Positions 1-59,931 of a stretch of 59,931 nucleotides of DNA are shown here, piece after piece (the stretch's first letter is position 1; every line of letters starts with the position of its first letter). Source of the DNA: a virus (Duplodnaviria > Caudoviricetes). Made by a program: the position numbers and the translations under genes. Below the pieces are notes generated by a model. That model searched no databases. It worked only from the letters and a program-made list of their open reading frames with translations, and was not told the DNA's origin. The stretch lies in the IMG/VR virus record IMGVR_UViG_3300036832_000301, positions 1 to 59,931 of that record; one strand, 5' to 3'.

Positions 1-55
1 GTTACATTTTAGAAGCCGATAGTTAGAACCTTTCCGTGTTGGAGGCTTTGCGCGC

Positions 56-1360
56 ATGTCCCGAGCATGGCCTGCCGACACGGCTGAGCGCAGGTCTGTT
101 GACGCGCTTGTGCCCTACGCCAACAACGCCAGAACACACACGCCAGAGCAGGTCGAGCAGATCGCCCGGTCAATCGAGGCGTGGGGCTGGAAAAACGCCG
201 TTCTCATAGACGAGGCGGGTGGGATCATCGCCGGTCACGGGCGCGTCCTGGCCGCCAAGCACCTGGGTTATACCGACGTCCCGGTGGTGGTCGCGACGGG
301 TTGGACCGAAGCCGAGAAACGCGCCTACGTCATCGCCGACAACCAGCTTGCCCTGGCCGCCGGGTGGGACGAGGACATGCTGCGGGCCGAGCTTGGCGCG
401 CTGGCGGCGGACGGCTTCGCGCTCGACCTGATCGGCTTCGGCGACGATGAGCTCGGGCGGCTGCTGGCCCCGCCGGAAACCGAGGGGCTCACCGACCCCG
501 ACGACGCGCCGGATGTGCCGGATGTGCCGGTCACCGTCGAAGGCGACCTCTGGCTGCTCGGGCGGCACCGGCTGGTCTGCGGCGATTGCACGGTGGCCGA
601 TACGACGCTGCGGGCGATGGGCGATGTCCGCCCGCACCTGATGGTCACCGACCCGCCCTACGGCGTCGAGTACGACGCCGACTGGCGCAACCACGCGCGG
701 CGACCGGACGGGTCGCTGATCGGCGGGCGGGCTATCGGCAAGGTGACCAACGACGAGCGGGCCGACTGGCGCGACGCCTGGGCGCTGTTCCTGGGCGACG
801 TCGCCTATGTCTGGGGTGCGGGGCTGTGCTCGAAGCAGTCGGTCGAGTCGCTTGAGGCGGCGGGCTTCGTCATCCGCGCCCAGCTTATCTGGGCCAAGAA
901 CCAGTTCGTCGTCGGACGCGGCCACTACCACTTCCAGCACGAGCCCTGCTGGTACGCGGTGCGCAAGACCGGCAAGAGCCATTGGCACGGCGATCACACC
1001 CAGTCGTCGCTCTGGCAGATCGACAAGCCGCGCCGCTCGGAGACCGGGCACAGCACGCAGAAGCCGGTCGAGTGCATGAAGCGGCCCATCGAGAACAATA
1101 GCAGCCCCGGTCAGGCGGTCTATGAGCCGTTCAGCGGCTCGGGCACCACGATCATCGCCGCCGAGATCACCGCCCGGTCCTGCCACGCCATCGAGATCGA
1201 CCCCGGCTACTGCGACGTCGCGGTGCAGCGCTGGGAAGCCTTCACCGGCCAGACCGCCACGCTGGACGGCGATGGCCGAACCTTCGCCGAGATCGCCGCC
1301 GAGAGGGTGCCAGATGCAACCCGGACCACCGCCGAAGCCCACGAAGCTCAAACGGCTTGA
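56..1360 (+). CDS. ParB/Srx-domain N6/N4 DNA methyltransferase
   Basis: N-terminal ParB-like region (PYANNARTH, IIAGHGR, IADNQL), catalytic TDPPYGV, HSTQKPV and SAM-binding EPFSGSGTT; typical position before terminase. Confidence 0.92.
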   Translation: MSRAWPADTAERRSVDALVPYANNARTHTPEQVEQIARSIEAWGWKNAVLIDEAGGIIAGHGRVLAAKHLGYTDVPVVVATGWTEAEKRAYVIADNQLALAAGWDEDMLRAELGALAADGFALDLIGFGDDELGRLLAPPETEGLTDPDDAPDVPDVPVTVEGDLWLLGRHRLVCGDCTVADTTLRAMGDVRPHLMVTDPPYGVEYDADWRNHARRPDGSLIGGRAIGKVTNDERADWRDAWALFLGDVAYVWGAGLCSKQSVESLEAAGFVIRAQLIWAKNQFVVGRGHYHFQHEPCWYAVRKTGKSHWHGDHTQSSLWQIDKPRRSETGHSTQKPVECMKRPIENNSSPGQAVYEPFSGSGTTIIAAEITARSCHAIEIDPGYCDVAVQRWEAFTGQTATLDGDGRTFAEIAAERVPDATRTTAEAHEAQTA

Positions 1361-1829
1361 AGGCAACCCCGGCAAGCAACGTCTGAACGATAGGGAGCCG
1401 GAACCGACCGGGCCATGCAAGCGACCCGCCTTCCTGACGGGCGCTGCGGCTGAGGAGTGGGAACGGGCGTGCGCAGCGATGCCGCCGGGCTTCTACACCG
1501 CCGCCGACATCCCGGTGCTGACCGTCTATTCGCTTTCATGGGTTCAATACCGAAACGCCCTGGCGCAGGTCGGGCGCGAGGGCATGACGCAGAAGACCGT
1601 GCTCGGCCACGACAAGACCCACCCGGCAGTGAACATCTCGCTCAAGCACGCCGAGGTGATCCTGCGCACGGCGGACCGGCTGGGCATGAGCCCGGCGGCC
1701 AGGGCGCGGCTGGAAATGCCGGAAGAAAACGCCGAGCAGGGCAAGTTCGCCGGTCTGTTCGGCGGAAAGCCGCTGCGGCTCGCAATCTCCAACGAGCCGA
1801 GCTCGTCTGCGCGTTCGTCGAAAGGCTGA
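1314..1829 (+). CDS. terS: Terminase small subunit, P27 family
   Basis: ATG at 1314; GPPPKPTKLKRLEGNPGK start, HPAV and LGMSPAARAR motifs. Confidence 0.9.
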   Translation: MQPGPPPKPTKLKRLEGNPGKQRLNDREPEPTGPCKRPAFLTGAAAEEWERACAAMPPGFYTAADIPVLTVYSLSWVQYRNALAQVGREGMTQKTVLGHDKTHPAVNISLKHAEVILRTADRLGMSPAARARLEMPEENAEQGKFAGLFGGKPLRLAISNEPSSSARSSKG

Positions 1830-3322
1830 CCGTCCCGTCAGGCGAAGGTGCGGGCGGCCCGATCAAGCTGCGGCCCTGGCAGCGCCGGTTCATCATCGAC
1901 GTCTATGCGCCGCAGTACGAGGACGGGCTGCGGCTGGTGCGCCGGGCGATCTTTTCGCTGGGGAGGAAGAATGGGAAGACCCTTCTGGCGGCGGCGCTGG
2001 TGCTGGTTCACCTCGTCGGCCCCGAAGCCGAGCGGAACGGTGAGATTTATTCCGCCGCCAACGACCGGGAGCAGGCTGGGCAGGTCTTCAAGATGGCCCG
2101 GCAGATGGTCGAGGCCGAGCCCGAGCTCGTGGCGCGGCTGCGGGTGGTCCCGTCGACCAAGACCATCGCCTGTTACGGCAACGGCAGTTTCTACCGGGCG
2201 CTGAGCGCCGAGAGCGGCACCAAGCACGGGCTCAACCCGACCTTCGTGATCTTCGACGAGCTCGCGCAGGCCAGGAACCGCGACCTGTACGATGTGCTCG
2301 ACACGTCGATGTCGGCGCGGGCCGAGCCGCTGTTCCTGGCGATCAGCACGCAGAGCAACGACCCGGAGCACATCCTGTCGAAGCTGATCGACGACGGGCT
2401 GAGCGGCGCGGACCCGACCACGGTCTGCCACTTGTACGCCGCGCCGGAAGACGCCGAGCTCGACGACGAGTCGGCGTGGTATGCGGCCAACCCGGCGCTC
2501 GGCGACTTCCGTTCGCTGGATGAGCTCGCGACGGCGATGGCGAAGGCGAAGCGGCTTCCGGCCGAGGAGCCGAAAGTCAGGAACCTATATCTCAACCAGC
2601 GGGTCGATCCGACATCGACGCTGATCAGCCGCACCGACTGGCTTGCCTGCAAGGGCGAGGCGAAATGGGAGCCGGGCGAGAAGGTCTATCTGGCGCTCGA
2701 CCTGTCGGCGAAGACCGACCTGACCGCATTGGTTGGGGTGAGTGTCGAGGGTGGCAGCCGGGTCGCGGCGTGGTTCTGGAAACCCGCCGACTATCTGGCC
2801 GACCATGAGCGCCGCGACCGGGTGCCTTACAGCCTGTGGGAGAAACAGGGGCACCTGATCGCCATCCCTGGCCGGTCGATCCATCCGCGAGTGATCGCGC
2901 AGAAGATCGCCGAGCTCGTCAACGAGTACGACGTCGTCGGGCTGGCTTACGACCGGTGGGGTATTCAGAACCTGTTACGCGAGTTCGACGGGGTCGACCT
3001 GCAAGCCCACGACGCCCGCGAGGAGGGCGACGGGCTGCGGCTGGTCTCCTGGGGCCAGGGCTTCAAGGATATGTCCCCGGCGGTCGACGCGCTGGAAACG
3101 GCGGTGCTGCACGAGACGCTGATCCACAACGGCAATCCGGTGCTGACGTGGAACATGGGCAACGCGGTGGTGGTCACCGACCCGGCGGGCGGGCGCAAGC
3201 TGGATAAGACCAAGGTTCGGTTCCGGATCGACGGCGCGGTCGCCCTGGCGATGGCGCTCGGACTCAAGGATCGCGAGCGCGGTCCGGAGGGCGAGAAAGA
3301 ATACCGGATGCTGTTCCTGTGA
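1457..3322 (+). CDS. terL: Terminase large subunit (true start uncertain; homology begins about 1781)
   Basis: LRPWQ, Walker A GRKNGKT, Walker B VIFDEL, ALDLS, YDRW, RIDGAVALAMA. Confidence 0.93.
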   Translation: MGTGVRSDAAGLLHRRRHPGADRLFAFMGSIPKRPGAGRARGHDAEDRARPRQDPPGSEHLAQARRGDPAHGGPAGHEPGGQGAAGNAGRKRRAGQVRRSVRRKAAAARNLQRAELVCAFVERLTVPSGEGAGGPIKLRPWQRRFIIDVYAPQYEDGLRLVRRAIFSLGRKNGKTLLAAALVLVHLVGPEAERNGEIYSAANDREQAGQVFKMARQMVEAEPELVARLRVVPSTKTIACYGNGSFYRALSAESGTKHGLNPTFVIFDELAQARNRDLYDVLDTSMSARAEPLFLAISTQSNDPEHILSKLIDDGLSGADPTTVCHLYAAPEDAELDDESAWYAANPALGDFRSLDELATAMAKAKRLPAEEPKVRNLYLNQRVDPTSTLISRTDWLACKGEAKWEPGEKVYLALDLSAKTDLTALVGVSVEGGSRVAAWFWKPADYLADHERRDRVPYSLWEKQGHLIAIPGRSIHPRVIAQKIAELVNEYDVVGLAYDRWGIQNLLREFDGVDLQAHDAREEGDGLRLVSWGQGFKDMSPAVDALETAVLHETLIHNGNPVLTWNMGNAVVVTDPAGGRKLDKTKVRFRIDGAVALAMALGLKDRERGPEGEKEYRMLFL

Positions 3323-3335
3323 AGGAGCTTTCCCG

Positions 3336-3554
3336 ATGCCCGACAGGAAGCCAGCCGACGAGAGTTGCGCGGTGTGCCGTTACTACCTCGCGTATGACGC
3401 GGACAGCGGCGCATGTCGGCGCTACCCGCCGCAAGCCTCATCGGGTCACTACGCGCCGAGAGACCCGCACCCCGGCGAGGCGGTGGCGCTCATCCGCTAT
3501 CCGGTTGTCTACGCGGCAGAGTGGTGCGGCGAGTTCGTCGCCGCCGCCTTGTAG
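3336..3554 (+). CDS. Small Cys-rich hypothetical phage protein
   Basis: CxxC...CRRYPP...WCGEF pattern; GAAGGAG RBS upstream. Confidence 0.65.
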   Translation: MPDRKPADESCAVCRYYLAYDADSGACRRYPPQASSGHYAPRDPHPGEAVALIRYPVVYAAEWCGEFVAAAL

Positions 3555-3564
3555 GGATGTCCCA

Positions 3565-3735
3565 ATGTCTTTGCTCATATTCGCGGTGGTGGTGCTGATC
3601 GTGGTCGGGATCGTCTGCGCCATCGCCTATCAAATCCCCTTCCCGCCCGGCCTTCTTTGGGCGCGCTGGGCGATCCCGGTCGTCGCGCTGCTGGTCGGCC
3701 TGTTGGCGATCCTGCAACGACTGGTCGTGGTCTGA
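3565..3735 (+). CDS. Small two-helix membrane protein
   Basis: 56 aa, two hydrophobic stretches; stop overlaps next ATG (TGATG). Confidence 0.6.
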   Translation: MSLLIFAVVVLIVVGIVCAIAYQIPFPPGLLWARWAIPVVALLVGLLAILQRLVVV

Positions 3736-4691
3736 TGTCCGTCACCATCACCCCGGATGGCACGCCATCGCTGGCGGATGTGCTGTGGGACCCGGCTCCG
3801 AACGAAACCTATCTGCTGGTCGGCGACTTCCCGGCGGTGAAGGGCGGGCCGCAGACGCCAGCCACCGAACCGTGGACGCTGGACGCCACCGAGGCGACGT
3901 TCAGCGGCTTGCTCTACACCTACAACCTGCATCACCTGACGTTCATCGGCGGCACGTTCGCGCCCGAAGCCGGGTTCCGGATCGACGCGATTAACGATGT
4001 GACGATCCGAGGGACCGCCTTCACCGGCAGCGGGATCGTGATCGTCAAGGGCACCGGCCTGACCGTCACCCAATGCAGCTTCGACCACTGCGGCTGCGCG
4101 GTCTCGGTGCAGGGCACGGACGGGGTGACGATCACCGACAACGTCGTCACCAACAAGGTCGGCGACAGCTTCGACGCGCCTGGGTGCTGCAACGTCACCG
4201 TCTCGCGCAACCGCGACACCGGGGCATCGGCCAACGAGGGCGCGCACCCCGACTTCCTGCAAGCCTGGACCTACGCTGGCGCGTTGCCGATGACCGGATG
4301 GCTGGTCGAGGACAACCACGTCGTCGGGCTGACGCAGGGCATCTTCGTGCCGGATGGGGTGATCGGCTTCGCCCGCCGGAATTATCTCGAAGTCGGCTTC
4401 GTCAACGGCATGGCGGTCGGCAACGGCACCAAGCTCACCGTCGAGGACAACACCTTGAAGACCTTCCCCGGCGGCTTCGGCCAGCCCGGCTTCTCGGTGT
4501 TCACCGGCGGCGAGTATTTCAACGCCGGTGGCAACACCATCGACGGCGAGCCCTACACCGGCGGGTCGCCGGTCGAGCCCAGTCCGGACGACGAGATCGC
4601 CGACCTTGAGGCGCGGCTGGAAAAGATCAGCCGACTGGCTATCGGCATCCTGGCGCTCACCACCGAGGTCATCGAGATCGCGCTCGGCTAG
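3735..4691 (+). CDS. Right-handed parallel beta-helix (pectate-lyase-like) protein
   Basis: Repeated VTIxxN/VTVSRN coils and HPDFLQAW motif; short C-terminal coiled coil. Confidence 0.7.
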   Translation: MSVTITPDGTPSLADVLWDPAPNETYLLVGDFPAVKGGPQTPATEPWTLDATEATFSGLLYTYNLHHLTFIGGTFAPEAGFRIDAINDVTIRGTAFTGSGIVIVKGTGLTVTQCSFDHCGCAVSVQGTDGVTITDNVVTNKVGDSFDAPGCCNVTVSRNRDTGASANEGAHPDFLQAWTYAGALPMTGWLVEDNHVVGLTQGIFVPDGVIGFARRNYLEVGFVNGMAVGNGTKLTVEDNTLKTFPGGFGQPGFSVFTGGEYFNAGGNTIDGEPYTGGSPVEPSPDDEIADLEARLEKISRLAIGILALTTEVIEIALG

Positions 4692-4855
4692 TTGCCGTGT
4701 TGCAGGGAACAGATGCGCGAGTGGCTGTCCCACTCGCCGCCCATCCCAGCGCAATCGTGGCTCGAATGCTCGTCTGAGATCAGCGTCGTGATGATGAACA
4801 TCACGGAAAACACGACGACAGCGACCGTCGCTACGGCCTTCGCCAGCCTGGACAT
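4688..4855 (-). CDS. Small hypothetical membrane protein
   Basis: 55-aa ORF read by eye (MSRLAKAVATVAVVVFSVMFII...). Confidence 0.4.
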   Translation of the reverse strand: MSRLAKAVATVAVVVFSVMFIITTLISDEHSSHDCAGMGGEWDSHSRICSLQHGN

Positions 4856-4918
4856 TTGGACTTCCCCCCACCCGTTACGGTGAAGCTTGTCATAAGCCAG
4901 GGGGGAAGGCGACCAGCT

Positions 4919-5149
4919 TTAGTCGTGAAGGCGATAGCGCCCGAGGAAGGCGCGCGGGTTGATGAACCCCAGATTGACGAGCTCGACGATGCCGAGGCTT
5001 TCGAGGGCGGTGGCGGTGCGCCGGTCGCGCCCGAAGACCTCAACCCCGCGCTCGTCGTTCCCGGCGATCTCTCCCGCCGCGAGCCGGGTCCGCATACTGC
5101 GGTCGGCTGCGATGCAGTCACGAATGAAGGCGGCTTGCGTGGGTGTCAT
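4919..5149 (-). CDS. Hypothetical protein
   Basis: ORF in minus-strand insert between terminase and capsid. Confidence 0.5.
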   Translation of the reverse strand: MTPTQAAFIRDCIAADRSMRTRLAAGEIAGNDERGVEVFGRDRRTATALESLGIVELVNLGFINPRAFLGRYRLHD

Positions 5150-5158
5150 GCGCCCGGC

Positions 5159-5419
5159 CTAGGCTTGGAAAATGCGGCGGGCGAAGAACATAACCTGCTC
5201 GATCTCGCCGTCGTTCATGCAGGGTTGGAAGGGTCCGCCGCCGAAGGGCATCCGCAGCGGGTCGCCCCGGAAGTCGTCGCCGGTCATCGGCACAAACCAT
5301 TGAGCCCCGGCCTCGCCGTTGTGCAGGCGGCGGACGACAAGGCCCTTCGCGGTGCGCTTGCCAATGAAGGTGACGGTCGGGTCGAGTTGCTCGGCGTAAG
5401 GGGCGGTCTGGTCGGTCAT
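5159..5419 (-). CDS. Hypothetical protein
   Basis: ATG at 5419 with GGAG RBS and a partial copy of the repeated promoter upstream. Confidence 0.55.
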   Translation of the reverse strand: MTDQTAPYAEQLDPTVTFIGKRTAKGLVVRRLHNGEAGAQWFVPMTGDDFRGDPLRMPFGGGPFQPCMNDGEIEQVMFFARRIFQA

Positions 5420-5527
5420 ATCTAGCTCCGTTTGTTGAGCCGTGTGTACGCGACTGCGTGCAGCGATGCAAACATTTTCGCACACTATCGCTGCGACATT
5501 CTGACATCACAACTAGGGAGGCTCGCG

Positions 5528-7534
5528 ATGCACCGTGCATATGCGATGCTCGAAGTGCGCGCCGTCGACGACGGCCAGGATCAGCGCACCTTCGAGGGTT
5601 GGGCGACCACGCCCACGCCGGATCGTCTCGGCGATGTCGTCGAGCCGAAGGGCGCGAAGTTCAAAAACCCGCTGCCGTTGCTGCACCAGCACAACAGCGA
5701 CGAGCCCATCGGTCAGGTGCGGCTCAAGAAGGCGACCGACGAAGGCATCGCCTTTGTCGCGACCATTCCCAGGATCGACCAGCCCGGCCCGCTCAAGGAC
5801 CGGGTCGACACCGCCTGGGGCGAGATCAAGAGCGGGCTGGTCCGCGCGGTGAGCATCGGCTTCCGGGTGCTGCAAGACGGCATGGAAAGCATCGCCGGGA
5901 GCGGCGGCATCCGGTTCACCGCGATCGAGATCATGGAGCTCTCGGCGGTCAGCATTCCGGCGAACGCCGACGCCACCATCACCAACATCAAATCCTTCGA
6001 CATCGGGCTCAAGGCCGCGTCTGGCGCACCCGTTGTGAAGCTAAACCCCCCCGGCGTCTCGGGCTCCCCACAACTCAGGACACAAAGGAGCGCGGCGATG
6101 CCCCGCACCGTCAGTCAACAAATCGAAGACTTCAACGCCACCCGCGCCGCCAAGGCTGCGCGCATGGGCGTGATCATGGGCGAGTCGAGCGAGCGCAGTG
6201 AAACGCTCGATGCCTCCGAGACCGAGGAATACGACACGCTCGACGCCGAGGTGACGTCCATCGACAACCACCTCAAGCGCCTGCATTCGCTGGAAAAGGC
6301 GCAGGCCGGGACAGCGGCTCCGGTGATCCGCGCTGGCGTGGAAGCCGGTCGGCCCGCGCTGATCATCGGCGATGGCCTGGGCGCATCTGGCGGCGGTGGT
6401 GGCAGCGCGCGGATCGAGCCGGTGGTGCGCTCGCTTGAGCGGATCGACCCGTCGCTGCACGTCGCCCGGCTTGCTAAGTGCATCGTGCTTGGCCGCATGT
6501 CGCGCGGTGAAAAGAAGGCGTCGGAGTTCGCCTCCGAAATGTATCCCAACGACGGCTTGCTTCCGGACATGATCAAGGCGGTCGTCGCGGGTGGTACGGC
6601 GACCGATCCGACCTGGGCTGGCCCGCTGGTCGGCCCCGCTGGGCTCGCCTTTGCGGCGTTCCTCGAATTCCTTCGTCCGACGACGATCATCGGGCGGTTC
6701 GGGAACAACGGTGTCCCGGCGTTGCAGGCGGTTCCGTTCCGCACGCCTCTCGGCGCGCAGACCACCGGCGGCGCGGGTTACTGGGTTGGTGAGGGCAAGG
6801 CCAAGCCGCTGACCAAGTTCGACTTCTCGCGCACGCAACTGACTGAGCTCAAGGTGGCGAACATCGCGGTCGCGACCAAGGAGCTCATTCGGGACAGCAG
6901 CCCGAGCGCCGATCAATTGATCCGCAACGGGCTGGTGGCGGCTCTGCGCGAGCGGCTCGACATCGACTTCATCACCCCGGCGAAAGCTGCGGTGGCTGGG
7001 GTCAGCCCGGCGTCGATCACCAACGGTGTCGCCGGTATCCCGTCGAGCGGCACGGATGCGGCGGCGGTGCGCGCCGACATCGCGGCGGCGTTCGCAGCTT
7101 ACCGGGCGGGCAACAACCCGCTCAGCGGCGGCGTCTGGATCATGCCGACCAACCTCGCGCTGCAACTGTCCCTGATGGTGACGATCACGGGTGCGCCGGA
7201 ATTCCCTGGCGTGACCCCGAACGGTGGCTCGTTCGCCGGGTTCCCGGTGATCGCCAGCGACTACGTCCCCGCCGGGGACGTCGTGCTGGTCAACGCGCCG
7301 CTGATCTATCTCGCCGACGAGGGCGGGTTCGGCGTCGCGATGTCGGAAGAAGCGTCGCTCGAAATGGTCGACAACCCGGTCGGCGATGCGCACGCAGGCA
7401 CCGGCCCGGCGACCGGCATGGTCTCAATGTTCCAGACCAATTCGGTCGCCATCCTGGCCGAGCGGACGATCAACTGGGTCAAGGCACGGGCGACGGCTGT
7501 GGTCCTGCTGACCGGCGTGGCGTGGGCCGTCTAA
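5528..7534 (+). CDS. Fused HK97-type prohead protease + major capsid protein
   Basis: Protease motifs PLLHQH, VSIGF, ELSAVSIPAN; capsid motifs WVGEGKAKP, SMFQTNSVAILAER; possible internal start at 6098 with AGGAG RBS. Confidence 0.9.
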   Translation: MHRAYAMLEVRAVDDGQDQRTFEGWATTPTPDRLGDVVEPKGAKFKNPLPLLHQHNSDEPIGQVRLKKATDEGIAFVATIPRIDQPGPLKDRVDTAWGEIKSGLVRAVSIGFRVLQDGMESIAGSGGIRFTAIEIMELSAVSIPANADATITNIKSFDIGLKAASGAPVVKLNPPGVSGSPQLRTQRSAAMPRTVSQQIEDFNATRAAKAARMGVIMGESSERSETLDASETEEYDTLDAEVTSIDNHLKRLHSLEKAQAGTAAPVIRAGVEAGRPALIIGDGLGASGGGGGSARIEPVVRSLERIDPSLHVARLAKCIVLGRMSRGEKKASEFASEMYPNDGLLPDMIKAVVAGGTATDPTWAGPLVGPAGLAFAAFLEFLRPTTIIGRFGNNGVPALQAVPFRTPLGAQTTGGAGYWVGEGKAKPLTKFDFSRTQLTELKVANIAVATKELIRDSSPSADQLIRNGLVAALRERLDIDFITPAKAAVAGVSPASITNGVAGIPSSGTDAAAVRADIAAAFAAYRAGNNPLSGGVWIMPTNLALQLSLMVTITGAPEFPGVTPNGGSFAGFPVIASDYVPAGDVVLVNAPLIYLADEGGFGVAMSEEASLEMVDNPVGDAHAGTGPATGMVSMFQTNSVAILAERTINWVKARATAVVLLTGVAWAV

Positions 7535-7620
7535 CAGCCCACTGATCGCGGCCCGGCGAGGCGTTTTGTATTCTCCTCCTTGCGTCTCGTCGGGCTCCTT
7601 TTTCCCCCAGGAGCCTTGCC

Positions 7621-7995
7621 ATGCCCCAATATACGACCCGCGCACTCAGTACGCGCGATCAAGCCTTTGTCGCCAAGCTGCGGCAATCCCAAGACCGGCG
7701 TCATCAAGCGCTCGCCAATAAGCTCGACCCACCTGCCAAGCCGCAGAAGCCGAGCGCCAAGGCGCACGCGCAATCCGAGCCAGAGCCGAAGCCGGAACAC
7801 CAGCCCGAGCCCGCACACGAGCCCGCGCCGCCGCCTGCGCATGAGCCTGCCACGCCGCCCGCACACGAGCCAGCGCCTGCTGCCGCGCAGACAGGTCACG
7901 CGGTCGGGGCGATGAGCACGGCCGACGTCAAGCCGGAACAACCCCCCAAACCCGACCCGACCGCGATCCCCAGGCCGCAGCCCAAGGGCCGCTAG
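7621..7995 (+). CDS. Pro-rich small virion-region protein
   Basis: AGGAG RBS; PAHEPA repeats; abuts portal start. Confidence 0.6.
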   Translation: MPQYTTRALSTRDQAFVAKLRQSQDRRHQALANKLDPPAKPQKPSAKAHAQSEPEPKPEHQPEPAHEPAPPPAHEPATPPAHEPAPAAAQTGHAVGAMSTADVKPEQPPKPDPTAIPRPQPKGR

Positions 7996-9429
7996 ATGCG
8001 CCTGCCGTTTATCCGCGCACGCCCGCCAGCGGTGACACCCGCGACGACTGGCGGCTTGCCGCTTGGCGTCGGTATGGAACCCGGCCTGCCGTCCCGTGGG
8101 GGCGGCGGCTGGCTGCGGGTCTTCGAGAGCTTCCCCGGCGCGTGGCAACAGAACATCGTCTTGGATCGCGAGACGATCCTCACCTATTTCGCGGTGTACG
8201 CCTGCGTCACCCTGGTCGCGTCGGACATCTCGAAGCTCGGCGTGAAGCTGGTCGCGCAGGACGCCAACGGCATCTGGAACGAGACCACCAACCCGGCCTA
8301 CTCGCCGGTGCTGCGCAAGCCGAACAGCTATCAGAACCGCATCCAGTTTTGGGAAAGCTGGATGCTGTCGAAGCTCACGCGCGGCAATGCCTACATCCTG
8401 AAAATCCGCGACAACCGCAACGTCGTGGTCGGGCTGATGGTGCTCAACCCCGACCTGACCCACCCGCTCGTGGCCTCTGATGGATCGGTGTTCTATCAAC
8501 TGTCCGGAAGCCGGTTGAACCAGATCGAGGACGCGGTCGTCGCGCCAGCCCGCGAGATCATCCACGACCGCTTCAATTGCCTCTATCACCCGCTGATCGG
8601 CACATCCCCGGTCTGGGCCGCCGCCTACTCTGCGGCGCAGGGCATGGCGATCCAGAAACAGTCGGCGAAGTTTTTCGCCAACGCCTCGCAGCCCGGCGGC
8701 GTGCTCACCGCGCCCGGCGCGATCAGCGACGCGACGGCGCTCAGGCTCAAGGACGCCTGGGAGCACAATTTCTCAGGCGAGAATTCCGGTCGTGTGGCGG
8801 TGCTCGGCGACGGGCTGAAATACGAGCGGATGTCGCTCACCGCCGTCGAAGGCCAGTTGATCGAGCAGCTGAAATGGACCGCCGATGTGATCTGCTCGGT
8901 GTTCCACGTCCCGCCCTACAAGATCGGGATCGGCGCGATGCCGACCTACAACAACATCCAGTCGCTCAATGTCGAGTACTACAGCCAGTGCCTGCAATCG
9001 CTGATCGAGGCGGCTGAGCTCTGCCTCGACGAAGGGCTGGAAATGGCGACCGGCACCGGCACGATGTTCGATGTCGATAACCTGCTGCGGATGGACACGG
9101 TCACACAGATGGTGACGCTGAAGGATGGCGTCGCGGGCGCGATCTTGGCCCCCAACGAGGCGCGTCGGAAGCTCGACCTGCCGCCGGTCAAGGGTGGCGA
9201 CAGTCCGCTGGCGCAGCAGCAGAATTACAGCCTCGAAGCGCTGGCGGCGCGCGACGCCGCAGGGCCGCCGCCAGGGATCACAGGCTCGGCCACGACCCCG
9301 TCGCCAACCCCAACTGCCGCCGATGGCGAAGACCCCGCAGCCGAAGACCCCGTCGCCGACCCAGCCGCCGCCAAGCGGCTCGGCGACATCTTCGAGGCGG
9401 GCTTCATGGAGGCGTTCAATGCAGCGTGA
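7996..9429 (+). CDS. HK97-family portal protein
   Basis: AVYACV, KLTRGNAY, IIHDRFN, FFANASQPGGVL, VFHVPPYKIG, PNEARR. Confidence 0.95.
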   Translation: MRLPFIRARPPAVTPATTGGLPLGVGMEPGLPSRGGGGWLRVFESFPGAWQQNIVLDRETILTYFAVYACVTLVASDISKLGVKLVAQDANGIWNETTNPAYSPVLRKPNSYQNRIQFWESWMLSKLTRGNAYILKIRDNRNVVVGLMVLNPDLTHPLVASDGSVFYQLSGSRLNQIEDAVVAPAREIIHDRFNCLYHPLIGTSPVWAAAYSAAQGMAIQKQSAKFFANASQPGGVLTAPGAISDATALRLKDAWEHNFSGENSGRVAVLGDGLKYERMSLTAVEGQLIEQLKWTADVICSVFHVPPYKIGIGAMPTYNNIQSLNVEYYSQCLQSLIEAAELCLDEGLEMATGTGTMFDVDNLLRMDTVTQMVTLKDGVAGAILAPNEARRKLDLPPVKGGDSPLAQQQNYSLEALAARDAAGPPPGITGSATTPSPTPTAADGEDPAAEDPVADPAAAKRLGDIFEAGFMEAFNAA

Positions 9430-10525
9430 CCTCGACGCGCTCGTCGATCAGATGAGCAAGCGGCTCGGCGCGATGGTGCAGCCGATGTTTACCCGGCTCG
9501 AAGCCGACCTGACCGCGAAGCTGATAGCGGGCACGGTGCGCGAGGCGCTGATCGACCGCGACGGCGGACTGGTGCTGACCTTCGGCGACGGCTCGATGCG
9601 CAATCTCGGGCCGGTGATGGGTGCGACCGGCGCGCAGGGCGACGTCGGACCTGCCGGGGCCGATGGTGAACGCGGACCCGCTGGTGCGGATGGTGAGATC
9701 GGACCTGCCGGTGCCGATGGCGTCAACGGCAAGGACGGCCAGGACGCCGACCCGACCGCCATGGCGCTGTTGGAAGGCCGGGTCGACGAGCTCGATGGCC
9801 GCGCCCTGGTCGACGCGGTGCTGGCGGACGGCGTGCTGGTGATCGCGCTGGGCGACGGCACCACCCGCGAACTCGGCCCCATAGTCGGCCCACAAGGGCC
9901 TGCTGGCCCTGCCGGGGCCGAGGGTAGCGCGGCGAACGCCGAAGCCGCCCTTGTGGCGCTGGACGCCCGGCTGGGGGCCATTGAAGGACGCACCCTCGTT
10001 GAAACCCTGATCGACCGGCAAGGCTCGCTGATGCTGACCTTCGCGGATGGCTCAAGCCAGCGGGTCGGCGAGGTGGTCGGGCGCGACGGGATCGACGGCA
10101 AGGACGGCGTTGATGGCAAGGATGGGATCGACGGCAAGGATGGCGTCGGCAAGGACGGTGTCGACGGTGCGCCTGGGCGTGATGGCGTCGACGGCAAGGA
10201 TGGTGCGCCGGGACCGGCTGGCCTGGGCTTCGATGATCTTGACGTCGAACTCGGAGAGGATGGGCGGGCGCTGCGGCTGAAGTTCGTGCGCGACGGGCAA
10301 GCCGAGGTCTTCGAGCTCGACGTGCCGGTGATGATCTATCGCGGGGTCTATAAACCCGACACCGACTATGTGCGCGGCGACGCGGTGACCTTCGGCGGGT
10401 CGGTGTTCGTCTGCGATGAGCCTACGCAGGCCCGACCGGAAACCAGCGGTGCGCCGTGGACCCTGGCGGTCAAGCACGGGCGCGACGGCAAGGACTTCCT
10501 GGGGCCGCGAGGGGGTGACAAGTGA
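9419..10525 (+). CDS. Collagen-like (Gly-X-Y) head-associated protein
   Basis: GxDGxDG repeats; C-terminal IYRGVY...RGDAVTFGGS...WTLAVKHGRDGKD. Confidence 0.75.
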   Translation: MQRDLDALVDQMSKRLGAMVQPMFTRLEADLTAKLIAGTVREALIDRDGGLVLTFGDGSMRNLGPVMGATGAQGDVGPAGADGERGPAGADGEIGPAGADGVNGKDGQDADPTAMALLEGRVDELDGRALVDAVLADGVLVIALGDGTTRELGPIVGPQGPAGPAGAEGSAANAEAALVALDARLGAIEGRTLVETLIDRQGSLMLTFADGSSQRVGEVVGRDGIDGKDGVDGKDGIDGKDGVGKDGVDGAPGRDGVDGKDGAPGPAGLGFDDLDVELGEDGRALRLKFVRDGQAEVFELDVPVMIYRGVYKPDTDYVRGDAVTFGGSVFVCDEPTQARPETSGAPWTLAVKHGRDGKDFLGPRGGDK

Positions 10526-10977
10526 CCCTGCTGGTCAGTCAGGACGAGGCGATCCGGCAACTGCGCCTGTCGGCGGCGGCGATCTCACCGGAGGAGCTCG
10601 CCGACGTGCTGTTCAAAGCCGAGCAGGCGAGCGACATCGTCGTCGATTATCTCAAGGCCCCCGGCGCGGCCAACTACATCACCGACAACCCGATGGTGAA
10701 CCCGCTCGCCGGGGCGCGCGATGGCGGTGGCGGCGATTGGTGGGGCGGCGGCTGGTATGGACCCGGATGGGGCGGCTACGGTCCGCCGCAAGGTCCCCCG
10801 CCGCCGCTGCGGGTGCCGCAATCGCCGTGGGATGAAACCAGCGCGCCGGTGATGATCAAGGGCATCGTGCTGATGCTGCTGACCGCGCTCTACGACGGGC
10901 GCACGCCCGGCGACGCGCTGCTGTCGGATCAGATGTGCGCCGTGCTCGCCCGCTACCGCGACCCGGCGCTCGCGTAA
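10522..10977 (+). CDS. Head-tail connector (gp6-like) with Gly/Trp/Pro-rich insertion
   Basis: ASDIVVDYLK, LYDGR, YRDPALA; position after portal. Confidence 0.75.
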   Translation: MTLLVSQDEAIRQLRLSAAAISPEELADVLFKAEQASDIVVDYLKAPGAANYITDNPMVNPLAGARDGGGGDWWGGGWYGPGWGGYGPPQGPPPPLRVPQSPWDETSAPVMIKGIVLMLLTALYDGRTPGDALLSDQMCAVLARYRDPALA

Positions 10978-11008
10978 CTTTTCACCGTCTCATTTGAGGG
11001 GCTTGACC

Positions 11009-11185
11009 ATGCGCATCCGCGTCCTGCGGGACCGGCGGCTGGTGCCGCCGGATACCCGGAACATCGCCGTGCAGTTCACCAAGGGCGGCGAGCACACCGT
11101 CAAGCGCGAGTGGGGCGACATCCTCATCGCGGACGGCGACGCCGAGGAGCTCGACGCGCCGCATCGGAAACCTGCTGAGGACTAA
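11009..11185 (+). CDS. Small hypothetical neck-region protein
   Basis: 58-aa ORF with RBS between connector and closure genes. Confidence 0.55.
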   Translation: MRIRVLRDRRLVPPDTRNIAVQFTKGGEHTVKREWGDILIADGDAEELDAPHRKPAED

Positions 11186-11188
11186 GCC

Positions 11189-11560
11189 GTGTTGCAGAAG
11201 CGCGAGCCCGCGCTCGCCGGAACGCTACGGCAGACCGTCACACTGCAAAGCCGAACGCTCGACATCAACGGCGACCCGCTCGGCCCCTGGCAGGACATGT
11301 TCACCACCGCCGCCAGGGTGATCGCCCAGCCGATCAAGCGGGCGCAGCAGGGCGAGGTGGTGAGCAACGAGCGGCGGGTCGGGGTGCAGCCGATTGAGGT
11401 GACTATGCGGCTCGATCTCAACACCGCGCAGATCGACAGCGATTGGCGGGTGGTCTGGCTGGGCTGGGCGTTCGACATCACGGTGATGGCGGTCGACGAG
11501 ATGCTGTCGGTGGTCACCGTGTTCGGTATCCGCAGCCGCGCCGGGGACACCCCGCCATGA
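11189..11560 (+). CDS. Head closure/head-tail adaptor
   Basis: AGTLRQTVTLQ...WQD...WRV pattern and synteny. Confidence 0.75.
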   Translation: MLQKREPALAGTLRQTVTLQSRTLDINGDPLGPWQDMFTTAARVIAQPIKRAQQGEVVSNERRVGVQPIEVTMRLDLNTAQIDSDWRVVWLGWAFDITVMAVDEMLSVVTVFGIRSRAGDTPP

Positions 11561-11988
11561 CCAGCAGCAACATCAGCGCCAAGGTGCAGGGGCTCGCTAA
11601 CTTGGAAGCGAAACTTTTGCGGCTCGGAGGGCCTGAGTTCGAGAAGAAGATCAAGGACGCGAACAGCAAGAACGCCGATGAATTCCTCGCCCTGGTGCGC
11701 AGCATCATCCCGCGCGGCACCGAAGACAGCCACCTCGCCAACACGCTGCAACGGTTCGACCAAGGACCAACCGGGGCGGGCGTGTCGATTGGCGACGCCG
11801 AGCACAAATATCCGCTGCACCTTGAAGCCGGGCACCGCAACAAAGGCGGCCAGCACGTCCCCGGCAAGGCATACTGGTTCCCGGCGAAACGATTACAGTC
11901 GAAGCGCTGGCGGGCTCGGACGCGCCGCGCAGCGAACGCGATGATCAAGGCTATCGCGGCGACCGGCATCACCAGCGTCGGGGATTGA
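11557..11988 (+). CDS. HK97 gp10-like neck/tail protein
   Basis: VQGLANL start, LEAGH, AYWFPA; synteny. Confidence 0.7.
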   Translation: MTSSNISAKVQGLANLEAKLLRLGGPEFEKKIKDANSKNADEFLALVRSIIPRGTEDSHLANTLQRFDQGPTGAGVSIGDAEHKYPLHLEAGHRNKGGQHVPGKAYWFPAKRLQSKRWRARTRRAANAMIKAIAATGITSVGD

Positions 11989-11991
11989 CCG

Positions 11992-12411
11992 ATGCCAGAC
12001 CCCGCCGCCGCTTTCCACACGGCGCAGGACGCCGCGCTCCGGTCGTCGGTCGAGCTCGGCAATCTGTTCCCCGACTTGCGCGCCAGGATTTACGGGACCG
12101 TGCCGCAGAACGCGCCGCTGCCGTTCATCCGGATCGGCGACGATCAGATCATTCAGGACGACACCGACTGCGCTTCCGGCTCGGAGCTCTACGCCGTCGT
12201 CCACATCTGGACCCGGCCCGACCCGCCGAGCGTGCAACTCGCCCGACAGATGGCCGGGGTGATCCGCGACGTGCTGAGCGACGACGACTTCGCAATCGCT
12301 GACTTCGACGTGATCTTCGCCCTGCTCGTCGACACCCGGCACCTCACCGATCCTGACGGGTCGACCCATGCGGTGATGACCTTCCACTACGCGCTGACCG
12401 CCACCGCATAG
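11992..12411 (+). CDS. Tail completion protein (DUF3168-like)
   Basis: RIYGTVP, PFIRIG, VHIWT, DPDGSTHAV. Confidence 0.8.
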   Translation: MPDPAAAFHTAQDAALRSSVELGNLFPDLRARIYGTVPQNAPLPFIRIGDDQIIQDDTDCASGSELYAVVHIWTRPDPPSVQLARQMAGVIRDVLSDDDFAIADFDVIFALLVDTRHLTDPDGSTHAVMTFHYALTATA

Positions 12412-12462
12412 CCCGGTCGCCGCGCCGCTTCTCGACAACCTACAACCCCCGGAGGCTTCGCT

Positions 12463-12924
12463 ATGGCGACCCCTAACCCTGTGAAATATGCGCGTGGCGT
12501 GAAGCTGCTGATCGCCATCGGCGACGGTGGATCGCCGGAGGTGTTCACGGCGTATTGCACCGTGAACGCCGCCCGCTCGATCAAGGGCGACGCGGCGACC
12601 AACGACTTCAACATCCCCGATTGCGACGATCCGGACATGGTCGGTTGGCTGGCGCGCGAGAAGGTGTCGCTGAGCTACACGCTGGCGGGCGCGGGCATCC
12701 TCAACACCCCCGATGTGCAGGTCTTCGCCGACTATCTGGCCGACCCGCTGTCGCGCAATTGCCAGATCACCGTCGATGTCCCCGCGACCGATGGCGGCGT
12801 GGTCTTCGCCGGTCCGTTCCACCTCACCTCGTTCGAAATCACCGGCGACCGGGGCGCGAAGATGGAGGCGACACTGGCGATGGTCTCTGACGGCGAGGTC
12901 ACCGTCACGGCGGTCGGCCCGTGA
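12463..12924 (+). CDS. Major tail tube protein (GTA-like)
   Basis: IGDGGSPEVF, IPDCDDPD, SDGEVT. Confidence 0.85.
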   Translation: MATPNPVKYARGVKLLIAIGDGGSPEVFTAYCTVNAARSIKGDAATNDFNIPDCDDPDMVGWLAREKVSLSYTLAGAGILNTPDVQVFADYLADPLSRNCQITVDVPATDGGVVFAGPFHLTSFEITGDRGAKMEATLAMVSDGEVTVTAVGP

Positions 12925-13403
12925 GCCGCAGCGCGACACTGGTCAGGCAGTGGGGCAGTGAGGAACGGACCTTCCGCCTGGGGATCGGCGAGTGGCGGAA
13001 AATCCAAGAGACCTGCGACGCCGGTCCCGGTGAGATCGCGCAGCGGATCGCAGCCTGGGCGGCGGTTCGCCGGGCCATGCCGAAAGCCGGTTTTATCGAC
13101 TTGCTGGCGGCGGGCGGTGCCGGTCGGTGGCGGGTAGACGATGTGCGCGAGGTGCTGTTCCGTGGTCTGACCGGCGGCGGGCTCGACCCGACCACAGCCG
13201 GGCGGATCGTGCGCGAGCTTCATGATGAGCGCCCGCTCTTGGAGAACCTTCCGCTGGCGCTTGAAATCGTGCTCGTGTCGCTCACCGGGCCAGAGGACGA
13301 GCCGGTGGGGGAGCACGCGGGGGAGCCGCAAACGACAACGAGCGCGGCGGCCTCCCCCGAGCCAAGCTCCGGTTCGCCTATTACTACGGTGCAGGCGGCG
13401 TGA
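12921..13403 (+). CDS. Tail assembly chaperone (GTA-gp10-like, gpG analogue)
   Basis: FRLGIGEW..IQE.CDAGP, DVREV..GL.GGG; between tube and tape measure. Confidence 0.8.
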   Translation: MSRSATLVRQWGSEERTFRLGIGEWRKIQETCDAGPGEIAQRIAAWAAVRRAMPKAGFIDLLAAGGAGRWRVDDVREVLFRGLTGGGLDPTTAGRIVRELHDERPLLENLPLALEIVLVSLTGPEDEPVGEHAGEPQTTTSAAASPEPSSGSPITTVQAA

Positions 13404-13555
13404 TGGGGTTCACGCCCCGACAGATCGACGAATTGTCCTTCTGGGAATTCCTGGCCGTCCGCGACGGCTGGATCGCCGCCAACAGCACGTCTGACGGGGT
13501 CGGTGCGCCGACGCCAGAGGAGCACGAGGCCATGCTTGAGAAGTACGCCCGATGA
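13307..13555 (+). CDS. Tail chaperone -1 frameshift extension (gpT analogue)
   Basis: G-GGG-GAG slippery run at 13307-13313; -1 frame open to TGA 13553-13555 (KLRFAYYYGAGGVMGFTPRQIDELSFWEF). Confidence 0.65.
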   Translation, partial: GGARGGAANDNERGGLPRAKLRFAYYYGAGGVMGFTPRQIDELSFWEFLAVRDGWIAANSTSDGVGAPTPEEHEAMLEKYAR

Positions 13556-15936
13556 GCACGGAAGTTGATCGGCTGGAAGTGGTCTTCACCGCCAACATCA
13601 AGGCGATGGAAGAAAGGCTGCTCAAAGCCGTCGCCGCCAACAAGAAGGCCGCGAAGGACATCGAGAACGCCTGGACAGGCAAGGGTATTTTCGCGGCGGC
13701 TGAGAAGGGCATCGACAGCTTTGCCGAGCACGTCGGCGAGGCCGCACGCTCGATCCCCGGCTTCGGTGCCGCGCTCGGCGCGCTTGGCCCGGTCGGGCTC
13801 ACGGCGGCGGCTGGGATCGGCGCGTTCGCACTGGCGATGGAGAAGACCGAGAAGGCCGTCGACTATGCGGCTGGGATCGGCAAGCTCGCCGAGACGGTGG
13901 GCGTGTCGACCGACTTCATCCAGAAGTTCAACTTCGCCGCTCGCCAGAGCGAGGTTGATGTCGGGGCCGCCGACGCGGCGCTGAAAGAGCTCAACGCCTC
14001 AGTCGGTGCGGTACAGGGCAACCTGCCGCGCGCGAAGCAATTGGCGGTGGTCTTCGCTGACGCACTCAAGATCACGCCCGAACAGCTTCGCAGTTATCAC
14101 GATCTTGAAAGCCTATTCCCGCTGATCGCGCAGCGGATTTCCGAGGCTGGAAGCGCCGCCGAGAAAGCGGCTATCGCCAAGAAGCTCGGGATCGTCGATC
14201 TCCTGCCGATGCTCGACAAGGGCGCGGCTGGCTTCCAAAAAATGTCCGATGAGGCGGAAAGCCTCGGGATCATAATTCAAGCAGCGGTGATCGAGAAAGC
14301 GCAGGGCGCAGAAGCCAAACTCAAGGCGCTCGACGACGTCATGAAAGCGCAGAGCGCATCGACCTTCGTCGAGTACGCCGACACGCTCGTTTCGATCAAA
14401 ACGAAGTTCAACGAAGCTGCGGAGGCGGCGCTTCATTTCCTCGCCGCGATCACCGGCACGCGCTCAGCGACCCAGGAGCTCAAAGACGTCGACGAGACCA
14501 TCAAGAATTTGCAGCACCCGCGAGATATATATACCGCCATCATCGCGGGTCTTTCGCCGAGTGCGCTTAAGGAAGCCCAAGCGCGGCGCGCGCAGTTGGG
14601 CGGCCAAATTCTAACCGACGCCGCCGCGGAGGACGCCAAGGCGCGCGCGAAAGCTGGCGAAGGAAAGCCGGTCTCTATCGTCCCACCGAAGCCGCCGAAG
14701 GCCGGGCCGAAGGATGAGACCGTCGATCTCACAAAGGCGGCGATGGATGTTTTCGCCACCAGCATGAAGGGCCTGGAAACCGCACAGGCCGCGCTCACCG
14801 ACAGTCTCACCGAGCGCAATGTCCTTGAAAAACTGGCTATCGACAGCGAGCTCGCGAAGCAGAACGTCGACATCGACGCGCAGATCGCCAAGGCGAAGGA
14901 AGCTCAGAAAAAGGGGCTCGACAAAGAGGCCGACAATCAGGTGATGCAGTTGGAGGTCGCGAGGCTCAACGACGAGCAGATCGCCATCGACAAGAAACTG
15001 CTGCTCGACAAGCAACTGCAAGAGCAACACCTACAGGTCCAACTTGCGCACGAGCAGGCCGTCGCCGACTTGCAGGCGTCGGCGATAACCGCCCAGGCCA
15101 ATCACCTAACCGCACTGGCCGGGCTCACCACCCACACACAAGAGCGCATTGCCTTGGAGCGGCAGGCGATGCTCGCTCAGCAAGCCGCCGACCGCCTGCT
15201 CGCCGACACGAAGATCAAACAGGCTGAGCAATTGCTCGCCGACATGAAGACCAAGACAGCGGACCCCGACACGCTGAAACCGTTCATTGACGCGCTGATC
15301 GCGGCGCAGGCGGCGCGCACCAAGCTCGACATATCGCAACCCGATACAGTGAACGCCTTCAACTTCGCCAATGCCGACCCTCTGGCGAAGTATGCCGAGG
15401 GCATCAAGACCGTTGACGAGCAGATGTCGGATTGGGCGGTCGGCGGGCTCAACGATCTCGCGCAGGGCTTCGCCCAGGCTGTCGTCGAAGGCGGCAAGCT
15501 GACCGACGTCGCCAAGTCGATCTTCCAGAAGATCGCCGAGGACATGATCCAGTCGTTCGTCGAGCAGAACGTCACCAAGCCCGCCGCATCATTCCTGTCG
15601 GCGCTGTTCACCCCGCACGCAGCGGGCGATCTCACCGGCGCAGCGGGCGGGCTCGCCCTGGTCGGTGAGAAAGGTCCAGAGCTCGTCAACCTTCCCGGCG
15701 GGTCGCGGGTGTTCTCGAATAGCCAGTTACGCCAAGTCGGGATCGGTGGTGGTGGCGCGGCGCAGCAAACTATCCTGTTCGACAATCGCGGCGCGGTGAT
15801 CTGGGAGCAGGCCGCGCGAGCCATGATGGCTTACGCCGACCGCAGCGCCGCGACCGCCGGGATCGGCGCGGTGCAGGCGACCCGGCAAGTAATCCCCGCC
15901 GAGATCGCCAGGGCGAGCGCTCGGAGCCTGCGATGA
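13552..15936 (+). CDS. Tape measure protein
   Basis: 794 aa Ala-rich helical protein after chaperones; C-terminal LVGEKGPELV. Confidence 0.9.
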   Translation: MSTEVDRLEVVFTANIKAMEERLLKAVAANKKAAKDIENAWTGKGIFAAAEKGIDSFAEHVGEAARSIPGFGAALGALGPVGLTAAAGIGAFALAMEKTEKAVDYAAGIGKLAETVGVSTDFIQKFNFAARQSEVDVGAADAALKELNASVGAVQGNLPRAKQLAVVFADALKITPEQLRSYHDLESLFPLIAQRISEAGSAAEKAAIAKKLGIVDLLPMLDKGAAGFQKMSDEAESLGIIIQAAVIEKAQGAEAKLKALDDVMKAQSASTFVEYADTLVSIKTKFNEAAEAALHFLAAITGTRSATQELKDVDETIKNLQHPRDIYTAIIAGLSPSALKEAQARRAQLGGQILTDAAAEDAKARAKAGEGKPVSIVPPKPPKAGPKDETVDLTKAAMDVFATSMKGLETAQAALTDSLTERNVLEKLAIDSELAKQNVDIDAQIAKAKEAQKKGLDKEADNQVMQLEVARLNDEQIAIDKKLLLDKQLQEQHLQVQLAHEQAVADLQASAITAQANHLTALAGLTTHTQERIALERQAMLAQQAADRLLADTKIKQAEQLLADMKTKTADPDTLKPFIDALIAAQAARTKLDISQPDTVNAFNFANADPLAKYAEGIKTVDEQMSDWAVGGLNDLAQGFAQAVVEGGKLTDVAKSIFQKIAEDMIQSFVEQNVTKPAASFLSALFTPHAAGDLTGAAGGLALVGEKGPELVNLPGGSRVFSNSQLRQVGIGGGGAAQQTILFDNRGAVIWEQAARAMMAYADRSAATAGIGAVQATRQVIPAEIARASARSLR

Positions 15937-16490
15937 TGATGTTCCCGAACCTTCCGCGCGGCGCGGCGGTGAAACCGAAGCTGGTGCGCTTCGGCGGCGA
16001 CCTGACGTCGGCGCTCGGCGGACCGACCCAGCGGATCACCCGACCCGGCACCCGCTACGCCGTCGACATCACCCTGCCGACGCTCGACGCCGACTGCGCG
16101 GCGCGCTGGCTCTCGGCCTCGCTGCAGGCCGATACGGTCGGCGATACGGTCGGGCTGGTGATGCCGCAGACCATCGTCGACGCCCGCACCCTGACCGGCG
16201 TTGCGGGCACCGGCACGGCGGGCACCGCATCCGTCACGGTGACAGGTTCGGTGCCGCAGGTCGGCGCGTGGTTTTCATTCCAGGCAGGCGGGCGGCACTA
16301 CCTGCATCTGGTGACCGCCGCCGCCGGGAATGTGCTGACCGTCAGCCCGCTGCTGCGCGCCGCCTTGAGCGGGACGCCCCTGGAATTCGTCGCCCCGGTG
16401 CTCGAAGGCTTCACCGACGAAGCCCCCGCCTGGGACGTCGAGTTTTCGAGGTTCACCAGCCACGCCTTCACCCTCACCGAGAGCGCCTGA
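15933..16490 (+). CDS. Distal tail-like protein
   Basis: LGGPTQRITRPGTRY; synteny after tape measure. Confidence 0.6.
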   Translation: MMMFPNLPRGAAVKPKLVRFGGDLTSALGGPTQRITRPGTRYAVDITLPTLDADCAARWLSASLQADTVGDTVGLVMPQTIVDARTLTGVAGTGTAGTASVTVTGSVPQVGAWFSFQAGGRHYLHLVTAAAGNVLTVSPLLRAALSGTPLEFVAPVLEGFTDEAPAWDVEFSRFTSHAFTLTESA

Positions 16491-16493
16491 GTC

Positions 16494-17117
16494 ATGGCCG
16501 ACGACGCGGTCTTCCGAGCTCAGTTCGATGGGCCGAACCTGCTGCTGTTCGCGGGCGTCGAAGTACAACTGGCGTCGGGTTGGCTGCGCCTGCTGGCAGG
16601 CTCGGGCTCTGTGGTGATCAACGGCGACACCTTCGTCGGCGACAATCCGACCTACGGCGTGCTCGCCGGGCTCGATGCGGTGAGCGATGGGATGGGCAGC
16701 AACGCGCCGACGTTGACGGTCACGATCAACCCGAAGACCGCCGACGCCGGGGCTGAGCTCGCCGGTCAGGCGATGCAGGGTAACGCAGTGTTTCTCTGGA
16801 TTGCGGCGCTGGATCGCACGACCGGCGGCGGGCTCGACACGCCGGTCTTGGTGTTCTCAGGGGAAGTCGATCAAGGCGTGCTGACGGTCGGCCAGGGGAC
16901 GCGCGCGCTGGCCCTGCAATGCGTGTCGGTGTGGGAACGCCTGTTCGACAACGACGACGGGGTGCGGCTGACCAACGCCTACCATCAGGCGGCGTGGCCC
17001 GGCGAGACCGGCTTCGAGTTCGTCACCGACATCAATCGCGCCCTGCCCTTCGGCCAGGACTTGCCGGTGCCTGCGGTGGTGAAGGATGTTCTGTATGTTC
17101 GCCCTCCCGGCACTTGA
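16494..17117 (+). CDS. Minor tail protein
   Basis: HQAAWPGETGFEFV C-terminal motif; synteny. Confidence 0.65.
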   Translation: MADDAVFRAQFDGPNLLLFAGVEVQLASGWLRLLAGSGSVVINGDTFVGDNPTYGVLAGLDAVSDGMGSNAPTLTVTINPKTADAGAELAGQAMQGNAVFLWIAALDRTTGGGLDTPVLVFSGEVDQGVLTVGQGTRALALQCVSVWERLFDNDDGVRLTNAYHQAAWPGETGFEFVTDINRALPFGQDLPVPAVVKDVLYVRPPGT

Positions 17118-17142
17118 ACCCCCACCCGGCCCGCTGCCGATC

Positions 17143-17583
17143 ATGGTGCGGCGGGTGGCTATCGCTCAGGCCGCGCTCAAGAAGTTCCACGGTGTCGCGT
17201 TCAAGTGGGGCGATGCCGACTGCGCCAAGCTGGCGAGCTTCGTGGTCAAGGAAGCCGGTCACAAAGTCAGCCTCGCCCGGTTCGGCAACTACGCCAGCGA
17301 GCGCACCGCCCGCCGCGCCCTAGAGGCTCAGGGGTTCGGTTCGATGGTCGAGGCGGTCGATGGCTTCGACGTGCTCAAGCGGATCGCCCCGCTCGCGGCG
17401 CTGCCCGGCGACCTGATCGCTTTCCCTGGTGCTGAAGGCGGCTGGGATGGGATCACCGTCGCGCTCGGCAATGGCCGGGTGCTCGGCTTCACCGAGCTCG
17501 CCGACCGGGGCGCGTGCTCGATCATTCAAGCCAGGGTGTCGCTCGCAATCGCGGCATGGAACGTGATCCCGTGGCGAAGGTAG
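17143..17583 (+). CDS. NlpC/P60-like tail tip assembly protein
   Basis: FKWGDADC and PGDL motifs. Confidence 0.7.
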   Translation: MVRRVAIAQAALKKFHGVAFKWGDADCAKLASFVVKEAGHKVSLARFGNYASERTARRALEAQGFGSMVEAVDGFDVLKRIAPLAALPGDLIAFPGAEGGWDGITVALGNGRVLGFTELADRGACSIIQARVSLAIAAWNVIPWRR

Positions 17584-20528
17584 CGGCGGCGGTCGGCTTC
17601 ATCGCGCTTGCCATCGTCGCCGCGCCGGTCGCCGGGGCATTGCTGGCGGGCGCGAGTCTGGGGACGGCGGCGATAGTCGGCGCGGGTGCGATCACCGGCT
17701 TCGGCGCGACGTTGGTCGGCGGGGCCGGGATCGCGGCGGCAATTTCAGCATGGGGGACCATCGCCGTTGGCGCGTCCATTGCCCTGTCGCCCTCGGCCAA
17801 GAAGGTCGGCCAGGGCGCAGCCGGGACGCAGGTCAATTTCCAGGCCGATCCAAATTCGGGCATCCCGTTCTCGCTCGGGCGCACCGGCACGGCGGGCAAG
17901 ATCATCCACGCCAACACGACCGGCCAAGCCGACAAGAACAGCCACCTTTATTATCTGATCGCGCTCTCTGGCGGGGTGATCTCTGGCGTCGAAAGCTTGT
18001 CCTGCAGCGGGCAGCTTTGCACGATGGACGGCGACGGCAACGCCAGCGGCGGCAACATCACCGGACCGTCCCCTTATGGCGGGGCGATGGACATCCGCTG
18101 GACCTACGGCTTCAAGCCCGAGCCCGCCTATATGCAGCCGCCGGGCTTCGATCCGGCGCTCGCGCCCGAGTGGACATCCGATCACCTGACCTCGGGCGTG
18201 GCCTGCGCGTGGTGGTCGCTGATCTATTCGTCGAGCGCCTTCCCGTCAGGCATCCCGTCGCCGATGTTCGTGGTGCGCGGCCCGCCGGTTTACGACCCGC
18301 GCCAGGACAGCACGGTCGGCGGCGGCTCGGGTCCGCAGCGGTGGGACGACGAGTCGACGTGGTCCTATGCCGGGTATGACAACCCGTTCCTGCAAGGGCT
18401 GACCTACTGCATCGGTCGGCGCGACAACGGCAAGCTCACCTTCGGGATCGGCGCACCGATCCAGGCGCTCGATCTCGAAGCCTTCGCCGAAGGTGCCGGG
18501 GTTTGCGAAAGCAACGCCTGGACGGTCGGCGGCGAGGTGCTGTCGACCGATACGAAGTGGGATGCGCTGGCCTCGATCCTGCAAGCGGGCGGCGGCGAAC
18601 CGATCCGGCTCGGCGGGATGATCTCTTGCGTCGTGCGCACCCCGCGCGTGGTGGTCGCCAGCCTGACCGGCCAGGACATCGTCGGCGACGCGGCGATCAC
18701 CGGCAGCAAGGGCCGCAAGGATCGCTTCAATCAGATCATCCCCAGCTATCGCAGCGAGGCGAACGGCTGGCAGATGGTGCCCGGCGGCGCGGTGACAGTC
18801 GACGAGTACGTCACGGCGGACGGCGAACTGCGCAGCAAGGGCGGCAGCTATGCGCTGGTGCAGGACGCCAAGCAGGCCGCCCAGCTTGCGGCGTATGACA
18901 TCGTCGACGCGCGTGAATTCGAGCCGGTGACCCTGCCGGTCGGCCCCAGGTTCGGCGCGCTGGTGCCTGGGGATGTGATCTCGATCACCGAACCTGAATT
19001 CGGCATGAGCGGCCAGGAGCTCATGATCGAGACCCGGCAGATCGACCCGACGACCGGGATGGTTACGCTCACCTGTCGATCCGAGACGCCGTCGAAACAC
19101 GCCTACGCGCTCGGGCAGACGCCGAACCCGCCGCCGATCCCCGGCTTGCAGCCGGTCGACCCGACCAAGGTGTTCGATCCGGACGCAGGCTCATGGACCG
19201 CCTGGGGCGGCATTCTCTCGGGCAGCGACGGGAGCCAAATCCCGGCCATCGTGGTCACCGGCCACGTCAACGATCCGAACGTCTCGAATGTGCTGGTCGA
19301 CATCCGGCTTGAGCTCGACGCCACGCCGACCTTCGGCGACTGGATGACCACCACGGCCCCGGCGAACGCCACGCGGATCGAGATCAGGGCGGTGATCCCC
19401 GGCGCGACCTACAACGTGCGGGTCCGCTACAAGACGGTGCGGCAAGTCGAGGGGATCACCGGGCTCGATCTCGGGCTGGTGACGGTGGGGACGCTGATCT
19501 CAGGCGGCGTCACCACCATCGGCGGGCAGACCCCCGAGGAACTGGTTCAGCAGCTTAACGACACCACCGCGCTCGGGCAGCAGACGTCGGATCAGGCGAA
19601 CCAGACCGCGCAAGACCTGCTGCCGGTGTCGGACAGCGCCAACTATTCGAAGACCCGGATCGACCTGATCGGCTCGCTCCTGCCGAACGGCTCGACGTTC
19701 CAGATGTCCGACACGACGTTGTTCGCCGACGCGTCGACGACCTGGGGCACCTACCGGACCAGCCTGCAAAGCCATGTCGACAACAACACCTCGGCGATCA
19801 CCACCGAGCAGACGGCGCGGGTCAACGGCGACCAAGCCAACGCGACGTCGATCACCAACCTGTCGACAACCGTCAACGGCAACACCGCCTCGATTACAAC
19901 CCTGCAAACATCGGTGAACGGGCTCAACGCGCAGTACGTGCTTTCGGTGAACGCGGGCGGTCAGGTCGCCGGAATGAAGCTGGCGGCGGGCGGCTCTGGC
20001 GGATCGAGCATGGCGTTTATCGCCAGTCAAATCGGGTTCTCGGACGGCACCTCGAATGTGTTCCCGCTGGCGGTGGTCGGCGGCAAGGTGATCGCCACCA
20101 ACTTCCAGGCCGACGACATCAAAGCCAACACGATCACCGCGAACATGATCATCGGCGGGGCGGTGACGGCGACTGGGATTACCAGCGCAGGGGCGCAATC
20201 CAATCCGGTCGGGTCGGAAGTCACCGACATGACGTTCAATTACAACAGCTATGGCGGCGACCACCTGTTCGACATCTACGGCGAGCTCGGCACGTCGACG
20301 AGCTCCGCAGCCGGGACGGTTTTCACCCTCTATTGCGACGGCGGGGCGATCACCTCGGGGGCTGTCTATTGCCCTCCCAACTGGGGCGCGAACGGCGTCA
20401 GCTTCCCATTCGCCCACCGGCCCGGCGCGGGCGGGCACTCCTATCGGCTCGCCCATACCGGCACCACCGGCAGCGGCCCATCGCAGGTCAACCGCACGAC
20501 CGTCGTGCTGACCGAGCTCAAGAAATAA
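17571..20528 (+). CDS. Tail tip / central fibre protein (gpJ-like)
   Basis: GTG start at 17571; VYDPRQDST, Fn3-like PGATYNVRVRY, EQTARVNGD coiled region. Confidence 0.8.
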   Translation: MAKVAAAVGFIALAIVAAPVAGALLAGASLGTAAIVGAGAITGFGATLVGGAGIAAAISAWGTIAVGASIALSPSAKKVGQGAAGTQVNFQADPNSGIPFSLGRTGTAGKIIHANTTGQADKNSHLYYLIALSGGVISGVESLSCSGQLCTMDGDGNASGGNITGPSPYGGAMDIRWTYGFKPEPAYMQPPGFDPALAPEWTSDHLTSGVACAWWSLIYSSSAFPSGIPSPMFVVRGPPVYDPRQDSTVGGGSGPQRWDDESTWSYAGYDNPFLQGLTYCIGRRDNGKLTFGIGAPIQALDLEAFAEGAGVCESNAWTVGGEVLSTDTKWDALASILQAGGGEPIRLGGMISCVVRTPRVVVASLTGQDIVGDAAITGSKGRKDRFNQIIPSYRSEANGWQMVPGGAVTVDEYVTADGELRSKGGSYALVQDAKQAAQLAAYDIVDAREFEPVTLPVGPRFGALVPGDVISITEPEFGMSGQELMIETRQIDPTTGMVTLTCRSETPSKHAYALGQTPNPPPIPGLQPVDPTKVFDPDAGSWTAWGGILSGSDGSQIPAIVVTGHVNDPNVSNVLVDIRLELDATPTFGDWMTTTAPANATRIEIRAVIPGATYNVRVRYKTVRQVEGITGLDLGLVTVGTLISGGVTTIGGQTPEELVQQLNDTTALGQQTSDQANQTAQDLLPVSDSANYSKTRIDLIGSLLPNGSTFQMSDTTLFADASTTWGTYRTSLQSHVDNNTSAITTEQTARVNGDQANATSITNLSTTVNGNTASITTLQTSVNGLNAQYVLSVNAGGQVAGMKLAAGGSGGSSMAFIASQIGFSDGTSNVFPLAVVGGKVIATNFQADDIKANTITANMIIGGAVTATGITSAGAQSNPVGSEVTDMTFNYNSYGGDHLFDIYGELGTSTSSAAGTVFTLYCDGGAITSGAVYCPPNWGANGVSFPFAHRPGAGGHSYRLAHTGTTGSGPSQVNRTTVVLTELKK

Positions 20529-20568
20529 GCCGAGCGCTTCAACCCGTTTAAACATCCGGAGGCCGCGC

Positions 20569-20973
20569 ATGATGCCCGGCACGTTCCCCCTCGCGATCTA
20601 TCGCGGGGACACTTCCGCATGGACGTTCGTCCTGTGGGGCGACGAGGCGAAAACCGAGCCGGTCGACCTGTCGCTCTATGCAGTGAAGGCCGAGATACGC
20701 GACCGGCCCGGCGGCTCGACCGTCGTCCCGCTCGCGCTCATCGTCACCCTGCCGAACGAGATCGACGCGAGCCTGTCGCCCGCTGCGTCTCGCGTGCTTC
20801 CGGCCAGCGGTCGGTGGGACCTGCAACTCACCGACCAGACCGGCCGGATCATGACCATTCTCGCCGGTCCCGTGAAGGTGACTGGCGACATCACCGACAG
20901 CACCGGAAGCCCGCTGGCGTCGAGCACCAGCCGCGATCAGCCGGTCGGCTTTGAGCGTGGGGTCCAGCCATGA
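20569..20973 (+). CDS. Tail-fibre attachment/baseplate-like protein
   Basis: IYRGDT..W, PVDLS, WDLQLT; precedes collagen fibre. Confidence 0.55.
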
Positions 20974-22406
20974 GCGACACCGAAGTCCTCGACATCACCG
21001 TCGCGCCTGTCGTGCTGGTCGATGTCTTCGCCACGACTGGCTTGCCCGGCCCCGCTGGGGCCACCGGGACCGCCGGAATGCAAGGCCCGCAGGGTGTGCA
21101 GGGTCTTCAGGGCGTCCCCGGCCCTCAGGGCGATCCTGGGGTCGATGGTGCGCCCGGCGGTCCGCCCGGCCCTCAGGGCGATCCCGGCCCGGTGGGGCCT
21201 GCTGGCGCGGACGGCTCAGACGGCGCGACAGGTCCGCAGGGACCACAAGGCGCGCAGGGTCCGCAGGGACCGCAAGGCGCTCCCGGCGTGGATGGAACCC
21301 CAGGCGGTCCGCCCGGCCCGACTGGCGCAACAGGTCCGCAGGGTCCAGCCGGTCCCGCCGGTCCGAATGGCGCTCAGGGTGTGCAAGGCATCCAAGGGCC
21401 GAAGGGCGATCCTGGCGCGGATGGCGCGCAGGGTCCGCAGGGTCCGCAGGGCATCCAAGGCCCGGCAGGCGTGCCGGGATCGGGGACCGGCGACATGCTC
21501 GCCGCGAACAACCTTTCGGAGCTCACCAACAAGACGACGGCGCGGGCCAACCTCGTGCTCGGCAACGTCGACAACACCAGCGACGTGAACAAGCCGGTGA
21601 GCACGGCGCAGCAGAGCGCGCTCGATGCAAAGCTCGCGAAGGTCGCGGCGGACCTGACCGGCTGGTGGGCGATTTCGAGCGTCCTCACACCGGCAGCCAT
21701 CGCCGCGAACATGAACGACTACGCGCCCGCCGGTATCCAGACCTGCAACGTCTTGCGGATCAATTCCTCTGTGGCGGTCACTGTCACCGGCCTGATCGCG
21801 CCAAGCCCGTCGAATGGCCGGGTGCTGGTGATCCAGAACGCTCAACAATATCCAATCACGCTGACGCACAACGACGCAGCCTCGGCGGCGGCGAACCGCT
21901 TCTATTTCCCAGACTTACAGCCGCACACGCTCCTGCCTGCCGACAACGCACTGTTTTTCTACGACATCGGAAGCGGCGGCTTTTGGCGGCCCCTGGTGCA
22001 GTTCCCAAGCCGCGCAGCGAGCGCCGCGACGATCATGCTTGCGACCGACGCTCAGCAACATGTCACCCCGCAAGGGCTCTGGGCGATCTCGGCGGTGGTG
22101 GCGGTGGCGTTCGCCGCGAACCAAGTGCTCGACTTCAACGCCGGGCTGAATTTCGACATCGCAGCGGCGACCGCCAACTTCACCCTGGCGATCCCGAACA
22201 ACGTCAAGGTCGGCCAGTCGGGACGCATCCGCATCCCGCAGGACGCGACCGGCGGGCGGATCATCACCTATGCGGCGGGCTGGAAAGGTCCCGGCGGCGC
22301 AGCGGCGAACGCGCTCAGCACCGCCGCGAACGCGGTCGATATCCTCTACTACTACGTGCGCGGCCTGACCGAGGTTGAATACTCGCTCGCCAAGGCGTTC
22401 GCATGA
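20970..22406 (+). CDS. Collagen-like tail fibre protein
   Basis: Long GPQGPQG tract; [18 protein letters not shown] repeat; QDATGGR..T C-terminal domain. Confidence 0.8.
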
Positions 22407-25400
22407 CATTCCCCTTCGTCATGCCGCCGATGGGGCGGGGCGGCGGGCCGCTGCCGGTGGCGTTTCAATATCTAGTTGTCGCTGCTGGCGGCAACGGCGG
22501 CGGCGCTGAAGGCGGCGGCGGTGGTGGCGGCGGCGTGCTCACCGGCGTTGATCCTTTCGCCGGTGGATCGTGGCCGGTCGTTGTCGGAGCCGCGCCTGCT
22601 GCGCCAGGAACCGACTTCGGGGCAAGCGGCGGCAATAGCTCCTTCAATGGTCACGTCGCCATCGGTGGCGGGGGCGGTGGCGCAAGCACCGGAATGACCC
22701 AAGCCACCGGCAATAACGGCGGCTCGGGCGGTGGGGCGGGGTATCAAACCAACAACACCAGGGCTGGCGGTTCCGGTGTCGCAGGACAAGGCTTTGGCGG
22801 CGGCGGCACAGCATCAAGTCCCTCCGCACCCGTTGGTGGTGGTGGCGGCGGCGGCGCGACCGCCGTGGGCGCGGGCGGTATTATTGGCGCGGCGGGTGCT
22901 GGCGGCGCAGGGCTCACAAGCTCGATCAGCGGCGCAGCGCTTGTCTATGGTTCTGGCGGCGGCGGCGGCGGTGCCAGTGGAAGTAGCTCCGCGACAGCCG
23001 CATCAGGCGGGCCAGGGGCCGGTGCCGGGAGCGCGACCGCAGGCGGTGGTGCCGCTGTAGCTAATCGTGGCGGCGGTGGCGGCGGCGGCGCGCTCACAAG
23101 CGGCGGCGGAAGCCAACTCGGGGGCCAGGGCGCTGGCGGCGTCGTGGTCATCAGCTACCCAGGACCAGCCATCGCCACGGGCGGCACGATCACTTCGGCT
23201 GGCGGAAACACGATCCACACCTTCACGGCCAACGGGACGTTCACCACGTCTGGCGTCAATTGGCTGATCGTCGGCGGCGGCGCGGGCGGTGGCTCATCCG
23301 GCGGGGCGGCCTGTTCTGGCGGCGGCGGCGGCGGCGGCGGTGTTATCCAAGGCAACAGCGCGACCGCTCTGCCAGATGGAAACTACCCCATAACAATAGG
23401 CGCAGGCGGGCCGGTCCCGGCTGACTTCGCGTCCGGAACACAGGGCGGCGATACGACATTCGGCAGCCTCGGCACCGCGAAGGGCGGCGGCTCGGGCGGC
23501 AGCGGCAGCGGTGGGCTTCCGGTTGCAGCAGGAGTGGGCGGCTCTGGCGGCGGCGGTTGGAGCGGCGGCAGCGCCTTTCCTCCCGCTGGCGGCGGCGGTG
23601 CTGCGACATCGGGCCAAGGCAATCCAGGCGGTGCCGGGTCGGCGGCGTCGGCGGCGGTCGCAGGCGGCGGCGGCGGTCAGGCATCTGCGGGTGTCGCTGC
23701 GGCAGGTTCGGCGGCGGGTGCTGGCGGCGCTGGGCTGGACAGCAGCATCAGCGGTGCGACCGTCAACTATGCAGCGGGCGGCGGTGGTTCGGCGCAGAGC
23801 GGCTCTACGGCTGGTGCGGCGGGTGGGGCAAGCGCCGGGGCCGGTGGAGGTAACGCGGCGGGTGCGAACGCTCCCGTCAACCAAGGTGGGGGCGGCGGGG
23901 GCGGTAGCGGCAACGGCTCAAGCACAAACCGCAAGGGCGGCTCGGGCGGATCAGGTGTCGTGGTCATCAGCTATCCGACCGGCTTTATGGTGGCGACCGG
24001 CGGAACGATCACCACCTCCGGTGGGAACACGATCCACACTTTCACGGCCAACGGGACGTTCGCGGTCGGGGTGAGTTACCTGATCGTCGCGGGTGGCGGC
24101 GGCGGCGGCAGCACGTCAGCCGCCGGTGGCGGTGGTGGTGGTGGTGTGCTCACCGGCGCGTCGCTCGCGCCAGGAACCTATCCAGTCGTCGTGGGTGCTG
24201 GCGGCAACGCGTCGGTAAACAATCCAGGGGGCAACGGCGGCAACAGCACTTTCAACAACCTCACCGCCATCGGCGGCGGGGGTGGCGATGGCAGTCCATC
24301 CACCCCAACCACCCCAGGCAAAAACGGCGGCTCGGGCGGCGGTGGCGGCGCATCCGGTACGGTTACAAGTGCGGGCGGACACGGCACATCTGGTCAGGGC
24401 TATGACGGCGCAGCGGGCACGCCTAGCGCGGCGGGTGGCGGCGGTGGTGGCGCTGGTAGCGCGGGCGCTTCGTCTAACGGCGGCGCAGGGCTCACAAGCT
24501 CGATCAGCGGCGCAGCGCTTGTCTATGGCGCTGGTGGCGCTGGTGGTGTCATCGCCGGAAATGCTCAGACTGGTGTTCGTGGCGGCGGCGGCTCTGGCGG
24601 CTATGGAGATGGCGGCGGCTCGGGCGGCGGTGGTGTCGTCATCATCGCCTACAAGACCGGCTCGATAGTCGCCTCTGGCGGGACCGTCACCACCAGCGGC
24701 GGGAGCACGATCCACACCTTCACGGCGAACGGCGTCTTCACGATCAACCCGAATATTCTGGTTGTCGGTGGCGGCGGCGCTGGCGGGTCGATGAAGTACG
24801 GCGCGAGCGGCGGCGGTGGCGCTGGTGGCGTCATAACCGGCGCGACCCCGATCCCCATCGGCAGTTACGCGGTCACGATTGGCGCGGGCGGTGTGGGTGT
24901 GAACAGCGCCACAGGCCCGAACGGCGGCGACACGTCGCTCGGCAGCCTTGCGGTCGCCAAGGGTGGTGCCGGGTCGATAGGCTCAGCATCCACCAGTTTC
25001 TCTGGTAGCGACGGCGGCGCTGCCGCTCAGGGGACCTCAGGCCAGGGGTTCGCTGGCGGGACAGGGTTCTCGACGGGCTACTGCGGCGGCGGCGGGGGTG
25101 GTGGCGCGGGCGCAGCCGGGCAAAACGCCGTCAGCCCGGCGGGCGGCGCTGGCGGTCTCGGGCTCGACAGCGCGATCAGCGGTGCGTCTGTCAACTACGC
25201 GGCTGGCGGCGGCGGCGCTGTCGGAAATACCGGGACAGTCGGGGCGGCTGGTGGATCGAGCGCGACGGCTGGGGGTAACGGGCCAGGAGCCCCGGCTGCA
25301 AACGCACCAGCCAACCGAGGCGGCGGTGGTGGCGGCTCCGGTAGTAACGGAGGAACCGACCAGAAGGGCGGCAACGGCGGCTCGGGGGTGGTGATCATCA

Positions 25401-25507
25401 CCTATGCGGCGGGCTCGATGACCTGCACCGGCGGCACGATCACCACGGTCAACGGCCAGACGATCCACACCTTCACCGCCAACGGCACATTCCAGCGAAC
25501 CGCGTAG
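22403..25507 (+). CDS. Glycine-rich fibre/receptor-binding protein with four tandem Gly-rich domains
   Basis: Four copies of YL(I/V)V.GGG...GGSGVV(I/V)I.Y...GGTITT...[10 protein letters not shown]. Confidence 0.75.
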
Positions 25508-25547
25508 GAGCCCCGCTCGCGGCCCTCACGGCGTCTCGGCTATCACC

Positions 25548-26027
25548 CTAGCTGGGCACTGGCCCAAGGGGCGTGGGCGGGCACGCCTGCGCCTCGTTTT
25601 CGCGCGCCCGTCGCTCTTGCACCTTGCGGCCCTGATCGACGACGTCCTGCGAGATCAAACCCTCGCGCAGCATCCGCTTTCGATCTCGGCGGGGCATCGA
25701 CGCGTAGGACAGCCCGCAATCGAACCGGCGGCAGATCGCCGGTCGGTGGCTGTAGATGGTGCAGCGCCCGACGCCGTCGACCTCGCCGAGATAGATGCAA
25801 TCGCCGTTCGGTTTGTGCGCCAGCATGTAGCCGGGCGCTCCGGTGATCGGGTGCTCGACTGCGACGACCTGATAGGCGAATGGCGGATCGCCCATTTCAG
25901 GGTGCAGCATGATCGTGTCGCCCTTGCAGCAATGCGCGGGGCAGGACGCGCACTCCGGAAGCGTCGCGGCGGCGTGGCTCGGGTGCGCCAGGGCCGCGCT
26001 CGCGGTCCGGTCGATGATGGTTGTCAT
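25548..26027 (-). CDS. YkgJ-family CxxCxxCC putative Fe-S/Zn protein
   Basis: CASCPAHCC...CIYL...CTIYSHRPAICRRFDC. Confidence 0.8.
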   Translation of the reverse strand: MTTIIDRTASAALAHPSHAAATLPECASCPAHCCKGDTIMLHPEMGDPPFAYQVVAVEHPITGAPGYMLAHKPNGDCIYLGEVDGVGRCTIYSHRPAICRRFDCGLSYASMPRRDRKRMLREGLISQDVVDQGRKVQERRARENEAQACPPTPLGPVPS

Positions 26028-26036
26028 GCGATCACC

Positions 26037-26654
26037 CTACGGCGGCGCGATCCCCCAGGAAAATACCGTCTCGCGCATCTGTTCGGCGAGCGGTCGCCGG
26101 TCGGGTCCGAACGTGAAGTCGGGTGCGCCGATGGTTCCGTCGTCGCCCATCAGCTTCGGGTTCTCGGCGATAGAGAAGCGCGCCCCGTTCGGCGTGAAGA
26201 CATGCGTGGTGATCGGGTTCTGGCCGATGGCGACAAGGCAATTCCAGCGCTCGGCGAGCGTCGTGAACACCGTCTGAGCCCACGGGTTGAGCCACGCCTG
26301 CGGGCGAGCCGGATCGACATGGACGGTGATCACGCCGGGCCACGCCTTCATGTTGTTCGTGGCGAGCATGAACCCGCAGTCGGCAGGGCGCAGCCAGTCG
26401 GGCAGGATCGCATCGGACATCCGCCACAGACACCAAAATTCCCGGCAGTCGCGCGGGCGGTCCGGATAGATCGAGCACGACCGGCCCGGCTCTCCGCACA
26501 GGTTGGCGCAGGGCACACCGGGTGGCTTGTCGAGCGCCTTGATCCCCGGCGCGGTGCAGCAGAGATCGCAGCCGTCGCAGCTTCGGGTGGTCGGCAACCG
26601 GCCTTCGAGCCGCGCCGCGCGCTTGGCTTTCATGCGGGCGAGCGGATCAGCCAC
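26037..26654 (-). CDS. YkgJ-like Cys-rich protein
   Basis: CDGCDLCC...CSIYPDRPRDCREFWCLW. Confidence 0.75.
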   Translation of the reverse strand: MADPLARMKAKRAARLEGRLPTTRSCDGCDLCCTAPGIKALDKPPGVPCANLCGEPGRSCSIYPDRPRDCREFWCLWRMSDAILPDWLRPADCGFMLATNNMKAWPGVITVHVDPARPQAWLNPWAQTVFTTLAERWNCLVAIGQNPITTHVFTPNGARFSIAENPKLMGDDGTIGAPDFTFGPDRRPLAEQMRETVFSWGIAPP

Positions 26655-26871
26655 CCGTCGCGACCGTCTTGATGGCGACTTGCGAAACCTGCGCGTTGAG
26701 CGCCGCCGAGCGCTCAGCCCACGCCTCCTCGATCTCGGCGTCAAACCAATAGTCGGCCACGCGCACGCCGCCGACTGTCCAAAGCCAGTTGACCAGCGCA
26801 CCGCGACGCGTCTCGGAGACCGTGTTCGGCAACGGTTCGCCGTCCTGCACGACGGCCCAAGCGCGCGCCAT
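26647..26871 (-). CDS. Hypothetical protein
   Basis: ORF coupled to both neighbours. Confidence 0.55.
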   Translation of the reverse strand: MARAWAVVQDGEPLPNTVSETRRGALVNWLWTVGGVRVADYWFDAEIEEAWAERSAALNAQVSQVAIKTVATGG

Positions 26872-27224
26872 CAGTTGATCGTCCGCTCAGGTGGCGCGTC
26901 GACAGAGCCGACGCCGTAGGTCTCGGCGAGCTCCTCGGTCACGGCGCGGAAGGCGGCAATCGCGGCGGTGAGCTCGGCGGCATATGCCTGTGTCAGCTTG
27001 GCGTCCTGGCGGATCGACCACGAGACCAGTTGCAGGTTCGCGACGCTGAGCGGCATCCACGCCACCGACAGGAACAGCGCGCCGCCCAGGCTCAGGTGAT
27101 GATTGGCCCAGACGTGCAGGCTGGTGAGCCACCACGCCGCGAGCCAGATGATCGTCGCGGTGACGTTGAAAGCGGCGAACCCTTTGACGATCCGCAGCCG
27201 CGTCTCGGGCGACAGCTTGCTCAA
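26871..27224 (-). CDS. Hypothetical membrane protein
   Basis: Two hydrophobic segments; coupled to neighbours. Confidence 0.55.
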   Translation of the reverse strand: MSKLSPETRLRIVKGFAAFNVTATIIWLAAWWLTSLHVWANHHLSLGGALFLSVAWMPLSVANLQLVSWSIRQDAKLTQAYAAELTAAIAAFRAVTEELAETYGVGSVDAPPERTIN

Positions 27225-27742
27225 TTGATCGTCCGCTCAGGCATAAGATCAGCGAGCGCGCCGCCCATGGTGGTGATGTCGTCGCCGCCGGTGATGAGCT
27301 CAAGTTTACGCACGCCGCCATTGCGGCCACGGATGATGCGTTGCAGGCGCGTGATCATCCGACCCTTTCCCTCAACGACCAGGGTGAATACCGCCTCGAC
27401 CCGGTTCGGGTCGGCGGTGATGTCGCCGTGGACATAGGCGTCGACATGCTCTGCTGCGGCTTGCTCCACTGTCATACCCTCTGGGACCGGCTTGTTGGCC
27501 GTCCACACTTCGCTCCAGATTGCGTAACGCACGGCCTTGTGGCGGATCATCGCCAAGCGCAGCGCTCCGAGTGTGAATTCGCGCTCGGTGCTCGATCCCC
27601 AGCCGCATTCAATGGCGACGGCCTCGCCGGTCTCACATTCGATCAGGCAGGTCTGTTCGACCTGACCTTTCGGGTGCCGCCGGAAGTAGGCGACATGCGT
27701 CTCGGTGATCGCGTCGGCAAGCTCGTCGGATGTTTGGCTCAT
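27221..27742 (-). CDS. Hypothetical protein
   Basis: ATG at 27742 overlapping the upstream stop. Confidence 0.6.
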   Translation of the reverse strand: MSQTSDELADAITETHVAYFRRHPKGQVEQTCLIECETGEAVAIECGWGSSTEREFTLGALRLAMIRHKAVRYAIWSEVWTANKPVPEGMTVEQAAAEHVDAYVHGDITADPNRVEAVFTLVVEGKGRMITRLQRIIRGRNGGVRKLELITGGDDITTMGGALADLMPERTIN

Positions 27743-27963
27743 CCGGCATCCGGCAGGGGTTGCTCGCCGTACTCTTGCAGCGCGAGGCTCCAAGCGAAGA
27801 CGCCGAGTTGCTGGATCGTCAGGCCCTCGCGCTCGGCCAGCGCCTTGACCCGCTCGCGGTTGGCGTCGGTGACGCGGGTGACAATCTGCACCCCGAGCGA
27901 CGTGGGTTTAGCGGCTGGCGTCGGCCTCTTGACGGTCTTCGCGGCGGTAGCGGCAGCACTCAT
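27739..27963 (-). CDS. Ribbon-helix-helix DNA-binding protein
   Basis: VQIVTRV...RERVKALAEREGLTIQQL. Confidence 0.6.
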   Translation of the reverse strand: MSAAATAAKTVKRPTPAAKPTSLGVQIVTRVTDANRERVKALAEREGLTIQQLGVFAWSLALQEYGEQPLPDAG

Positions 27964-28333
27964 ATCTCTGTGTTCCTATGGCTGTTGACAAGCGTGTAAC
28001 TAAGGCCGCAAGCGTCCTTTTGCAAGGGCTCGTTGCGTGGCGTTAAAGCACGGGCGACTCGCCCATATGTGCGCGCCTCCCGTACAAGGCTGGCGAGCCG
28101 CTGCGGCTCCCAGGCGAAAGCCTGACCGGCTTCGATCCGGTCGTGCAGCGCGCGGGCTTCGTCGAGCCTGCGCCACATGATCCGCCGGGCGTGCTCGGCG
28201 CGGTTCTCATCAGCGGTCAGCGACCGTGGTTCGGGCTTCGCCGCATAGGGCTCGATCAAACCCTTGAGCCGGGCGGTCGCCCTGCGCTCACGAGCTTCCC
28301 AAGCGTCGGCGGCTCTGGCCCGACCGGCTGGCA

Positions 28334-28540
28334 TCAGGCGTGCTCGTCCTGATAGGCGGCGACCAGCGTGACGTTCGCTGTGGATGACCACATCAGCGCC
28401 GCGACCCAGCCGACGAAGGTCCAGCCGAGTAGCGCGTTGAGCAGGAAAATCAGGGACGTCTGGCGATGGCCGGTGGCGATGGCGAAGATGGCGGGCGTCA
28501 TATAGATGACGGCGGCGAGGATGATCAGGGCGGTGGTCAT
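28334..28540 (-). CDS. Superinfection immunity protein (T4 Imm-like)
   Basis: Y..PAI.A...H...IFLLNALLGWTFVGWVAALMWS. Confidence 0.85.
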   Translation of the reverse strand: MTTALIILAAVIYMTPAIFAIATGHRQTSLIFLLNALLGWTFVGWVAALMWSSTANVTLVAAYQDEHA

Positions 28541-28561
28541 GATGGTCTTTCCTTTGGTGGG

Positions 28562-28798
28562 TTAGCTGTTCGGGGTTGGCGCGACCGGCGCGGCGTTGCT
28601 GTTGGTGATGATCACTTGCTGCGGCGTGGCCGGGTTGGTCGCCGACCAGACCAGCGCGACGACCCAGCCGACCAGCGTCCAGCCGAGAAGTAGGTTGAGC
28701 AGCAGGATCGCGGCGGTCTGGTTGTGGCTGCGACACGCCGCGATGATGAACGGCAGCATATAGAAGGCGACGGCGAGCAGGACGAAGATGGCGGTCAT
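28562..28798 (-). CDS. Superinfection immunity protein (T4 Imm-like)
   Basis: YMLPFIIA...H...ILLLNLLLGWTLVGWVVALVWS. Confidence 0.88.
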   Translation of the reverse strand: MTAIFVLLAVAFYMLPFIIAACRSHNQTAAILLLNLLLGWTLVGWVVALVWSATNPATPQQVIITNSNAAPVAPTPNS

Positions 28799-29122
28799 TT
28801 GGGTCTTTCGGTTTCAGGGGTTGCGGTTGGTGTGTGGCGTCAGATCGCCTGGGTCACTTCGATGACCGTCGACCAGGGGTCGCCGTCCGCGTCGACGCCG
28901 TGGAATTCCAGGCGCTCGTCCTCGCGGTGACCGAAGTCGTCGGTGTAAGCGGTGGCGTGCAGCACCAGAATGTCGGCGTGGTTGTCGGCGATCAAGGTGC
29001 CGTCAGGGGCACCCGCGAAGGCGAAGTAATCTTCCCGCTTCATCGGGCGGAAGGCGGCCGATCCGGCGACCTTGATTAGGTCGAGCGTCGAGGGGCGCAG
29101 GGGGGTGACGTGGGCCGACATC

Positions 29123-29344
29123 TTAAGCACCGATGAGCTCCTCGCGTCGCCGGGCAGCGGCGGCCAGGGTTTCGAGCGACCCGTACCGGGCAATGAAGTC
29201 GCCCCGGCGGCTCCAAAGCACAAACGGCAGCCGCGCGGTGCGGGTCTTCCGAGTCAGGTTGTCCACGCTCGCGCAGGAGTGCGCGAGCGTGGCGTTGAGC
29301 TCGGCCAGGGGTTGCCGGGTGCGCTCGTAAATGTTGCGGGTCAT
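29123..29344 (-). CDS. Hypothetical protein, first gene after a promoter cassette
   Basis: GGAGACACCGATG start context. Confidence 0.55.
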   Translation of the reverse strand: MTRNIYERTRQPLAELNATLAHSCASVDNLTRKTRTARLPFVLWSRRGDFIARYGSLETLAAAARRREELIGA

Positions 29345-29443
29345 CGGTGTCTCCGTTGTGTGTGATGCGGTTTTAGCACCAGCACACACCGCTGCAAGCA
29401 CTATTGCACGCAGCGGTGTCGCAGGGGTGTCGCACCTCGCCGG

Positions 29444-30010
29444 TCAGGCGGCGGGCGGGGCGATCCGGTAAACCAGCCCGGCGTCGGTCTTCTCGGTAGC
29501 GACGGTCAGGCCGAGTTTGACCTTGATCGCGCCAGCGATAGCCCCGCGAACCGTGTGCGGTTGCCAGCCGGTCGCCTTCTGCATCTGCTCGTTGGTCGCG
29601 CCTTCGGGCCGCTGCATCATGCCGATCACCAGACCCAGCTTGCCTTTCGGCAGACCATCGCCGTTGTCGGCCAGCTTGCGCTCGCCCTTCGGCTTCGCGG
29701 CCTTGGCCTTCTTGGCGGCCTTCGGCTTCGCGGCCTTCACCGCCGGGGCGGCGTCGGCCTGGGGCGCTTCGGCTTGCGGCTCATCGACCGGCTCGACCGG
29801 CGGGGCGTCCGTCGCCGGGGCTTCCGGCGTCGGGGCTTCCGGCGGGGCGGCATCGTTCTCGGACATCGCTTCCCAGGCGAACCCGCCTTCGGCTTCGATC
29901 ACCCGGAAGTGGACGCCGCTGATCTTGTCCTTGCCGAGCGCGGCGCGGGCGGCGCGGGCGGCGTTGCTGCGGTCGGTGTAGGTCTTCGTGGCTTCAAGAA
30001 CTTCGCTCAT
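29444..30010 (-). CDS. DUF3489-domain protein
   Basis: RPEGAT.E...ATGWQPHTVRGAIAG..K.KLGL. Confidence 0.85.
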   Translation of the reverse strand: MSEVLEATKTYTDRSNAARAARAALGKDKISGVHFRVIEAEGGFAWEAMSENDAAPPEAPTPEAPATDAPPVEPVDEPQAEAPQADAAPAVKAAKPKAAKKAKAAKPKGERKLADNGDGLPKGKLGLVIGMMQRPEGATNEQMQKATGWQPHTVRGAIAGAIKVKLGLTVATEKTDAGLVYRIAPPAA

Positions 30011-30198
30011 GGTCTCTCTTTCGTTGGGGGTGGGAAAAACGGCTGGTCTTAGTCTTAGTGCTCGACGCGTTGGACGACGATCCAGCCCTGGCGCTCGTAG
30101 TGCTCGCGGACCAGGGCGGCGATGTCGGCGTCGTCCGTGCGGGTCTCGCTCGCGATCAGGCGGGCGCGGGTGTTCTCGTGGGCGGTCAGGTGGAAGGT

Positions 30199-30287
30199 CA
30201 TCGGTGTCTCTCGCTGTTGGTGATGCTGTTTTAAACATAGCACGCACCGTTGCAAGCGCGCATGTGCGCGGATGCTGTTCTGTCGCA
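30199..30287 (-). promoter_or_regulatory. Repeated promoter/RBS cassette (representative copy)
   Basis: Minus strand TGCGACA-N23-GCTTGCA-N~17-TAnAn..GAGACACCGATG; same 30-nt box offset at 31160, 32178, 32979, 34293, 35057, 35376, 36267. Confidence 0.75.
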
Positions 30288-30289
30288 GG

Positions 30290-30811
30290 TCAGTCGCGCG
30301 GCGGGAGCACGCTCCCGACCTCGTTGATCTCGTGCGGCACGCCCGCCGCGCGCAGCAGGATGTCGCCGACCGTCCGTCCGCCGATCAGCGGCGAGCCGGT
30401 TCGGAAGTAGGCCGAGATGCCGGTGCCCGCCGCTGCCTTGAGCAGGTCGCTGTAGCCGAGCCGGTAGATGTCGTGCGCGCCGTTGGCGCGGTAGTACGCC
30501 TCGCGGCCGATGGGGGTCAGGACGTTGCCCATCCGCTCGATCAGGGTTGCCGCCCACACCTCGCCAGCGCGCTCGACCCAGCAGTGGATGAACGGCACCA
30601 TCGAGGCGGCGGCCATCGTCTTGAGCTCGGCGGGGCTGGCGGCGCGGAACGTGCCCATGACCACCTCCCCGGCGCGGAGGTCGAGGACCAGGGCGGCGGA
30701 CCGATGGAAGCACAGGCCCTTGCCGGGGTGGGTCGGGCCGAAGTGCGTCATGCACCCGGTCAGATGTGGGTACTTCGACCGGCGGGCCTGCGGGCTGGTG
30801 TCGTCGAACAT
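30290..30811 (-). CDS. Hypothetical protein
   Basis: 173-aa ORF with C...HCW pattern; coupled to upstream gene. Confidence 0.6.
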   Translation of the reverse strand: MFDDTSPQARRSKYPHLTGCMTHFGPTHPGKGLCFHRSAALVLDLRAGEVVMGTFRAASPAELKTMAAASMVPFIHCWVERAGEVWAATLIERMGNVLTPIGREAYYRANGAHDIYRLGYSDLLKAAAGTGISAYFRTGSPLIGGRTVGDILLRAAGVPHEINEVGSVLPPRD

Positions 30812-31110
30812 CAGTAGTTGACCTCATAGAGGCGGTTGCCGTTTGCGGTGCTGGAGCGCAGCACCTTGGCGCGGGTCAGGCGGGTCAGCGCGGCCTTGAT
30901 CTTGTCGGCGTCGAGCGACCCGGCGGCGTAGCCGTTCAGGCCCTCGGCGATCTGCGCGATCCGGTCGACCGGCAGGGATGAGTGCCACATCGCGCGGAAG
31001 ACGTTGGCGATGCCGAGCTCGTAGGTGTCGAAGTCGGTGGCGGCGGCGCGGTCGGCGAACAGCCGGTAGGTGTCGGCCTCGTAGGCGGCGCGGGTGCTGT
31101 GGTCGGTCAT
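30811..31110 (-). CDS. Hypothetical protein
   Basis: Follows promoter cassette; GAGACACCGATG start. Confidence 0.6.
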   Translation of the reverse strand: MTDHSTRAAYEADTYRLFADRAAATDFDTYELGIANVFRAMWHSSLPVDRIAQIAEGLNGYAAGSLDADKIKAALTRLTRAKVLRSSTANGNRLYEVNY

Positions 31111-31183
31111 CGGTGTCTCTCGCTGTCGTTGGTGCAGTCATAATGACTGCACGCAACACTGCAAGCACCATCGTATGCAGATG

Positions 31184-31876
31184 CTATTCGGTCGCACTCA
31201 CCGCGACCGGCCAGTGGATCAGGTCGGCGGGCGACCACGTCCACTTCTCCGACGCGACGAGCCGCTCGCGCGCCTCGGCTTCGCTGATCTCGACGCCGTG
31301 GTTCCAGAACTCGACGGCCAGCCAGGGGCGCTCTGGAATAAAGCGCTGGTTCCCCTGCTCCTGCGTCTCGAAGGCGACCCGCCGGGTGCGCGCCAGGACG
31401 AAGAACGGCGGCTGCTCGGGGATCATGCTTTCCTCGGTGAGCATCCGCAGGCCGGGCGGCCACTTGCCGTGCTTGGCGAGCGCCGTGTCGACCCGCTTCG
31501 TGTAGCGCCCGGCGATGTACGGGCAGACCCGCAGTGCGTAGGTCGCGCACGCCTTGTGCATCGGCCCGTCGATGAATGCGCCGTGCTCGTGGAACGCGCC
31601 GCCGGGGCCGCCGACCAGCCAGATGTCGCGGTCGAGTTTCTGGGCGCAGATCGAGCAGAGCTTCTGCCGGGCGGTCTTGGCGACCCGCTCGACGTCGTTG
31701 ATCACGAAGAACGCCCGGCCGGTCAGGTCCCGGCGGACGATGAATGGGATCGGGTATCCCCGCCGGTCGCGCGGCAGCAGCCGCATCTTCGGGGGGATTG
31801 GGACGGTCTCGACCGGCTTCACGACCGGCCCTCGCGGCGAAGGGGCGGGCTGGGCTTGGTTCATCGTTGGTTTCAC
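31184..31876 (-). CDS. Cys/His-containing phage protein (paralogue of 51066-51704)
   Basis: DRRGYP.P...LCxIC...H..CA.(Y/F)A...CP shared with 51066-51704. Confidence 0.7.
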   Translation of the reverse strand: MKPTMNQAQPAPSPRGPVVKPVETVPIPPKMRLLPRDRRGYPIPFIVRRDLTGRAFFVINDVERVAKTARQKLCSICAQKLDRDIWLVGGPGGAFHEHGAFIDGPMHKACATYALRVCPYIAGRYTKRVDTALAKHGKWPPGLRMLTEESMIPEQPPFFVLARTRRVAFETQEQGNQRFIPERPWLAVEFWNHGVEISEAEARERLVASEKWTWSPADLIHWPVAVSATE

Positions 31877-33002
31877 TTCTAGGCGTTGAGGTAGGCGTCA
31901 AGGGCGGCTTCGCGCTTGGGGCTATCGAAGCTGATCATCGAGCTCGCGGTGCCCTGGTGCGTCGAGCGCCGGGAAAAGAACCGGATGCCGCCGCCGTATT
32001 GCTCAGGCATCCGCAGCCAACCGAAGGTGCGGCCATCAGAGAAGGTCGCGTCGCCAGAGCCGGGGCGGCGATTTGCGCCGGTCGTGCTGATGGTGCGATT
32101 TGCGGTGACTTTCATTGGGGTCTCTCGTCGGTGGTGCGCTGTTGTTGAGAGCATGTGTAACCAACTGCACGCAACGCTGCAAGCGCCGATGTGAGCAGAT
32201 GCTATTTGGTCGCATGGTGAGAACCGCCGAGCCGTAGCCCGGCGGCGCTCGGCTACTTCACGGCGACGGCTTCCTCGCCACACGCCTGATCAGCCTTGCT
32301 GGCTCGCAGCCGAAAGGCCCGCCACCACTGCGGCGCGGGCCAAGCGGATGCGTCGATGTTTTCTGGTCGATCAGGCGTGCGACAGGCTCGACCAGCCGCG
32401 CGGGCTCATGAGCGCGAAGGCGACCCCGGCCCACTTCGAGCGCTCGGCGGGGGTGTCGCAGAATTCGGCATTATCCTCGGCGTCGGCGCGGATGCAGGCC
32501 CGCTCATAGGGTGTCAGGTTGAAGGCGCGACCCGCCTCGAAGACCCGCAGGAGGCTCTCACGGCTGGCGATGGACTTGCGCAGGCGGGCGGCTTGCAGGC
32601 GGTAGCCGGTCGCCTCGTCGCCGTACTCGACCTCGGCGAAATACTCGACATCGGCGAGGCGCTCTTTCAGGTCGCGGATTGGCTTGGTCATGGTCTCGGG
32701 TCCTGGCGGGCCGGTGCCTAGCGGCGACCGGCGTGGATGGTGACAACCGCGCCCCGGCGGGCGTGGTGCATGATCGAGGCGGACGCCGAACCGGCCCAGT
32801 AGGCGGCGAAGCTGTCGCCCTCGGCTTCGGCCTTCGCCATCGCGGCGACTTGGTCGGCCTTGGCGGCGGCGGCGAGCGCCAGGATTTCGGCGGCTTCGGC
32901 GGCGTCGGTGAAGATCGGGCGGCGGGTCATGTGTGTGTCTCCGTTGTTGACTGATGTGTATGTCGCCGCTCACGCTGATGCAAGCGTCTATGTTAGCACC
33001 TG

Positions 33003-33743
33003 CTATTCTGTCGCACCCCTTGGCGTGATACCGCGCACGGTCAGGTCGGCGACATAGGCGTCGATGCAGTCCTTCACCTCGATCCAGTCGGTGCAGAAGT
33101 GGGAGCCCTGGCAGGGGTCGTCTTCGCCGTCTTCGGCGTAAATCCCGTCGGGTCCATAAACCCACCAGACATAGCCACGCCCCTCGCGCTCGGGCTCGAC
33201 CCTGAGGTCCCACGCCAGGGCCAATTTCTGCGCCGTGGAGCGGGCTGACGCCTTGGCGCGCGTGAATGTATCCGGCGGCGGCTTGCGGGCCTCCTGCGGG
33301 ATCGTGACGCCATTCGGCGCGCGCAGTTCCCAGACCACATCGACCCGCGCCCGGCGCTTGACGCTCGGATGGTCGAGCTCGACGACATCGTTGGTCCGCC
33401 CGCAGGCGTAGCGGTTGCCGCTGACCACCTGAAAGTGGTTCCCGGCGACGATCAGGAAGAAGCGCCCGCCGCGCTGCCCGTGGGTCAGCTTGAGCCAGCC
33501 CGCCAGGGTTTGCTTCGGCTCGACCTGCGCGCGGCTGTAGCGCACGCCGCAGCGGTCCAGCGCGCGGATCACCGACGCGGTCGACGCGCCCTTGATCGCC
33601 GTACGTCGGCTCACTGCGCGCAACAGCCGGGCGGCCTCGCCGGTCCCCATTCCGGTCAGGATCGAGATCGCGGACGGGCCGCAGTAGCGATTGCGGTCGC
33701 CCGTGGGGTGCAGGGGCTTCCGCAGTTTGAGCGCGGCGGCCAT
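33003..33743 (-). CDS. Papain-like/C39-like putative peptidase-domain protein
   Basis: YCGPSAI and HFQVV motifs. Confidence 0.5.
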   Translation of the reverse strand: MAAALKLRKPLHPTGDRNRYCGPSAISILTGMGTGEAARLLRAVSRRTAIKGASTASVIRALDRCGVRYSRAQVEPKQTLAGWLKLTHGQRGGRFFLIVAGNHFQVVSGNRYACGRTNDVVELDHPSVKRRARVDVVWELRAPNGVTIPQEARKPPPDTFTRAKASARSTAQKLALAWDLRVEPEREGRGYVWWVYGPDGIYAEDGEDDPCQGSHFCTDWIEVKDCIDAYVADLTVRGITPRGATE

Positions 33744-34006
33744 CAGCGGATGTACCCATTGCGCGCGAGGTAGTCGACGAGCTCGAAGTACGACCGGCTC
33801 TCCTTGATCTTGCCGGTCATCCGCCCGGCCCGGTCGCGGAGGTTGATGTAATACCGGAGCCCGGTCTCACCTTGGAGCTCGCCGATCAGTGGCGCGGCTT
33901 CGCGCTCCTGGCGCTCAAGGCGGGCCACGGTCCGGTTCTCGTTGGCGATGCGGCGAGCCTCGCGGATGTCGCTCTGCCGGTCGTCTTCGTAGGGGTGGCG
34001 GGTCAT
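33743..34006 (-). CDS. Hypothetical protein
   Basis: Coupled ORF. Confidence 0.55.
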   Translation of the reverse strand: MTRHPYEDDRQSDIREARRIANENRTVARLERQEREAAPLIGELQGETGLRYYINLRDRAGRMTGKIKESRSYFELVDYLARNGYIR

Positions 34007-34353
34007 CAGAGCACGATCCCGAAGTCGGCCACGCTCAAGCAGCCATTTTGGAAGCGGTTGCAGAGGCGACGAAGCTCGGCGGTCATGATCCGGTGCGCGT
34101 CGCTGTAGGCGATGGCCTCGCCTTCGCGGTATGCCGCCAGCGCCTTCGCGGTTGGGGTCTCGGCGGTGGCTCGGCGCTCGCGGGCGGCGTTCCCGGCGTC
34201 GGCGCTGCGGTTGCTCAGGGTCTCAAGGGCGGGGTTGGTCATGTGTCTCTCGCTGTGGTTCGTTGCGTTTTTTACGTCGTTGCACACAACCTTGCAAACA
34301 CAAACGCACACACCATCCATTTTGTCGCAGGTCCCACCGCCTCGACCCGGCGA

Positions 34354-35007
34354 TCACTTGGCCTCCTCGACGATGGTGCCTTCGCGAACCAGCTTGTCGT
34401 AGGCGGCGGCGATGATGTTGAAGGCGACCTTGTTGCCGCTCAGAAACCAGTCCATCCGAACCCAGCGCGTCCCGGCGTAGTTGCCGCAGAACACCCGATG
34501 GACGTTGACCGGCAAGCCCTTGAAGCGGCGACCCAGGTCGAGCGCGTCCTGATAGTCGCCGAGGCGCTTAGCCTGGATCGCTTCGATGTCGGCGCGGGCG
34601 GCCCGCAGCAGCGGGTGATCCTCGCGGGGTGGCCTCGGCTCGACCGGCGCGGCCTTGATCTCGGCGCGCAGGGCGGCGAGCGCTTGCACCTCGGCGATGA
34701 AGGCCGGACGGCTGGCGAGCGCCTCGGTGGCCTTGGCGCGAAATTGGTGCAGGTCGAAGGGTATCGCGTCGAGCAAGGTCATCACCGTCTCGTCGCGCTC
34801 GGTGCCCTCGGCGTTCCAAAGGCCCGGCAGCAGCTTGTCGCGCTCGATGTCGCGCAGGGCTTCGTAGGCGCGGTTGAGGTCGGCCAAGGCTTGCTTCCGA
34901 CCGGCTTCCGAGGCGAACCCGGCTTCGAGCGCGGCGGCGGCTTGCGTGGGCAGCTTGGCGGCTTTGGCGGCGAGATAGGCGGGGCGGTCAAAGGCGGGCT
35001 TGGTCAT
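34354..35007 (-). CDS. Hypothetical protein
   Basis: Follows promoter cassette; GGAGACACCGATG start. Confidence 0.6.
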   Translation of the reverse strand: MTKPAFDRPAYLAAKAAKLPTQAAAALEAGFASEAGRKQALADLNRAYEALRDIERDKLLPGLWNAEGTERDETVMTLLDAIPFDLHQFRAKATEALASRPAFIAEVQALAALRAEIKAAPVEPRPPREDHPLLRAARADIEAIQAKRLGDYQDALDLGRRFKGLPVNVHRVFCGNYAGTRWVRMDWFLSGNKVAFNIIAAAYDKLVREGTIVEEAK

Positions 35008-35097
35008 CGGTGTCTCCGTTGCGTTGAGACAGTGTATAATCGGCTGCACACACGCTTGCAATCGCCGCGTGCGTGCAATGCCGTTTTGTCGCACTCG

Positions 35098-35325
35098 CTA
35101 GTGGCTGCCGGTCGCGCGCAGGATCGCGACGACGGCCCCGCCGAGCGCGGTCGCGAAGGTCGCGCCTGCGCCGAACAGCGCCGCCCCGGCGACGAGGCTG
35201 CGGGCGGTTGCGCCCCTCGGCACGTCGAGCGTCTGCACGCGCTTGTGCTCGGCGTCGGCGAGTTCGCGACCGATCCTGGCGATTTGCTCTTGCAGGGTCA
35301 GGGCGTCTTTCAGGTCTTCGGGCAT
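35098..35325 (-). CDS. Small coiled-coil + C-terminal TM protein
   Basis: LQEQIARI.RELAD...GAALFGAG; resembles 36017-36214 and 53738-53941. Confidence 0.6.
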   Translation of the reverse strand: MPEDLKDALTLQEQIARIGRELADAEHKRVQTLDVPRGATARSLVAGAALFGAGATFATALGGAVVAILRATGSH

Positions 35326-35417
35326 TCAGGTCTCCGTTGTTGCCTGCCGTCTGTTTATAGCTGTGTTTGCATCTTTGCAAGCGCCTCTGTGAGCGACTGC
35401 CATTCTGTCGCACCCGG

Positions 35418-35735
35418 TCAGTCGGGGCACGCCTTGCCGACCGTGATCATCATCGGGCCGACGATGTGGTCGTCGAGATCGATGGCGTTGAGCGCGCGGC
35501 AGATCACGGTGGCGACCGGGTTGTAAGGTGCCCCGTTGAGCTTGCCTTCCTCATTGACCCAGCCGAACGCGGTGTCGTCGATCCGGATCAGTTCGATGTA
35601 GCCGCCCACCGCCTTCTGCATATCAGCCAGGGTCGGCGGCTTGCCGGTGGCGACCCACGAGCTCGCATCGAGCCCGGTGTGCTCTGGCTGGATCAGCCAA
35701 TACCCGTCAGGGCCGAAGGTGCGCAGGGCGCTCAT
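35418..35735 (-). CDS. DUF3846-like protein
   Basis: TLADMQKAVGGYIE...VNEEGK....YNPVAT...IVG. Confidence 0.8.
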   Translation of the reverse strand: MSALRTFGPDGYWLIQPEHTGLDASSWVATGKPPTLADMQKAVGGYIELIRIDDTAFGWVNEEGKLNGAPYNPVATVICRALNAIDLDDHIVGPMMITVGKACPD

Positions 35736-36007
35736 GCGGCGGCGATCTCGGCGGCATACTGCGTGGCGACCCGCAGGCTGAAATGGCGGTTCTGCACCGC
35801 GACCTCGTGGCCATCGCTCCGGATCACCGCGAGGCTGCCGTCGCGGAAGCGCCAGGGGAAGCCCTCGCCCTCGCCGCCCCAGGCTTCGCAGGGCCGGTCG
35901 GAAAGCTGGGCGGCCCCAAGCCGGGTGGCGAACTCGATGGCGGTGGCTCCGCGCTCCCAGGCGTGGTCGGCGACCCGCTGGCGGAAGTTGTCGGCGTTGG
36001 TGGTCAT
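35732..36007 (-). CDS. Hypothetical protein
   Basis: Coupled ORF. Confidence 0.5.
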   Translation of the reverse strand: MTTNADNFRQRVADHAWERGATAIEFATRLGAAQLSDRPCEAWGGEGEGFPWRFRDGSLAVIRSDGHEVAVQNRHFSLRVATQYAAEIAAA

Positions 36008-36016
36008 GACCGGCCC

Positions 36017-36214
36017 CTAGTGGAAGTGTTGGCCGAGGGCGAACAGGGCAGCGCCCGCCGCCCCGAAGACGCCGCAGGCGCTGACGCAGGCGGCGATGGC
36101 CTTCCAGGGCTCCCACTTGGTCTGCGCCAGCTTCAAGGCGACGTCGGCGTGCATCGCGTCCATCTGGGCGCGCAGTTGCTGTTCGGCGAAGGTTGGTTCG
36201 GTGGTCATCGTCAA
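36017..36214 (-). CDS. Small coiled-coil + C-terminal TM protein
   Basis: QTKWEPW...GVFGAAG; follows promoter cassette. Confidence 0.55.
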   Translation of the reverse strand: MTMTTEPTFAEQQLRAQMDAMHADVALKLAQTKWEPWKAIAACVSACGVFGAAGAALFALGQHFH

Positions 36215-36340
36215 GGTGGTGTCTCCGGTGGTTGTATTGCGCTATGTAAGGCTATGCTCACACCATTGCAAGCACCGTTGTTAGCGTCACCACTTTTGTC
36301 GCGGGACGGCGAGTCGGGTGTTCGTGCCGCCAACGGCGGT

Positions 36341-36623
36341 GTCCCATAGCGTGCCATAGTGTCGCACCACGTCCCACTGGGTTCCATTTATTTTGTACGC
36401 ATTAGATGTTACCTACGGTTTTTTAAGGCCACGTTTATATCGCGTTTTCAATGCCTTAGTCGTTGGGATAATGGGTTGGACGACGACTTACAACTGTTGT
36501 CCCATAGAGTCCCACCACGTCCCAAATAGCCTTTGTTTTCAACTTCATACTTGGCCCTCGCGTCCCATAGTGTCTAACTAAGTCCCACCACGTCGCAGCG
36601 TTTTGTACGCGCAATTTTGTACC
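36341..36623. other. Putative attP region
   Basis: AT-rich intergenic stretch before the integrase; TTTTGTAC at 36391, 36601, 36615; three clusters of 10-bp-phased GTCCCA repeats. Confidence 0.6.
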
Positions 36624-36639
36624 TACAAGGGATTTGGCT

Positions 36640-38037
36640 ATGGCTCGAAAGACCAAGAAACTACTCGATATGAACCTCCGCGCAGCCGTCGAGCGCGCCA
36701 TCGACACCGGCGAACAGGGCCGATGGAATGATGGCGGCGGGCTGGTGTTCATCGTCACCGCCGCAGGCAAGGCGCGCGCCCTGCACCGCTACGAGTGGCA
36801 GGGCATCTGGAAGTCGCGCTGGTATCCCGGCGAGTACCCCCGGCAACTGTCGCTGGCGAACGCGCGGGCGATCCACGCCAACGACATCGACCTGCTCGAA
36901 AACAACATCGACCCGTCCGAAGATGTCGCGGCGCAGGAGTTGACGCCGACCCTGGAAGCCTACGCCCGCAAACATTTCCGGCTGCTGGCCTGCGCCTTCG
37001 AGCGCGACTTCGATCCCATCGAGCGGTCGCAATGGTTCACCGACGTCACCGTCCGGATGGGGCGGGTCGCGAAAATGGACATCGACAAGATCAGGCTCAC
37101 CGACGTCGAGGGCGCGCTCAAGCACTACTGGGTCGACCACGTTCCGCGCCCGACCGCCGCGCGCATCGCCTCGCGGGTCGCGGCGGTGCTGCGCCACCGG
37201 CACGCCAGGACCCGGCCCGACGAGCAATGGATGAACCCTGCCGACTGGAAGACGCTCAAGGATCGGCTGGGCAACCATCGGCACTTCGCCGAGCACCACG
37301 CCTCGCTGGAATTCGAGCAGGTTCCGGCGCTGATCAAGCTGCTGCGCACCGACAAGGCGATGTCCGCCCGCTGCCTGGAATGGGTGATCCTGACCGGCTG
37401 TCGCGCCGCCGAAGCGACCGGCGCGAAGTGGGGCGAGATCGACCTCGGCACGCGGACGTGGACGATCCCGACCAGCCGCCTCAAGACCGAGCGCAGCAAA
37501 GGGCCGCGCGGCAAAGCCTTCGTGGTGCCGTTGTCGCTGGCGATGGTCGAAGTCTTGCAGCGGGTGCGCGAGAACCGGGGCGACCTTGCCACCGACGACC
37601 TGATCTTCCCCGGTCGCGAAGTCACCATCCGCGACGGGCGGCGATACAAGACCCAGTCGCTCAGGCGCACGCTCGCCCGCCACTGGCCCGACATCAGCAC
37701 GCACGGCTTCCGCTCCACCCTGGTCGCCTGGGGCGTGGCGATCCCGCACCGCAAGCGCCAGCCATTCGAGTTGGTGGTGATGGACCGGGTGATCGGCCAC
37801 AACATCACCCCGAAAAGCGGCCAGGACGAAGCCGGGTCGAAAATCTCGCAGGCGATGGGCGCTTATGCGCACAAGGCCGGGCGCGACCTCTACCTCGCCC
37901 GGCGCAAGGTGGTGATGCGGGAATGGTCGGCGTTCATCCGCAACGGGCTCGCGCCGGAACTGCCGCCGGTGGTCGCCGCGACCCCCGAGAACGACAACGT
38001 GGTGCATCTGCACCAGCAGGCCAAGGTCGCCGCCTAG
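36640..38037 (+). CDS. int: Tyrosine integrase with N-terminal arm-binding domain
   Basis: DGGGL N-terminus; TGCRAAE, HGFRST, IGH, AY catalytic residues. Confidence 0.92.
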   Translation: MARKTKKLLDMNLRAAVERAIDTGEQGRWNDGGGLVFIVTAAGKARALHRYEWQGIWKSRWYPGEYPRQLSLANARAIHANDIDLLENNIDPSEDVAAQELTPTLEAYARKHFRLLACAFERDFDPIERSQWFTDVTVRMGRVAKMDIDKIRLTDVEGALKHYWVDHVPRPTAARIASRVAAVLRHRHARTRPDEQWMNPADWKTLKDRLGNHRHFAEHHASLEFEQVPALIKLLRTDKAMSARCLEWVILTGCRAAEATGAKWGEIDLGTRTWTIPTSRLKTERSKGPRGKAFVVPLSLAMVEVLQRVRENRGDLATDDLIFPGREVTIRDGRRYKTQSLRRTLARHWPDISTHGFRSTLVAWGVAIPHRKRQPFELVVMDRVIGHNITPKSGQDEAGSKISQAMGAYAHKAGRDLYLARRKVVMREWSAFIRNGLAPELPPVVAATPENDNVVHLHQQAKVAA

Positions 38038-38213
38038 GCCGCCGGGTCGCCGATCATCGCTTCAAGGTCGGGTCGCCGGATCACCGTCCGGTGGCCCACC
38101 TTGGACAGCTTGAGCCGCCCGCTCTTGGCCGCCCGGTAGATGGTCGACCGGCCCACCTTGAGCGCCCTGGCGGCCTCGGGGATCGTATAGAGCGGCTGAT
38201 CCAGAAGCGGCAT
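38034..38213 (-). CDS. xis: Excisionase-like HTH protein
   Basis: YTIPEAARALKVGRSTIYR...GRL...KVGHRTVI. Confidence 0.85.
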   Translation of the reverse strand: MPLLDQPLYTIPEAARALKVGRSTIYRAAKSGRLKLSKVGHRTVIRRPDLEAMIGDPAA

Positions 38214-38276
38214 CTTCGGGGCTTCGTCTGTTGTTGTTGGCACCCTCGTTTGCATAACTGCACACATTCAGTCTGA

Positions 38277-38663
38277 CTAAGCCGTCCGCAGCACGACCCC
38301 CCGGTCGGCGGCGAACCTGTGAATGTCGTCGATGAGCTCCGCAAACTCCCGAACCCGGAGAGCACTCGACGACACATTCAAGTTCACAAAGCCGCGCCCG
38401 TCGAGCGCGGGAACCATACGCAACCCCCGTCCCATGTTCGCCAGAAAGAGCAGCTTCCAGTCGTCGGCGGGAAGCCGCTGGCCGTACCATTCGACCTGCT
38501 CGGCGATCTCGGTCAGCATCGCCCACATCGCGGCGTTCTGCGCCAGGGTCCGCTTGTCGGGCGTGGCGAACGTCGCCAGCGTGCCGGGGTCGGCGTTCCA
38601 GCACCACGTCGCCGCCTTCTCGCGGGTCTCGGGACTTGCCAGTCGGATCGCGGCCTGGGGCAT
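38277..38663 (-). CDS. ninB: NinB/YbcN-family recombination protein
   Basis: RTLAQNAAMWAMLTEIAEQVEWYG...DWK...SSSAL. Confidence 0.88.
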   Translation of the reverse strand: MPQAAIRLASPETREKAATWCWNADPGTLATFATPDKRTLAQNAAMWAMLTEIAEQVEWYGQRLPADDWKLLFLANMGRGLRMVPALDGRGFVNLNVSSSALRVREFAELIDDIHRFAADRGVVLRTA

Positions 38664-38966
38664 TCACCATCCTTGCGCCTGACTGCGTTCCCCGGCGATC
38701 TCGGTGAAAGCCCGCTCGGGCACTTCGTAGCCCAGCCGCCGCAACAGCAGCAGCCGGGCTTCCAGATCGTCGAGGCTGTCGTCGTGGAATTCCTTGCCCG
38801 CGAACGGCAGGTCGATCTCCTCATATGTCGCGTTGACCAGCATCCGCGCATCGGCGTCGCGCGGCACGTTGATCGGCCTGCGCGCGGCGACGCAGGTCAG
38901 ATAGCCGCCCGCCGTGCTGGCGAAGGCGTAGACGTCGCCCTCTGACCATCGGCAATAAGCCATCAC
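38664..38966 (-). CDS. Hypothetical protein
   Basis: MAYCRWS..DVY...LRRLGYEVP. Confidence 0.6.
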   Translation of the reverse strand: MMAYCRWSEGDVYAFASTAGGYLTCVAARRPINVPRDADARMLVNATYEEIDLPFAGKEFHDDSLDDLEARLLLLRRLGYEVPERAFTEIAGERSQAQGW

Positions 38967-39598
38967 GCGGCGACCTCCTCGATTGGCCCATACTGCGCCG
39001 ACAGCCGCTCAACCCGCTCGGCGACGTCGGCCAGGAAGGCGCGGACCTCGCCCTCAAGCTCTAGGATACGCGACAGGTCGCGAGGGACGCGCTGCACGGC
39101 CAGTTGCATCCGGGTCGGCAGGCGCGGATCGAAGCTGACGAAGTCGCACCACAGCCGCCCGGTGCAGGCCATCTGCCATTGCATTTGGGTTAGATAGTTC
39201 GCCGCGATCTTGCCGCCGAGCAGGCTGTCGATATGGGTGGCGGTGTTCGGGCATTTGATCTCGACCAGCCCATCGGTCTCGACGTAGGCGTCGGGGCTCG
39301 CCCCGGCCCACATGATCTCCGGGTGGTCGATGAATTCGGCGTCTATTACAAGCAGGCCGCAGCGGTCGGCGTAGGCGAGTTTCGCCGCCGCCTCGTTGTC
39401 GATCCCCCACTGCATCGGACCGCTCACATAGTTCGGGGTCAGACTGCCGGTCAGCCGCTCGGCGATGAGTTCGGCGGCGTAGTTGATCCGCTGCGCGGAT
39501 ACGCCTGTCTTGGTGGCGGCGATGATGTCGGCGATCCGACTGGCGGTCGCCTTGCCGAGCCGTTGTGCATACCACTCGGGGCTGCGCTGCTGGATCAT
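38963..39598 (-). CDS. Lambda-exonuclease/YqaJ-family exonuclease
   Basis: QRSPEW..RLGKATAS, GASPD, EIKCP, QMQWQM, FVSFDPR. Confidence 0.93.
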   Translation of the reverse strand: MIQQRSPEWYAQRLGKATASRIADIIAATKTGVSAQRINYAAELIAERLTGSLTPNYVSGPMQWGIDNEAAAKLAYADRCGLLVIDAEFIDHPEIMWAGASPDAYVETDGLVEIKCPNTATHIDSLLGGKIAANYLTQMQWQMACTGRLWCDFVSFDPRLPTRMQLAVQRVPRDLSRILELEGEVRAFLADVAERVERLSAQYGPIEEVAA

Positions 39599-40143
39599 GG
39601 CTGCATCCCGCTGAATAGATCGCCAGCGTCACGTCGCCGGTTTTGTCGCGGCGGAAGCGGTTGACTGCTCCCGATCAGGAGTGGCGGATGGTCTGGGAAT
39701 GTCCGCAGGTCGCAGTGCATAAAACAACTGCCATCACCGTTCCTCTTTTCGCCCATCTTGAAGCCTGGGGGGCGGCGGATTAGGGCCGCGCGGATGGCCT
39801 TCATATTGATCAACCACCACGCCGCAAAGCCGGTCTCAGCATCATCGCTGTGGCCGTAAAAGAACCAATCAGCGAAGCCATCGACGATCTTCTGGAGCTC
39901 GGTTCTTGCGCCGCTCTCGCATCGCGACCGCAGGGTCACGTCATAGAGGTATCGCCCTATGTAACCTGGGGTGCGCACGCGCGCCGCGATCATGCAGCCG
40001 TGCGCCGTGAAGATCATTAGGTCGGCGGCTTGCGTGCAGTCGATCTCCTCTGGTGTGGTGGTGAGAAGGTATGGCCCGACGATTTGTTTGATCGTCGGAG
40101 TGAAGCGGTCGGACCACGCGCGGCGTTCTGCGTATGACATCAA
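39595..40143 (-). CDS. Hypothetical, possibly PD-(D/E)xK-like partner of the MT-A70 gene
   Basis: Coupled to MT-A70 gene; ADL...ARVR...TELQKI..G.ADWFFYG. Confidence 0.5.
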   Translation of the reverse strand: MMSYAERRAWSDRFTPTIKQIVGPYLLTTTPEEIDCTQAADLMIFTAHGCMIAARVRTPGYIGRYLYDVTLRSRCESGARTELQKIVDGFADWFFYGHSDDAETGFAAWWLINMKAIRAALIRRPPGFKMGEKRNGDGSCFMHCDLRTFPDHPPLLIGSSQPLPPRQNRRRDAGDLFSGMQP

Positions 40144-41324
40144 CCGGCCCTCCCGAATTTGCCGAGCTCGTTGCCGTACTGGTCGAAGCCGTCGCGCGCC
40201 TCACGGGAGAACACGTCGATGCGGCGACCGGCGGTCACGCGCTGGATCAGGTCATAAAAATAATCTGGCTTGCGGCTGTGCTCGCGGCGCGGAGCCTCGA
40301 AGCAAACCGGGAACGCTTTCGTGTCGATGAAGGCCGGGGAGCCCTTGCGGGCATAGACGGCGAACTCGCAATTATATTGCGGCAGGCCGACCGGCTGGAA
40401 GCCGCCCGGCTTGTGCCAGACCATCGTCAGGACATAGCGCAGGCCCCATCCATCGAGCAGTCGCAACGCGACCGGCAAGAACCTCTGCGTCGTCCAGATA
40501 AAGGCGTGGCAATCGTCGGCCATCATCGCGCGCAAGGGATCGCCAAGGTCCGCGATCTCCTCCTCGCTCATGGTCGGGTAATCGAACCCCACCTGATTAG
40601 GGAACAGGTCGCGCTCGATCCTTTCCATCGGCCAGGGTGGGTCGACGACCAGCACGTCATAGACCCCGGCGGCGGCTTTCACCTCGACGGCGGCGACACC
40701 TTCCAGCGCCTCGATTAGCGCGTCGCGTTTCATTTTGCGGGTCGCGGCGGTGGGCTTGAGTTTCCCGGCACGGACCTTCTCGGCTAGATCGGGCCGCTTC
40801 GCATCAAGCTGGATCGCCTGCTCGATTGCGCCCCGGTTGGTGCCCGACGCCTCGGCCAAGGCTTCGGCCCCGGCCTTGCTGTGCGAGGTCGCCCCACTGG
40901 TTGTGGGGTCACCTGATGACGCGAGCCGGGTGCCGTCCTCGGTGCGCGGCTGCGCCTTCGCCGCCTCGCTGCGCTTCCGGTTGGCCTCGGCGGCGATCTC
41001 GTCGACCCGGCGCTGTAGTTCGCCGGATTGGCGGATGGCGTTCAGAAAGATCGCTGCGCGCTGCCCGGCGGATAGGTCCCGGCGCTCGGCATTGGCCGTC
41101 CAGGTGTAAGCGACTGGGTCGCCGATATAGTCCATGAAGCGCGGCACGACTCCCGCCTCCTCGCAGGCTTTGAAGCGGTTGCGTCCGTCGAGGATCGCGC
41201 CGCTATGCAGCACGATGGGATGCAGTAGCCCGTCGTTCCGGATGCTCTCGACCAGCGACGCGAACCGCTCGGCGTCCATCATCGGGAACAGTGCGGCTGC
41301 GGGGTGCTCGGCGCGCTCGGTCAT
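40140..41324 (-). CDS. ParB-like + MT-A70 family adenine methyltransferase
   Basis: ILDGRNR...AC N-domain; VVDPPW, YPTM, REHSRKP. Confidence 0.9.
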   Translation of the reverse strand: MTERAEHPAAALFPMMDAERFASLVESIRNDGLLHPIVLHSGAILDGRNRFKACEEAGVVPRFMDYIGDPVAYTWTANAERRDLSAGQRAAIFLNAIRQSGELQRRVDEIAAEANRKRSEAAKAQPRTEDGTRLASSGDPTTSGATSHSKAGAEALAEASGTNRGAIEQAIQLDAKRPDLAEKVRAGKLKPTAATRKMKRDALIEALEGVAAVEVKAAAGVYDVLVVDPPWPMERIERDLFPNQVGFDYPTMSEEEIADLGDPLRAMMADDCHAFIWTTQRFLPVALRLLDGWGLRYVLTMVWHKPGGFQPVGLPQYNCEFAVYARKGSPAFIDTKAFPVCFEAPRREHSRKPDYFYDLIQRVTAGRRIDVFSREARDGFDQYGNELGKFGRAG

Positions 41325-41929
41325 TATCCCTCCGGAAGTTCGACGGTGACGGACGCGCTCGGCGTGAGAAGCCGGTCGGGCGGAACGTCGAGCACCACGT
41401 CGACGACCGGGGCTTGAAAGCACTGGTCGGGGATGCTCACCGCCAGCCGCACCGCGATCTCGCCGCGCCCCAGGATCGGCGTGCGCTTCGTCGCGCGCAC
41501 ATGGCCGAACTGGTCGAGGATCAGGAACGCCTTCGTCCTCATCCCGCGCCCTCCCGGTGCTGCTCGGCGATGTCGTTGAGCCACGCGCTCTGCCCGTTGG
41601 TCAGCGACCCGCGCCAGCCGGTCAGGCGTTGCAGGAACGCCCACTCGCGCGGCTGGAACGCCGCCTCGCCGAGCGCCAGCATCGCCGCCAGCAGCGGCGC
41701 GTGACGGGGATAAGGTTGCGGCGTCGGCATCAGTCGCGAGCTCCGATCCGCACCGCGTCGATCTTGGTCCGCAGCCGATCAAGCGCCGAGCGGACGTCCG
41801 CCAGGACCGCCGTGTCGGCTTGGCTCTTGGTGTGGGCTTCGGCGATCACCAGCCCGGCGTCGATCAAGTCGCTCACCGCCAGGATGATCCCGACCCGCAC
41901 CGCGCGGGCGAATTGGCTTTCGGTCAGCA

Positions 41930-42616
41930 TCAGCCTGCGCCCCCGAGCAGTTCGGTGTGGCGGCGCTCATGCAGCGCGTCGATCTTGGCGGCGGCGGCGG
42001 CGTCGGTCCCGGCGAGCTCGGCGCGCAGGTCTTTCGACAGGTCCCAGGCGCGGGCGAGATCGCGCAGGATGGTGACGTCGGTCAGGGTCTTCTCAAGGTG
42101 CGCCACGCGCTTCGCCAGGGTCGGACGCTCGGGCTCCTTCGGCGGGGCCAGGGGCGGCTTCGCGCCACTGCCAGAGCCGCGTCCTACCGCGCCCTCGCCG
42201 TCATCGTCCTCGCCTGCCGGGGCGACGGTGAGCAGCGATTGCAACGCCTGTCGCCGGGCATAGGTGAGCGCCGAGCCGTAGCCCTGCGCATCGCGCTTGC
42301 TGACCGGGATAGTATGCGTCGAGCGCAGCCATTGGCCGCTCTCGTGCAACAGGATCGTGGTCACCCGCACGCCGAGATCATCCGACGCGACCGGCTGCAG
42401 GACCGTGATCCCGGCCCCGTTCATCGCCGGAAGCACCGCCTCGGCGATCTCGCTCAGGCTCGCATACTTGGCGTTGAAGTGCGGGTTGGCGGCGTCCTTG
42501 GTGACCTTGGTGATCGCCGCCTGCGCCTTCGGCAGCGCCTTGGCGAGCTCGACGATCTCGGGGCTGGTGGTGATCGGGTCGGACCCGATGTTCATGTTCA
42601 CGACGGCGTCGCTCAT
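41930..42616 (-). CDS. erf: ERF-family single-strand annealing protein
   Basis: NPHF.AKYA.L, LLHESGQW, AQGYGSALTYARR, EDDDG. Confidence 0.92.
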   Translation of the reverse strand: MSDAVVNMNIGSDPITTSPEIVELAKALPKAQAAITKVTKDAANPHFNAKYASLSEIAEAVLPAMNGAGITVLQPVASDDLGVRVTTILLHESGQWLRSTHTIPVSKRDAQGYGSALTYARRQALQSLLTVAPAGEDDDGEGAVGRGSGSGAKPPLAPPKEPERPTLAKRVAHLEKTLTDVTILRDLARAWDLSKDLRAELAGTDAAAAAKIDALHERRHTELLGGAG

Positions 42617-43397
42617 GGCTTCCAGTCCGGTCGGGTTAGAACCATCGTGGCGATGCGGTTGGCGTGCTTGGCGAGCTCGCGCAGTTCGGCCACCGTGAGG
42701 ATGAGATCGCGCTCGATCCCGGCGCTGTCTTTCAGCGTCACCATGCCGCCGTGCTGGGTCTCGGTGATCGAGATCGTCCCCGGCGATTTCCCCGTGACGG
42801 GCACGATCAGGATCAGGCCCATGCGCGTCTTCGGTATGCGGCTGTGCGGATCATCTTTCACCGCCGCGACCGGCGCGGGCACGCTAGGCGTCGACGCGAT
42901 GGGCATGGCGTTCGCCTCGCGGTGACTTCCGCCGCGCACGGAAGATCACAGACAATTGAGCGGCCAGCGAACCGGGTTTTGCCCGGCCAGTCGTCAATCC
43001 AAGGAGCGCTGCGTCGATGCAGCGCTTGCACGCCGTCAGCCCGGCGAGCGCCTCGACCCTGGACGTCAGCGCGGCCTCTGGGGCGGCTTCGCCGCAGATC
43101 GAACACACTGTCCCATGTTGGCCCATAACGTCCCGTGGCGTCCCATAGTGTCCCATGTCTTCATCGGCATCTAGGGCGGAACCCTTAGATTTCAGCACTG
43201 CGTTGCATAGCGCCATGAAGTCATCATCTGGCATGTGCCGCACCATCATAAGCCGGGTGACGTCGCGAATAGGGTCGTCGGCCACTTGGTTTTCTCCCGC
43301 TTGCTTGTGGCCGAAACTTCGGCCCTGTATCCGGCGAATGTCAATGCGGCCATTCTCAGTTTCCAAACCCGCCAGTCGGGGCGTAATCCTAGCCGCC

Positions 43398-43616
43398 ATG
43401 CAAACCATCAGCGACCGTATGGCTAAGGTTGAAAGAGTCGCCACGCGGGTTGGCGTGCGAAAGCTTGCGCGCGAAGCGGGACTGTCGCGGACGACTGTCC
43501 AGTCATTCATGATGCGCGGCTGGCGACTTAAAAACCTATCGACTTGCGACAAGCTGATCGCGGCGGCTGATCGGCTAGAGCGACAAGCCCACCGCACATC
43601 ATCCGGCGCAGCGTGA
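43398..43616 (+). CDS. Cro-like HTH regulator
   Basis: RKLAREAGLSRTTV; first gene of the rightward operon. Confidence 0.6.
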   Translation: MQTISDRMAKVERVATRVGVRKLAREAGLSRTTVQSFMMRGWRLKNLSTCDKLIAAADRLERQAHRTSSGAA

Positions 43617-43620
43617 GACC

Positions 43621-44133
43621 GTGCGGGTCATCGGCATTGATCCAGGGAACTCAGGCGCGCTGGCTTTTTTGACTCTGGCCGATGGCCGACCGACCCACCT
43701 CGAAGTGATCGACATGCCGGTCGGGCGGGTCGGCGGGCGTGGCCGGGTCGACGAGTACGCGCTGGCCCGCGAGATCGACGCGCGGCTCAAGCCCGGCGAC
43801 GAGCCGTTCACCGCCGCGATCATCGAGCAGGGCGGCGTGCGCCCGCAGAACGGACGGGTCGGCGCGGCGACGTTCTGGGTCGGCGTCGGCGTGCTGCACG
43901 GTGTCCTGGCGGCGCACTTCATTCCGATTGAGCTCACCACGCCCGCGCACTGGAAGCGGTCGCTGCGGGTGACCGGCGACAAGGATGCCTCGCGGCTGCG
44001 GGCTTCGGCGATCTTCCCGCTGTGGTCGGCGCTGTGGTCGCGGGCGAAGGATCACGGTCGCGCCGAGGCGGCGCTGATCGCCCTGCACGGGGTTAATCAG
44101 CTTCCGGTCCGACAGGCGCGCACCAGCGCTTAA
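43621..44133 (+). CDS. RuvC-like Holliday junction resolvase
   Basis: IGIDPG, IIE, P..WK, DHGRAEAALIA. Confidence 0.85.
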   Translation: MRVIGIDPGNSGALAFLTLADGRPTHLEVIDMPVGRVGGRGRVDEYALAREIDARLKPGDEPFTAAIIEQGGVRPQNGRVGAATFWVGVGVLHGVLAAHFIPIELTTPAHWKRSLRVTGDKDASRLRASAIFPLWSALWSRAKDHGRAEAALIALHGVNQLPVRQARTSA

Positions 44134-44150
44134 AAGAGGGTGTTGGGCCG

Positions 44151-45989
44151 ATGGCCGACGAGGACGGATATGTTGCTGGTCGTTCGTCGCTCGCCGATTG
44201 GGCAAGCAAACTTCATGGTCGGATAGACACCGACGAGGACGGCCAGGACTGCATTCGCTGCCCTGGCCCCGGCCACAGTCTCGCCGACGACAGTATGCTG
44301 GTGCGCTTCGACGAGGAGGCCAGCGGCGGCTTCCGGGTGCAGTCGTTCTGCATCGCCGACGACGACCCGAAGATGCTGCGCGACTTCGTCCGGTCGATGG
44401 TCGGGCTGCCAAACTGGAAGCCGAACGGCAAGAGCAACGGTCACGCCAAGCCCAAGGCCAAGGGTGTGATCACTGATAAATATCCCTACCACGACGCCGA
44501 GGGTCAGCCGGTGCTGCTGGTCAATCGGCTGGTGCCGAAAAACTTCCTGCAACAGCGACCGGACGGCGCTGGCGGCTGGGATTGGGGCGGGATCGACGAA
44601 CTCGCCAAGGTGCCATTCCGGTTGCCTGAACTGATCGAGGCGGGCGGCAAGGGCCAGACCATCATCGTCAACGAAGGCGAGAAGGGCGCGCTGGCGTGTT
44701 GGGCCAACGGGCTCGCCGGAACCTGCTCGCCCGGCGGCGCTGGCAAGTGGCCGAAACACTTCGCGCAATGGTTCGCCGGGCTCGACGTGATCGTCTTGGC
44801 CGACAACGATGCGCCAGGGCGCAAGCACGCCGATCAGGTCGAGGCGAACCTGCGCGATGTCGCCGCGTCGGTGAAGATCATCAACCTGCCAGGGCTCCCG
44901 CCGGGCGGCGACATCTGCGACTGGCTCGCGGCTGGCGGCGACCCGGCGACCATCGTGAACCTGCGCGCCGGGCCGCCCGCGCGCGGGCTCACCGCCGTCG
45001 ATCTTTGGTCGATGATCTTCCCGCCGATCAAGTTCGCGGTGCCCGACATCATCGCCGAGGGGTTGACCCTGATCGCCGGGGCACCGAAGCGCGGCAAGTC
45101 CTGGCTGGCGCTCGATCTCTGCACCACCGTCGCGTTCGGCGGCATGACGCTCGGCGACCGCAAATGCATCGCGGGCGACGTGCTCTACTGCGCGCTCGAA
45201 GACAGCCCCCGCCGGATGAAAGAGCGCCTGCACCGGGTCTGCCAGTTACGCACCGGCCCGCCCGGTCGCCTGACGGTGTGGTTCGGCCCCGACCTGCCCC
45301 GGCTCGGCCAGGGCTGCGAGGAGGCGCTGCGGGAATGGCTGGTCGAGCACCCTGAGCGCCGCCTCGTGGTGATCGACACGCTCAACTACATCCGCCCCGA
45401 ACGGACGCGCGACGAGGACCCGTACAGCTACGACTACCGCTCGGCGACGCTCTTGCAGCGCATGGCGTCGGAATTCGGCGTCGCCATCGTGCTCGTCCAC
45501 CACACCAGAAAAACCGTCGCCGAGGACTATCTCGAAAGCATCAGCGGCACCAACGGGCTGACCGGCGGGTCGGACGCGGTGATCGTCTTGGAGCGCCAGG
45601 GTGACGGCTCGACGGTGCTGAAAGGCCGGGGCCGGGACATCGAGGAATTCGAACTCGCGATCAAGTTCGACAAGGACGAGTGCCGCTGGCGGGTGACCGG
45701 CGATGTCGAGGAGGCGCGGGACAACGGCGTCAAAGCGAAAATCCTGGCGCACTTGCGCGACGCGCCATGGCCGTTGACGGCGGTTGAGATCGCCGCCCAG
45801 GCCGGGCTCAGGCGCAACACGGTCGAGGTCAACCTATTCCGGATGGCGAACGCCGGTCAGGTGAGCCGGATCGGGCGCGGCAAATATGCGCTGCCCAGCG
45901 TCGGCGGTGACGCCGACCACACCATCGTCAGTTTCGGCCCGACCCGGTCGCGGCAAGAGCCGCCAGACGACGAGGACGACGGCGACTGA
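44151..45989 (+). CDS. TOPRIM primase + AAA (RepA-like) helicase fusion
   Basis: NEGEK, LADNDAPG, GDI.DW; Walker A GAPKRGKS, VVIDTL, VHHTRK; C-terminal winged helix. Confidence 0.9.
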   Translation: MADEDGYVAGRSSLADWASKLHGRIDTDEDGQDCIRCPGPGHSLADDSMLVRFDEEASGGFRVQSFCIADDDPKMLRDFVRSMVGLPNWKPNGKSNGHAKPKAKGVITDKYPYHDAEGQPVLLVNRLVPKNFLQQRPDGAGGWDWGGIDELAKVPFRLPELIEAGGKGQTIIVNEGEKGALACWANGLAGTCSPGGAGKWPKHFAQWFAGLDVIVLADNDAPGRKHADQVEANLRDVAASVKIINLPGLPPGGDICDWLAAGGDPATIVNLRAGPPARGLTAVDLWSMIFPPIKFAVPDIIAEGLTLIAGAPKRGKSWLALDLCTTVAFGGMTLGDRKCIAGDVLYCALEDSPRRMKERLHRVCQLRTGPPGRLTVWFGPDLPRLGQGCEEALREWLVEHPERRLVVIDTLNYIRPERTRDEDPYSYDYRSATLLQRMASEFGVAIVLVHHTRKTVAEDYLESISGTNGLTGGSDAVIVLERQGDGSTVLKGRGRDIEEFELAIKFDKDECRWRVTGDVEEARDNGVKAKILAHLRDAPWPLTAVEIAAQAGLRRNTVEVNLFRMANAGQVSRIGRGKYALPSVGGDADHTIVSFGPTRSRQEPPDDEDDGD

Positions 45990-46004
45990 TGGCGACGAAG
46001 ATCA

Positions 46005-46157
46005 AAACTTACACACTCCCCGAAAAGGCCCTGTTTTTAGGGCGTGTAAGTTTCAGTGTAAGTTTCTAATTCGGCATATAATTCAATGAGATAACGATAG
46101 GTTATCAGTGAAAACTTACAAACTTACACCCCTATATAGAGGGGGCTTTGTAAGTTT
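46005..46157. repeat. Putative replication origin with AAACTTACA iterons
   Basis: Direct copies at 46005, 46112, 46120; inverted copies at 46045, 46057, 46149; AT-rich; just after primase-helicase. Confidence 0.7.
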
Positions 46158-46631
46158 CGCGGAACGGGCCGAGAACATCGGAGGCAGATCATGGTGGCAA
46201 AGCGCGAGCGTAACATGACCTTGAAGCGCCTGCGGGCTGGGGCCGTCGTGCTCAAGACCGCCAGCGCCGAGGCACGCCACGGGGCCTTCTGGACCTATCC
46301 GGACACCGGCAAGGGCGCACCGTCCCAGGTCTGCGCGCATTTGGAAAAGATCGGGCTGCTGGTCACCGCCGACAGCCTGTTCCATGGCGAGAGCGGGCAG
46401 ACCTACCGCTATGCGCCGCCGCCTCGATGAGGCACTTGATCCTGTCGCTGATCGCGCTCGGGGCGATTGTCGCGGCGTACCTGATCACCCGCTGATCGGG
46501 GATGGGTTCCGGCCCCGCTGTGGTCTTGGGCTGCGTCGGAGAGAGGGGGATTACCTGCCGCTGTAGGATCGCAGCGAAGCCGGAATGGTCGCGCGGTGTT
46601 GTCGGCCTAGCAACCGGCGCGGACTGTGCGC

Positions 46632-46997
46632 CTAACCCGCCGACCGGGCAAGCACCGCGCGAAACTCGGGCGGCAGGAACACGTTCGGCCCGACGACCCG
46701 GAACATCGGCGCGATCTGGTGGGGCTGAAAGCCAGCCAGCCCGCAGCCGATAGGCGTGACATCGAAGCTGAGCTCGGGGCGGGCGTCGGCGAACATGATG
46801 AACCGATGCACCGCAAGGTTAATCTCGGTCAGCGATAAGGTCCGAAGGTCTGCGTCCTTCGTCGGGATCGCATAGCTCTCGCCCTGCAAGCCTTCGCCCT
46901 GTCCATAAATCGCGCCGCGATGCTGGCGAGCCCAGAGCGCCGCACCCTTGCCGTGGCGACCGGCGAGATTGGAGCCGAAGACGAAGATCAGCGTCAC
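46632..46997 (-). CDS. Conserved phage protein (IFVFGSN family)
   Basis: IFVFGSNLAGRHGKGAA...SYAIPTK...VTPIGCGLAG. Confidence 0.8.
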   Translation of the reverse strand: MTLIFVFGSNLAGRHGKGAALWARQHRGAIYGQGEGLQGESYAIPTKDADLRTLSLTEINLAVHRFIMFADARPELSFDVTPIGCGLAGFQPHQIAPMFRVVGPNVFLPPEFRAVLARSAG

Positions 46998-47206
46998 GCG
47001 CTAATCCGCCCGCCGGTGCCGCCAAAAGCGCGCTGCGAATGCTCGTCACAGTATGGCCGCCGCCCGGCTCGACCGCAGACCACCATGGTCGCCCCAGACC
47101 CGCCGAGCGGCCACTGACAGACGCAACGACCGGCGGCTTCGATAAACGGCACCCCGGCGACAGCCGAAGGTTCCGACAGGGCTGGGGCCGGATGCAGCGG
47201 TTTCAT
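46994..47206 (-). CDS. GcrA C-terminal-domain-only protein
   Basis: CQWPLG...CG...PYCDEH..RAF matches GcrA C-terminal pattern; no N-terminal HTH. Confidence 0.7.
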   Translation of the reverse strand: MKPLHPAPALSEPSAVAGVPFIEAAGRCVCQWPLGGSGATMVVCGRAGRRPYCDEHSQRAFGGTGGRISA

Positions 47207-47509
47207 CGTCTAGCTCCCCTTGCGCAGTCCATCAGCCAATCCCGAAGTTCGGTAAGGCCGGTCGATGTGGCTGACCGGCGTCCGATCAGCGAAGTGGTCT
47301 CGGCCCGATAGACGCCACCGCCGATTGACCATGCCCGGCCAAGCAACTCGCCGGTGTCGGCGCGAAGGTCCCAGGCCCCGCTCTCTCGGCTCCATTCAAA
47401 GATCACGGCGCATTGCAGTCTGCTATACAGGGTTGCAAACAGGCCAGTTTTAAGCATTCATCGCAAGCGGCCGAAATTTCGGCCTAGCCTGATCACGGAG
47501 GCTTCAGAC

Positions 47510-47905
47510 TTGTCGGACAGGAAACCCTACACAGGACGGGCTCAGCAGGCTGCGCCGAGGCGTCCGAATTTCATCCCGTCAACGCCCAATTACTTGAAAT
47601 ATAACTGGCTGGATAAAGACCCCGACATGGACCTGATCGTCGCGCTGATCGGCGAAGCTGGTTTCAGTCCGGAAGACGTCGAGCACGAGACTGAGAAGCT
47701 CGGCCACAAGGTCTCGCGCTACACGGTGATGAACTGGCTCTATGGCGGTGTCCGCCGCCCGCAAAACTACACCATGACCATCGTCGCGCTGGCCTGCGGC
47801 TACACGAAGACCTGGGCTCCGATGAGCGCCGCGAAGCCGGTGACCGCCGAGACCCAAAACCCAACATCGAGACCACCGGAGACCCGCACGCATGTCAGGC
47901 ATTGA
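47510..47905 (+). CDS. HTH-like DNA-binding protein
   Basis: TTG start after GGAGG; VSRYTVMNWLYGGVRRPQNYT. Confidence 0.55.
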   Translation: MSDRKPYTGRAQQAAPRRPNFIPSTPNYLKYNWLDKDPDMDLIVALIGEAGFSPEDVEHETEKLGHKVSRYTVMNWLYGGVRRPQNYTMTIVALACGYTKTWAPMSAAKPVTAETQNPTSRPPETRTHVRH

Positions 47906-49022
47906 TCCGCTTCGACTGGCGCAGTTCATGGTGCTGCCCGGCGCGGCTGAGCTCGTCGAGTCCTTCTCGGCGATCCCGCCGGGACCGCTGCGCGACAGCA
48001 TCGTGCATCACGCCAGGATGATCGCCGACAGCTACAGTCGCACGGATGCGCGCAGCATCCAGCCACAGCCCGCGCCGCGACTGGCGAGCCCCTTCGCCGA
48101 AGGGTTGAGCTCGACCAGCGCCGAAGGCCAGATCGTCGAGCGCGCGCTGCGTGGCGAAGCCCCGCACGTCATCGCCGCCGATCTTGGGCTCAAGCTGGGA
48201 CTGGTCGTGTCGCTGATGCGCAAGGCTCGCCAGGAAGGCGGCGTCACGTTCCCCGGCGACAATGATGGCGGGAAGTCGAAAGCTCGAAAGCCCAGCAACG
48301 CCAAAGGCAAGAAACTCAACCTTGAGCGCTTCCCGGTCCCCGACCCGCCGTACTGGTGGGAAGACCCGGCGTCGCCGATCTGGGACAATCCGGCGATCCT
48401 TCCGACGATAATCGAAGACCCGAAGGGCTCGATGGCCGGGCTCGGGCCGCTCGACCGGCGGGCGTATTCGTCGATGGCCCTGGCGGCGGCGCGGCAGGGT
48501 ATCACCATGCGAGACCTGATCGCGCAGCGTTACGAAATGCTACGGCGGATTGACGCTGGCGAGTTGCCGAGCGCAATCGCGGTGGCGCTGCGGACCACGC
48601 CTGACAAGGTCTATGGGTTGCTGGCGCGGGTCGGACGCTCGCGGATGCAAGAGATGAACGCCCGGCCCCTGGTAGGGAAGCCGCAGGAAGCCCCACCAGC
48701 CGCCGCCGCGCCTACCCTACCCGACGACTCGCCAGCGCCGCCCACGCCCGCTCTTGCGCCCGGCGACGCCGCGCCTAGTTCCGACCCGCACGGGTCGTTG
48801 CGGCTCGCGGCGCAAAAATGGGGCTTCACCACCGTCACTCGCTACGAGGACATGCGCAGGCGAGTCCACGACCTGCGGATGGCCGGATGGCACCGGATAC
48901 AGATCAGCCGGGAAACCGGGATGTCGGTGGACTTCGTGAAGATCGCGATCCAGCACTGGCGGCGCAATGGCGTGGTCTTCCCCGAAGCCCGGTTCAAGCT
49001 GGCGAACAAGGCTGTCGCATGA
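47892..49022 (+). CDS. Multi-HTH hypothetical protein
   Basis: Three HTH-like segments (IAADLGL, IAVALRT, ISRETGMS). Confidence 0.55.
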   Translation: MSGIDPLRLAQFMVLPGAAELVESFSAIPPGPLRDSIVHHARMIADSYSRTDARSIQPQPAPRLASPFAEGLSSTSAEGQIVERALRGEAPHVIAADLGLKLGLVVSLMRKARQEGGVTFPGDNDGGKSKARKPSNAKGKKLNLERFPVPDPPYWWEDPASPIWDNPAILPTIIEDPKGSMAGLGPLDRRAYSSMALAAARQGITMRDLIAQRYEMLRRIDAGELPSAIAVALRTTPDKVYGLLARVGRSRMQEMNARPLVGKPQEAPPAAAAPTLPDDSPAPPTPALAPGDAAPSSDPHGSLRLAAQKWGFTTVTRYEDMRRRVHDLRMAGWHRIQISRETGMSVDFVKIAIQHWRRNGVVFPEARFKLANKAVA

Positions 49023-49289
49023 TGGGTTTGGAATTAGAGGCTGTCGAGGCGCTTGATCGCGGGATCAAGGCGCTTGGGGCGTCGATCCGCTGGCAGACTG
49101 CCGCCGCTGCCGTGGTGATGGGCGGGCCGACAGCCATGCACCGCCGATTGATCGAGCTTGCGGTCGAGAGCGACGAGATCGCCCGCGTCGAGCTCAACAA
49201 GGTGCGCGAGTTACTCGGCGGCGTAACCGAGCCAGACCCCGCCGAACCACCACCGCCACGACCGGACGACTGATCCCGGAGAACGCCCA

Positions 49290-49574
49290 ATGGTCGACAA
49301 GATCACCAGCCCGTTCACCCCGCCGCAGGTCGAGGCGCTCAACCGCTGGCAGCGAACCGACTGGGTCCACGCCTTCACCTGTGCAGACCGCAACACCCCG
49401 GCGCATCACGCCTACGCAAAGGCCCACGGCCAGGGCGACCACGGCATTCTCACCGCGACCCGCGACGGCTGGGTCTGCCCGGTCTGCGGCTACCGCCAGA
49501 ACTGGGCGCACGGCTTCATGCTGGACCCGCCGCGCCGCCCACCGTGGCACACAGACGAAGGGCCGGTGCCGTGA
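49290..49574 (+). CDS. Small Zn-ribbon protein
   Basis: HAFTC...GWVCPVCGYRQNWAH. Confidence 0.65.
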   Translation: MVDKITSPFTPPQVEALNRWQRTDWVHAFTCADRNTPAHHAYAKAHGQGDHGILTATRDGWVCPVCGYRQNWAHGFMLDPPRRPPWHTDEGPVP

Positions 49575-49794
49575 GCGTCGAACCCATCGACCGGATCGAA
49601 GACGAGCTCTGGGCCTGGGTCACCGACGCGCCGGATGGCCCTTCGGTTGTCGGGGTGCTGACCGACTATGGGCACACACCGCTGGTGTTCACCCGCAAGG
49701 CCGTCGCGCTGCGGGTCGAATATCTGGCGCGCGGGCATGGCCGGTCGCTTAACCAGCCGGTGCGGCTCGTGCATTTCCGCGAGGTGCCCGAGCC

Positions 49795-50100
49795 ATGATG
49801 CGGCTGCGCAACCGGCTACAGAGCGTGCGGACCCAGAACGGCCACTCGATCCGCGAAGCCGCCCGCGCGACTGGCGTCGACGCTATGGCGCTCAGCGAGA
49901 TCGAGCGCGGCCTGCGCTCGCTGTCGGCGCGCATGGCGGTGCGGCTCGCGTCCTATCTCAAAACCTCGCCAATGAAGCTGCTGCACGAAGACGCCGCCGA
50001 CCGGCTCGACCGCTATCTCGACAGCACCAAGGACATCATCGGGTCCATCGACACCGAGACCGACGACGATGGCGTGCCGATTGGGCGGTCGATCCGATGA
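49795..50100 (+). CDS. XRE-family HTH protein
   Basis: SIREAARATGV...LSEIERG. Confidence 0.75.
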   Translation: MMRLRNRLQSVRTQNGHSIREAARATGVDAMALSEIERGLRSLSARMAVRLASYLKTSPMKLLHEDAADRLDRYLDSTKDIIGSIDTETDDDGVPIGRSIR

Positions 50101-50781
50101 GCGACCCGCTGGCAAAAGACCTGATGCTGGCGGTGGCGCGGGTCTCGGCGCAGATGCTGGTTCACGGCGAGCTCGCGCGCCAAGCGTTTGAGATCACCAG
50201 TCGGTCGCCTGCGTTGATCGCCAAGCTCGACGCCGAGGGCGCGACGCTCGACATCGAGCTTAACCGGCTCGCTGATCTTGCCGAAGACGCCGGGCAGATC
50301 GAGATCGCCGCTGGTATCCGGCGGACCATAGAGCGCCGCCCGAGGCTGGGGGTCACGCAATGACCAGCGATCTCAACCCAGACGCCGCGAGCGTGGTGAC
50401 GTCGGAATACTACGAAGTCACCATCGAGAGCGCCGATGGAACCGAGTTCCAGCAATTCGCCGCCGAGCCTGTCGCGCGCCGCACCTTCGCCAACGAGCGA
50501 GCCCGCCTGCTCGATGGGCAACGCCTGACGCTGACTAAGGTGATCCTGCTCGACGCCGCCGAAGGGGACGGAACGAATGTCTGAGACCAGCCTGCGCGAC
50601 AACTTCGAGCATTTCCGGCGCATCCGCCGCGAGATCATTGCCGACGCCACGGCGCACCAGCAGAAGGAAGCCGTCGCCCTGGCGATTGGCATTCTGATGG
50701 GCGGCGGGTTCCCCGGCTGCGCGGCGACCGTCGCGGTGCTCGCCGAGCGCGCATTCCCCGGCACCGTTTGGGCGTGGGTCG

Positions 50782-51069
50782 ATGAGTGAAGCTGTCGCGG
50801 GCGCGCTCAACATCGCCGACACCCGGTTTTATCTTTCGACGCTCCGCGCCCGCTTGCCGATGTTCACGATCACCGATCACCCGAGCGACTGGCCCGACTT
50901 CTATGTCGCCCGACTGCACCTGAGCCTGCCAGAGCCCAGCGCCATGCCGATGGCGATCATGGACCCCGATCTCGACCGGCTGCGCGAAACCATGATCGCG
51001 CTCAGCGGGGCGTGCCTGTCGCGCGATCCCACCGATGACCCGGTGATCGTTGAAAGCTGGATCATGTGA
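50782..51069 (+). CDS. Hypothetical phage protein
   Basis: HPSDWPDFYVAR...RDPTDDPVIVESW. Confidence 0.6.
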   Translation: MSEAVAGALNIADTRFYLSTLRARLPMFTITDHPSDWPDFYVARLHLSLPEPSAMPMAIMDPDLDRLRETMIALSGACLSRDPTDDPVIVESWIM

Positions 51070-51704
51070 TGGTCGCCAGCCGCTTTCCCGACGCGCCAGC
51101 CGCGATCAAGACCCTGCGGGTCGACCGGCGCGGCTACCCGGTCCCGGCCTTCGTGCCTTGGTTCGACGGCGAGCCCGAGTTCCGCGCCGTCGAGGCGAGC
51201 ACCATCGAGCGGGTCCACCGCGAGCGGCTGTGCTGGATTTGCGGGCTCAGGAACAGCGGCGCGAAAGCCTTCGTGATCGGCCCGATGTGCTGCATCAACC
51301 GTCTCGCACCGGAACCGCCGAGCCACCTGCTCTGCGCCCGGTTCGCGGCGCAGTCCTGCCCGTTCCTGTCGCAGCCGATGGCGAAGCGCAACCTGCACAA
51401 CATGCCCGAGCACCAGCCGCCCGCCGGGATCATGATCCCGCGCAATCCCGGCGTCACCGCGATCTGGGTCGCCTCGACCTATCGGGCCGAGAAGCAACCG
51501 GAAGGCGGGCTGCTGTTCCGGATCGGCGCACCGGCCAAGGTCGAGTGGTGGTGCGAAGGCCGCAAGGCGACCCGCGACGAGGTTGTCGAAAGCGTGCGCT
51601 CTGGCCTTCCGGCCTTGCAGGACTTGGCGAAGCTGGACGGCCCCGAAGGGATGATGGCGCTGCTCGATCAGACCAAGCGGTTCATGAAGCTGGTGCCTGC
51701 ATGA
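51066..51704 (+). CDS. Cys/His-containing phage protein (paralogue of 31184-31876)
   Basis: DRRGYPVP...LCWICG...EPPSH..CA.FA...CPFL. Confidence 0.7.
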   Translation: MMVASRFPDAPAAIKTLRVDRRGYPVPAFVPWFDGEPEFRAVEASTIERVHRERLCWICGLRNSGAKAFVIGPMCCINRLAPEPPSHLLCARFAAQSCPFLSQPMAKRNLHNMPEHQPPAGIMIPRNPGVTAIWVASTYRAEKQPEGGLLFRIGAPAKVEWWCEGRKATRDEVVESVRSGLPALQDLAKLDGPEGMMALLDQTKRFMKLVPA

Positions 51705-52079
51705 GAGAGGACGCCCAATGAACGCGCCAGCCCCATCGCGCCCGCCACAACCCCCGCTGCCGGGCTTCGCGCTCGCCGCCGTCGCGGTGCCGATCAAGGT
51801 CGCGGTCTGGATCACCGTCGCGCTGCTGGCGCTGGCGGCGAGCGACCTGTGCCTGAGCGTCGCGCTGATGATCCACGTCACCGGGGCGTGCCGATGACCA
51901 CCGGCTTCCTGATCGCGCACCTGATCTCGCCCGCGCTGGTCGGCGCAGGCGTCGGGCTCAAGGCCCCGCGACACTGGGGCCGCTGGTCGGTCGCGACGGC
52001 TGGCGCGATAGGTGGTGTCGCCATTGGGGCTATATATGACGCACTCGCTACCTTAGCGGGCGCTTGAGAGGGGTGGGGA

Positions 52080-52508
52080 ATGCCGAGAGCCAGGGAAGAT
52101 ATTCACCAAGTCGACGCGCATGTCGGAATGAAGGTGCGGCTGGTGCGCCGCCAGCGCGGGCTGAGTCAGGCCGCGCTCGCCGAAGGGATCGGACTGACCT
52201 TCCAGCAAATCCAGAAGTACGAGCGCGGGGCGAACCGGATCAGTTGCTCGAAGCTGGTCGAGATCGCCACGCTGCTCGGCGTGCGACCGGGTTATCTGCT
52301 CGACGACGCCCCTGGCGCGCTCGGAGCCGAGCCGAGAGATCGGGTGTGGGAGGAGGTGATGGAGCTCGTCGCCGGAACGCCAGGGATGGTCGAGGCGGTC
52401 CGCGCGCTCGCCGAGCTCGATTATGATGTCCGCGCGTCGTTTGAGATCGTGCTGAGCGCCGCTGTCGGCCATGGGCGACGCTCGCCACGCCACCCCGTCG
52501 CCGCATGA
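52080..52508 (+). CDS. XRE-family HTH regulator (alphaproteobacterial type)
   Basis: VDAHVG...GLSQ..LA..IGLTFQQIQKYERGANRIS. Confidence 0.88.
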   Translation: MPRAREDIHQVDAHVGMKVRLVRRQRGLSQAALAEGIGLTFQQIQKYERGANRISCSKLVEIATLLGVRPGYLLDDAPGALGAEPRDRVWEEVMELVAGTPGMVEAVRALAELDYDVRASFEIVLSAAVGHGRRSPRHPVAA

Positions 52509-52834
52509 CCCTTCGGCTCGGCCATTACACCCTGCGCGGCCACCAGCCGGTCGAGTGCGATGACCTGTTCAAATGGGCGAGGTGGTTTGAGACCGCCAAC
52601 CGCTGCGTCGCGTTCGATGAGCTCGGGCCGGGCCTGACTGTCTCGACGGTGTTCATGGGGCTCGATCACCAGTTCGGCGAAGGGCCGCCGATCCTGTTCG
52701 AGACGCTGGTGTTCGACGACTACGCGCAAGGCGACGGTGCCCGTTATGCGACCTGGGACGAAGCCGAGCGCGGCCATCGGGAATTCGTCGCGACCATCCG
52801 AGCGCGGCTCGACCCGGTTAAGGCATCCACATGA
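52505..52834 (+). CDS. Hypothetical phage protein
   Basis: VSTVFMGLDHQFG...LFETLVF...RYATWDEAERGH. Confidence 0.65.
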   Translation: MTLRLGHYTLRGHQPVECDDLFKWARWFETANRCVAFDELGPGLTVSTVFMGLDHQFGEGPPILFETLVFDDYAQGDGARYATWDEAERGHREFVATIRARLDPVKAST

Positions 52835-53367
52835 CCACCGACAGCGACAAGGCATTCGATCAGCCGCACCACGGGCACAGCGACGGCTTCCGCGCATTGC
52901 TGGTCGATCCCGCCGACCGGACGGTCACCGAAGTCGAGATGCGCTCAGGCGAGCCGCCAAGCTGGCGCGGACTGATGGGGCTCGATCCTGGCGAGAGCCT
53001 CGATCATGCGATCATCTGGGGTGGTCCGAACGACCCGGTGCGGCTGTGCATCTTCGTCGACGGCGCTGGCTACTACCGCCAGCCGCCGCCTGCGTGGTGG
53101 CGCTTCGATGACTACCCCAACCCGCTGCCGGGGCGGACCCTGGTCTATGGCTGCGACGAAGCTGGCGAGACGGTTGATGTGCCAGACGATCTCGAAGCCT
53201 TTTATCAGCGCGTGGAATGGCTCGGCTCCGAGCGCCCGACCCTGCCGAAGTCGCAAGTGATCAGTGGCGGCAAGGTGGTCGTCGAGGTCGACCACAACGC
53301 GCCCGACCGGCCTCAATCGCCTGCCGAATACTTCGACCGGATGTTTCCGAAGGAACCTAAGCCGTGA
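52831..53367 (+). CDS. Hypothetical phage protein
   Basis: LLVDP..RTVTEV...IFVD...GET. Confidence 0.55.
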   Translation: MTTDSDKAFDQPHHGHSDGFRALLVDPADRTVTEVEMRSGEPPSWRGLMGLDPGESLDHAIIWGGPNDPVRLCIFVDGAGYYRQPPPAWWRFDDYPNPLPGRTLVYGCDEAGETVDVPDDLEAFYQRVEWLGSERPTLPKSQVISGGKVVVEVDHNAPDRPQSPAEYFDRMFPKEPKP

Positions 53368-53741
53368 GATTGCTGGTCTGTGGCGGGCGGCATTATCGCA
53401 ACGCGGAAGCGGTGCGGATGGTGCTCGACGCTGCGCTGCGCAGCGGGCCGGTCACGATCATCCAGGGCGGCGCGCGCGGGGCTGACAAGCTAGCGCGGGA
53501 ATGGGCGGATGATCGCGCGGTCGAGTGCATCACATTCGCCGCCGAATGGGATCGGGACGGGACCATGGCCGGGCCGATCCGCAATCAGCGGATGCTCGTC
53601 GAAGGCAAACCCGACATGGTCCTCGCCTTCCCCGGCGGGAACGGGACCGCGAACATGATCCGGAAAGCTCAGGCGGCGCGGGTGCTGGTGGTCAGGTTTC
53701 CGCCGACCGGCGACAACCGGATGCCCTTCGGTCTCGACTAA
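53364..53741 (+). CDS. SLOG/YspA-like (DUF2493) protein
   Basis: LVCGGR, IIQGGARGAD, AGPIRNQRM, AFPGGNGT. Confidence 0.85.
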   Translation: MRLLVCGGRHYRNAEAVRMVLDAALRSGPVTIIQGGARGADKLAREWADDRAVECITFAAEWDRDGTMAGPIRNQRMLVEGKPDMVLAFPGGNGTANMIRKAQAARVLVVRFPPTGDNRMPFGLD

Positions 53742-53941
53742 TGGATCACCCCGAACGCCTTGAGCGCGGCCAGCAGGCCGCCGAAGAACGCGCCGCCAGA
53801 GCCGAAGGCGACCCCGATCAGCACCGCCGGATACCAGCGTATTTCCTGGCGCTTGCGGTCGTGGTCGGCGAGGTCCCGGTCGATGCGCGCGATCTTTTCG
53901 CGCAGGTCGAGTTCGGGTGTGGCTTCAGTCGTCATGGTCAC
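53738..53941 (-). CDS. Small coiled-coil + C-terminal TM protein
   Basis: LREKIARIDRDLAD...RWYP...GGAFFGG. Confidence 0.6.
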   Translation of the reverse strand: MTMTTEATPELDLREKIARIDRDLADHDRKRQEIRWYPAVLIGVAFGSGGAFFGGLLAALKAFGVIH

Positions 53942-54426
53942 AGGGTAACGGCTCCGCTTGAAAATACCAGGGCAGCGGGTGCCGCCCTTGTGTAAGGAAT
54001 GTGTTTAAACATGCGCGTGCGACGGTGCAAGCACTACCGCTCACAACGCCGCGAAACCTGCCGCCCTAGCCCTCGTTCCATTCGTCGGCGATAGCCTGGG
54101 CGTCGGCCTGGGTCGCGAACGGGGCCGAGGCGGCGTCGAACGTGCCGTCCTCCTGGGCGTATCCCACGATCCAGCCGTGGAACATCGGGTCGTGGCTGGG
54201 GTCGGTGTTGTGGAAGACGGTGAGCATCGGGTAACTCCGTGTTGGTGAGAGTGTGTACGATGCTGCACACACGCTTGCAAGCTATAAGGGTGCGGTCGGG
54301 TGCCGCACCCCCAGCCGCGCCCTACCAGCCGAACTTGGTCCCTTTTTGCAGAACCGTCATCGCGCAGCCTGGAGACGGGTGCTATCTTGCCGTGTACCTG
54401 TTCAACCTTGGCTAGTGGGGCTCTCC

Positions 54427-54951
54427 GTGCTGCACCTTGCAAAGTCGCTCGCCGTCACGGCGGCGGTCGCTGTCCTGGCTTTCGCCGTTCCCACCGCTGC
54501 CGCGACATTCCTCGATGAAGCTGGCCCGGCTTCGGACGGCTCGCTGTCGTGGGACCTGGGGAACGACGGCGGTATCCCGCTCGGCGCATTCACCGACGAC
54601 TTCATGCTGACGTTGCCCGCGACCGGCTTCACCGCCGCCGGGGTCGAGGCGACCTTCACGTCGAGCACCAACGATCTCACCTTCTCGCTGGTCACGCTGG
54701 GCGGCCTAAAATTCAAGCTGTTCGATGAGCCGAGCGAGCACCTCGGCACGTTCCCCGCGCATATCTTCGCTGGCGGCCCGATCCTGCTCGAAGTGAAAGG
54801 CACCAGCCCCGGCCCGGCGGCCAGCTACGACGGGCATGTGACGTTCTCGCCGGTCGCGGTTCCTGAGCCGGTCACTTGGGCGCTGATGGTCTTCGGTTTC
54901 GGCGCGGCTGGCGCGATGCTTCGGCGTCGGCGCTCGACCGTCTCGGCCTAG
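54427..54951 (+). CDS. FxDxF-type PEP-CTERM (PEPxxWA) exosortase substrate
   Basis: Signal peptide, FTDDF, C-terminal VPEPVTWALMVFGFGAAGAMLRRRR. Confidence 0.88.
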   Translation: MLHLAKSLAVTAAVAVLAFAVPTAAATFLDEAGPASDGSLSWDLGNDGGIPLGAFTDDFMLTLPATGFTAAGVEATFTSSTNDLTFSLVTLGGLKFKLFDEPSEHLGTFPAHIFAGGPILLEVKGTSPGPAASYDGHVTFSPVAVPEPVTWALMVFGFGAAGAMLRRRRSTVSA

Positions 54952-55449
54952 GCGTCGGCACCCGCCATAGCGACGCGGATGCGGTGAAGGACGAACCAAG
55001 CCGACTTCTGAGTGATGCCGGTCGCGCGGGCCAGCTCGTAGCTCGAAATGCCGTTCTTGCAGTTGGCAACGCTCCAGATCGCGACGAACCACACGTCCAG
55101 CGGAAGCGCGCTGTCCTCGAAGATGGAGCCGGTCTTGACCGTGAACTGGCGCTTGCAGACCTTGCCCTCGGCGTCCTTGGCCTTGCACTCGAAAAGGCGG
55201 CGCGGGGTTTCAACGCCGGTCTTGCGGTTCTTGCTGGTCGCCACGAAATAGCGAACCTCGCCGCAGACGCCGCAGGCCGGGCAATGAACGCCATCTGGCC
55301 AACGCAGCTTTACAGCCAGGTCGTGGGTGCGCTCCGCGTCGGCGAAATACCGCACCGCTTCCATCAGCGTCTTGGGTTGGGCGGGGGCTGCGGTTTCCAT
55401 GCGCCCAAGGTAGGCGCGGGAGCTTACTGCGTCAAGTCAATTATTACCC
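54948..55449 (-). mobile_element. Truncated IS1595-family element (Zn-ribbon + HTH only; no DDE domain)
   Basis: ORF 54948-55400: RWPDG..CP.C, C..C.RQFTV.TG.IFE, GISS.EL...G.TQKSAWF..HRIR; IR-like GGGTAATAATTGACTTGAC upstream. Confidence 0.75.
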
Positions 55450-55849
55450 CAGGATGTCGGGAACGCGCTCACGCGGGCACCGCCGCCATCCCGGCGCGCA
55501 TTCGCTCGACGAAGTAGGCGCGGAGCGGCGCGTTGAGCAGGAGCTCCTCGCGCATCGCGGCCTTGGTCATCTCGACCTTCCTGGCGAACACTTCGAGGGT
55601 GACATCGCCAGGGACGGTGGCGAGGAGGGCGAGGAAGTCTTGCATCGAAGGTAGCCTTTCGGGCTTTGCGCGCTGGCTGGATTGCCGCGCTGCTGTTTGC
55701 GTTATGGGGACTGTATGCACCACTGCACGCAGCGCTGCAAGCGCATGTTGGCATATGCGACATTCTGTCTGTGTGTGTACGATTGTGCTTGCGTCCTTGT
55801 GTGCATTCGCTAAAACCGCATCAACAACAACCGAACAGCGACGAGACAC

Positions 55850-56092
55850 ATGGCCCTCATCACCCTCAACCGCCGCAGCTACTTTATCGACTGCGACACC
55901 ATCGAGATCACCCCGGTCAGTAATGGCCGCTGGTCGGTCACCTACGACCGCAGCACATTCCTCGTCGTTGGCGGGGTCAAATCCGGCGGCGCAGCGCACG
56001 AGTGGTTCTGCCACCACCCGCTGTTCTACGGCGACGCCTGGGTGCCCTGCGGCAGTATGGTGCAGGCGATCAAGCTCGGGGTGCAATACTGA
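55850..56092 (+). CDS. Hypothetical protein after plus-strand promoter cassette
   Basis: GAGACACATG start context. Confidence 0.6.
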   Translation: MALITLNRRSYFIDCDTIEITPVSNGRWSVTYDRSTFLVVGGVKSGGAAHEWFCHHPLFYGDAWVPCGSMVQAIKLGVQY

Positions 56093-56352
56093 TGAGCCAG
56101 CACCCGCACCCCGGCGACACGCGCTACATCGGCAAGGCGACGCCGAAGGGCGTGGTGATCAAGGCGCTCAGCCGGGGCGAATGCCTCGGCACCTACTTCG
56201 TGGCGATCAGCCAAGGCGGCGACAAGATCGGCGAGCCGAAGCGCCTGCCGGGCTTCGAGCCGGTCATCGGCGAGGAAGCCGAGGCGGTGCTGTTTATGGC
56301 CCGCCGGTCGTTCAACAGGCTCAACGCAGGCGACATCGCCCAATGGGATTGA
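56092..56352 (+). CDS. Hypothetical protein
   Basis: TGATG coupling to upstream gene. Confidence 0.55.
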   Translation: MSQHPHPGDTRYIGKATPKGVVIKALSRGECLGTYFVAISQGGDKIGEPKRLPGFEPVIGEEAEAVLFMARRSFNRLNAGDIAQWD

Positions 56353-56387
56353 AACCTGCTAAACTCCCCGCCGTCGTTGAACACCTT

Positions 56388-56414
56388 GACCCTGCTTCGG
56401 CGGGGTCTCTTTTT
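56388..56414 (+). terminator. Intrinsic terminator
   Basis: GACCCTGC-TTCG-GCGGGGTC hairpin followed by TCTTTTT. Confidence 0.75.
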
Positions 56415-56429
56415 GCGCTATAGAGCGGA

Positions 56430-56978
56430 ATGGCCCGCCGCAAACACAAGCCAGCCGACCCGCAGGACATCGCCCGTCGACGCGCCGAGCGGGATGCCAA
56501 CGAGATCGAGATCAGACGCTTGCGCGATCACGGCGCGGTGGTCAGCCTGGATCGGGCGCGCAGGATCACCACGGCCTATCGCGCCAGCCCGTTCCGCAAG
56601 CTGCTCGACACCAAGACCATCACCACCACCCAGAGCGCCGCCGCCGAACGCCTCTGCCAGGACTGGGCCGAGTGGAAGGGTCTGGACGGCAAGCCACCGC
56701 CGACCGGCATCCCGAACCCGCATCCGTCGCAGAGCACCGCCTTGGTGACGGATCGGATGTTGCGCGGCGGTCAGCGCATCGCTCAGGCGCTCGGCGCGGT
56801 CGGTCCGGTCGACCGCGAGCTCTTAGGCGCAATGGCCGCCGCTGCGGTTGAGGAAGATTGCCCGATCCCCTGGCGCGACATCGTACGCCGGATCACGGGT
56901 GTCACGCAGACCGTCAGGCAGTCGCAAACCGTCGCGAATGCGCTCGCGAATTTGGTGGGCGCTTATCACTTGAGGTAG
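56430..56978 (+). CDS. Putative late-transcription regulator-like protein
   Basis: Q..AAERL..DW...ALG.VG...L..L...Y pattern and position before HNH/terminase. Confidence 0.45.
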   Translation: MARRKHKPADPQDIARRRAERDANEIEIRRLRDHGAVVSLDRARRITTAYRASPFRKLLDTKTITTTQSAAAERLCQDWAEWKGLDGKPPPTGIPNPHPSQSTALVTDRMLRGGQRIAQALGAVGPVDRELLGAMAAAAVEEDCPIPWRDIVRRITGVTQTVRQSQTVANALANLVGAYHLR

Positions 56979-56983
56979 GCGAC

Positions 56984-57012
56984 GGGCCGCCAGCGAAGCC
57001 CACTGACGGCCC
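56984..57012 (-). terminator. Hairpin at the 3-prime end of the pentamer array
   Basis: Minus-strand GGGCCGUCAG/CUGGCGGCCC 10-bp stem with a G-U pair (a C-A mismatch on the plus strand); no clear U-tract. Confidence 0.5.
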
Positions 57013-57031
57013 CTTGGCGACCTCGGCGCTA

Positions 57032-58115
57032 CTACCCTAGCCGAACCGGCCCAGCCTCACCCAACCACGACGAGCCACACCGTGCCCTGCCACGCCGAAC
57101 CCGGCCATGCCAGCCGCACCGCGCCGGGCCTAACCGTGCAACACCGCGCAACGCCTTGCCTGCCCAACCGAGCCTGACCGCGCCGGGCCATTCCAAGCCT
57201 TGCCTTGCCTGCCGCGCCGCGCCTGACCCGGAGCAACCCCGCCTGACCACGACGGGCCGCGCCACGCCAGCCAGACCTTGCCAAGCCGCACCCGGCTCGA
57301 CCTGACCTTGCCTCGCCTGCCTACCTCGCCAGGACACACCTAGCTCAGCCTCGCCAGCCCTGCCGCGCCCCACCTAACCTAGCCCTGCCAGCCAAGCCGT
57401 GCCACGCCATGACCTGCGTCGCCCTGCCTGCCATGCCGGGCCAAAACAGACCTGACCCCGCCTAGCTGAACCTCGCCATGCCTGCCACACCTTGCCATTC
57501 CAAACCGCGCCTGACCGCACCTTGCCGCGCCGCGCAATGCCTCGCCTGCCAAACCCCGCCTCGCCATGCCCAGCAGCACCGAGCCCCGCTGGGCCTAGCC
57601 TGCCGTGCCCTGCGTTGCCGTGCCTACCATGCCAGACCCCTGCCACGCCTGCCGCGCCGAGCCATGCCCAGCCCCACCGGACCGCGCGATGACACACCGG
57701 GCCTGCCATACCGCACCTTGCGACACCGAACCCCGACCCGCCTAAACAAGCCGTGCCTGCCGCGCCCTGCCCACGCTCGACCTTGCCACACCGCGCTCAG
57801 CCATGCCTGCCGCACCGGGCCGCGCCTCGCCAGACATCGCCATGCCGTGACCCGCCCTGCCAGCCATGCCCTGACCTGCCCCACGTCACCACGTCTGCCA
57901 TGCCGGGCCTGACTCTGCCTGACCCAGCCTCGCCCCACCATGCCTGCCGGGCCGGGCCAAGCCTTGCCTAGCCCTTCCGCGCCGAGCCATGCCAGCCAGA
58001 CCCTACCTGACCTCACATCGCCATGCCCTGCCACACCAAGCCCATCCCCGCCTCGCCTGCCTCACCTTGCTCTGCCTGACCCTGACACGCCTCGCCAAAC
58101 CCAATCTCGCCTCGG
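57032..58115 (-). repeat. GGY-NN pentamer array, about 21 units; putative guide-RNA array
   Basis: Plus strand reads NN-RCC with 5-nt period for over 1 kb; 4-nt TGCC/AGCC phase breaks mostly 49-64 nt apart; no credible ORF; begins at the stop codon of 58116-58640. Confidence 0.85.
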
Positions 58116-58640
58116 CTAAGCCGGTTCGGGTTTAAGCTCGGTTTCGAGCCGCGCGAGTTCCAAGGCCGCGACGGTTTCGTCAATCGCGCCATTGACCCGT
58201 GCGAGCTCGATAAGGTCGCTATATCGCCGTCGCCAGGAATTGAGCTCGCCGAGCGCCCGGCTGAGCAGCCCATGCACGACCTGCGCGTCGCTCGCCGCCC
58301 ATTGCACCCCGGCGTAACCCTGCTCGCCGCCCACGGTGACGATGTTGACGAAGGCGCGCACCCCGTCCCTGATCTCGCCGTCCTTGGTGATGATCTCGAC
58401 TTCAAGCTGCTGCACCACCGCGCGCGCCTGCTCGACCCGATAGGCCGCGCCAGCTACCGCGTCATCCCATTCGAACAACGGATGCAGCGGTGAGCTCGCG
58501 GGCTTCGCCGCCTCGACGATTTCCGGCGGATGCAGCAGCCCGTTCCCGGCCAGGGCTTCGAGCGCTTCGCCGATGGTCTGCGGATCGGTCCCATAACGAT
58601 GGGCTCCGGGTCGCCAGAAATAGGTTGTGCGGCTGGTCAT
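58116..58640 (-). CDS. Partner protein of the Cas7-like gene
   Basis: ATG at 58640 overlaps upstream stop; SPLHPLFEWDD...YRVEQAR motif. Confidence 0.75.
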   Translation of the reverse strand: MTSRTTYFWRPGAHRYGTDPQTIGEALEALAGNGLLHPPEIVEAAKPASSPLHPLFEWDDAVAGAAYRVEQARAVVQQLEVEIITKDGEIRDGVRAFVNIVTVGGEQGYAGVQWAASDAQVVHGLLSRALGELNSWRRRYSDLIELARVNGAIDETVAALELARLETELKPEPA

Positions 58641-59278
58641 CGGCTCGGCACCTTCTCGTTGGACTTGGCGACATGGAAGCGACCGAAAGGCCCGTTGCGC
58701 TGCGGACGCCAATCGCCGATCCCTACCGCGAAACCGGCCAGATCGAACAGGCTGATGACCTGCTCAGGCGAGATCGCCGAGGTGTTGACCTTGACCGTCA
58801 GGATCGCGCCCCAAGGGTTGAATTCAGGGCGATAGCGCAGATCGGCGACCCCCATTCCGACCCGCGCGATGTCTTCGCGCATCGACGGTGGCGGACCGCT
58901 GATCTCGACGAATTCGCCGACGATGTGGAACGCCTGCCGCGCCGCCACCTTGGTCATCCCGGCCACCGACGTCACCGCGTCGACCGCCGCGCTCTTGAAG
59001 CCCACCGCCGGGAAGCCGAACAGCGCCGCCTCGATATCCGCCTCGCTCGGCTTCTTGGGTTTCTCGGTGAGCCAGTAGAGCGCATCGCAGAAGTCGTCCC
59101 ACGGCACCTTGGCGTCGCGGCCTTTCGCGCCCTTGCGCTGCTGCTTGGCCGCCATCTGCTCCTTGGCCTTCTGCGACCACGCATGCACGATCAGCGGGCT
59201 GTCGCCGATGATCGGCACCTCGATGGTCTCCACCTGTAGGCGCGGAAGCTCTAAGACGTTGGTGGTGCTCGCAGCCAT
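58637..59278 (-). CDS. Cas7/RAMP-like RNA-binding protein
   Basis: N-terminal IIGDSPLIVH strand, FPAVGFKSA, RYRPEF..W and C-terminal glycine loop GIGDWRP...GPFGRF; AGGAG RBS. Confidence 0.72.
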   Translation of the reverse strand: MAASTTNVLELPRLQVETIEVPIIGDSPLIVHAWSQKAKEQMAAKQQRKGAKGRDAKVPWDDFCDALYWLTEKPKKPSEADIEAALFGFPAVGFKSAAVDAVTSVAGMTKVAARQAFHIVGEFVEISGPPPSMREDIARVGMGVADLRYRPEFNPWGAILTVKVNTSAISPEQVISLFDLAGFAVGIGDWRPQRNGPFGRFHVAKSNEKVPSR

Positions 59279-59320
59279 GTGCCTTCTCCTGTTGCTCTAT
59301 ACAGCCCTACCCCCTAGGCA

Positions 59321-59349
59321 ATTAGCCGACTCACTCACATATCTGTCAA
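59321..59349 (-). promoter_or_regulatory. Sigma70-type promoter for the Cas7-like operon
   Basis: Minus strand TTGACA-N17-GCTAAT; GANTC site in the spacer. Confidence 0.55.
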
Positions 59350-59442
59350 CGCCGCTGTATGGTGGCCTGTGTGCAGGGTGGACGCTACGGGTGGTGTTGC
59401 AAGACCCTTGCACCCCTATAGGTATAGGCGGATAACTTGGTT

Positions 59443-59760
59443 ATGGGGCAGCGACCGCGCCCATCCGACCGGACGCCAGAGGTCGCGGCCTATCAGCGAT
59501 GGTACTGGACGCCGCGCTGGCGTCGTAAGTCGCACGATCAACTGATTGCGCATCCGTTCTGCGCCTACTGCCTGCGCGACGAAGGTGTGTTCACCGCCGC
59601 GACGATCTCCGATCACGTCATCCCGCATCGAGGTAACGCACATCTGTTCTGGCACGGCGAATTGCAGAGCTTGTGCAAGCCGCACCACGACGGCGATAAG
59701 CGGCGCGAGGAACAGATGATGCAGCCCGAGCGCTGCGATGCGGATGGATGGCCGGTGTGA
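59443..59760 (+). CDS. HNH endonuclease (terminase-associated)
   Basis: PFCAYC...DHVIPHRG...LQSLCKPHH..K; adjacent to packaging genes on circularisation. Confidence 0.88.
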   Translation: MGQRPRPSDRTPEVAAYQRWYWTPRWRRKSHDQLIAHPFCAYCLRDEGVFTAATISDHVIPHRGNAHLFWHGELQSLCKPHHDGDKRREEQMMQPERCDADGWPV

Positions 59761-59931
59761 GCGGATACGAGCTTCGGCGCGCGCTGATCCTGCTCAGCTA
59801 CTACGTCGCCGCCCTGGTGATCGGCTTCCTGATCGGACGTTACGCGCCGTTCTGATCCGCCAGCCTCGGCCTCGACCGGCGGGCTGCATGGCGGGGGGAT
59901 ACCTCAGTCTGCGCGTCGCGTTTCAAATCAA

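Follow-up and report, generated by a model that had tools for sequence, protein, structure and literature searches.

The window (the whole 59,931-base stretch of DNA analysed here) very probably carries a Viral Interference Programmable Repeat (VIPR) system with a staggered array of approximately 20 guides, in which the stretch at 57900-57944 would be one vrRNA. Judged from sequence, the cognate target of this guide is predicted to be the JAB active-site window of ubiquitin-like anti-phage modules, with an anti-defence effect, and we put the probability of this joint reading (target and effect together) at roughly 0.55. VIPR is an already described kind of system (2026 preprints); an anti-defence class of targets appears to be new.

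According to the available portion of the discovery paper (10.64898/2026.04.26.720920), a VIPR system combines a Vipr protein, in most cases accompanied by a single accessory vap gene, with vrRNAs built from 9-16 GGY/NN pentamers. The NN dinucleotides pair with double-stranded DNA, one target base (usually the codon wobble position) being skipped; either strand can be targeted, and transcription is repressed upon binding. The available portion of the structure paper (10.64898/2026.04.26.720927) describes Vipr protomers that polymerise along the vrRNA, with GGY hidden and NN presented. Seven VIPR types are distinguished; in some of them, the arrays are staggered, each vrRNA sharing one base with the next (Fig. 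S18 legend, 10.64898/2026.04.26.720920). The experimentally confirmed forms are the ribozyme-interspersed and single-vrRNA ones, and the available text of the same paper is silent on the staggered form.

Organization of the array and its neighbouring genes

The record is linear, with an estimated completeness of 78% and a GC content of 60-73% per kilobase. It belongs to a temperate tailed phage, and its genes include those for a ParB-methyltransferase, large terminase, head, portal, tape measure, tail fibre, integrase, and primase/helicase. ARAGORN also called a tRNA-Cys at 19106-19186 (minus strand), antisense within the 1004-aa tail fibre gene and probably spurious. The features discussed below are as follows.

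57048..58111, minus strand: staggered vrRNA array of GGY/NN pentamers (lag-5 periodicity and register-tracking parse)
57896..57944, minus strand: JAB vrRNA unit, nine GGY/NN pentamers and a closing GGCA at 57899-57896 (parse; JAB matches)
57704..57757, minus strand: second decoded vrRNA unit, 10 NN (matches to [MI]AFTDPPYNV, complementary strand)
58116..58640 (possible start up to 58712), minus strand: candidate vap (accessory) gene, 174 aa, phrog_15946 (position between vipr and array)
58637..59278, minus strand: vipr gene, 213 aa, predicted RAMP-like guide-binding protein, phrog_4652 (profile match to PDB 36pp_D)
638..667, plus strand: the phage's own DPPY motif, LMVTDPPYGV, in the ParB-methyltransferase gene 56-1360 (phrog_498 / PF01555), agreeing with the second unit at 14/20 guide positions

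The array tract (~57000-58110, ~1.1 kb, non-coding) was placed between convergent genes, and its self-identity at a lag of 5 was 0.50, compared with 0.27 for a control kilobase. Of all 300-nt windows in the 59.9 kb, the ten showing the highest lag-5 excess were located inside the tract (0.14-0.22, versus a record mean of -0.015 and sd of 0.044). No 3-nt periodicity was found in the tract, and the plus strand was C-rich (GC skew, -0.34). A parse of the minus strand gave 30 runs, 14 of which ended in a 4-nt GGCA and six in GGCT; because this 4-nt element closes the runs, consecutive runs were offset by one base. Twenty in-register runs contained at least 6 full units and 15 contained at least 9, and 15 array units carried 9-12 NN. 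No Rfam family matched the tract. A scan of 56800-59500 for sigma-70 promoters and intrinsic terminators, a weak test for a phage of 67% GC, gave none.

A degenerate end of the array extended to about 56979; this promoter-distal part (56979-57047) consisted of irregular decayed units touching the stop codon of the convergent plus-strand gene (56430-56978), and a simple scan detected no terminator-like site near it. The array (57032-58034, both strands) also contained open frames of 111-144 aa without codon periodicity (for example, 57624-58034 on the minus strand and 57478-57912 on the plus strand), which gene callers would likely annotate as hypothetical proteins.

The vipr gene, the small candidate accessory gene, and the ~1.1 kb of GGY/NN pentamers were all co-oriented. 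A 50-sequence profile of the vipr product (A1) matched one solved structure, chain D of PDB 36pp ('SUSP1 Vipr protein'), with an E value of 2e-37 over profile positions 16-203, that is, nearly the full length, whereas the window Vipr alone (single sequence) matched the same structure with an E value of 4.9e-5 and was thus distant from SUSP1 Vipr. In a check for the glycine-rich loop of RAMPs, of which Vipr is a minimal homologue, a C-terminal block (G181/G185/G187/R190/G198), at least 90% conserved, aligned with GvGDWRP..FGRF of SUSP1 Vipr in a comparison of sequence, not fold. The family comprised 2,035 homologues with an E value of 0.001 or less among 2,229 candidates; the 120 listed homologues had no Pfam domain and no name beyond hypothetical or uncharacterized, and the named ones closest to the window Vipr, among the matches listed, were from Brevundimonas (66%) and Hyphobacterium (64%). 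The product of 58116..58640 had neither a Pfam nor a PDB match. In 11 loci, members of its family (~160 aa; 150-215 aa) separated vipr from the array, and this position makes the gene a candidate vap. Of the other loci, roughly half had an array that began directly 3' of the vipr stop codon without a vap-like gene.

Decoding of two guides and their genomic matches

The plus strand at 57900-57944 reads ATGCC GGGCC TGACT CTGCC TGACC CAGCC TCGCC CCACC ATGCC; the minus strand of the unit is therefore GGCAT GGTGG GGCGA GGCTG GGTCA GGCAG AGTCA GGCCC GGCAT, followed by GGCA. GGY was present in 8 of the 9 fixed triplets, the seventh being AGT, and the unit was bounded by one-base register shifts. A first-pass annotation had extracted the NN series AT GG GA TG CA AG CA CC AT, which is exact on the minus-strand reading, and had translated it into a JAB metal-binding motif. 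The translation, [IM]G[DE][WC*][HQ][SR][HQ]P[IM], conforms to the genetic code, a stop also being possible at the fourth position. Its proposal of an RNA guide in which NN are codon positions 1 and 2 coincides with the published VIPR rule. With 9 NN, the unit has the length of the shortest published guide in the available text (10.64898/2026.04.26.720920). Among 414 units parsed from ~120 arrays, the H[ST]HP signature was found in one, that of the window, compared with a shuffle mean of 0.16. The window itself contains no JAB gene, as initially stated (PF14464, 0 matches), and the JAB unit had no self-target in the phage genome, the best match being 13/18.

Targets were searched for in a collection of one genome per species (185,579 species genomes). 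The one-base-skip pattern, ATNGGNGANTGNCANAGNCANCCNAT, gave 18 exact matches, compared with a chance expectation of approximately 17 (2 x 596 Gb / 4^18 at equal base frequencies). Seven of the 18 encoded YIG[ED]WHSHP[IM] in an open frame; eight of the remaining 11 had nearby in-frame stops, and the three open ones read IGECQSHPI (twice) and IGECHSQPI. The seven in-frame matches, which came from four phyla, all covered the same 9-codon active-site window in a single domain family. In a single scrambled control with the NN order reversed, eight matches were obtained, seven with in-frame stops, and they had no family in common. The search for in-frame JAB matches that the first-pass annotation had proposed was thus positive, with three of the matches in Alphaproteobacteria (Acetobacterales), and the matched genes are anti-phage genes.

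Six of the seven in-frame matches were in proteins of 739-762 aa (one cut by a contig end) composed of Prok-E2_A, ThiF, and Prok-JAB, and scored 353-629 bits on NCBIfam NF058523, 'anti-phage 6A-MBL system cap2_3 protein' (cut-off, 320). They originated from Falsiroseomonas, a Roseomonas MAG, and an Acetobacterales MAG (the three of Acetobacterales), and from Chitinophagaceae, a gammaproteobacterial MAG, and Bacteroidales. The seventh was a stand-alone JAB protein of 190 aa. The NN string of the unit agreed with YIGEWHSHPI of cap2_3 at 18/18 positions, in frame, the skipped base being the wobble position. In the Falsiroseomonas locus (L126), to which the check for partners was confined, an MBL-fold protein at 5187-6782 (NF058524, 381.7 bits; cut-off, 220) was followed by cap2_3, which lay 5' of a patatin-like phospholipase gene and adjoined a type I restriction R subunit; the target site was 175-200 bp upstream of the patatin start. 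On the minus strand of this locus (1646-6782), the start of the patatin-like gene overlapped the stop of cap2_3. The patatin-like gene may be an effector of this 6A-MBL variant.

The first-pass annotation had assigned the motif to JAB proteases of ubiquitin-like operons, including Cap3 of type II CBASS. The broader assignment, to the JAB of ubiquitin-like anti-phage systems, was retained, but Cap3 of type II CBASS was rejected as the target because the proteins scored only 22-44 bits on NF050170 (cut-off, 200), and no CD-NTase was found beside cap2_3 in L126 by PADLOC, Pfam, or NCBIfam. The 'E1-E2' and 'JAB' models of CBASS in PADLOC do match domains of cap2_3. The target family predicted from these sequences is well supported: the best matches are 6A-MBL cap2_3, and Cap3-like genes on viral contigs are one mismatch away. 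6A-MBL, here the predicted target of the guide (cap2_3, E2-E1-JAB) and not an element in the window, is named among the known jumbo-phage defences of Pseudomonas aeruginosa in the available text of 10.1101/2025.09.30.679545, and is described as incorporating ubiquitin-related elements in the available passage of PMC13276650 on experimentally confirmed antiphage components.

The full 9-NN pattern had no match in IMG/VR viral contigs. Shortened to 8 NN, it gave six matches, two of which were in JAB genes (YIGEWHSHPS; 17/18 positions). These were stand-alone genes in E1/JAB(/SAVED) modules: one lay 3' of an E1-like gene and 5' of a SAVED/Cap4-like gene, and the other 3' of a 610-aa ORF with a weak E1-region match. 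No match with one mismatch or less was detected in 400 other sampled genomes of Alphaproteobacteria. Among 151 genomes of Acetobacterales, cap2_3 exceeded the cut-off in only two, one with 18/18 and the other with 15/18 positions (serine encoded by TCT). No other window unit with at least 9 NN matched the 8-kb cap2_3 loci with three or fewer mismatched positions, five other guides had no near match in four genomes of Acetobacterales, and three other guides each gave none in an exact search of viral contigs. In a search for the host, relatives of the major capsid protein were spread over Proteobacteria with an identity of 48% or less. When the first 20 kb of the record was compared with five target-bearing genomes, a substantial match was obtained in the methyltransferase gene only (67-71% identity), and no close prophage was found.

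The second decoded unit (57704..57757) had at least 120 exact matches in species genomes, compared with about one expected by chance. All 120 listed matches read [MI]AFTDPPYNV in frame on the complementary strand (116 with M, three with I, and one cut by a contig end), the catalytic motif of ParB-DNA methyltransferases of ~440 aa, and a homologue of the phage gene 56-1360 (identity of up to 59%) was present at 119 of them. One genome of Acetobacterales (G002) had a single 18/20 match. Since the phage's own DPPY motif agrees at 14/20 positions, below the 80% given as the guide-match level in the available text of 10.64898/2026.04.26.720920, it would escape its own guide, and this looks like discrimination between self and rival. 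By this decoding, the array carries motif-directed guides, at least for the DPPY unit, which serves as a positive control for the parse.

Occurrence in other viruses and comparison with published VIPR systems

Weak blastn matches of the region were obtained with Cluster F (Cheoctovirus) mycobacteriophages, a Gordonia phage, and a cyanophage, and the two mycobacteriophage loci inspected both contained the same kind of tract. Vipr homologues were located at 2258-3004 (minus strand) of L003, gp49 of Mycobacterium phage Donkeykong (A1 profile E value, 2.6e-58), and at 2243-3226 (minus strand) of L002, an ORF over gp52 of DRBy19 (3.5e-57). GGY/NN arrays were found just upstream of these homologues in the early right-arm operon (~2990-3345 of L003 and ~2985-3240 of L002); the hypothetical proteins gp48 and gp51, annotated over the arrays, are probably not genes.

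When IMG/VR was searched for (GCCNN)7GCC, a series of eight GCC triplets with NN between them, at least 120 viral contigs were found to carry such tracts, 80-1,593 bp in length, at loci of 39-76% GC. In the subset of loci that had 55% GC or more and an evident strand skew, the gene within 400 nt upstream of the tract was co-oriented with the G-rich strand in 75 of 83 cases, and the tract is therefore considered to be transcribed as (GGYNN)n. Clustering of flanking ORFs revealed a family of ~215 aa in 56 loci, nearly always upstream and co-oriented, to which the 58637-59278 gene belongs. Among the units parsed from the ~120 other arrays, 186 of 414 ended in the 4-nt GGCA, and the staggered architecture seems to be the commonest form in the sampled viral contigs. 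Relatives with a 36-62% identical Vipr had no guide in common with the window array. Two further loci, L189 (4246-5371) and L190 (4246-5150), had the same Vipr match (48% to that of the window) and the same order of guides; four units of L189 were absent from L190, one of these four duplicating another unit of the array, and the difference looks like the gain or loss of whole guides.

As far as the available portions of 10.64898/2026.04.26.720920 and 10.64898/2026.04.26.720927 describe them, the VIPR systems of Escherichia phage SUSP1 and of a Pseudomonas fulva prophage (type II) resemble the window locus in several respects. Each encodes a Vipr homologue and a small gene that is accessory or, in the window, a candidate for this role; the GGY/NN RNA is co-oriented with them; the guides comprise 9-16 repeats; and these match coding DNA under the one-base-skip rule, with the skip at the wobble position. 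The window locus thus combines the features of VIPR: the Vipr homologue, the co-oriented pentamers, the guide length, and the wobble-skipping matches to coding DNA. On the other hand, the window array lacked the conserved 3' tail described between guides in those two systems, its units abutting with a one-base overlap, and the number of guides was larger (~20 versus 4 in SUSP1). One base common to successive guides, present in the window as the closing GGCA/GGCT, is also a property of published staggered arrays, as far as the Fig. S18 legend describes them.

According to the available text of the discovery paper, VIPR is naturally directed at satellites, prophages, and other VIPRs (10.64898/2026.04.26.720920); the available portions of the VIPR papers specify a satellite recombinase, lysis-lysogeny regulators of prophages, VIPR loci, and decoy REP sites, and indicate that published arrays tend to direct many guides at one element. 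Similar to these reported targets, the JAB guide covers a conserved stretch with codon periodicity inside a protein-coding gene, but differs in that its best matches are to a component of anti-phage defence. The terms 'CBASS', 'JAB', and 'anti-defense' are absent from the main texts of the VIPR discovery, competition, and structure papers, the supplementary target tables of which might list such targets. 'Counter-defense' is likewise absent from the main text of the discovery paper (10.64898/2026.04.26.720920), in which 'host defense' appears once, on bacteria co-opting VIPR; the latter term does not appear in the competition and structure papers. In the literature collection searched, no paper combined 'vrRNA' with 'anti-defense'.

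Other phage counter-measures offer a second comparison. Phage ICP1 encodes a CRISPR-Cas directed against PLE, a defence island of the host, and anti-CBASS proteins also exist. Similar to the proposed guide, these are a programmable guide or a dedicated inhibitor acting against host or satellite immunity. However, VIPR acts by silencing transcription, using a gapped RNA-DNA code, and the window locus contains no nuclease; anti-CBASS proteins act on the signal molecule, not on the gene.

A putative anti-defence role of the JAB guide and its alternatives

If the JAB guide functions as described in the VIPR papers, a Vipr filament would form on the vrRNA with NN exposed, bind double-stranded DNA while skipping every third base, and block transcription on either strand. 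In a cell with the target operon, the complex would be positioned ~175-200 bp upstream of the effector gene (the patatin-like phospholipase gene in the case of L126). Expression of cap2_3 would be lowered, and that of the effector may also be lowered by polarity, so that a ubiquitin-like anti-phage system, chromosomal or prophage-borne, would be weakened. This anti-defence reading is made weaker by the rarity of the target, the lack of a close prophage in the target-bearing genomes, the absence of convergence of guides on the operon, the confinement of the H[ST]HP signature to this one unit among the 414 parsed, the lack of common guides in relatives, the minimal length of the unit, its AGT repeat, and the use of a single scrambled control. 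Silencing a gene the proteins of which have already been made may also be of no help to an infecting phage.

The pentamers would have nothing to do with guides if the tract were a structural element, such as a G-rich transcript with R-loops or two-tier quadruplexes, a C-rich strand for Rho loading, or a DNA array bound by protein. Although the strong strand asymmetry, the location between convergent genes, and the lack of an Rfam family are in line with such an element, we consider it very improbable because a Vipr homologue matching a solved structure is linked to tracts of this kind in 56 loci, the combination of fixed GGY and free NN is what the VIPR structure requires, and two units exactly match coding motifs under the one-base-skip rule. 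R-loop/origin, two-tier G-quadruplex, Rho-loading, TRAP-like ring binding, Chi-like arrays, and pentapeptide coding were each dropped on the basis of the same linkage of the Vipr gene. A separate question is whether the resemblance to JAB arose by chance, in which case the unit would be a guide for another, unsampled target, or a decayed guide, with NN coinciding with a deeply conserved motif. The total number of exact matches is equal to the expectation, the motif was recognised after the fact among ~20 units and two strands, and there is neither a second guide on the operon nor a link to a host, in addition to the one degenerate repeat and minimal length. These points give coincidence some weight; nevertheless, it is unlikely in view of the clustering of seven matches in frame on a single active-site window across four phyla, which the reversed-order control did not reproduce, and of the known placement of VIPR guides on codon-periodic conserved windows, a behaviour also observed for the second unit with DPPY.

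A genuine JAB guide may also serve competition between mobile elements, its target being the E1/JAB module of a competing prophage or satellite, which would be crippled or marked as a competitor with no bearing on immunity. The published natural targets are of this kind, two viral contigs carry JAB genes that match at 17/18 positions, and the sister guide at 57757 is directed at a homologue of the phage's own ParB-methyltransferase, a typical gene of mobile elements. We nevertheless regard such a purpose as quite improbable: the 18/18 matches were confined to bacterial genome records, the full pattern was absent from viral contigs, and the L126 gene adjoins a type I restriction gene, not phage genes. 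Moreover, the modules on viral contigs are themselves of the defence type (with a SAVED/Cap4-like neighbour), so that weapons against rivals and weapons against immunity overlap here. The silencing of ubiquitin-like anti-phage modules remains our preferred reading of the JAB guide. A wider proposal, that one array combines anti-rival (DPPY of ParB-methyltransferases) and anti-immunity (JAB) guides and that VIPR may serve as a programmable, escape-resistant anti-defence, is tentative, and we hold it at somewhat below even odds.

Should the anti-defence reading prove wrong, the locus would remain a clean and richly armed example of a staggered VIPR array. The natural targets of VIPR have so far been competing mobile elements; if it is true, RNA-guided anti-defence would join the counter-measures of phages. 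It would also point to a design principle, in which the first two bases of invariant catalytic codons are targeted, so that synonymous changes give no escape. Since Vipr homologues are numerous (2035, E value of 0.001 or less) and their guides are readable from DNA, this idea would be testable at scale.

Follow-up and report, generated by a model that had tools for sequence, protein, structure and literature searches.

Within a 59,931-nt stretch of viral DNA (IMGVR_UViG_3300036832_000301; "the window" below always means this whole stretch), the segment 57433-57482 is very probably a guide block of a VIPR (Viral Interference Programmable Repeat) system. Judging from the peptide word that its exposed dinucleotides spell, the intended target of this block is probably the catalytic-tyrosine box of the tyrosine integrase of a rival temperate element. 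We refer to it as block 13 (or guide 13), the block numbers running along the array at 57023-58116.

VIPR was described in 2026 as a CRISPR-like, RNA-guided system of DNA silencing (bioRxiv 10.64898/2026.04.26.720920, 10.64898/2026.04.26.720927 and 10.64898/2026.10.15.759431; together the VIPR preprints). Its central protein, Vipr, is a RAMP protein of about 20 kDa that polymerises on a vrRNA of 9-16 YNNGG repeats, sequestering every GGY and presenting the NN pairs (VIPR preprints). It is experimentally established that these pairs bind double-stranded DNA with one target base skipped between pairs, and the skipped base is usually the wobble position of a codon (10.64898/2026.04.26.720920). 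The double-stranded targets are found on both strands and have no PAM (10.64898/2026.04.26.720920, 10.64898/2026.04.26.720927). The natural targets described are rival phages, satellites and prophage regulators, and the demonstrated outcome is transcriptional silencing (VIPR preprints). The characterised cases are two gammaproteobacterial systems, those of the Escherichia phage SUSP1 and of a Pseudomonas fulva prophage (type II), out of seven VIPR types that include, in the words of a figure legend, 'staggered arrays with overlapping vrRNAs' (10.64898/2026.04.26.720920).

Three adjacent features make up the locus in the window:

58637-59278, minus strand: the vipr gene, coding for a RAMP-like protein of 213 aa (phrog_4652) with the C-terminal loop GFAVGIGDWRPQRNGPFGRF.
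58116-58640, minus strand: a conserved accessory gene in the vap position, coding for a protein of 174 aa (phrog_15946).
57023-58116 (approximate limits, 1.1 kb), minus strand: the vrRNA array, with 22 in-register blocks of 4-13 GGYNN pentamers each and 194 pairs.

All three lie on the minus strand, vipr and the accessory gene coming immediately upstream of the array. No Pfam family was found for either the phrog_4652 or the phrog_15946 protein, and the 174-aa accessory protein had no match in the PDB. A profile of the 213-aa family recovered the Vipr protein of SUSP1 (PDB 36pp_D) with E=4.3e-7, or E=9.3e-12 from a broader alignment, 36pp being one solved structure that the family profiles match. 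The glycine-rich loop aligned with 36pp_D takes the form GxGxWRP..FGRF or G(V/I)G(D/E)WRP..(F)GRF. Since this Vipr-family profile match and the GGY/NN array both fit the description in the preprints, the locus is, on sequence grounds, a VIPR system.

The 213-aa Vipr family is large, with more than 2,000 proteins, and we gathered 155 related loci with it (73 in genomes, 80 in viral contigs and 2 in phage records). A G-rich array with lag-5 periodicity is present in 135 of the 155, a homologue of the accessory gene in 144, and the gene order vipr-accessory-array in 103. These loci hold 705 blocks, 668 of them on the vipr strand, and the modal block length of 9-11 repeats falls inside the published range of 9-16. 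The array-bearing loci range from Alphaproteobacteria to Firmicutes, Actinobacteria, Spirochaetes and mycobacteriophages. When the region was compared with phage genomes by blastn, similar arrays were seen in 25 records, namely 22 Mycobacterium phages (Cheoctovirus), two Gordonia phage records and one cyanophage; in the phages Donkeykong and UmaThurman the genes of both proteins border the array on its own strand, their order being permuted. The host of the phage in the window is probably an alphaproteobacterium.

The periodicity of the array is confined to a single tract. Identity at lag 5 is 0.50 in 56979-58115, as against 0.275 +/- 0.040 in 300-nt windows over the whole stretch, and it exceeds 0.40 only for windows starting at 57001-57901; the plus strand of the array is 48% C. 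Successive blocks are mostly separated by single 4-nt units (GGCA, GGCT or GGTA), each of which shifts the register by one base. We detected no tails, hairpins, ribozymes or repeated non-pentamer elements in the array, and a search of 56300-59500 against Rfam (E<=1) returned only a weak Ysr49 match outside it. A scan for sigma-70-like promoters found none, and its sole terminator-like site (56388-56407, plus strand) lies upstream of a neighbouring gene, though such a scan is uninformative for this host. A search of genome contigs for a relative of the upstream neighbour at 56430-56978 gave none.

It might be held that this region simply encodes a protein, or that it is plain repeat DNA of low complexity: arrays of this kind are annotated in GenBank as coding sequences for hypothetical proteins (gene 48 of Donkeykong and gene 40 of UmaThurman), and a repeat of 5 nt leaves several frames open. 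Against this, the array tract has a periodicity peak at neither lag 3 nor lag 15, each 4-nt unit displaces the frame, and the ORFs of the array are broken pieces of 111-136 aa in different frames; on these three counts we rejected the protein-coding reading. The linkage of arrays to Vipr in 135 of 155 loci and the exact in-frame matches of one guide of this array to methyltransferase genes (below) argue in the same direction, and we regard a coding gene or plain repeat as extremely improbable.

Block 13 and its edges can be set out as follows:

57433-57482, minus strand: guide block 13, ten GGYNN repeats, with the 29-bp target ATnGAnTCnTAnGGnCAnCTnTTnCCnAT.
57483-57486, minus strand: the 4-nt unit GGCA (RNA sense), a shift of the pentamer register and the probable 5' boundary of block 13.
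57429-57432, minus strand: the 4-nt unit GGCA (RNA sense), a break of the register and the probable 3' boundary of block 13.

On direct reading, the plus strand of 57433-57482 runs ATGCC GGGCC AAAAC AGACC TGACC CCGCC TAGCT GAACC TCGCC ATGCC, so that the RNA (minus) sense is GGCAT GGCGA GGTTC AGCTA GGCGG GGTCA GGTCT GTTTT GGCCC GGCAT. The ten pentamers are in register, with the NN pairs AT GA TC TA GG CA CT TT CC AT, and two of the ten repeats are degenerate, having AGC and GTT in place of GGY. An independent dynamic-programming parse gave the same limits and placed the block thirteenth of 22. The pair AT makes up 13-15% of pairs at block ends as opposed to 6.9% inside blocks, an enrichment of about twofold, and because of this enrichment the terminal AT pairs of block 13 may be a boundary signal and not part of the guide.

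The original prediction had derived these same NN pairs and decoded them as [MI][DE]S[Y*]G[HQ]L[FL]P[MI]. Both the direct reading and the dynamic-programming parse confirm the pairs, the decoding is arithmetically right, and its premise, that NN supplies codon positions 1-2 and the third base is skipped, matches the published rule (10.64898/2026.04.26.720920). The accompanying statement that T.D.YGHLFP surrounds the catalytic tyrosine of many phage integrases is likewise borne out, since in many integrases of viral contigs the PF00589 domain has T[MLF][DE]xYGHLFP at its C-terminal end. The inner eight pairs of block 13 read [DE]-S-Y-G-[HQ]-L-[FL]-P and agree with [DE]xYGHLFP at 7 of its 7 constrained positions. 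From the pair frequencies of the array itself a full D.YGHLFP match has an expectation of about 3.8e-7, and none arose in 20,000 shuffles. Guide 13 is therefore like the C-terminal box of PF00589 (...GHxxxxxT[MLF][DE]xYGHLFP) in carrying all seven constrained residues, and unlike the boxes examined in having Ser (TCN) at x and Met/Ile on both sides, a combination seen in none of those integrases.

A second array offers an independent instance of the motif. In the unrelated locus of a Micromonosporaceae MAG (L061), one guide decodes to [KN]A[DE]TYGHLLP[DE]S, for which shuffling gives an expectation of 0.02 per 705 blocks, and the same array carries a guide decoding to ..VYTHL.. as well. The 12-pair integrase guide of L061 has no exact match in viral contigs. 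Other integrase boxes (H.LRH, TG.R..E, YAHL and similar) are not clearly above shuffles in the 705 blocks, with the exception of YTHL, which was observed twice against 0.1 expected.

The behaviour of the array on real genes can be gauged from a sister guide, which serves as a positive control:

57708-57757, minus strand: guide block 8, the methyltransferase guide, whose reverse complement decodes to [IM]A[FL]T[DE]PP[Y*][KN]V.

The full 10-pair pattern of guide 8 has at least 120 exact matches in viral contigs, where a rough estimate puts the chance expectation at well under one. Of these, 80 were examined: every one lies in an ORF of 100 aa or more and reads MAFTDPPYNV in frame, and together they comprise 46 distinct 29-mers. 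Each of the five ORFs tested is a PF01555 methyltransferase, and four of the five have a ParB_N domain. In this same viral-contig database guide 8 has exact targets whereas block 13 has none. Guides of the DPPY type recur in four other arrays as against 0.04 expected. Guides of this array, with guide 8 as the case in point, follow the wobble-skip rule when matched to real genes, and a guide can be aimed at a catalytic motif that is common to many genes of divergent sequence. It is because guide 8 obeys the skip rule on a catalytic motif that the integrase reading of block 13 is credible.

The search for targets of block 13 itself gave a different picture. Among 2.9 million viral contigs there was no match to the full 10-pair pattern and none to the 9/10 pattern with x freed; the 8-pair core had two matches, one in an orphan ORF (IDSYGQLLP), the other in non-coding DNA and neither in an integrase, and the same set yielded no integrase with TCN-encoded Ser at x. 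The 9-pair pattern ATNGANTCNTANGGNCANCTNTTNCC was matched by 11 JGI metagenome contigs, which reduce to seven distinct sequences. Three of these match in frame, in an MMPL transporter (L221, IDSYGHLFP), in a UvrD helicase (L228, IESYGHLFP) and in an orphan frame of 97 aa (L076/L226, IDSYGQLLP) that gives a 91-aa ORF from its ATG on a viral contig of 61% GC; at the remaining four the match is out of frame or interrupted by a stop. The exact-pattern search that had been put forward as a check on the prediction, with in-frame hits in integrases as the informative outcome, spoke against it at this level of stringency: the matches are random as to gene class, with no integrase among the seven distinct sequences. 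One low-GC sequence (contigs L219, L220, L222 and L225) matches at 10/10 pairs, but we rejected this match; as no long ORF there has it in the wobble-skip frame, we take it as chance.

In 401 genomes of the class of a related host, allowing up to three base mismatches gave 20 matches versus, by our count, about 22 for a reversed control, and allowing up to two gave none; nor was an integrase of the kind sought found in five genomes that carry close Vipr homologues. When all guides of the window were run against 2.4 Mb of related loci, nothing rose above shuffled guides save for guide 8 in one locus (L025), which matched at 8/10 pairs in a methyltransferase-like motif (MCFTDSPYNV in a translation made by eye). 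Two further loci (L088 and L098) are discounted here, having been chosen by means of the pattern.

These results raise the question of whether block 13 is a functional VIPR guide whose real target is some gene other than an integrase with the word ...DSYG[HQ]L[FL]P..., the likeness to integrases being that of a common peptide word. In its favour, the best matches, at 9/10 pairs and in the wobble-skip frame, are exactly such genes: the orphan 91-aa ORF, the MMPL transporter and the UvrD helicase. However, by our own estimate the number of matches (two viral, seven distinct metagenomic) is about that expected by chance for 18 fixed bases in databases as large as these, and the matched genes belong to no common family. 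The contig with the orphan ORF (L076), tried as a possible relative of the window, gave only noise in tblastx and has no real similarity to it. Moreover, the integrase motif match lies far beyond chance and is independently replicated in the Micromonosporaceae array. A non-integrase target is accordingly improbable in our assessment.

Integrases come into view once the serine codon is disregarded. The pattern with x freed, GANNNNTANGGNCANCTNTTNCC, matched at least 120 viral contigs, 80 of which were examined, and 58 of these 80 read [DE]xYGHLFP in frame. All ten of the ORFs tested are PF00589 integrases, with the PF00589 match extending to the end of the catalytic domain. Agreement with the pairs of guide 13 is 8/10 in 30 of the 80 examined matches and 7/10 in 28 more, and in databases this large an 8/10 match is no rarity by chance alone. 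Natural integrase sites at 8/10 include the types MDTYGHLFPK and MERYGHLFPS. By the target criterion of the preprint, a match at >=80% of NN pairs (10.64898/2026.04.26.720920), in-frame integrase sites are present in the form of the 30 in 80. A reversed control pattern also gave at least 120 matches with a recurring motif. Even so, a GH..T. box lies just upstream in 49 of 78 x-freed matches versus 0 of 78 reversed-control matches, and the x-freed matches form 12 clusters at 50% identity, as against 25 of 27 motif matches of the control in a single lineage. It thus takes the freeing of the Ser pair to bring up integrases, which then agree at 7-8 of ten pairs.

One way to account for this shortfall is that block 13 is a decayed or orphan guide, which formerly matched an integrase and now has neither a circulating target nor a function. 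The lack of any exact or 9/10 integrase target, against at least 120 exact ones for guide 8, would fit such a history, as would the degeneracy of two of the ten repeats (AGC and GTT). On the other side, internal degeneracy is frequent in working vrRNAs (10.64898/2026.04.26.720920), few prophages of the host are sampled in the databases, and the register and boundaries of block 13 have been kept. We consider decay unlikely and retain the reading of block 13 as an integrase guide. The exact-pattern matches being outside integrases, and the integrases being one pair away, what can be named as probable is the class of the target and not the actual target. The original prediction, that this guide is directed at the integrase of another prophage or integrative element, consequently stands in part: the motif match, the L061 guide and the integrase matches at 7-8/10 pairs speak for it, while no integrase agrees at more than 8/10 pairs. 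Because no exact target was found, integrase targeting by block 13 is offered here as a prediction. Mismatch tolerance bears on how such sites should be read, and the published text of the preprints gives no value for it.

The window also has an integrase of its own:

36571-38037, plus strand: the open frame with the resident tyrosine integrase (PF00589), the frame running from the preceding stop.

This protein ends in ...SQAMGAYAHKAGRD, its tyrosine box being QAMGAYAHKAG. As had been anticipated from the wording MGAYAHKAG, it does not match guide 13: comparison by eye finds 3 of 9 pairs shared, and it is not a target. More generally, no guide has a self-target at >=80% of NN pairs in the window; the best self match among guides of at least eight pairs is 8/11 (73%), and that of guide 13 is 5/10, the same as for shuffled guides.

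RAMP relatives in type III CRISPR systems target RNA, and on that precedent the guide could act on mRNA and not on DNA, though nothing specific to this was found at the locus. The two guides discussed here decode on opposite strands, block 13 in the RNA sense and block 8 as the reverse complement. RNA targeting is disfavoured by this arrangement because guide 13, having the same sense as the integrase mRNA, cannot pair with it, guide 8 being antisense. The preprints, for their part, show binding of double-stranded DNA and targets on both strands (10.64898/2026.04.26.720920, 10.64898/2026.04.26.720927). The earlier argument from strand, that the opposite decoding of the two guides favours a double-stranded DNA target over mRNA, is thus in keeping with the published targeting, and action on mRNA appears very improbable.

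In comparison with the type II systems of SUSP1 and P. fulva, the locus is alike in several respects: its Vipr is homologous by profile, an accessory gene is adjacent, the system is phage-borne, the guide genes consist of GGY/NN pentamers on the operon strand, the wobble skip is obeyed (guide 8) and there is no self-targeting. There are, however, differences. First, the guides lack the invariant structured 3' tail or pseudoknot of type II, and the 22 blocks abut with 4-nt units between them. Second, the suggested targets are conserved catalytic motifs, unlike the satellite genes or lysis-lysogeny regulators of type II. Third, the host is probably an alphaproteobacterium. The accessory protein could be assigned to no named vap. 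A closer architectural likeness is to the 'staggered vrRNA arrays', where, going by the legend of fig. S18 alone, neighbouring vrRNAs are without spacers or tails (10.64898/2026.04.26.720920). As staggered vrRNAs overlap by 1 nt according to that legend, a 4-nt unit fits a pentamer that shares one base with its neighbour, and by this analogy the array may represent the published staggered architecture. The wider resemblance is to the backbone of Class 1 CRISPR-Cas (Cas7 on crRNA) and to CRISPRi, in that a RAMP oligomer sits on a guide, bases are withheld periodically, DNA is bound and transcription is blocked (VIPR preprints). Unlike Class 1 CRISPR-Cas, VIPR has no repeat-spacer array, no cas1/cas2 and no PAM, and it pairs in dinucleotides with a period of 5 nt in the RNA and 3 nt in the DNA.

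Putting these elements together, we infer the following course of events. The vipr gene (58637-59278), the accessory gene (58116-58640) and the array (58116-57023) would form one leftward transcription unit, and the transcribed array would be processed into guides that assemble with Vipr into ribonucleoprotein particles. Vipr protomers would each bind one GGY triplet, exposing the ten NN dinucleotides of block 13, which would jointly read a 29-bp site in double-stranded DNA with every third base skipped. As the skipped base is the wobble position, the guide would in effect recognise the peptide [MI][DE]SYG[HQ]L[FL]P[MI], which we take for the catalytic-tyrosine box shared by a large group of tyrosine integrases. 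In a competing temperate phage, satellite or integrative element, the integrase gene would then be bound and silenced, transcription being blocked at or before the codon for the catalytic tyrosine. The rival's integration or excision would presumably be impaired, and the phage's own, differently worded integrase spared.

VIPR itself being already described, novelty may lie in how widely the tail-less clade extends and in the aiming of guides at catalytic peptide motifs. The clade to which the locus belongs is very large, with long, tail-less arrays, and is not named in the main text of the VIPR preprints; the words integrase, methyltransferase and catalytic are absent from the main text of one of them (10.64898/2026.04.26.720920; supplementary data S3 aside), and escape is discussed in the published text in terms of synonymous mutation only. 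We tentatively propose, at somewhat less than even confidence, that the guides of this clade are aimed at invariant catalytic motifs in the hallmark genes of mobile elements, such as the tyrosine box of integrases (unit 13) and motif IV (TDPPY) of methyltransferases (unit 8), with the carrier itself escaping through a different wording of its own enzyme.

On a practical level, VIPR arrays should be masked from the calling of coding sequences, and the peptides decoded from them offer a quick prediction of the genes over which phages fight. At the level of biology, since the wobble position is the one skipped, a single guide would recognise a word of amino acids and not one DNA sequence, and could thereby silence a whole protein family. 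If this is true, such arrays would allow family-wide silencing across rival phages, satellites and integrative elements by means of amino-acid words, and guide 13 would constitute a broad block on the integration or excision of rivals.

Within the window's array, the methyltransferase guide of the VIPR system, the CRISPR-like, RNA-guided DNA-silencing system carried by this virus, offers a clear case in which an entire protein family is covered by a single guide:

57708-57757, minus strand: guide block 8, whose reverse complement decodes to MAFTDPPYNV

At least 120 exact matches to the full 10-pair pattern occur in IMG/VR. Among the matches listed, all 80 of those examined lie in frame in genes for ParB_N + N6_N4 DNA methyltransferases, with the skipped base on the codon wobble position, and they comprise 46 distinct DNA versions. 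A further site for guide 8, with 8 of 10 pairs matching, lies at about position 9456 of L025 (minus strand), within another VIPR-bearing prophage locus; translated by eye, it reads MCFTDSPYNV, a methyltransferase-like motif.

As for guide 13 (57433-57482, minus strand), the unit resembling an integrase tyrosine box, one identical 29-mer in four JGI metagenome contigs of 39-45% GC (L219, L220, L222 and L225) matches all 10 of its pairs. Relative to the local ORFs the site is out of the wobble frame and was accordingly taken as a chance match, and yet it is present in four contigs. Guides decoding to integrase tyrosine-box variants also occur in the array of a Micromonosporaceae MAG:

L061 4726-5975: array of 1.2 kb, upstream of vipr

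Among the guides in this array, one decodes to ADTYGHLLPDS and another to ..TL[RS]VYTHL[IM]; a search of viral contigs with the former returned no exact 12-pair match.

Across the 705 blocks of 135 array-bearing loci (L001-L075 and L350-L429, the loci of Vipr homologues), the NN pairs at the block ends are biased. The first pair is AA in 22% and AT in 13% of the blocks, and the last is AT in 15%; inside blocks AT accounts for 6.9%. Such a bias hints that the 4-nt units are surrounded by signals that mark block boundaries or direct processing. Certain 6-pair words, such as TG CA GT GA TT AC and CC AG CG AA TG GG, were found in up to six different loci among these arrays; such recurring words are shared guides.

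The accessory protein (window 58116-58640), encoded between vipr and the array, displays a strikingly conserved, invariant HPLFEWDD motif. Its sole match in the PDB, SopD (E=0.02), spans this same short motif, and the similarity is probably meaningless. The prophage additionally carries a YspA/SLOG-family gene (53364-53741; PF10686, phrog_289), and 54253-54951 encodes a protein that bears a PEP-CTERM motif.

Finally, GGYNN arrays were recovered in two actinophages, where GenBank records them as hypothetical-protein CDSs:

L001 3971-4357: array, Mycobacterium phage Donkeykong gene 48
L002 3943-4266: array, Gordonia phage UmaThurman gene 40

In some sister records the region carries no annotation. 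Since both arrays adjoin homologues of Vipr, the RAMP-like protein of the system, and of the accessory protein, VIPR modules appear to be carried by cluster-F-like mycobacteriophages and a Gordonia phage, with their arrays mis-called as genes.

Follow-up and report, generated by a model that had tools for sequence, protein, structure and literature searches.

The pentanucleotide array at positions 57032-58115 of the phage contig studied here very probably stores the guides of a phage VIPR system and has the architecture described as 'staggered'. Arrays of this kind are already in print, and the contig, whose full 59,931 bases we refer to as the window, is a large new example with ~21 guides in 1.1 kb. 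We further propose, as a tentative reading, that a single missing base may act here as the whole punctuation mark, in that a 4-nt step among the pentamers may suffice to stop one Vipr filament and let another begin.

VIPR systems have been described in 2026 preprints (10.64898/2026.04.26.720920, 10.64898/2026.04.26.720927, 10.64898/2026.10.15.759431). In the available text of these, Vipr is a minimal RAMP protein (RRM core, G-loop and thumb) that polymerises on GGY/NN vrRNA with one protomer per repeat (10.64898/2026.04.26.720920, 10.64898/2026.04.26.720927), and the NN bases of the vrRNA read dsDNA with one base skipped per dinucleotide (10.64898/2026.04.26.720920). The natural targets given in the sections at hand comprise competing phages and satellites as well as other VIPR systems, and seven types are distinguished (10.64898/2026.04.26.720920). 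Among the array architectures are 'staggered arrays with overlapping vrRNAs', the overlap being 1 nt according to the legend of Fig. S18 (10.64898/2026.04.26.720920). Confirmation by sRNA-seq is stated for the ribozyme-interspersed and single-vrRNA architectures, and on this point the accessible main text is silent about the staggered one (10.64898/2026.04.26.720920).

Genomic context and the Vipr homologue

The window is a whole-phage contig with genes for terminase, head, portal, tape measure, tail fibre, integrase and primase-helicase. The only public sequencing run that contains this DNA is a soil metagenome DNA run. The array sits between convergent genes, and on the minus strand the order is vipr, vap and array, with the array starting at the stop codon of the vap-like gene and running from 58115 downward (Table 1). 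A G+C-rich hairpin that is a candidate terminator (z -1.82, alone not significant) lies immediately 3' of the array, a short way beyond the stop (56978) of the convergent plus-strand gene. A promoter and terminator consensus scan of the locus gave no match, and Pfam searches of eight neighbouring ORFs returned only an IS1595 zinc ribbon that is unrelated to the array. No second array was found elsewhere in the 59,931-base contig.

When compared with SUSP1 Vipr (PDB 36pp_D) using phmmer, the window's 213-aa protein matched at E 5e-5, with the similarity restricted to residues 142-204. In the HMMER alignment, R150 of the window protein corresponds to the SUSP1 thumb residue R138, and D189-W190-R191 to the G-loop D177-W178-R179; R138 and D177-W178-R179 are named as GG-binding residues in the available part of the SUSP1 report (10.64898/2026.04.26.720927). 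R150, W190 and R191 are invariant across 24 homologues of the window protein, as is H32; the N-terminal H17 of SUSP1 falls outside the HMMER alignment. An AlphaFold model (pLDDT 77) submitted to Foldseek recovered Cas7, Csm3, Cmr6 and Cas7-11 RAMPs, with 20 matches at E<=1e-3. Judged by sequence similarity and predicted structure, the 213-aa product is a homologue of SUSP1 Vipr that is modelled to fold like Cas7-type RAMPs. It shares 40% identity with UmaThurman gp39 (E 1e-47) and 39% with Quico gp57 (E 4e-36), and the genes of both abut GGYNN arrays. Before the match to SUSP1 Vipr, the array had been considered as an RNA bound by a TRAP-like ring, as a G-quadruplex or R-loop tract, and as a pac site for terminase binding; these three ideas were then dropped.

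With regard to the accessory gene, tblastn detected a vap homologue in 142 of the 165 sequences searched. Pfam gave no match for Vap and two actinophage neighbours. The model of Vap is confident (pLDDT 91), yet its best PDB fold match reached E 0.46, and a sequence profile search of the PDB only E 0.14-0.16.

Lattice and phase breaks of the array

The plus strand of the 1084-nt array is C-rich (C 526, G 246, A 176, T 136). Base autocorrelation over 57032-58115 was 0.514 at lag 5, compared with 0.227-0.230 at lags 2-3. At longer range the maxima were found at lag 49 (0.504) and lag 54 (0.517), with values of only 0.329 at lag 50 and 0.317 at lag 55, as would be expected from a phase slip of -1 per 10-11 pentamers. 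Read on the minus strand, the logo of the 143 inner pentamers is G 0.87, G 0.92 and C 0.67/T 0.30 (Y.97), followed by two N positions of 0.06 and 0.00 bit. The logo bears out the expectation of three fixed and two variable positions.

The original prediction had placed 20 phase breaks. We parsed the array by dynamic programming, blind to those coordinates, rewarding units that end in RCC and penalising lengths other than five, and 20 of the 20 breaks were recovered as 4-mers, 14 of them GGCA and 6 GGCT (positions in Table 1). The array therefore contains 20 slips of -1, one per boundary, as in a staggered array. Beyond the earlier list, the parse revealed TACC (GGTA in the RNA sense) at 57322 and 57625, 6-mers at 57639 and 57772, and one GGCC; a terminal GGC completes the non-pentamer elements. 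Six units hold 10 pentamers, five hold 9, four hold 6, three hold 12, and single units hold 7 and 11, in addition to two degenerate units. This agrees with the predicted range of 6-12 pentamers, mostly 9-10. An Rfam search (E<=1) of 55500-59931 returned only a chance-level Ysr49 row.

The NN dinucleotides of the array have an entropy of 3.88 of 4 bits. Among the 20 units of at least 6 pentamers, the highest pairwise NN identity was 0.667, compared with a shuffle mean of 0.698, and 185 of 200 shuffles reached the observed value. Since NN similarity is at shuffle level, no unit is a copy of another. The earlier claim that units share no NN strings and are not low-entropy copies of one another thus held up.

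Table 1 Features of the VIPR locus in the window; pentamers and 4-nt steps are given in the RNA sense.
Feature	Position	Strand	Basis
vipr, 213 aa, phrog_4652, predicted RAMP-type RNA-binding protein	58637-59278	-	SUSP1 Vipr PDB match, Foldseek, homologues by arrays
vap-like accessory gene, 174 aa from ATG overlapping vipr stop, phrog_15946	58116-58640	-	position, tblastn homologues
Probable staggered vrRNA array, GGYNN pentamers, ~21 units split by 4-nt steps	57032-58115	-	autocorrelation, parse, logo, NN shuffles
U02, 10 pentamers, then GGCA 58058-58061	58062-58111	-	parse
U03, 12 pentamers, then GGCT 57994-57997	57998-58057	-	parse
U04, 9 pentamers, then GGCA 57945-57948	57949-57993	-	parse
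U05, 9 pentamers, then GGCA 57896-57899	57900-57944	-	parse
U06, 6 pentamers, then GGCT 57862-57865	57866-57895	-	parse
U07, 10 pentamers, then GGCA 57808-57811	57812-57861	-	parse
U08+U09, 6 pentamers, irregular 6-mer 57772-57777, 2 pentamers, then GGCA 57758-57761	57762-57807	-	parse
U10, 10 pentamers, then GGCA 57704-57707	57708-57757	-	parse
U11, 10 pentamers, then GGCA 57650-57653	57654-57703	-	parse
U12-U14, degenerate; 6-mer 57639-57644 and GGTA 57625-57628 cancel in phase; then GGCA 57601-57604	57605-57649	-	parse
U15, 10 pentamers, then GGCA 57547-57550	57551-57600	-	parse
U16, 12 pentamers, then GGCA 57483-57486	57487-57546	-	parse
U17, 10 pentamers, then GGCA 57429-57432	57433-57482	-	parse
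U18, 7 pentamers, then GGCT 57390-57393	57394-57428	-	parse
U19, 6 pentamers, then GGCT 57356-57359	57360-57389	-	parse
U20, 6 pentamers, then two 4-mers, GGTA 57322-57325 and GGCA 57318-57321	57326-57355	-	parse
U21, 9 pentamers, then GGCT 57269-57272	57273-57317	-	parse
U22, 11 pentamers, then GGCA 57210-57213	57214-57268	-	parse
U23, 9 pentamers, then GGCA 57161-57164	57165-57209	-	parse
U24, 9 pentamers, then GGCT 57112-57115	57116-57160	-	parse
U25, 12 pentamers, then GGCC 57048-57051, degenerate tail to ~57010	57052-57111	-	parse
12-bp G+C-rich hairpin, candidate terminator without U tract (approximate coordinates)	56984-57012	-	fold of 56960-57060

Arrays in related loci

A sensitive blastn search of the region against cultured phages returned 22 Mycobacterium, 2 Gordonia and 1 cyanophage records, with matches confined to the array. 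The three cultured phages that we inspected carry NNGCC pentamers with TGCC steps, and their neighbouring genes lie on the strand that would give GGYNN RNA. Our search for literature on pentanucleotide repeats in mycobacteriophages gave a single SSR survey, which was not relevant. The set of relatives was built from 80 viral and 73 genomic loci encoding a Vipr relative; adding the window and the three cultured phages brings the total to 157. The nearest named hosts of the fetched loci are Caulobacterales-like alphaproteobacteria. A GGYNN array on the vipr strand was present in 128 of the 157 vipr loci (138 arrays on the same strand vs. 1 on the opposite strand), and the vipr-vap-array layout of the window recurs in relatives that include Mycobacterium and Gordonia phages. 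With 1084 nt and ~21 units, the window array ranks in the top three by length among the 138 collected.

Across the family, unit length peaks at 9-10 pentamers, as estimated from 133 non-identical arrays in which 543 unique units have a 4-mer on either side. Lengths of 8-12 pentamers account for 64% of these units, vs. 17% under a geometric null of the same mean, and a minority of units are very short. Elements of lengths other than five, counted in 74 arrays, comprised 515 four-mers, 84 3-mers, 39 6-mers and 12 7-mers. GGCA is by far the commonest 4-mer (513 among the 4-mers listed), and the next pentamer begins GGCA or GGCG in 475 cases; one clade, that of locus L067, has GGCC or GGCT at its breaks in place of GGCA. 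Gain or loss of whole units, for which the original prediction had pointed to related phages, is seen between the near-identical arrays of L067 and L068. These have 18 identical units in common, and L067 holds four extra whole units, including one duplicate. The 4-mer punctuation is regulated and is not decay.

Target matches and guide boundaries

The NNx target search covered both strands of the 1.99 Mb of fetched loci with the 495 unique units of at least 8 pentamers, alongside three controls in which NN order was shuffled. It yielded 64 perfect and 52 one-mismatch hits, compared with 0-1 perfect and 1-4 one-mismatch hits in the controls (2-4 hits in all for each). The hits trace to 17 of the 495 guides at no more than one mismatch, 6 of them perfect, and a single guide from a Sphingomonas soli prophage matches 82 sequences. 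Because a few guides dominate, the independent evidence amounts to ~6-17 events and not to 116 hits. The relatives' targets are rival vipr genes (in sense or antisense), rival vap genes and each other's prophages, which in the case of L085 and L086 is mutual. In two cases worked by hand from coordinates (L022 to L004 and L118 to L017), the base passed over is the third of its codon, and one guide has targets in L004 and L007 that differ at skipped bases only.

Pairing is bounded by the 4-mers. Across 12 guide-target pairs it held at 216/222 inside the unit, vs. 4/18 in the unit before and 6/24 in the unit after the 4-mer, both at chance level. In a further test that did not depend on pairs already chosen for a match, 19/1470 windows of eight pentamer units lying inside a unit had perfect targets (control 1), vs. 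3/1834 of those straddling a 4-mer (control 1) and 1/1723 when the 4-mer was skipped in straddling windows (control 3), so that straddling windows did no better than the control. The inside vs. straddling comparison gives a Fisher p of 1e-4, which is optimistic since the windows overlap one another. Computation thus shows that both the NNx rule and the guide boundaries at 4-mers hold in the relatives. The role of guide boundary that had been suggested for the tetramer is therefore supported computationally, by relatives' guides whose pairing starts and stops at 4-mers. The proposals that the units are guide-sized and that the NN strings are stored information likewise fit the published VIPR model and the targets of the relatives.

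With regard to the window's own guides, no match of up to two mismatches and no self-hit was detected in the 1.99 Mb of loci plus the window, and there were 18 matches at three mismatches vs. 96 in five shuffles. Exact scans of viral contigs gave 0 matches each for full-length U11, U07 and U15, and 0 each for nine-NN sub-patterns of U03 and U25. A nine-NN sub-pattern of U16 occurred at 7 loci in viral contigs (best 23/24, L161), six of which belong to one protein family of ~210 aa on contigs of 33-43% G+C. This family is without a Pfam match, and the window and related loci contain no homologue of it. We treat the U16 near-matches as one event, possibly due to chance, and do not count them as a target. 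A sub-pattern of U22 at 1 viral-contig locus (19/22, interrupted in the sense frame by a stop codon) was considered weak and set aside. Metagenome contigs contained neither the full U16 nor ten NN of U25 (0 each), and U16 at up to 3 mismatches was found in 0 of 5 genomes with close relatives and in 0 of 401 genomes of the class. Across the related loci, the viral and metagenome contig scans and these 406 genomes, we found no convincing target for any window guide.

Alternative explanations for the array and its 4-mers

The strongest competitor accepts the same VIPR array and holds that the 4-mer and its flanks (..GGYNY GGCW GGCRN..) form a sequence-specific endonuclease site, for Vipr, Vap or a host RNase, instead of a passive register break. 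RAMP relatives such as Cas6 do cleave repeats, and the junctions of the window are more uniform than the lattice around them: the GGs flanking a break are 100% conserved, vs. 87-92% within units, the 4-mer ends in either A or T, a purine occupies the first N past the break in 89% of units, and a pyrimidine the last N ahead of it in 85%. The family-wide preference for GGCA, and for GGCA or GGCG at the start of the next pentamer, points the same way. Such conservation goes beyond what phase needs, so that a sequence-specific cut remains a live rival. We nonetheless regard it as somewhat unlikely, given that the L067 clade keeps the 4-nt length and not the sequence (the length is universal), that the first and last NN of units still pair with targets, and that Pfam and PDB searches revealed no nuclease domain in Vap. 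The passive register break is also preferred to the view that the 4-mers are accidental 1-nt deletions in an array that is one long RNA or a decoy for Vipr-like proteins. The 3-, 6- and 7-mers and very short units among the relatives would agree with accident, but the sharp peak in unit length compared with the geometric null, the conserved junction motif and the bounding of target pairing by 4-mers make this very improbable.

Two further explanations deny that the array is a guide store. Minus-strand ORFs of 111-136 aa could suggest a protein-coding repeat gene, and public records of Gordonia phage UmaThurman (gp40) and Mycobacterium phage DRBy19 (gp51) give the corresponding region as a CDS. 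However, a G-rich strand poor in T/A has open frames by composition alone, the period is 5 and not 3 (autocorrelation 0.51 at lag 5 vs. 0.23 at lag 3), and no frame spans the 1084 nt, any reading frame being shifted about every 50 nt by the -1 slips; we consider a coding role extremely improbable. Functionless satellite DNA made by slippage would account for a tandem arrangement with simple fixed positions. It would not be expected to show near-maximal NN entropy with no two units alike, nor the strict linkage in strand and position to vipr, and Tandem Repeats Finder detected nothing in the array beyond short local repeats. We therefore give the satellite reading practically no credence, in keeping with the original view that stored information fits better.

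Proposed mechanism and implications

In the preferred reading of a staggered VIPR array, the array would most likely share a minus-strand transcript with vipr and vap. Each Vipr protomer would bind one GGY-NN repeat and polymerise along the RNA, as is in print for SUSP1 and is suggested here by homology. The 4-base unit (GGCA or GGCU, then GGC) would set the next GG one base too near, so that the register of the filament could not continue and each stretch of 6-12 pentamers would become its own ribonucleoprotein. A 4-nt step could end the filament in this way because neighbouring protomers would share each GGY. As for how the precursor is severed, we favour the possibility that host nucleases trim the RNA left exposed between two out-of-register filaments. 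Each guide would then present 12-24 variable bases that read dsDNA as NNx NNx, with the skipped third base usually at codon wobble, and its binding would silence a gene belonging to a rival phage or prophage.

If single-base punctuation is true, an array of >20 guides needs no repeat, tail, ribozyme or dedicated nuclease. It would be the most compact division of a guide-RNA precursor known, with guide ends set by protein register and not by an RNA cut site. Among RNA-guided systems VIPR is a newcomer, and the window and 156 related loci give computational evidence for a one-base slip as boundary. Cultured phages of Mycobacterium smegmatis and Gordonia, among them the cluster F phages Quico and DRBy19, carry the same architecture without annotation or with a wrong one, and in these it could be tested at the bench. 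In addition, some guides are directed against conserved core sequence in rival vipr genes, a finding relevant to competition between such systems.

Comparison with known systems

The staggered vrRNA arrays of the VIPR preprint are the closest counterpart, since in the available description they too place GGY/NN pentamers beside vipr (10.64898/2026.04.26.720920). In these arrays one vrRNA's end marks where the next begins. We read GGC-A[G]GC in the window as that overlap, which the figure legend as available matches, and the published 1-nt overlap of staggered vrRNAs is probably the 4-nt step seen here.

The type II VIPR of SUSP1, so far as its accessible description goes, has in common with the window the G-loop DWR, the thumb Arg, the GGY-NN pentamer, the vipr-vap pair and carriage by a phage, and its 1-nt-skip reading of DNA also holds in the window's clade, as judged from the guides of relatives. 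It differs in its guides. The SUSP1 vrRNAs described in that text are four in number, ~100 nt long and composed of 9-16 repeats with a conserved ~40-nt 3' pseudoknot tail, whereas the window has ~21 units of 6-12 repeats. The structured 3' tail of type II is absent in the window, where units abut with a 4-mer only, and Rfam gave none. Four window units, with 6 pentamers, lie below the published 9-16 as given in the available text, and two more units are degenerate.

More distantly, the locus resembles Class 1 CRISPR systems and their Cas7 filaments in the RAMP fold, in one protomer per fixed guide step, in a base-flipping thumb, and in a many-guide array against mobile elements that adjoins the effector gene. 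The window differs from Class 1 CRISPR in that no 25-40 nt repeats stand between spacers and no Cas6, Cas1 or Cas2 is present. Instead, the bases that carry information are interspersed with those that bind the protein, the target would be read with gaps, and the punctuation appears to consist of a single missing base.

Rival vipr and vap genes as guide targets

A guide in the array of a Sphingomonas soli prophage (L118:11072-11111) encodes the conserved Vipr peptide E-D-I-V-R-V-G-M under the published NNx rule, in which the guide NN dinucleotides read the DNA target and every third base, usually the codon wobble, is skipped. In NNx searches this guide matched vipr in 82 of 157 sequences at ≤1 mismatch, including the vipr of the window phage (1 mismatch; 58854-58876, codons 135-142, EDIARVGM). 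Against the vipr gene of its own locus, it gave no match at ≤1 mismatch. Because the wobble base is skipped in the NNx reading, a single guide can cover very divergent rivals.

The accessory gene vap was matched in the same type of search. A guide at L152:11152-11201 matched the vap gene of 13 loci at ≤1 mismatch, and a guide related to it (L075:7164-7218) matched that of one locus at ≤1 mismatch and six more loci at 20/22 paired NN positions. Given these guide matches, vap, like vipr, is a predicted target of rival systems. Perfect matches were also reciprocal between two prophages, one of Hyphobacterium vulgare and the other of an alphaproteobacterial MAG: the guide at L085:11222-11261 matched L086:7354, and the guide at L086:11169-11218 matched L085:9918.

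Near-matches involving the window phage

Guide unit U16 of the window array pairs at 21-23 of 24 positions with L161:9785-9810 and with five related viral contigs (33-43% G+C). The matched site lies within a conserved protein of ~210 aa (motif D-I/V-x-A-N-A-Q-A-L-I-N-V), for which we found neither a Pfam family nor a homologue in the window. The near-match is a chance event, or else it points to a target family with G+C-rich members that the collections lack.

With regard to foreign guides, the portal gene of the window phage (8863-8888) was matched by a guide of locus L043 at 17/18, and its ParB-methyltransferase gene (317-345) by a guide of L038/L040 at 18/20, a score equalled by a shuffled control. 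Both can be considered only marginal candidate matches.

Genomic setting and comparison with cultured phages

Features of the window phage near the VIPR array and at the contig ends.
Feature	Position	Strand	Remarks
150-aa protein, IS1595-type transposase zinc ribbon	54948-55400	-	Pfam PF12760, E 4e-8; 1.6 kb from array
ParB-domain DNA methyltransferase	56-1360	+	One contig end, near large terminase
HNH endonuclease	59437-59760	+	Other contig end, near large terminase

A methyltransferase and an HNH endonuclease beside the large terminase are the usual packaging-module neighbourhood. With these genes at the contig ends, the right end of the genome map is where the VIPR locus falls.

We note a second repeat tract on a Dehalococcoidia-associated contig (L047:21-253, equal to L098:21-253). 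Here successive 4-mers are separated by only 2-3 pentamers (period ~14 nt), unlike the 9-10-pentamer units of other arrays.

In the public entries for cultured actinophages, GGYNN arrays are annotated as hypothetical proteins (UmaThurman gp40, L003:2943-3266; DRBy19 gp51, L001:3031-3195). The corresponding Vipr homologues, present in 33 phage records (27 from Mycobacterium phages, 5 from Gordonia phages and one from Pseudomonas LESphi2), are without exception labelled as hypothetical. In the cluster F mycobacteriophages Quico (L002) and DRBy19, the array follows cro and the antirepressor and is located upstream of vipr. In UmaThurman and the alphaproteobacterial clade, its position is downstream of vipr.
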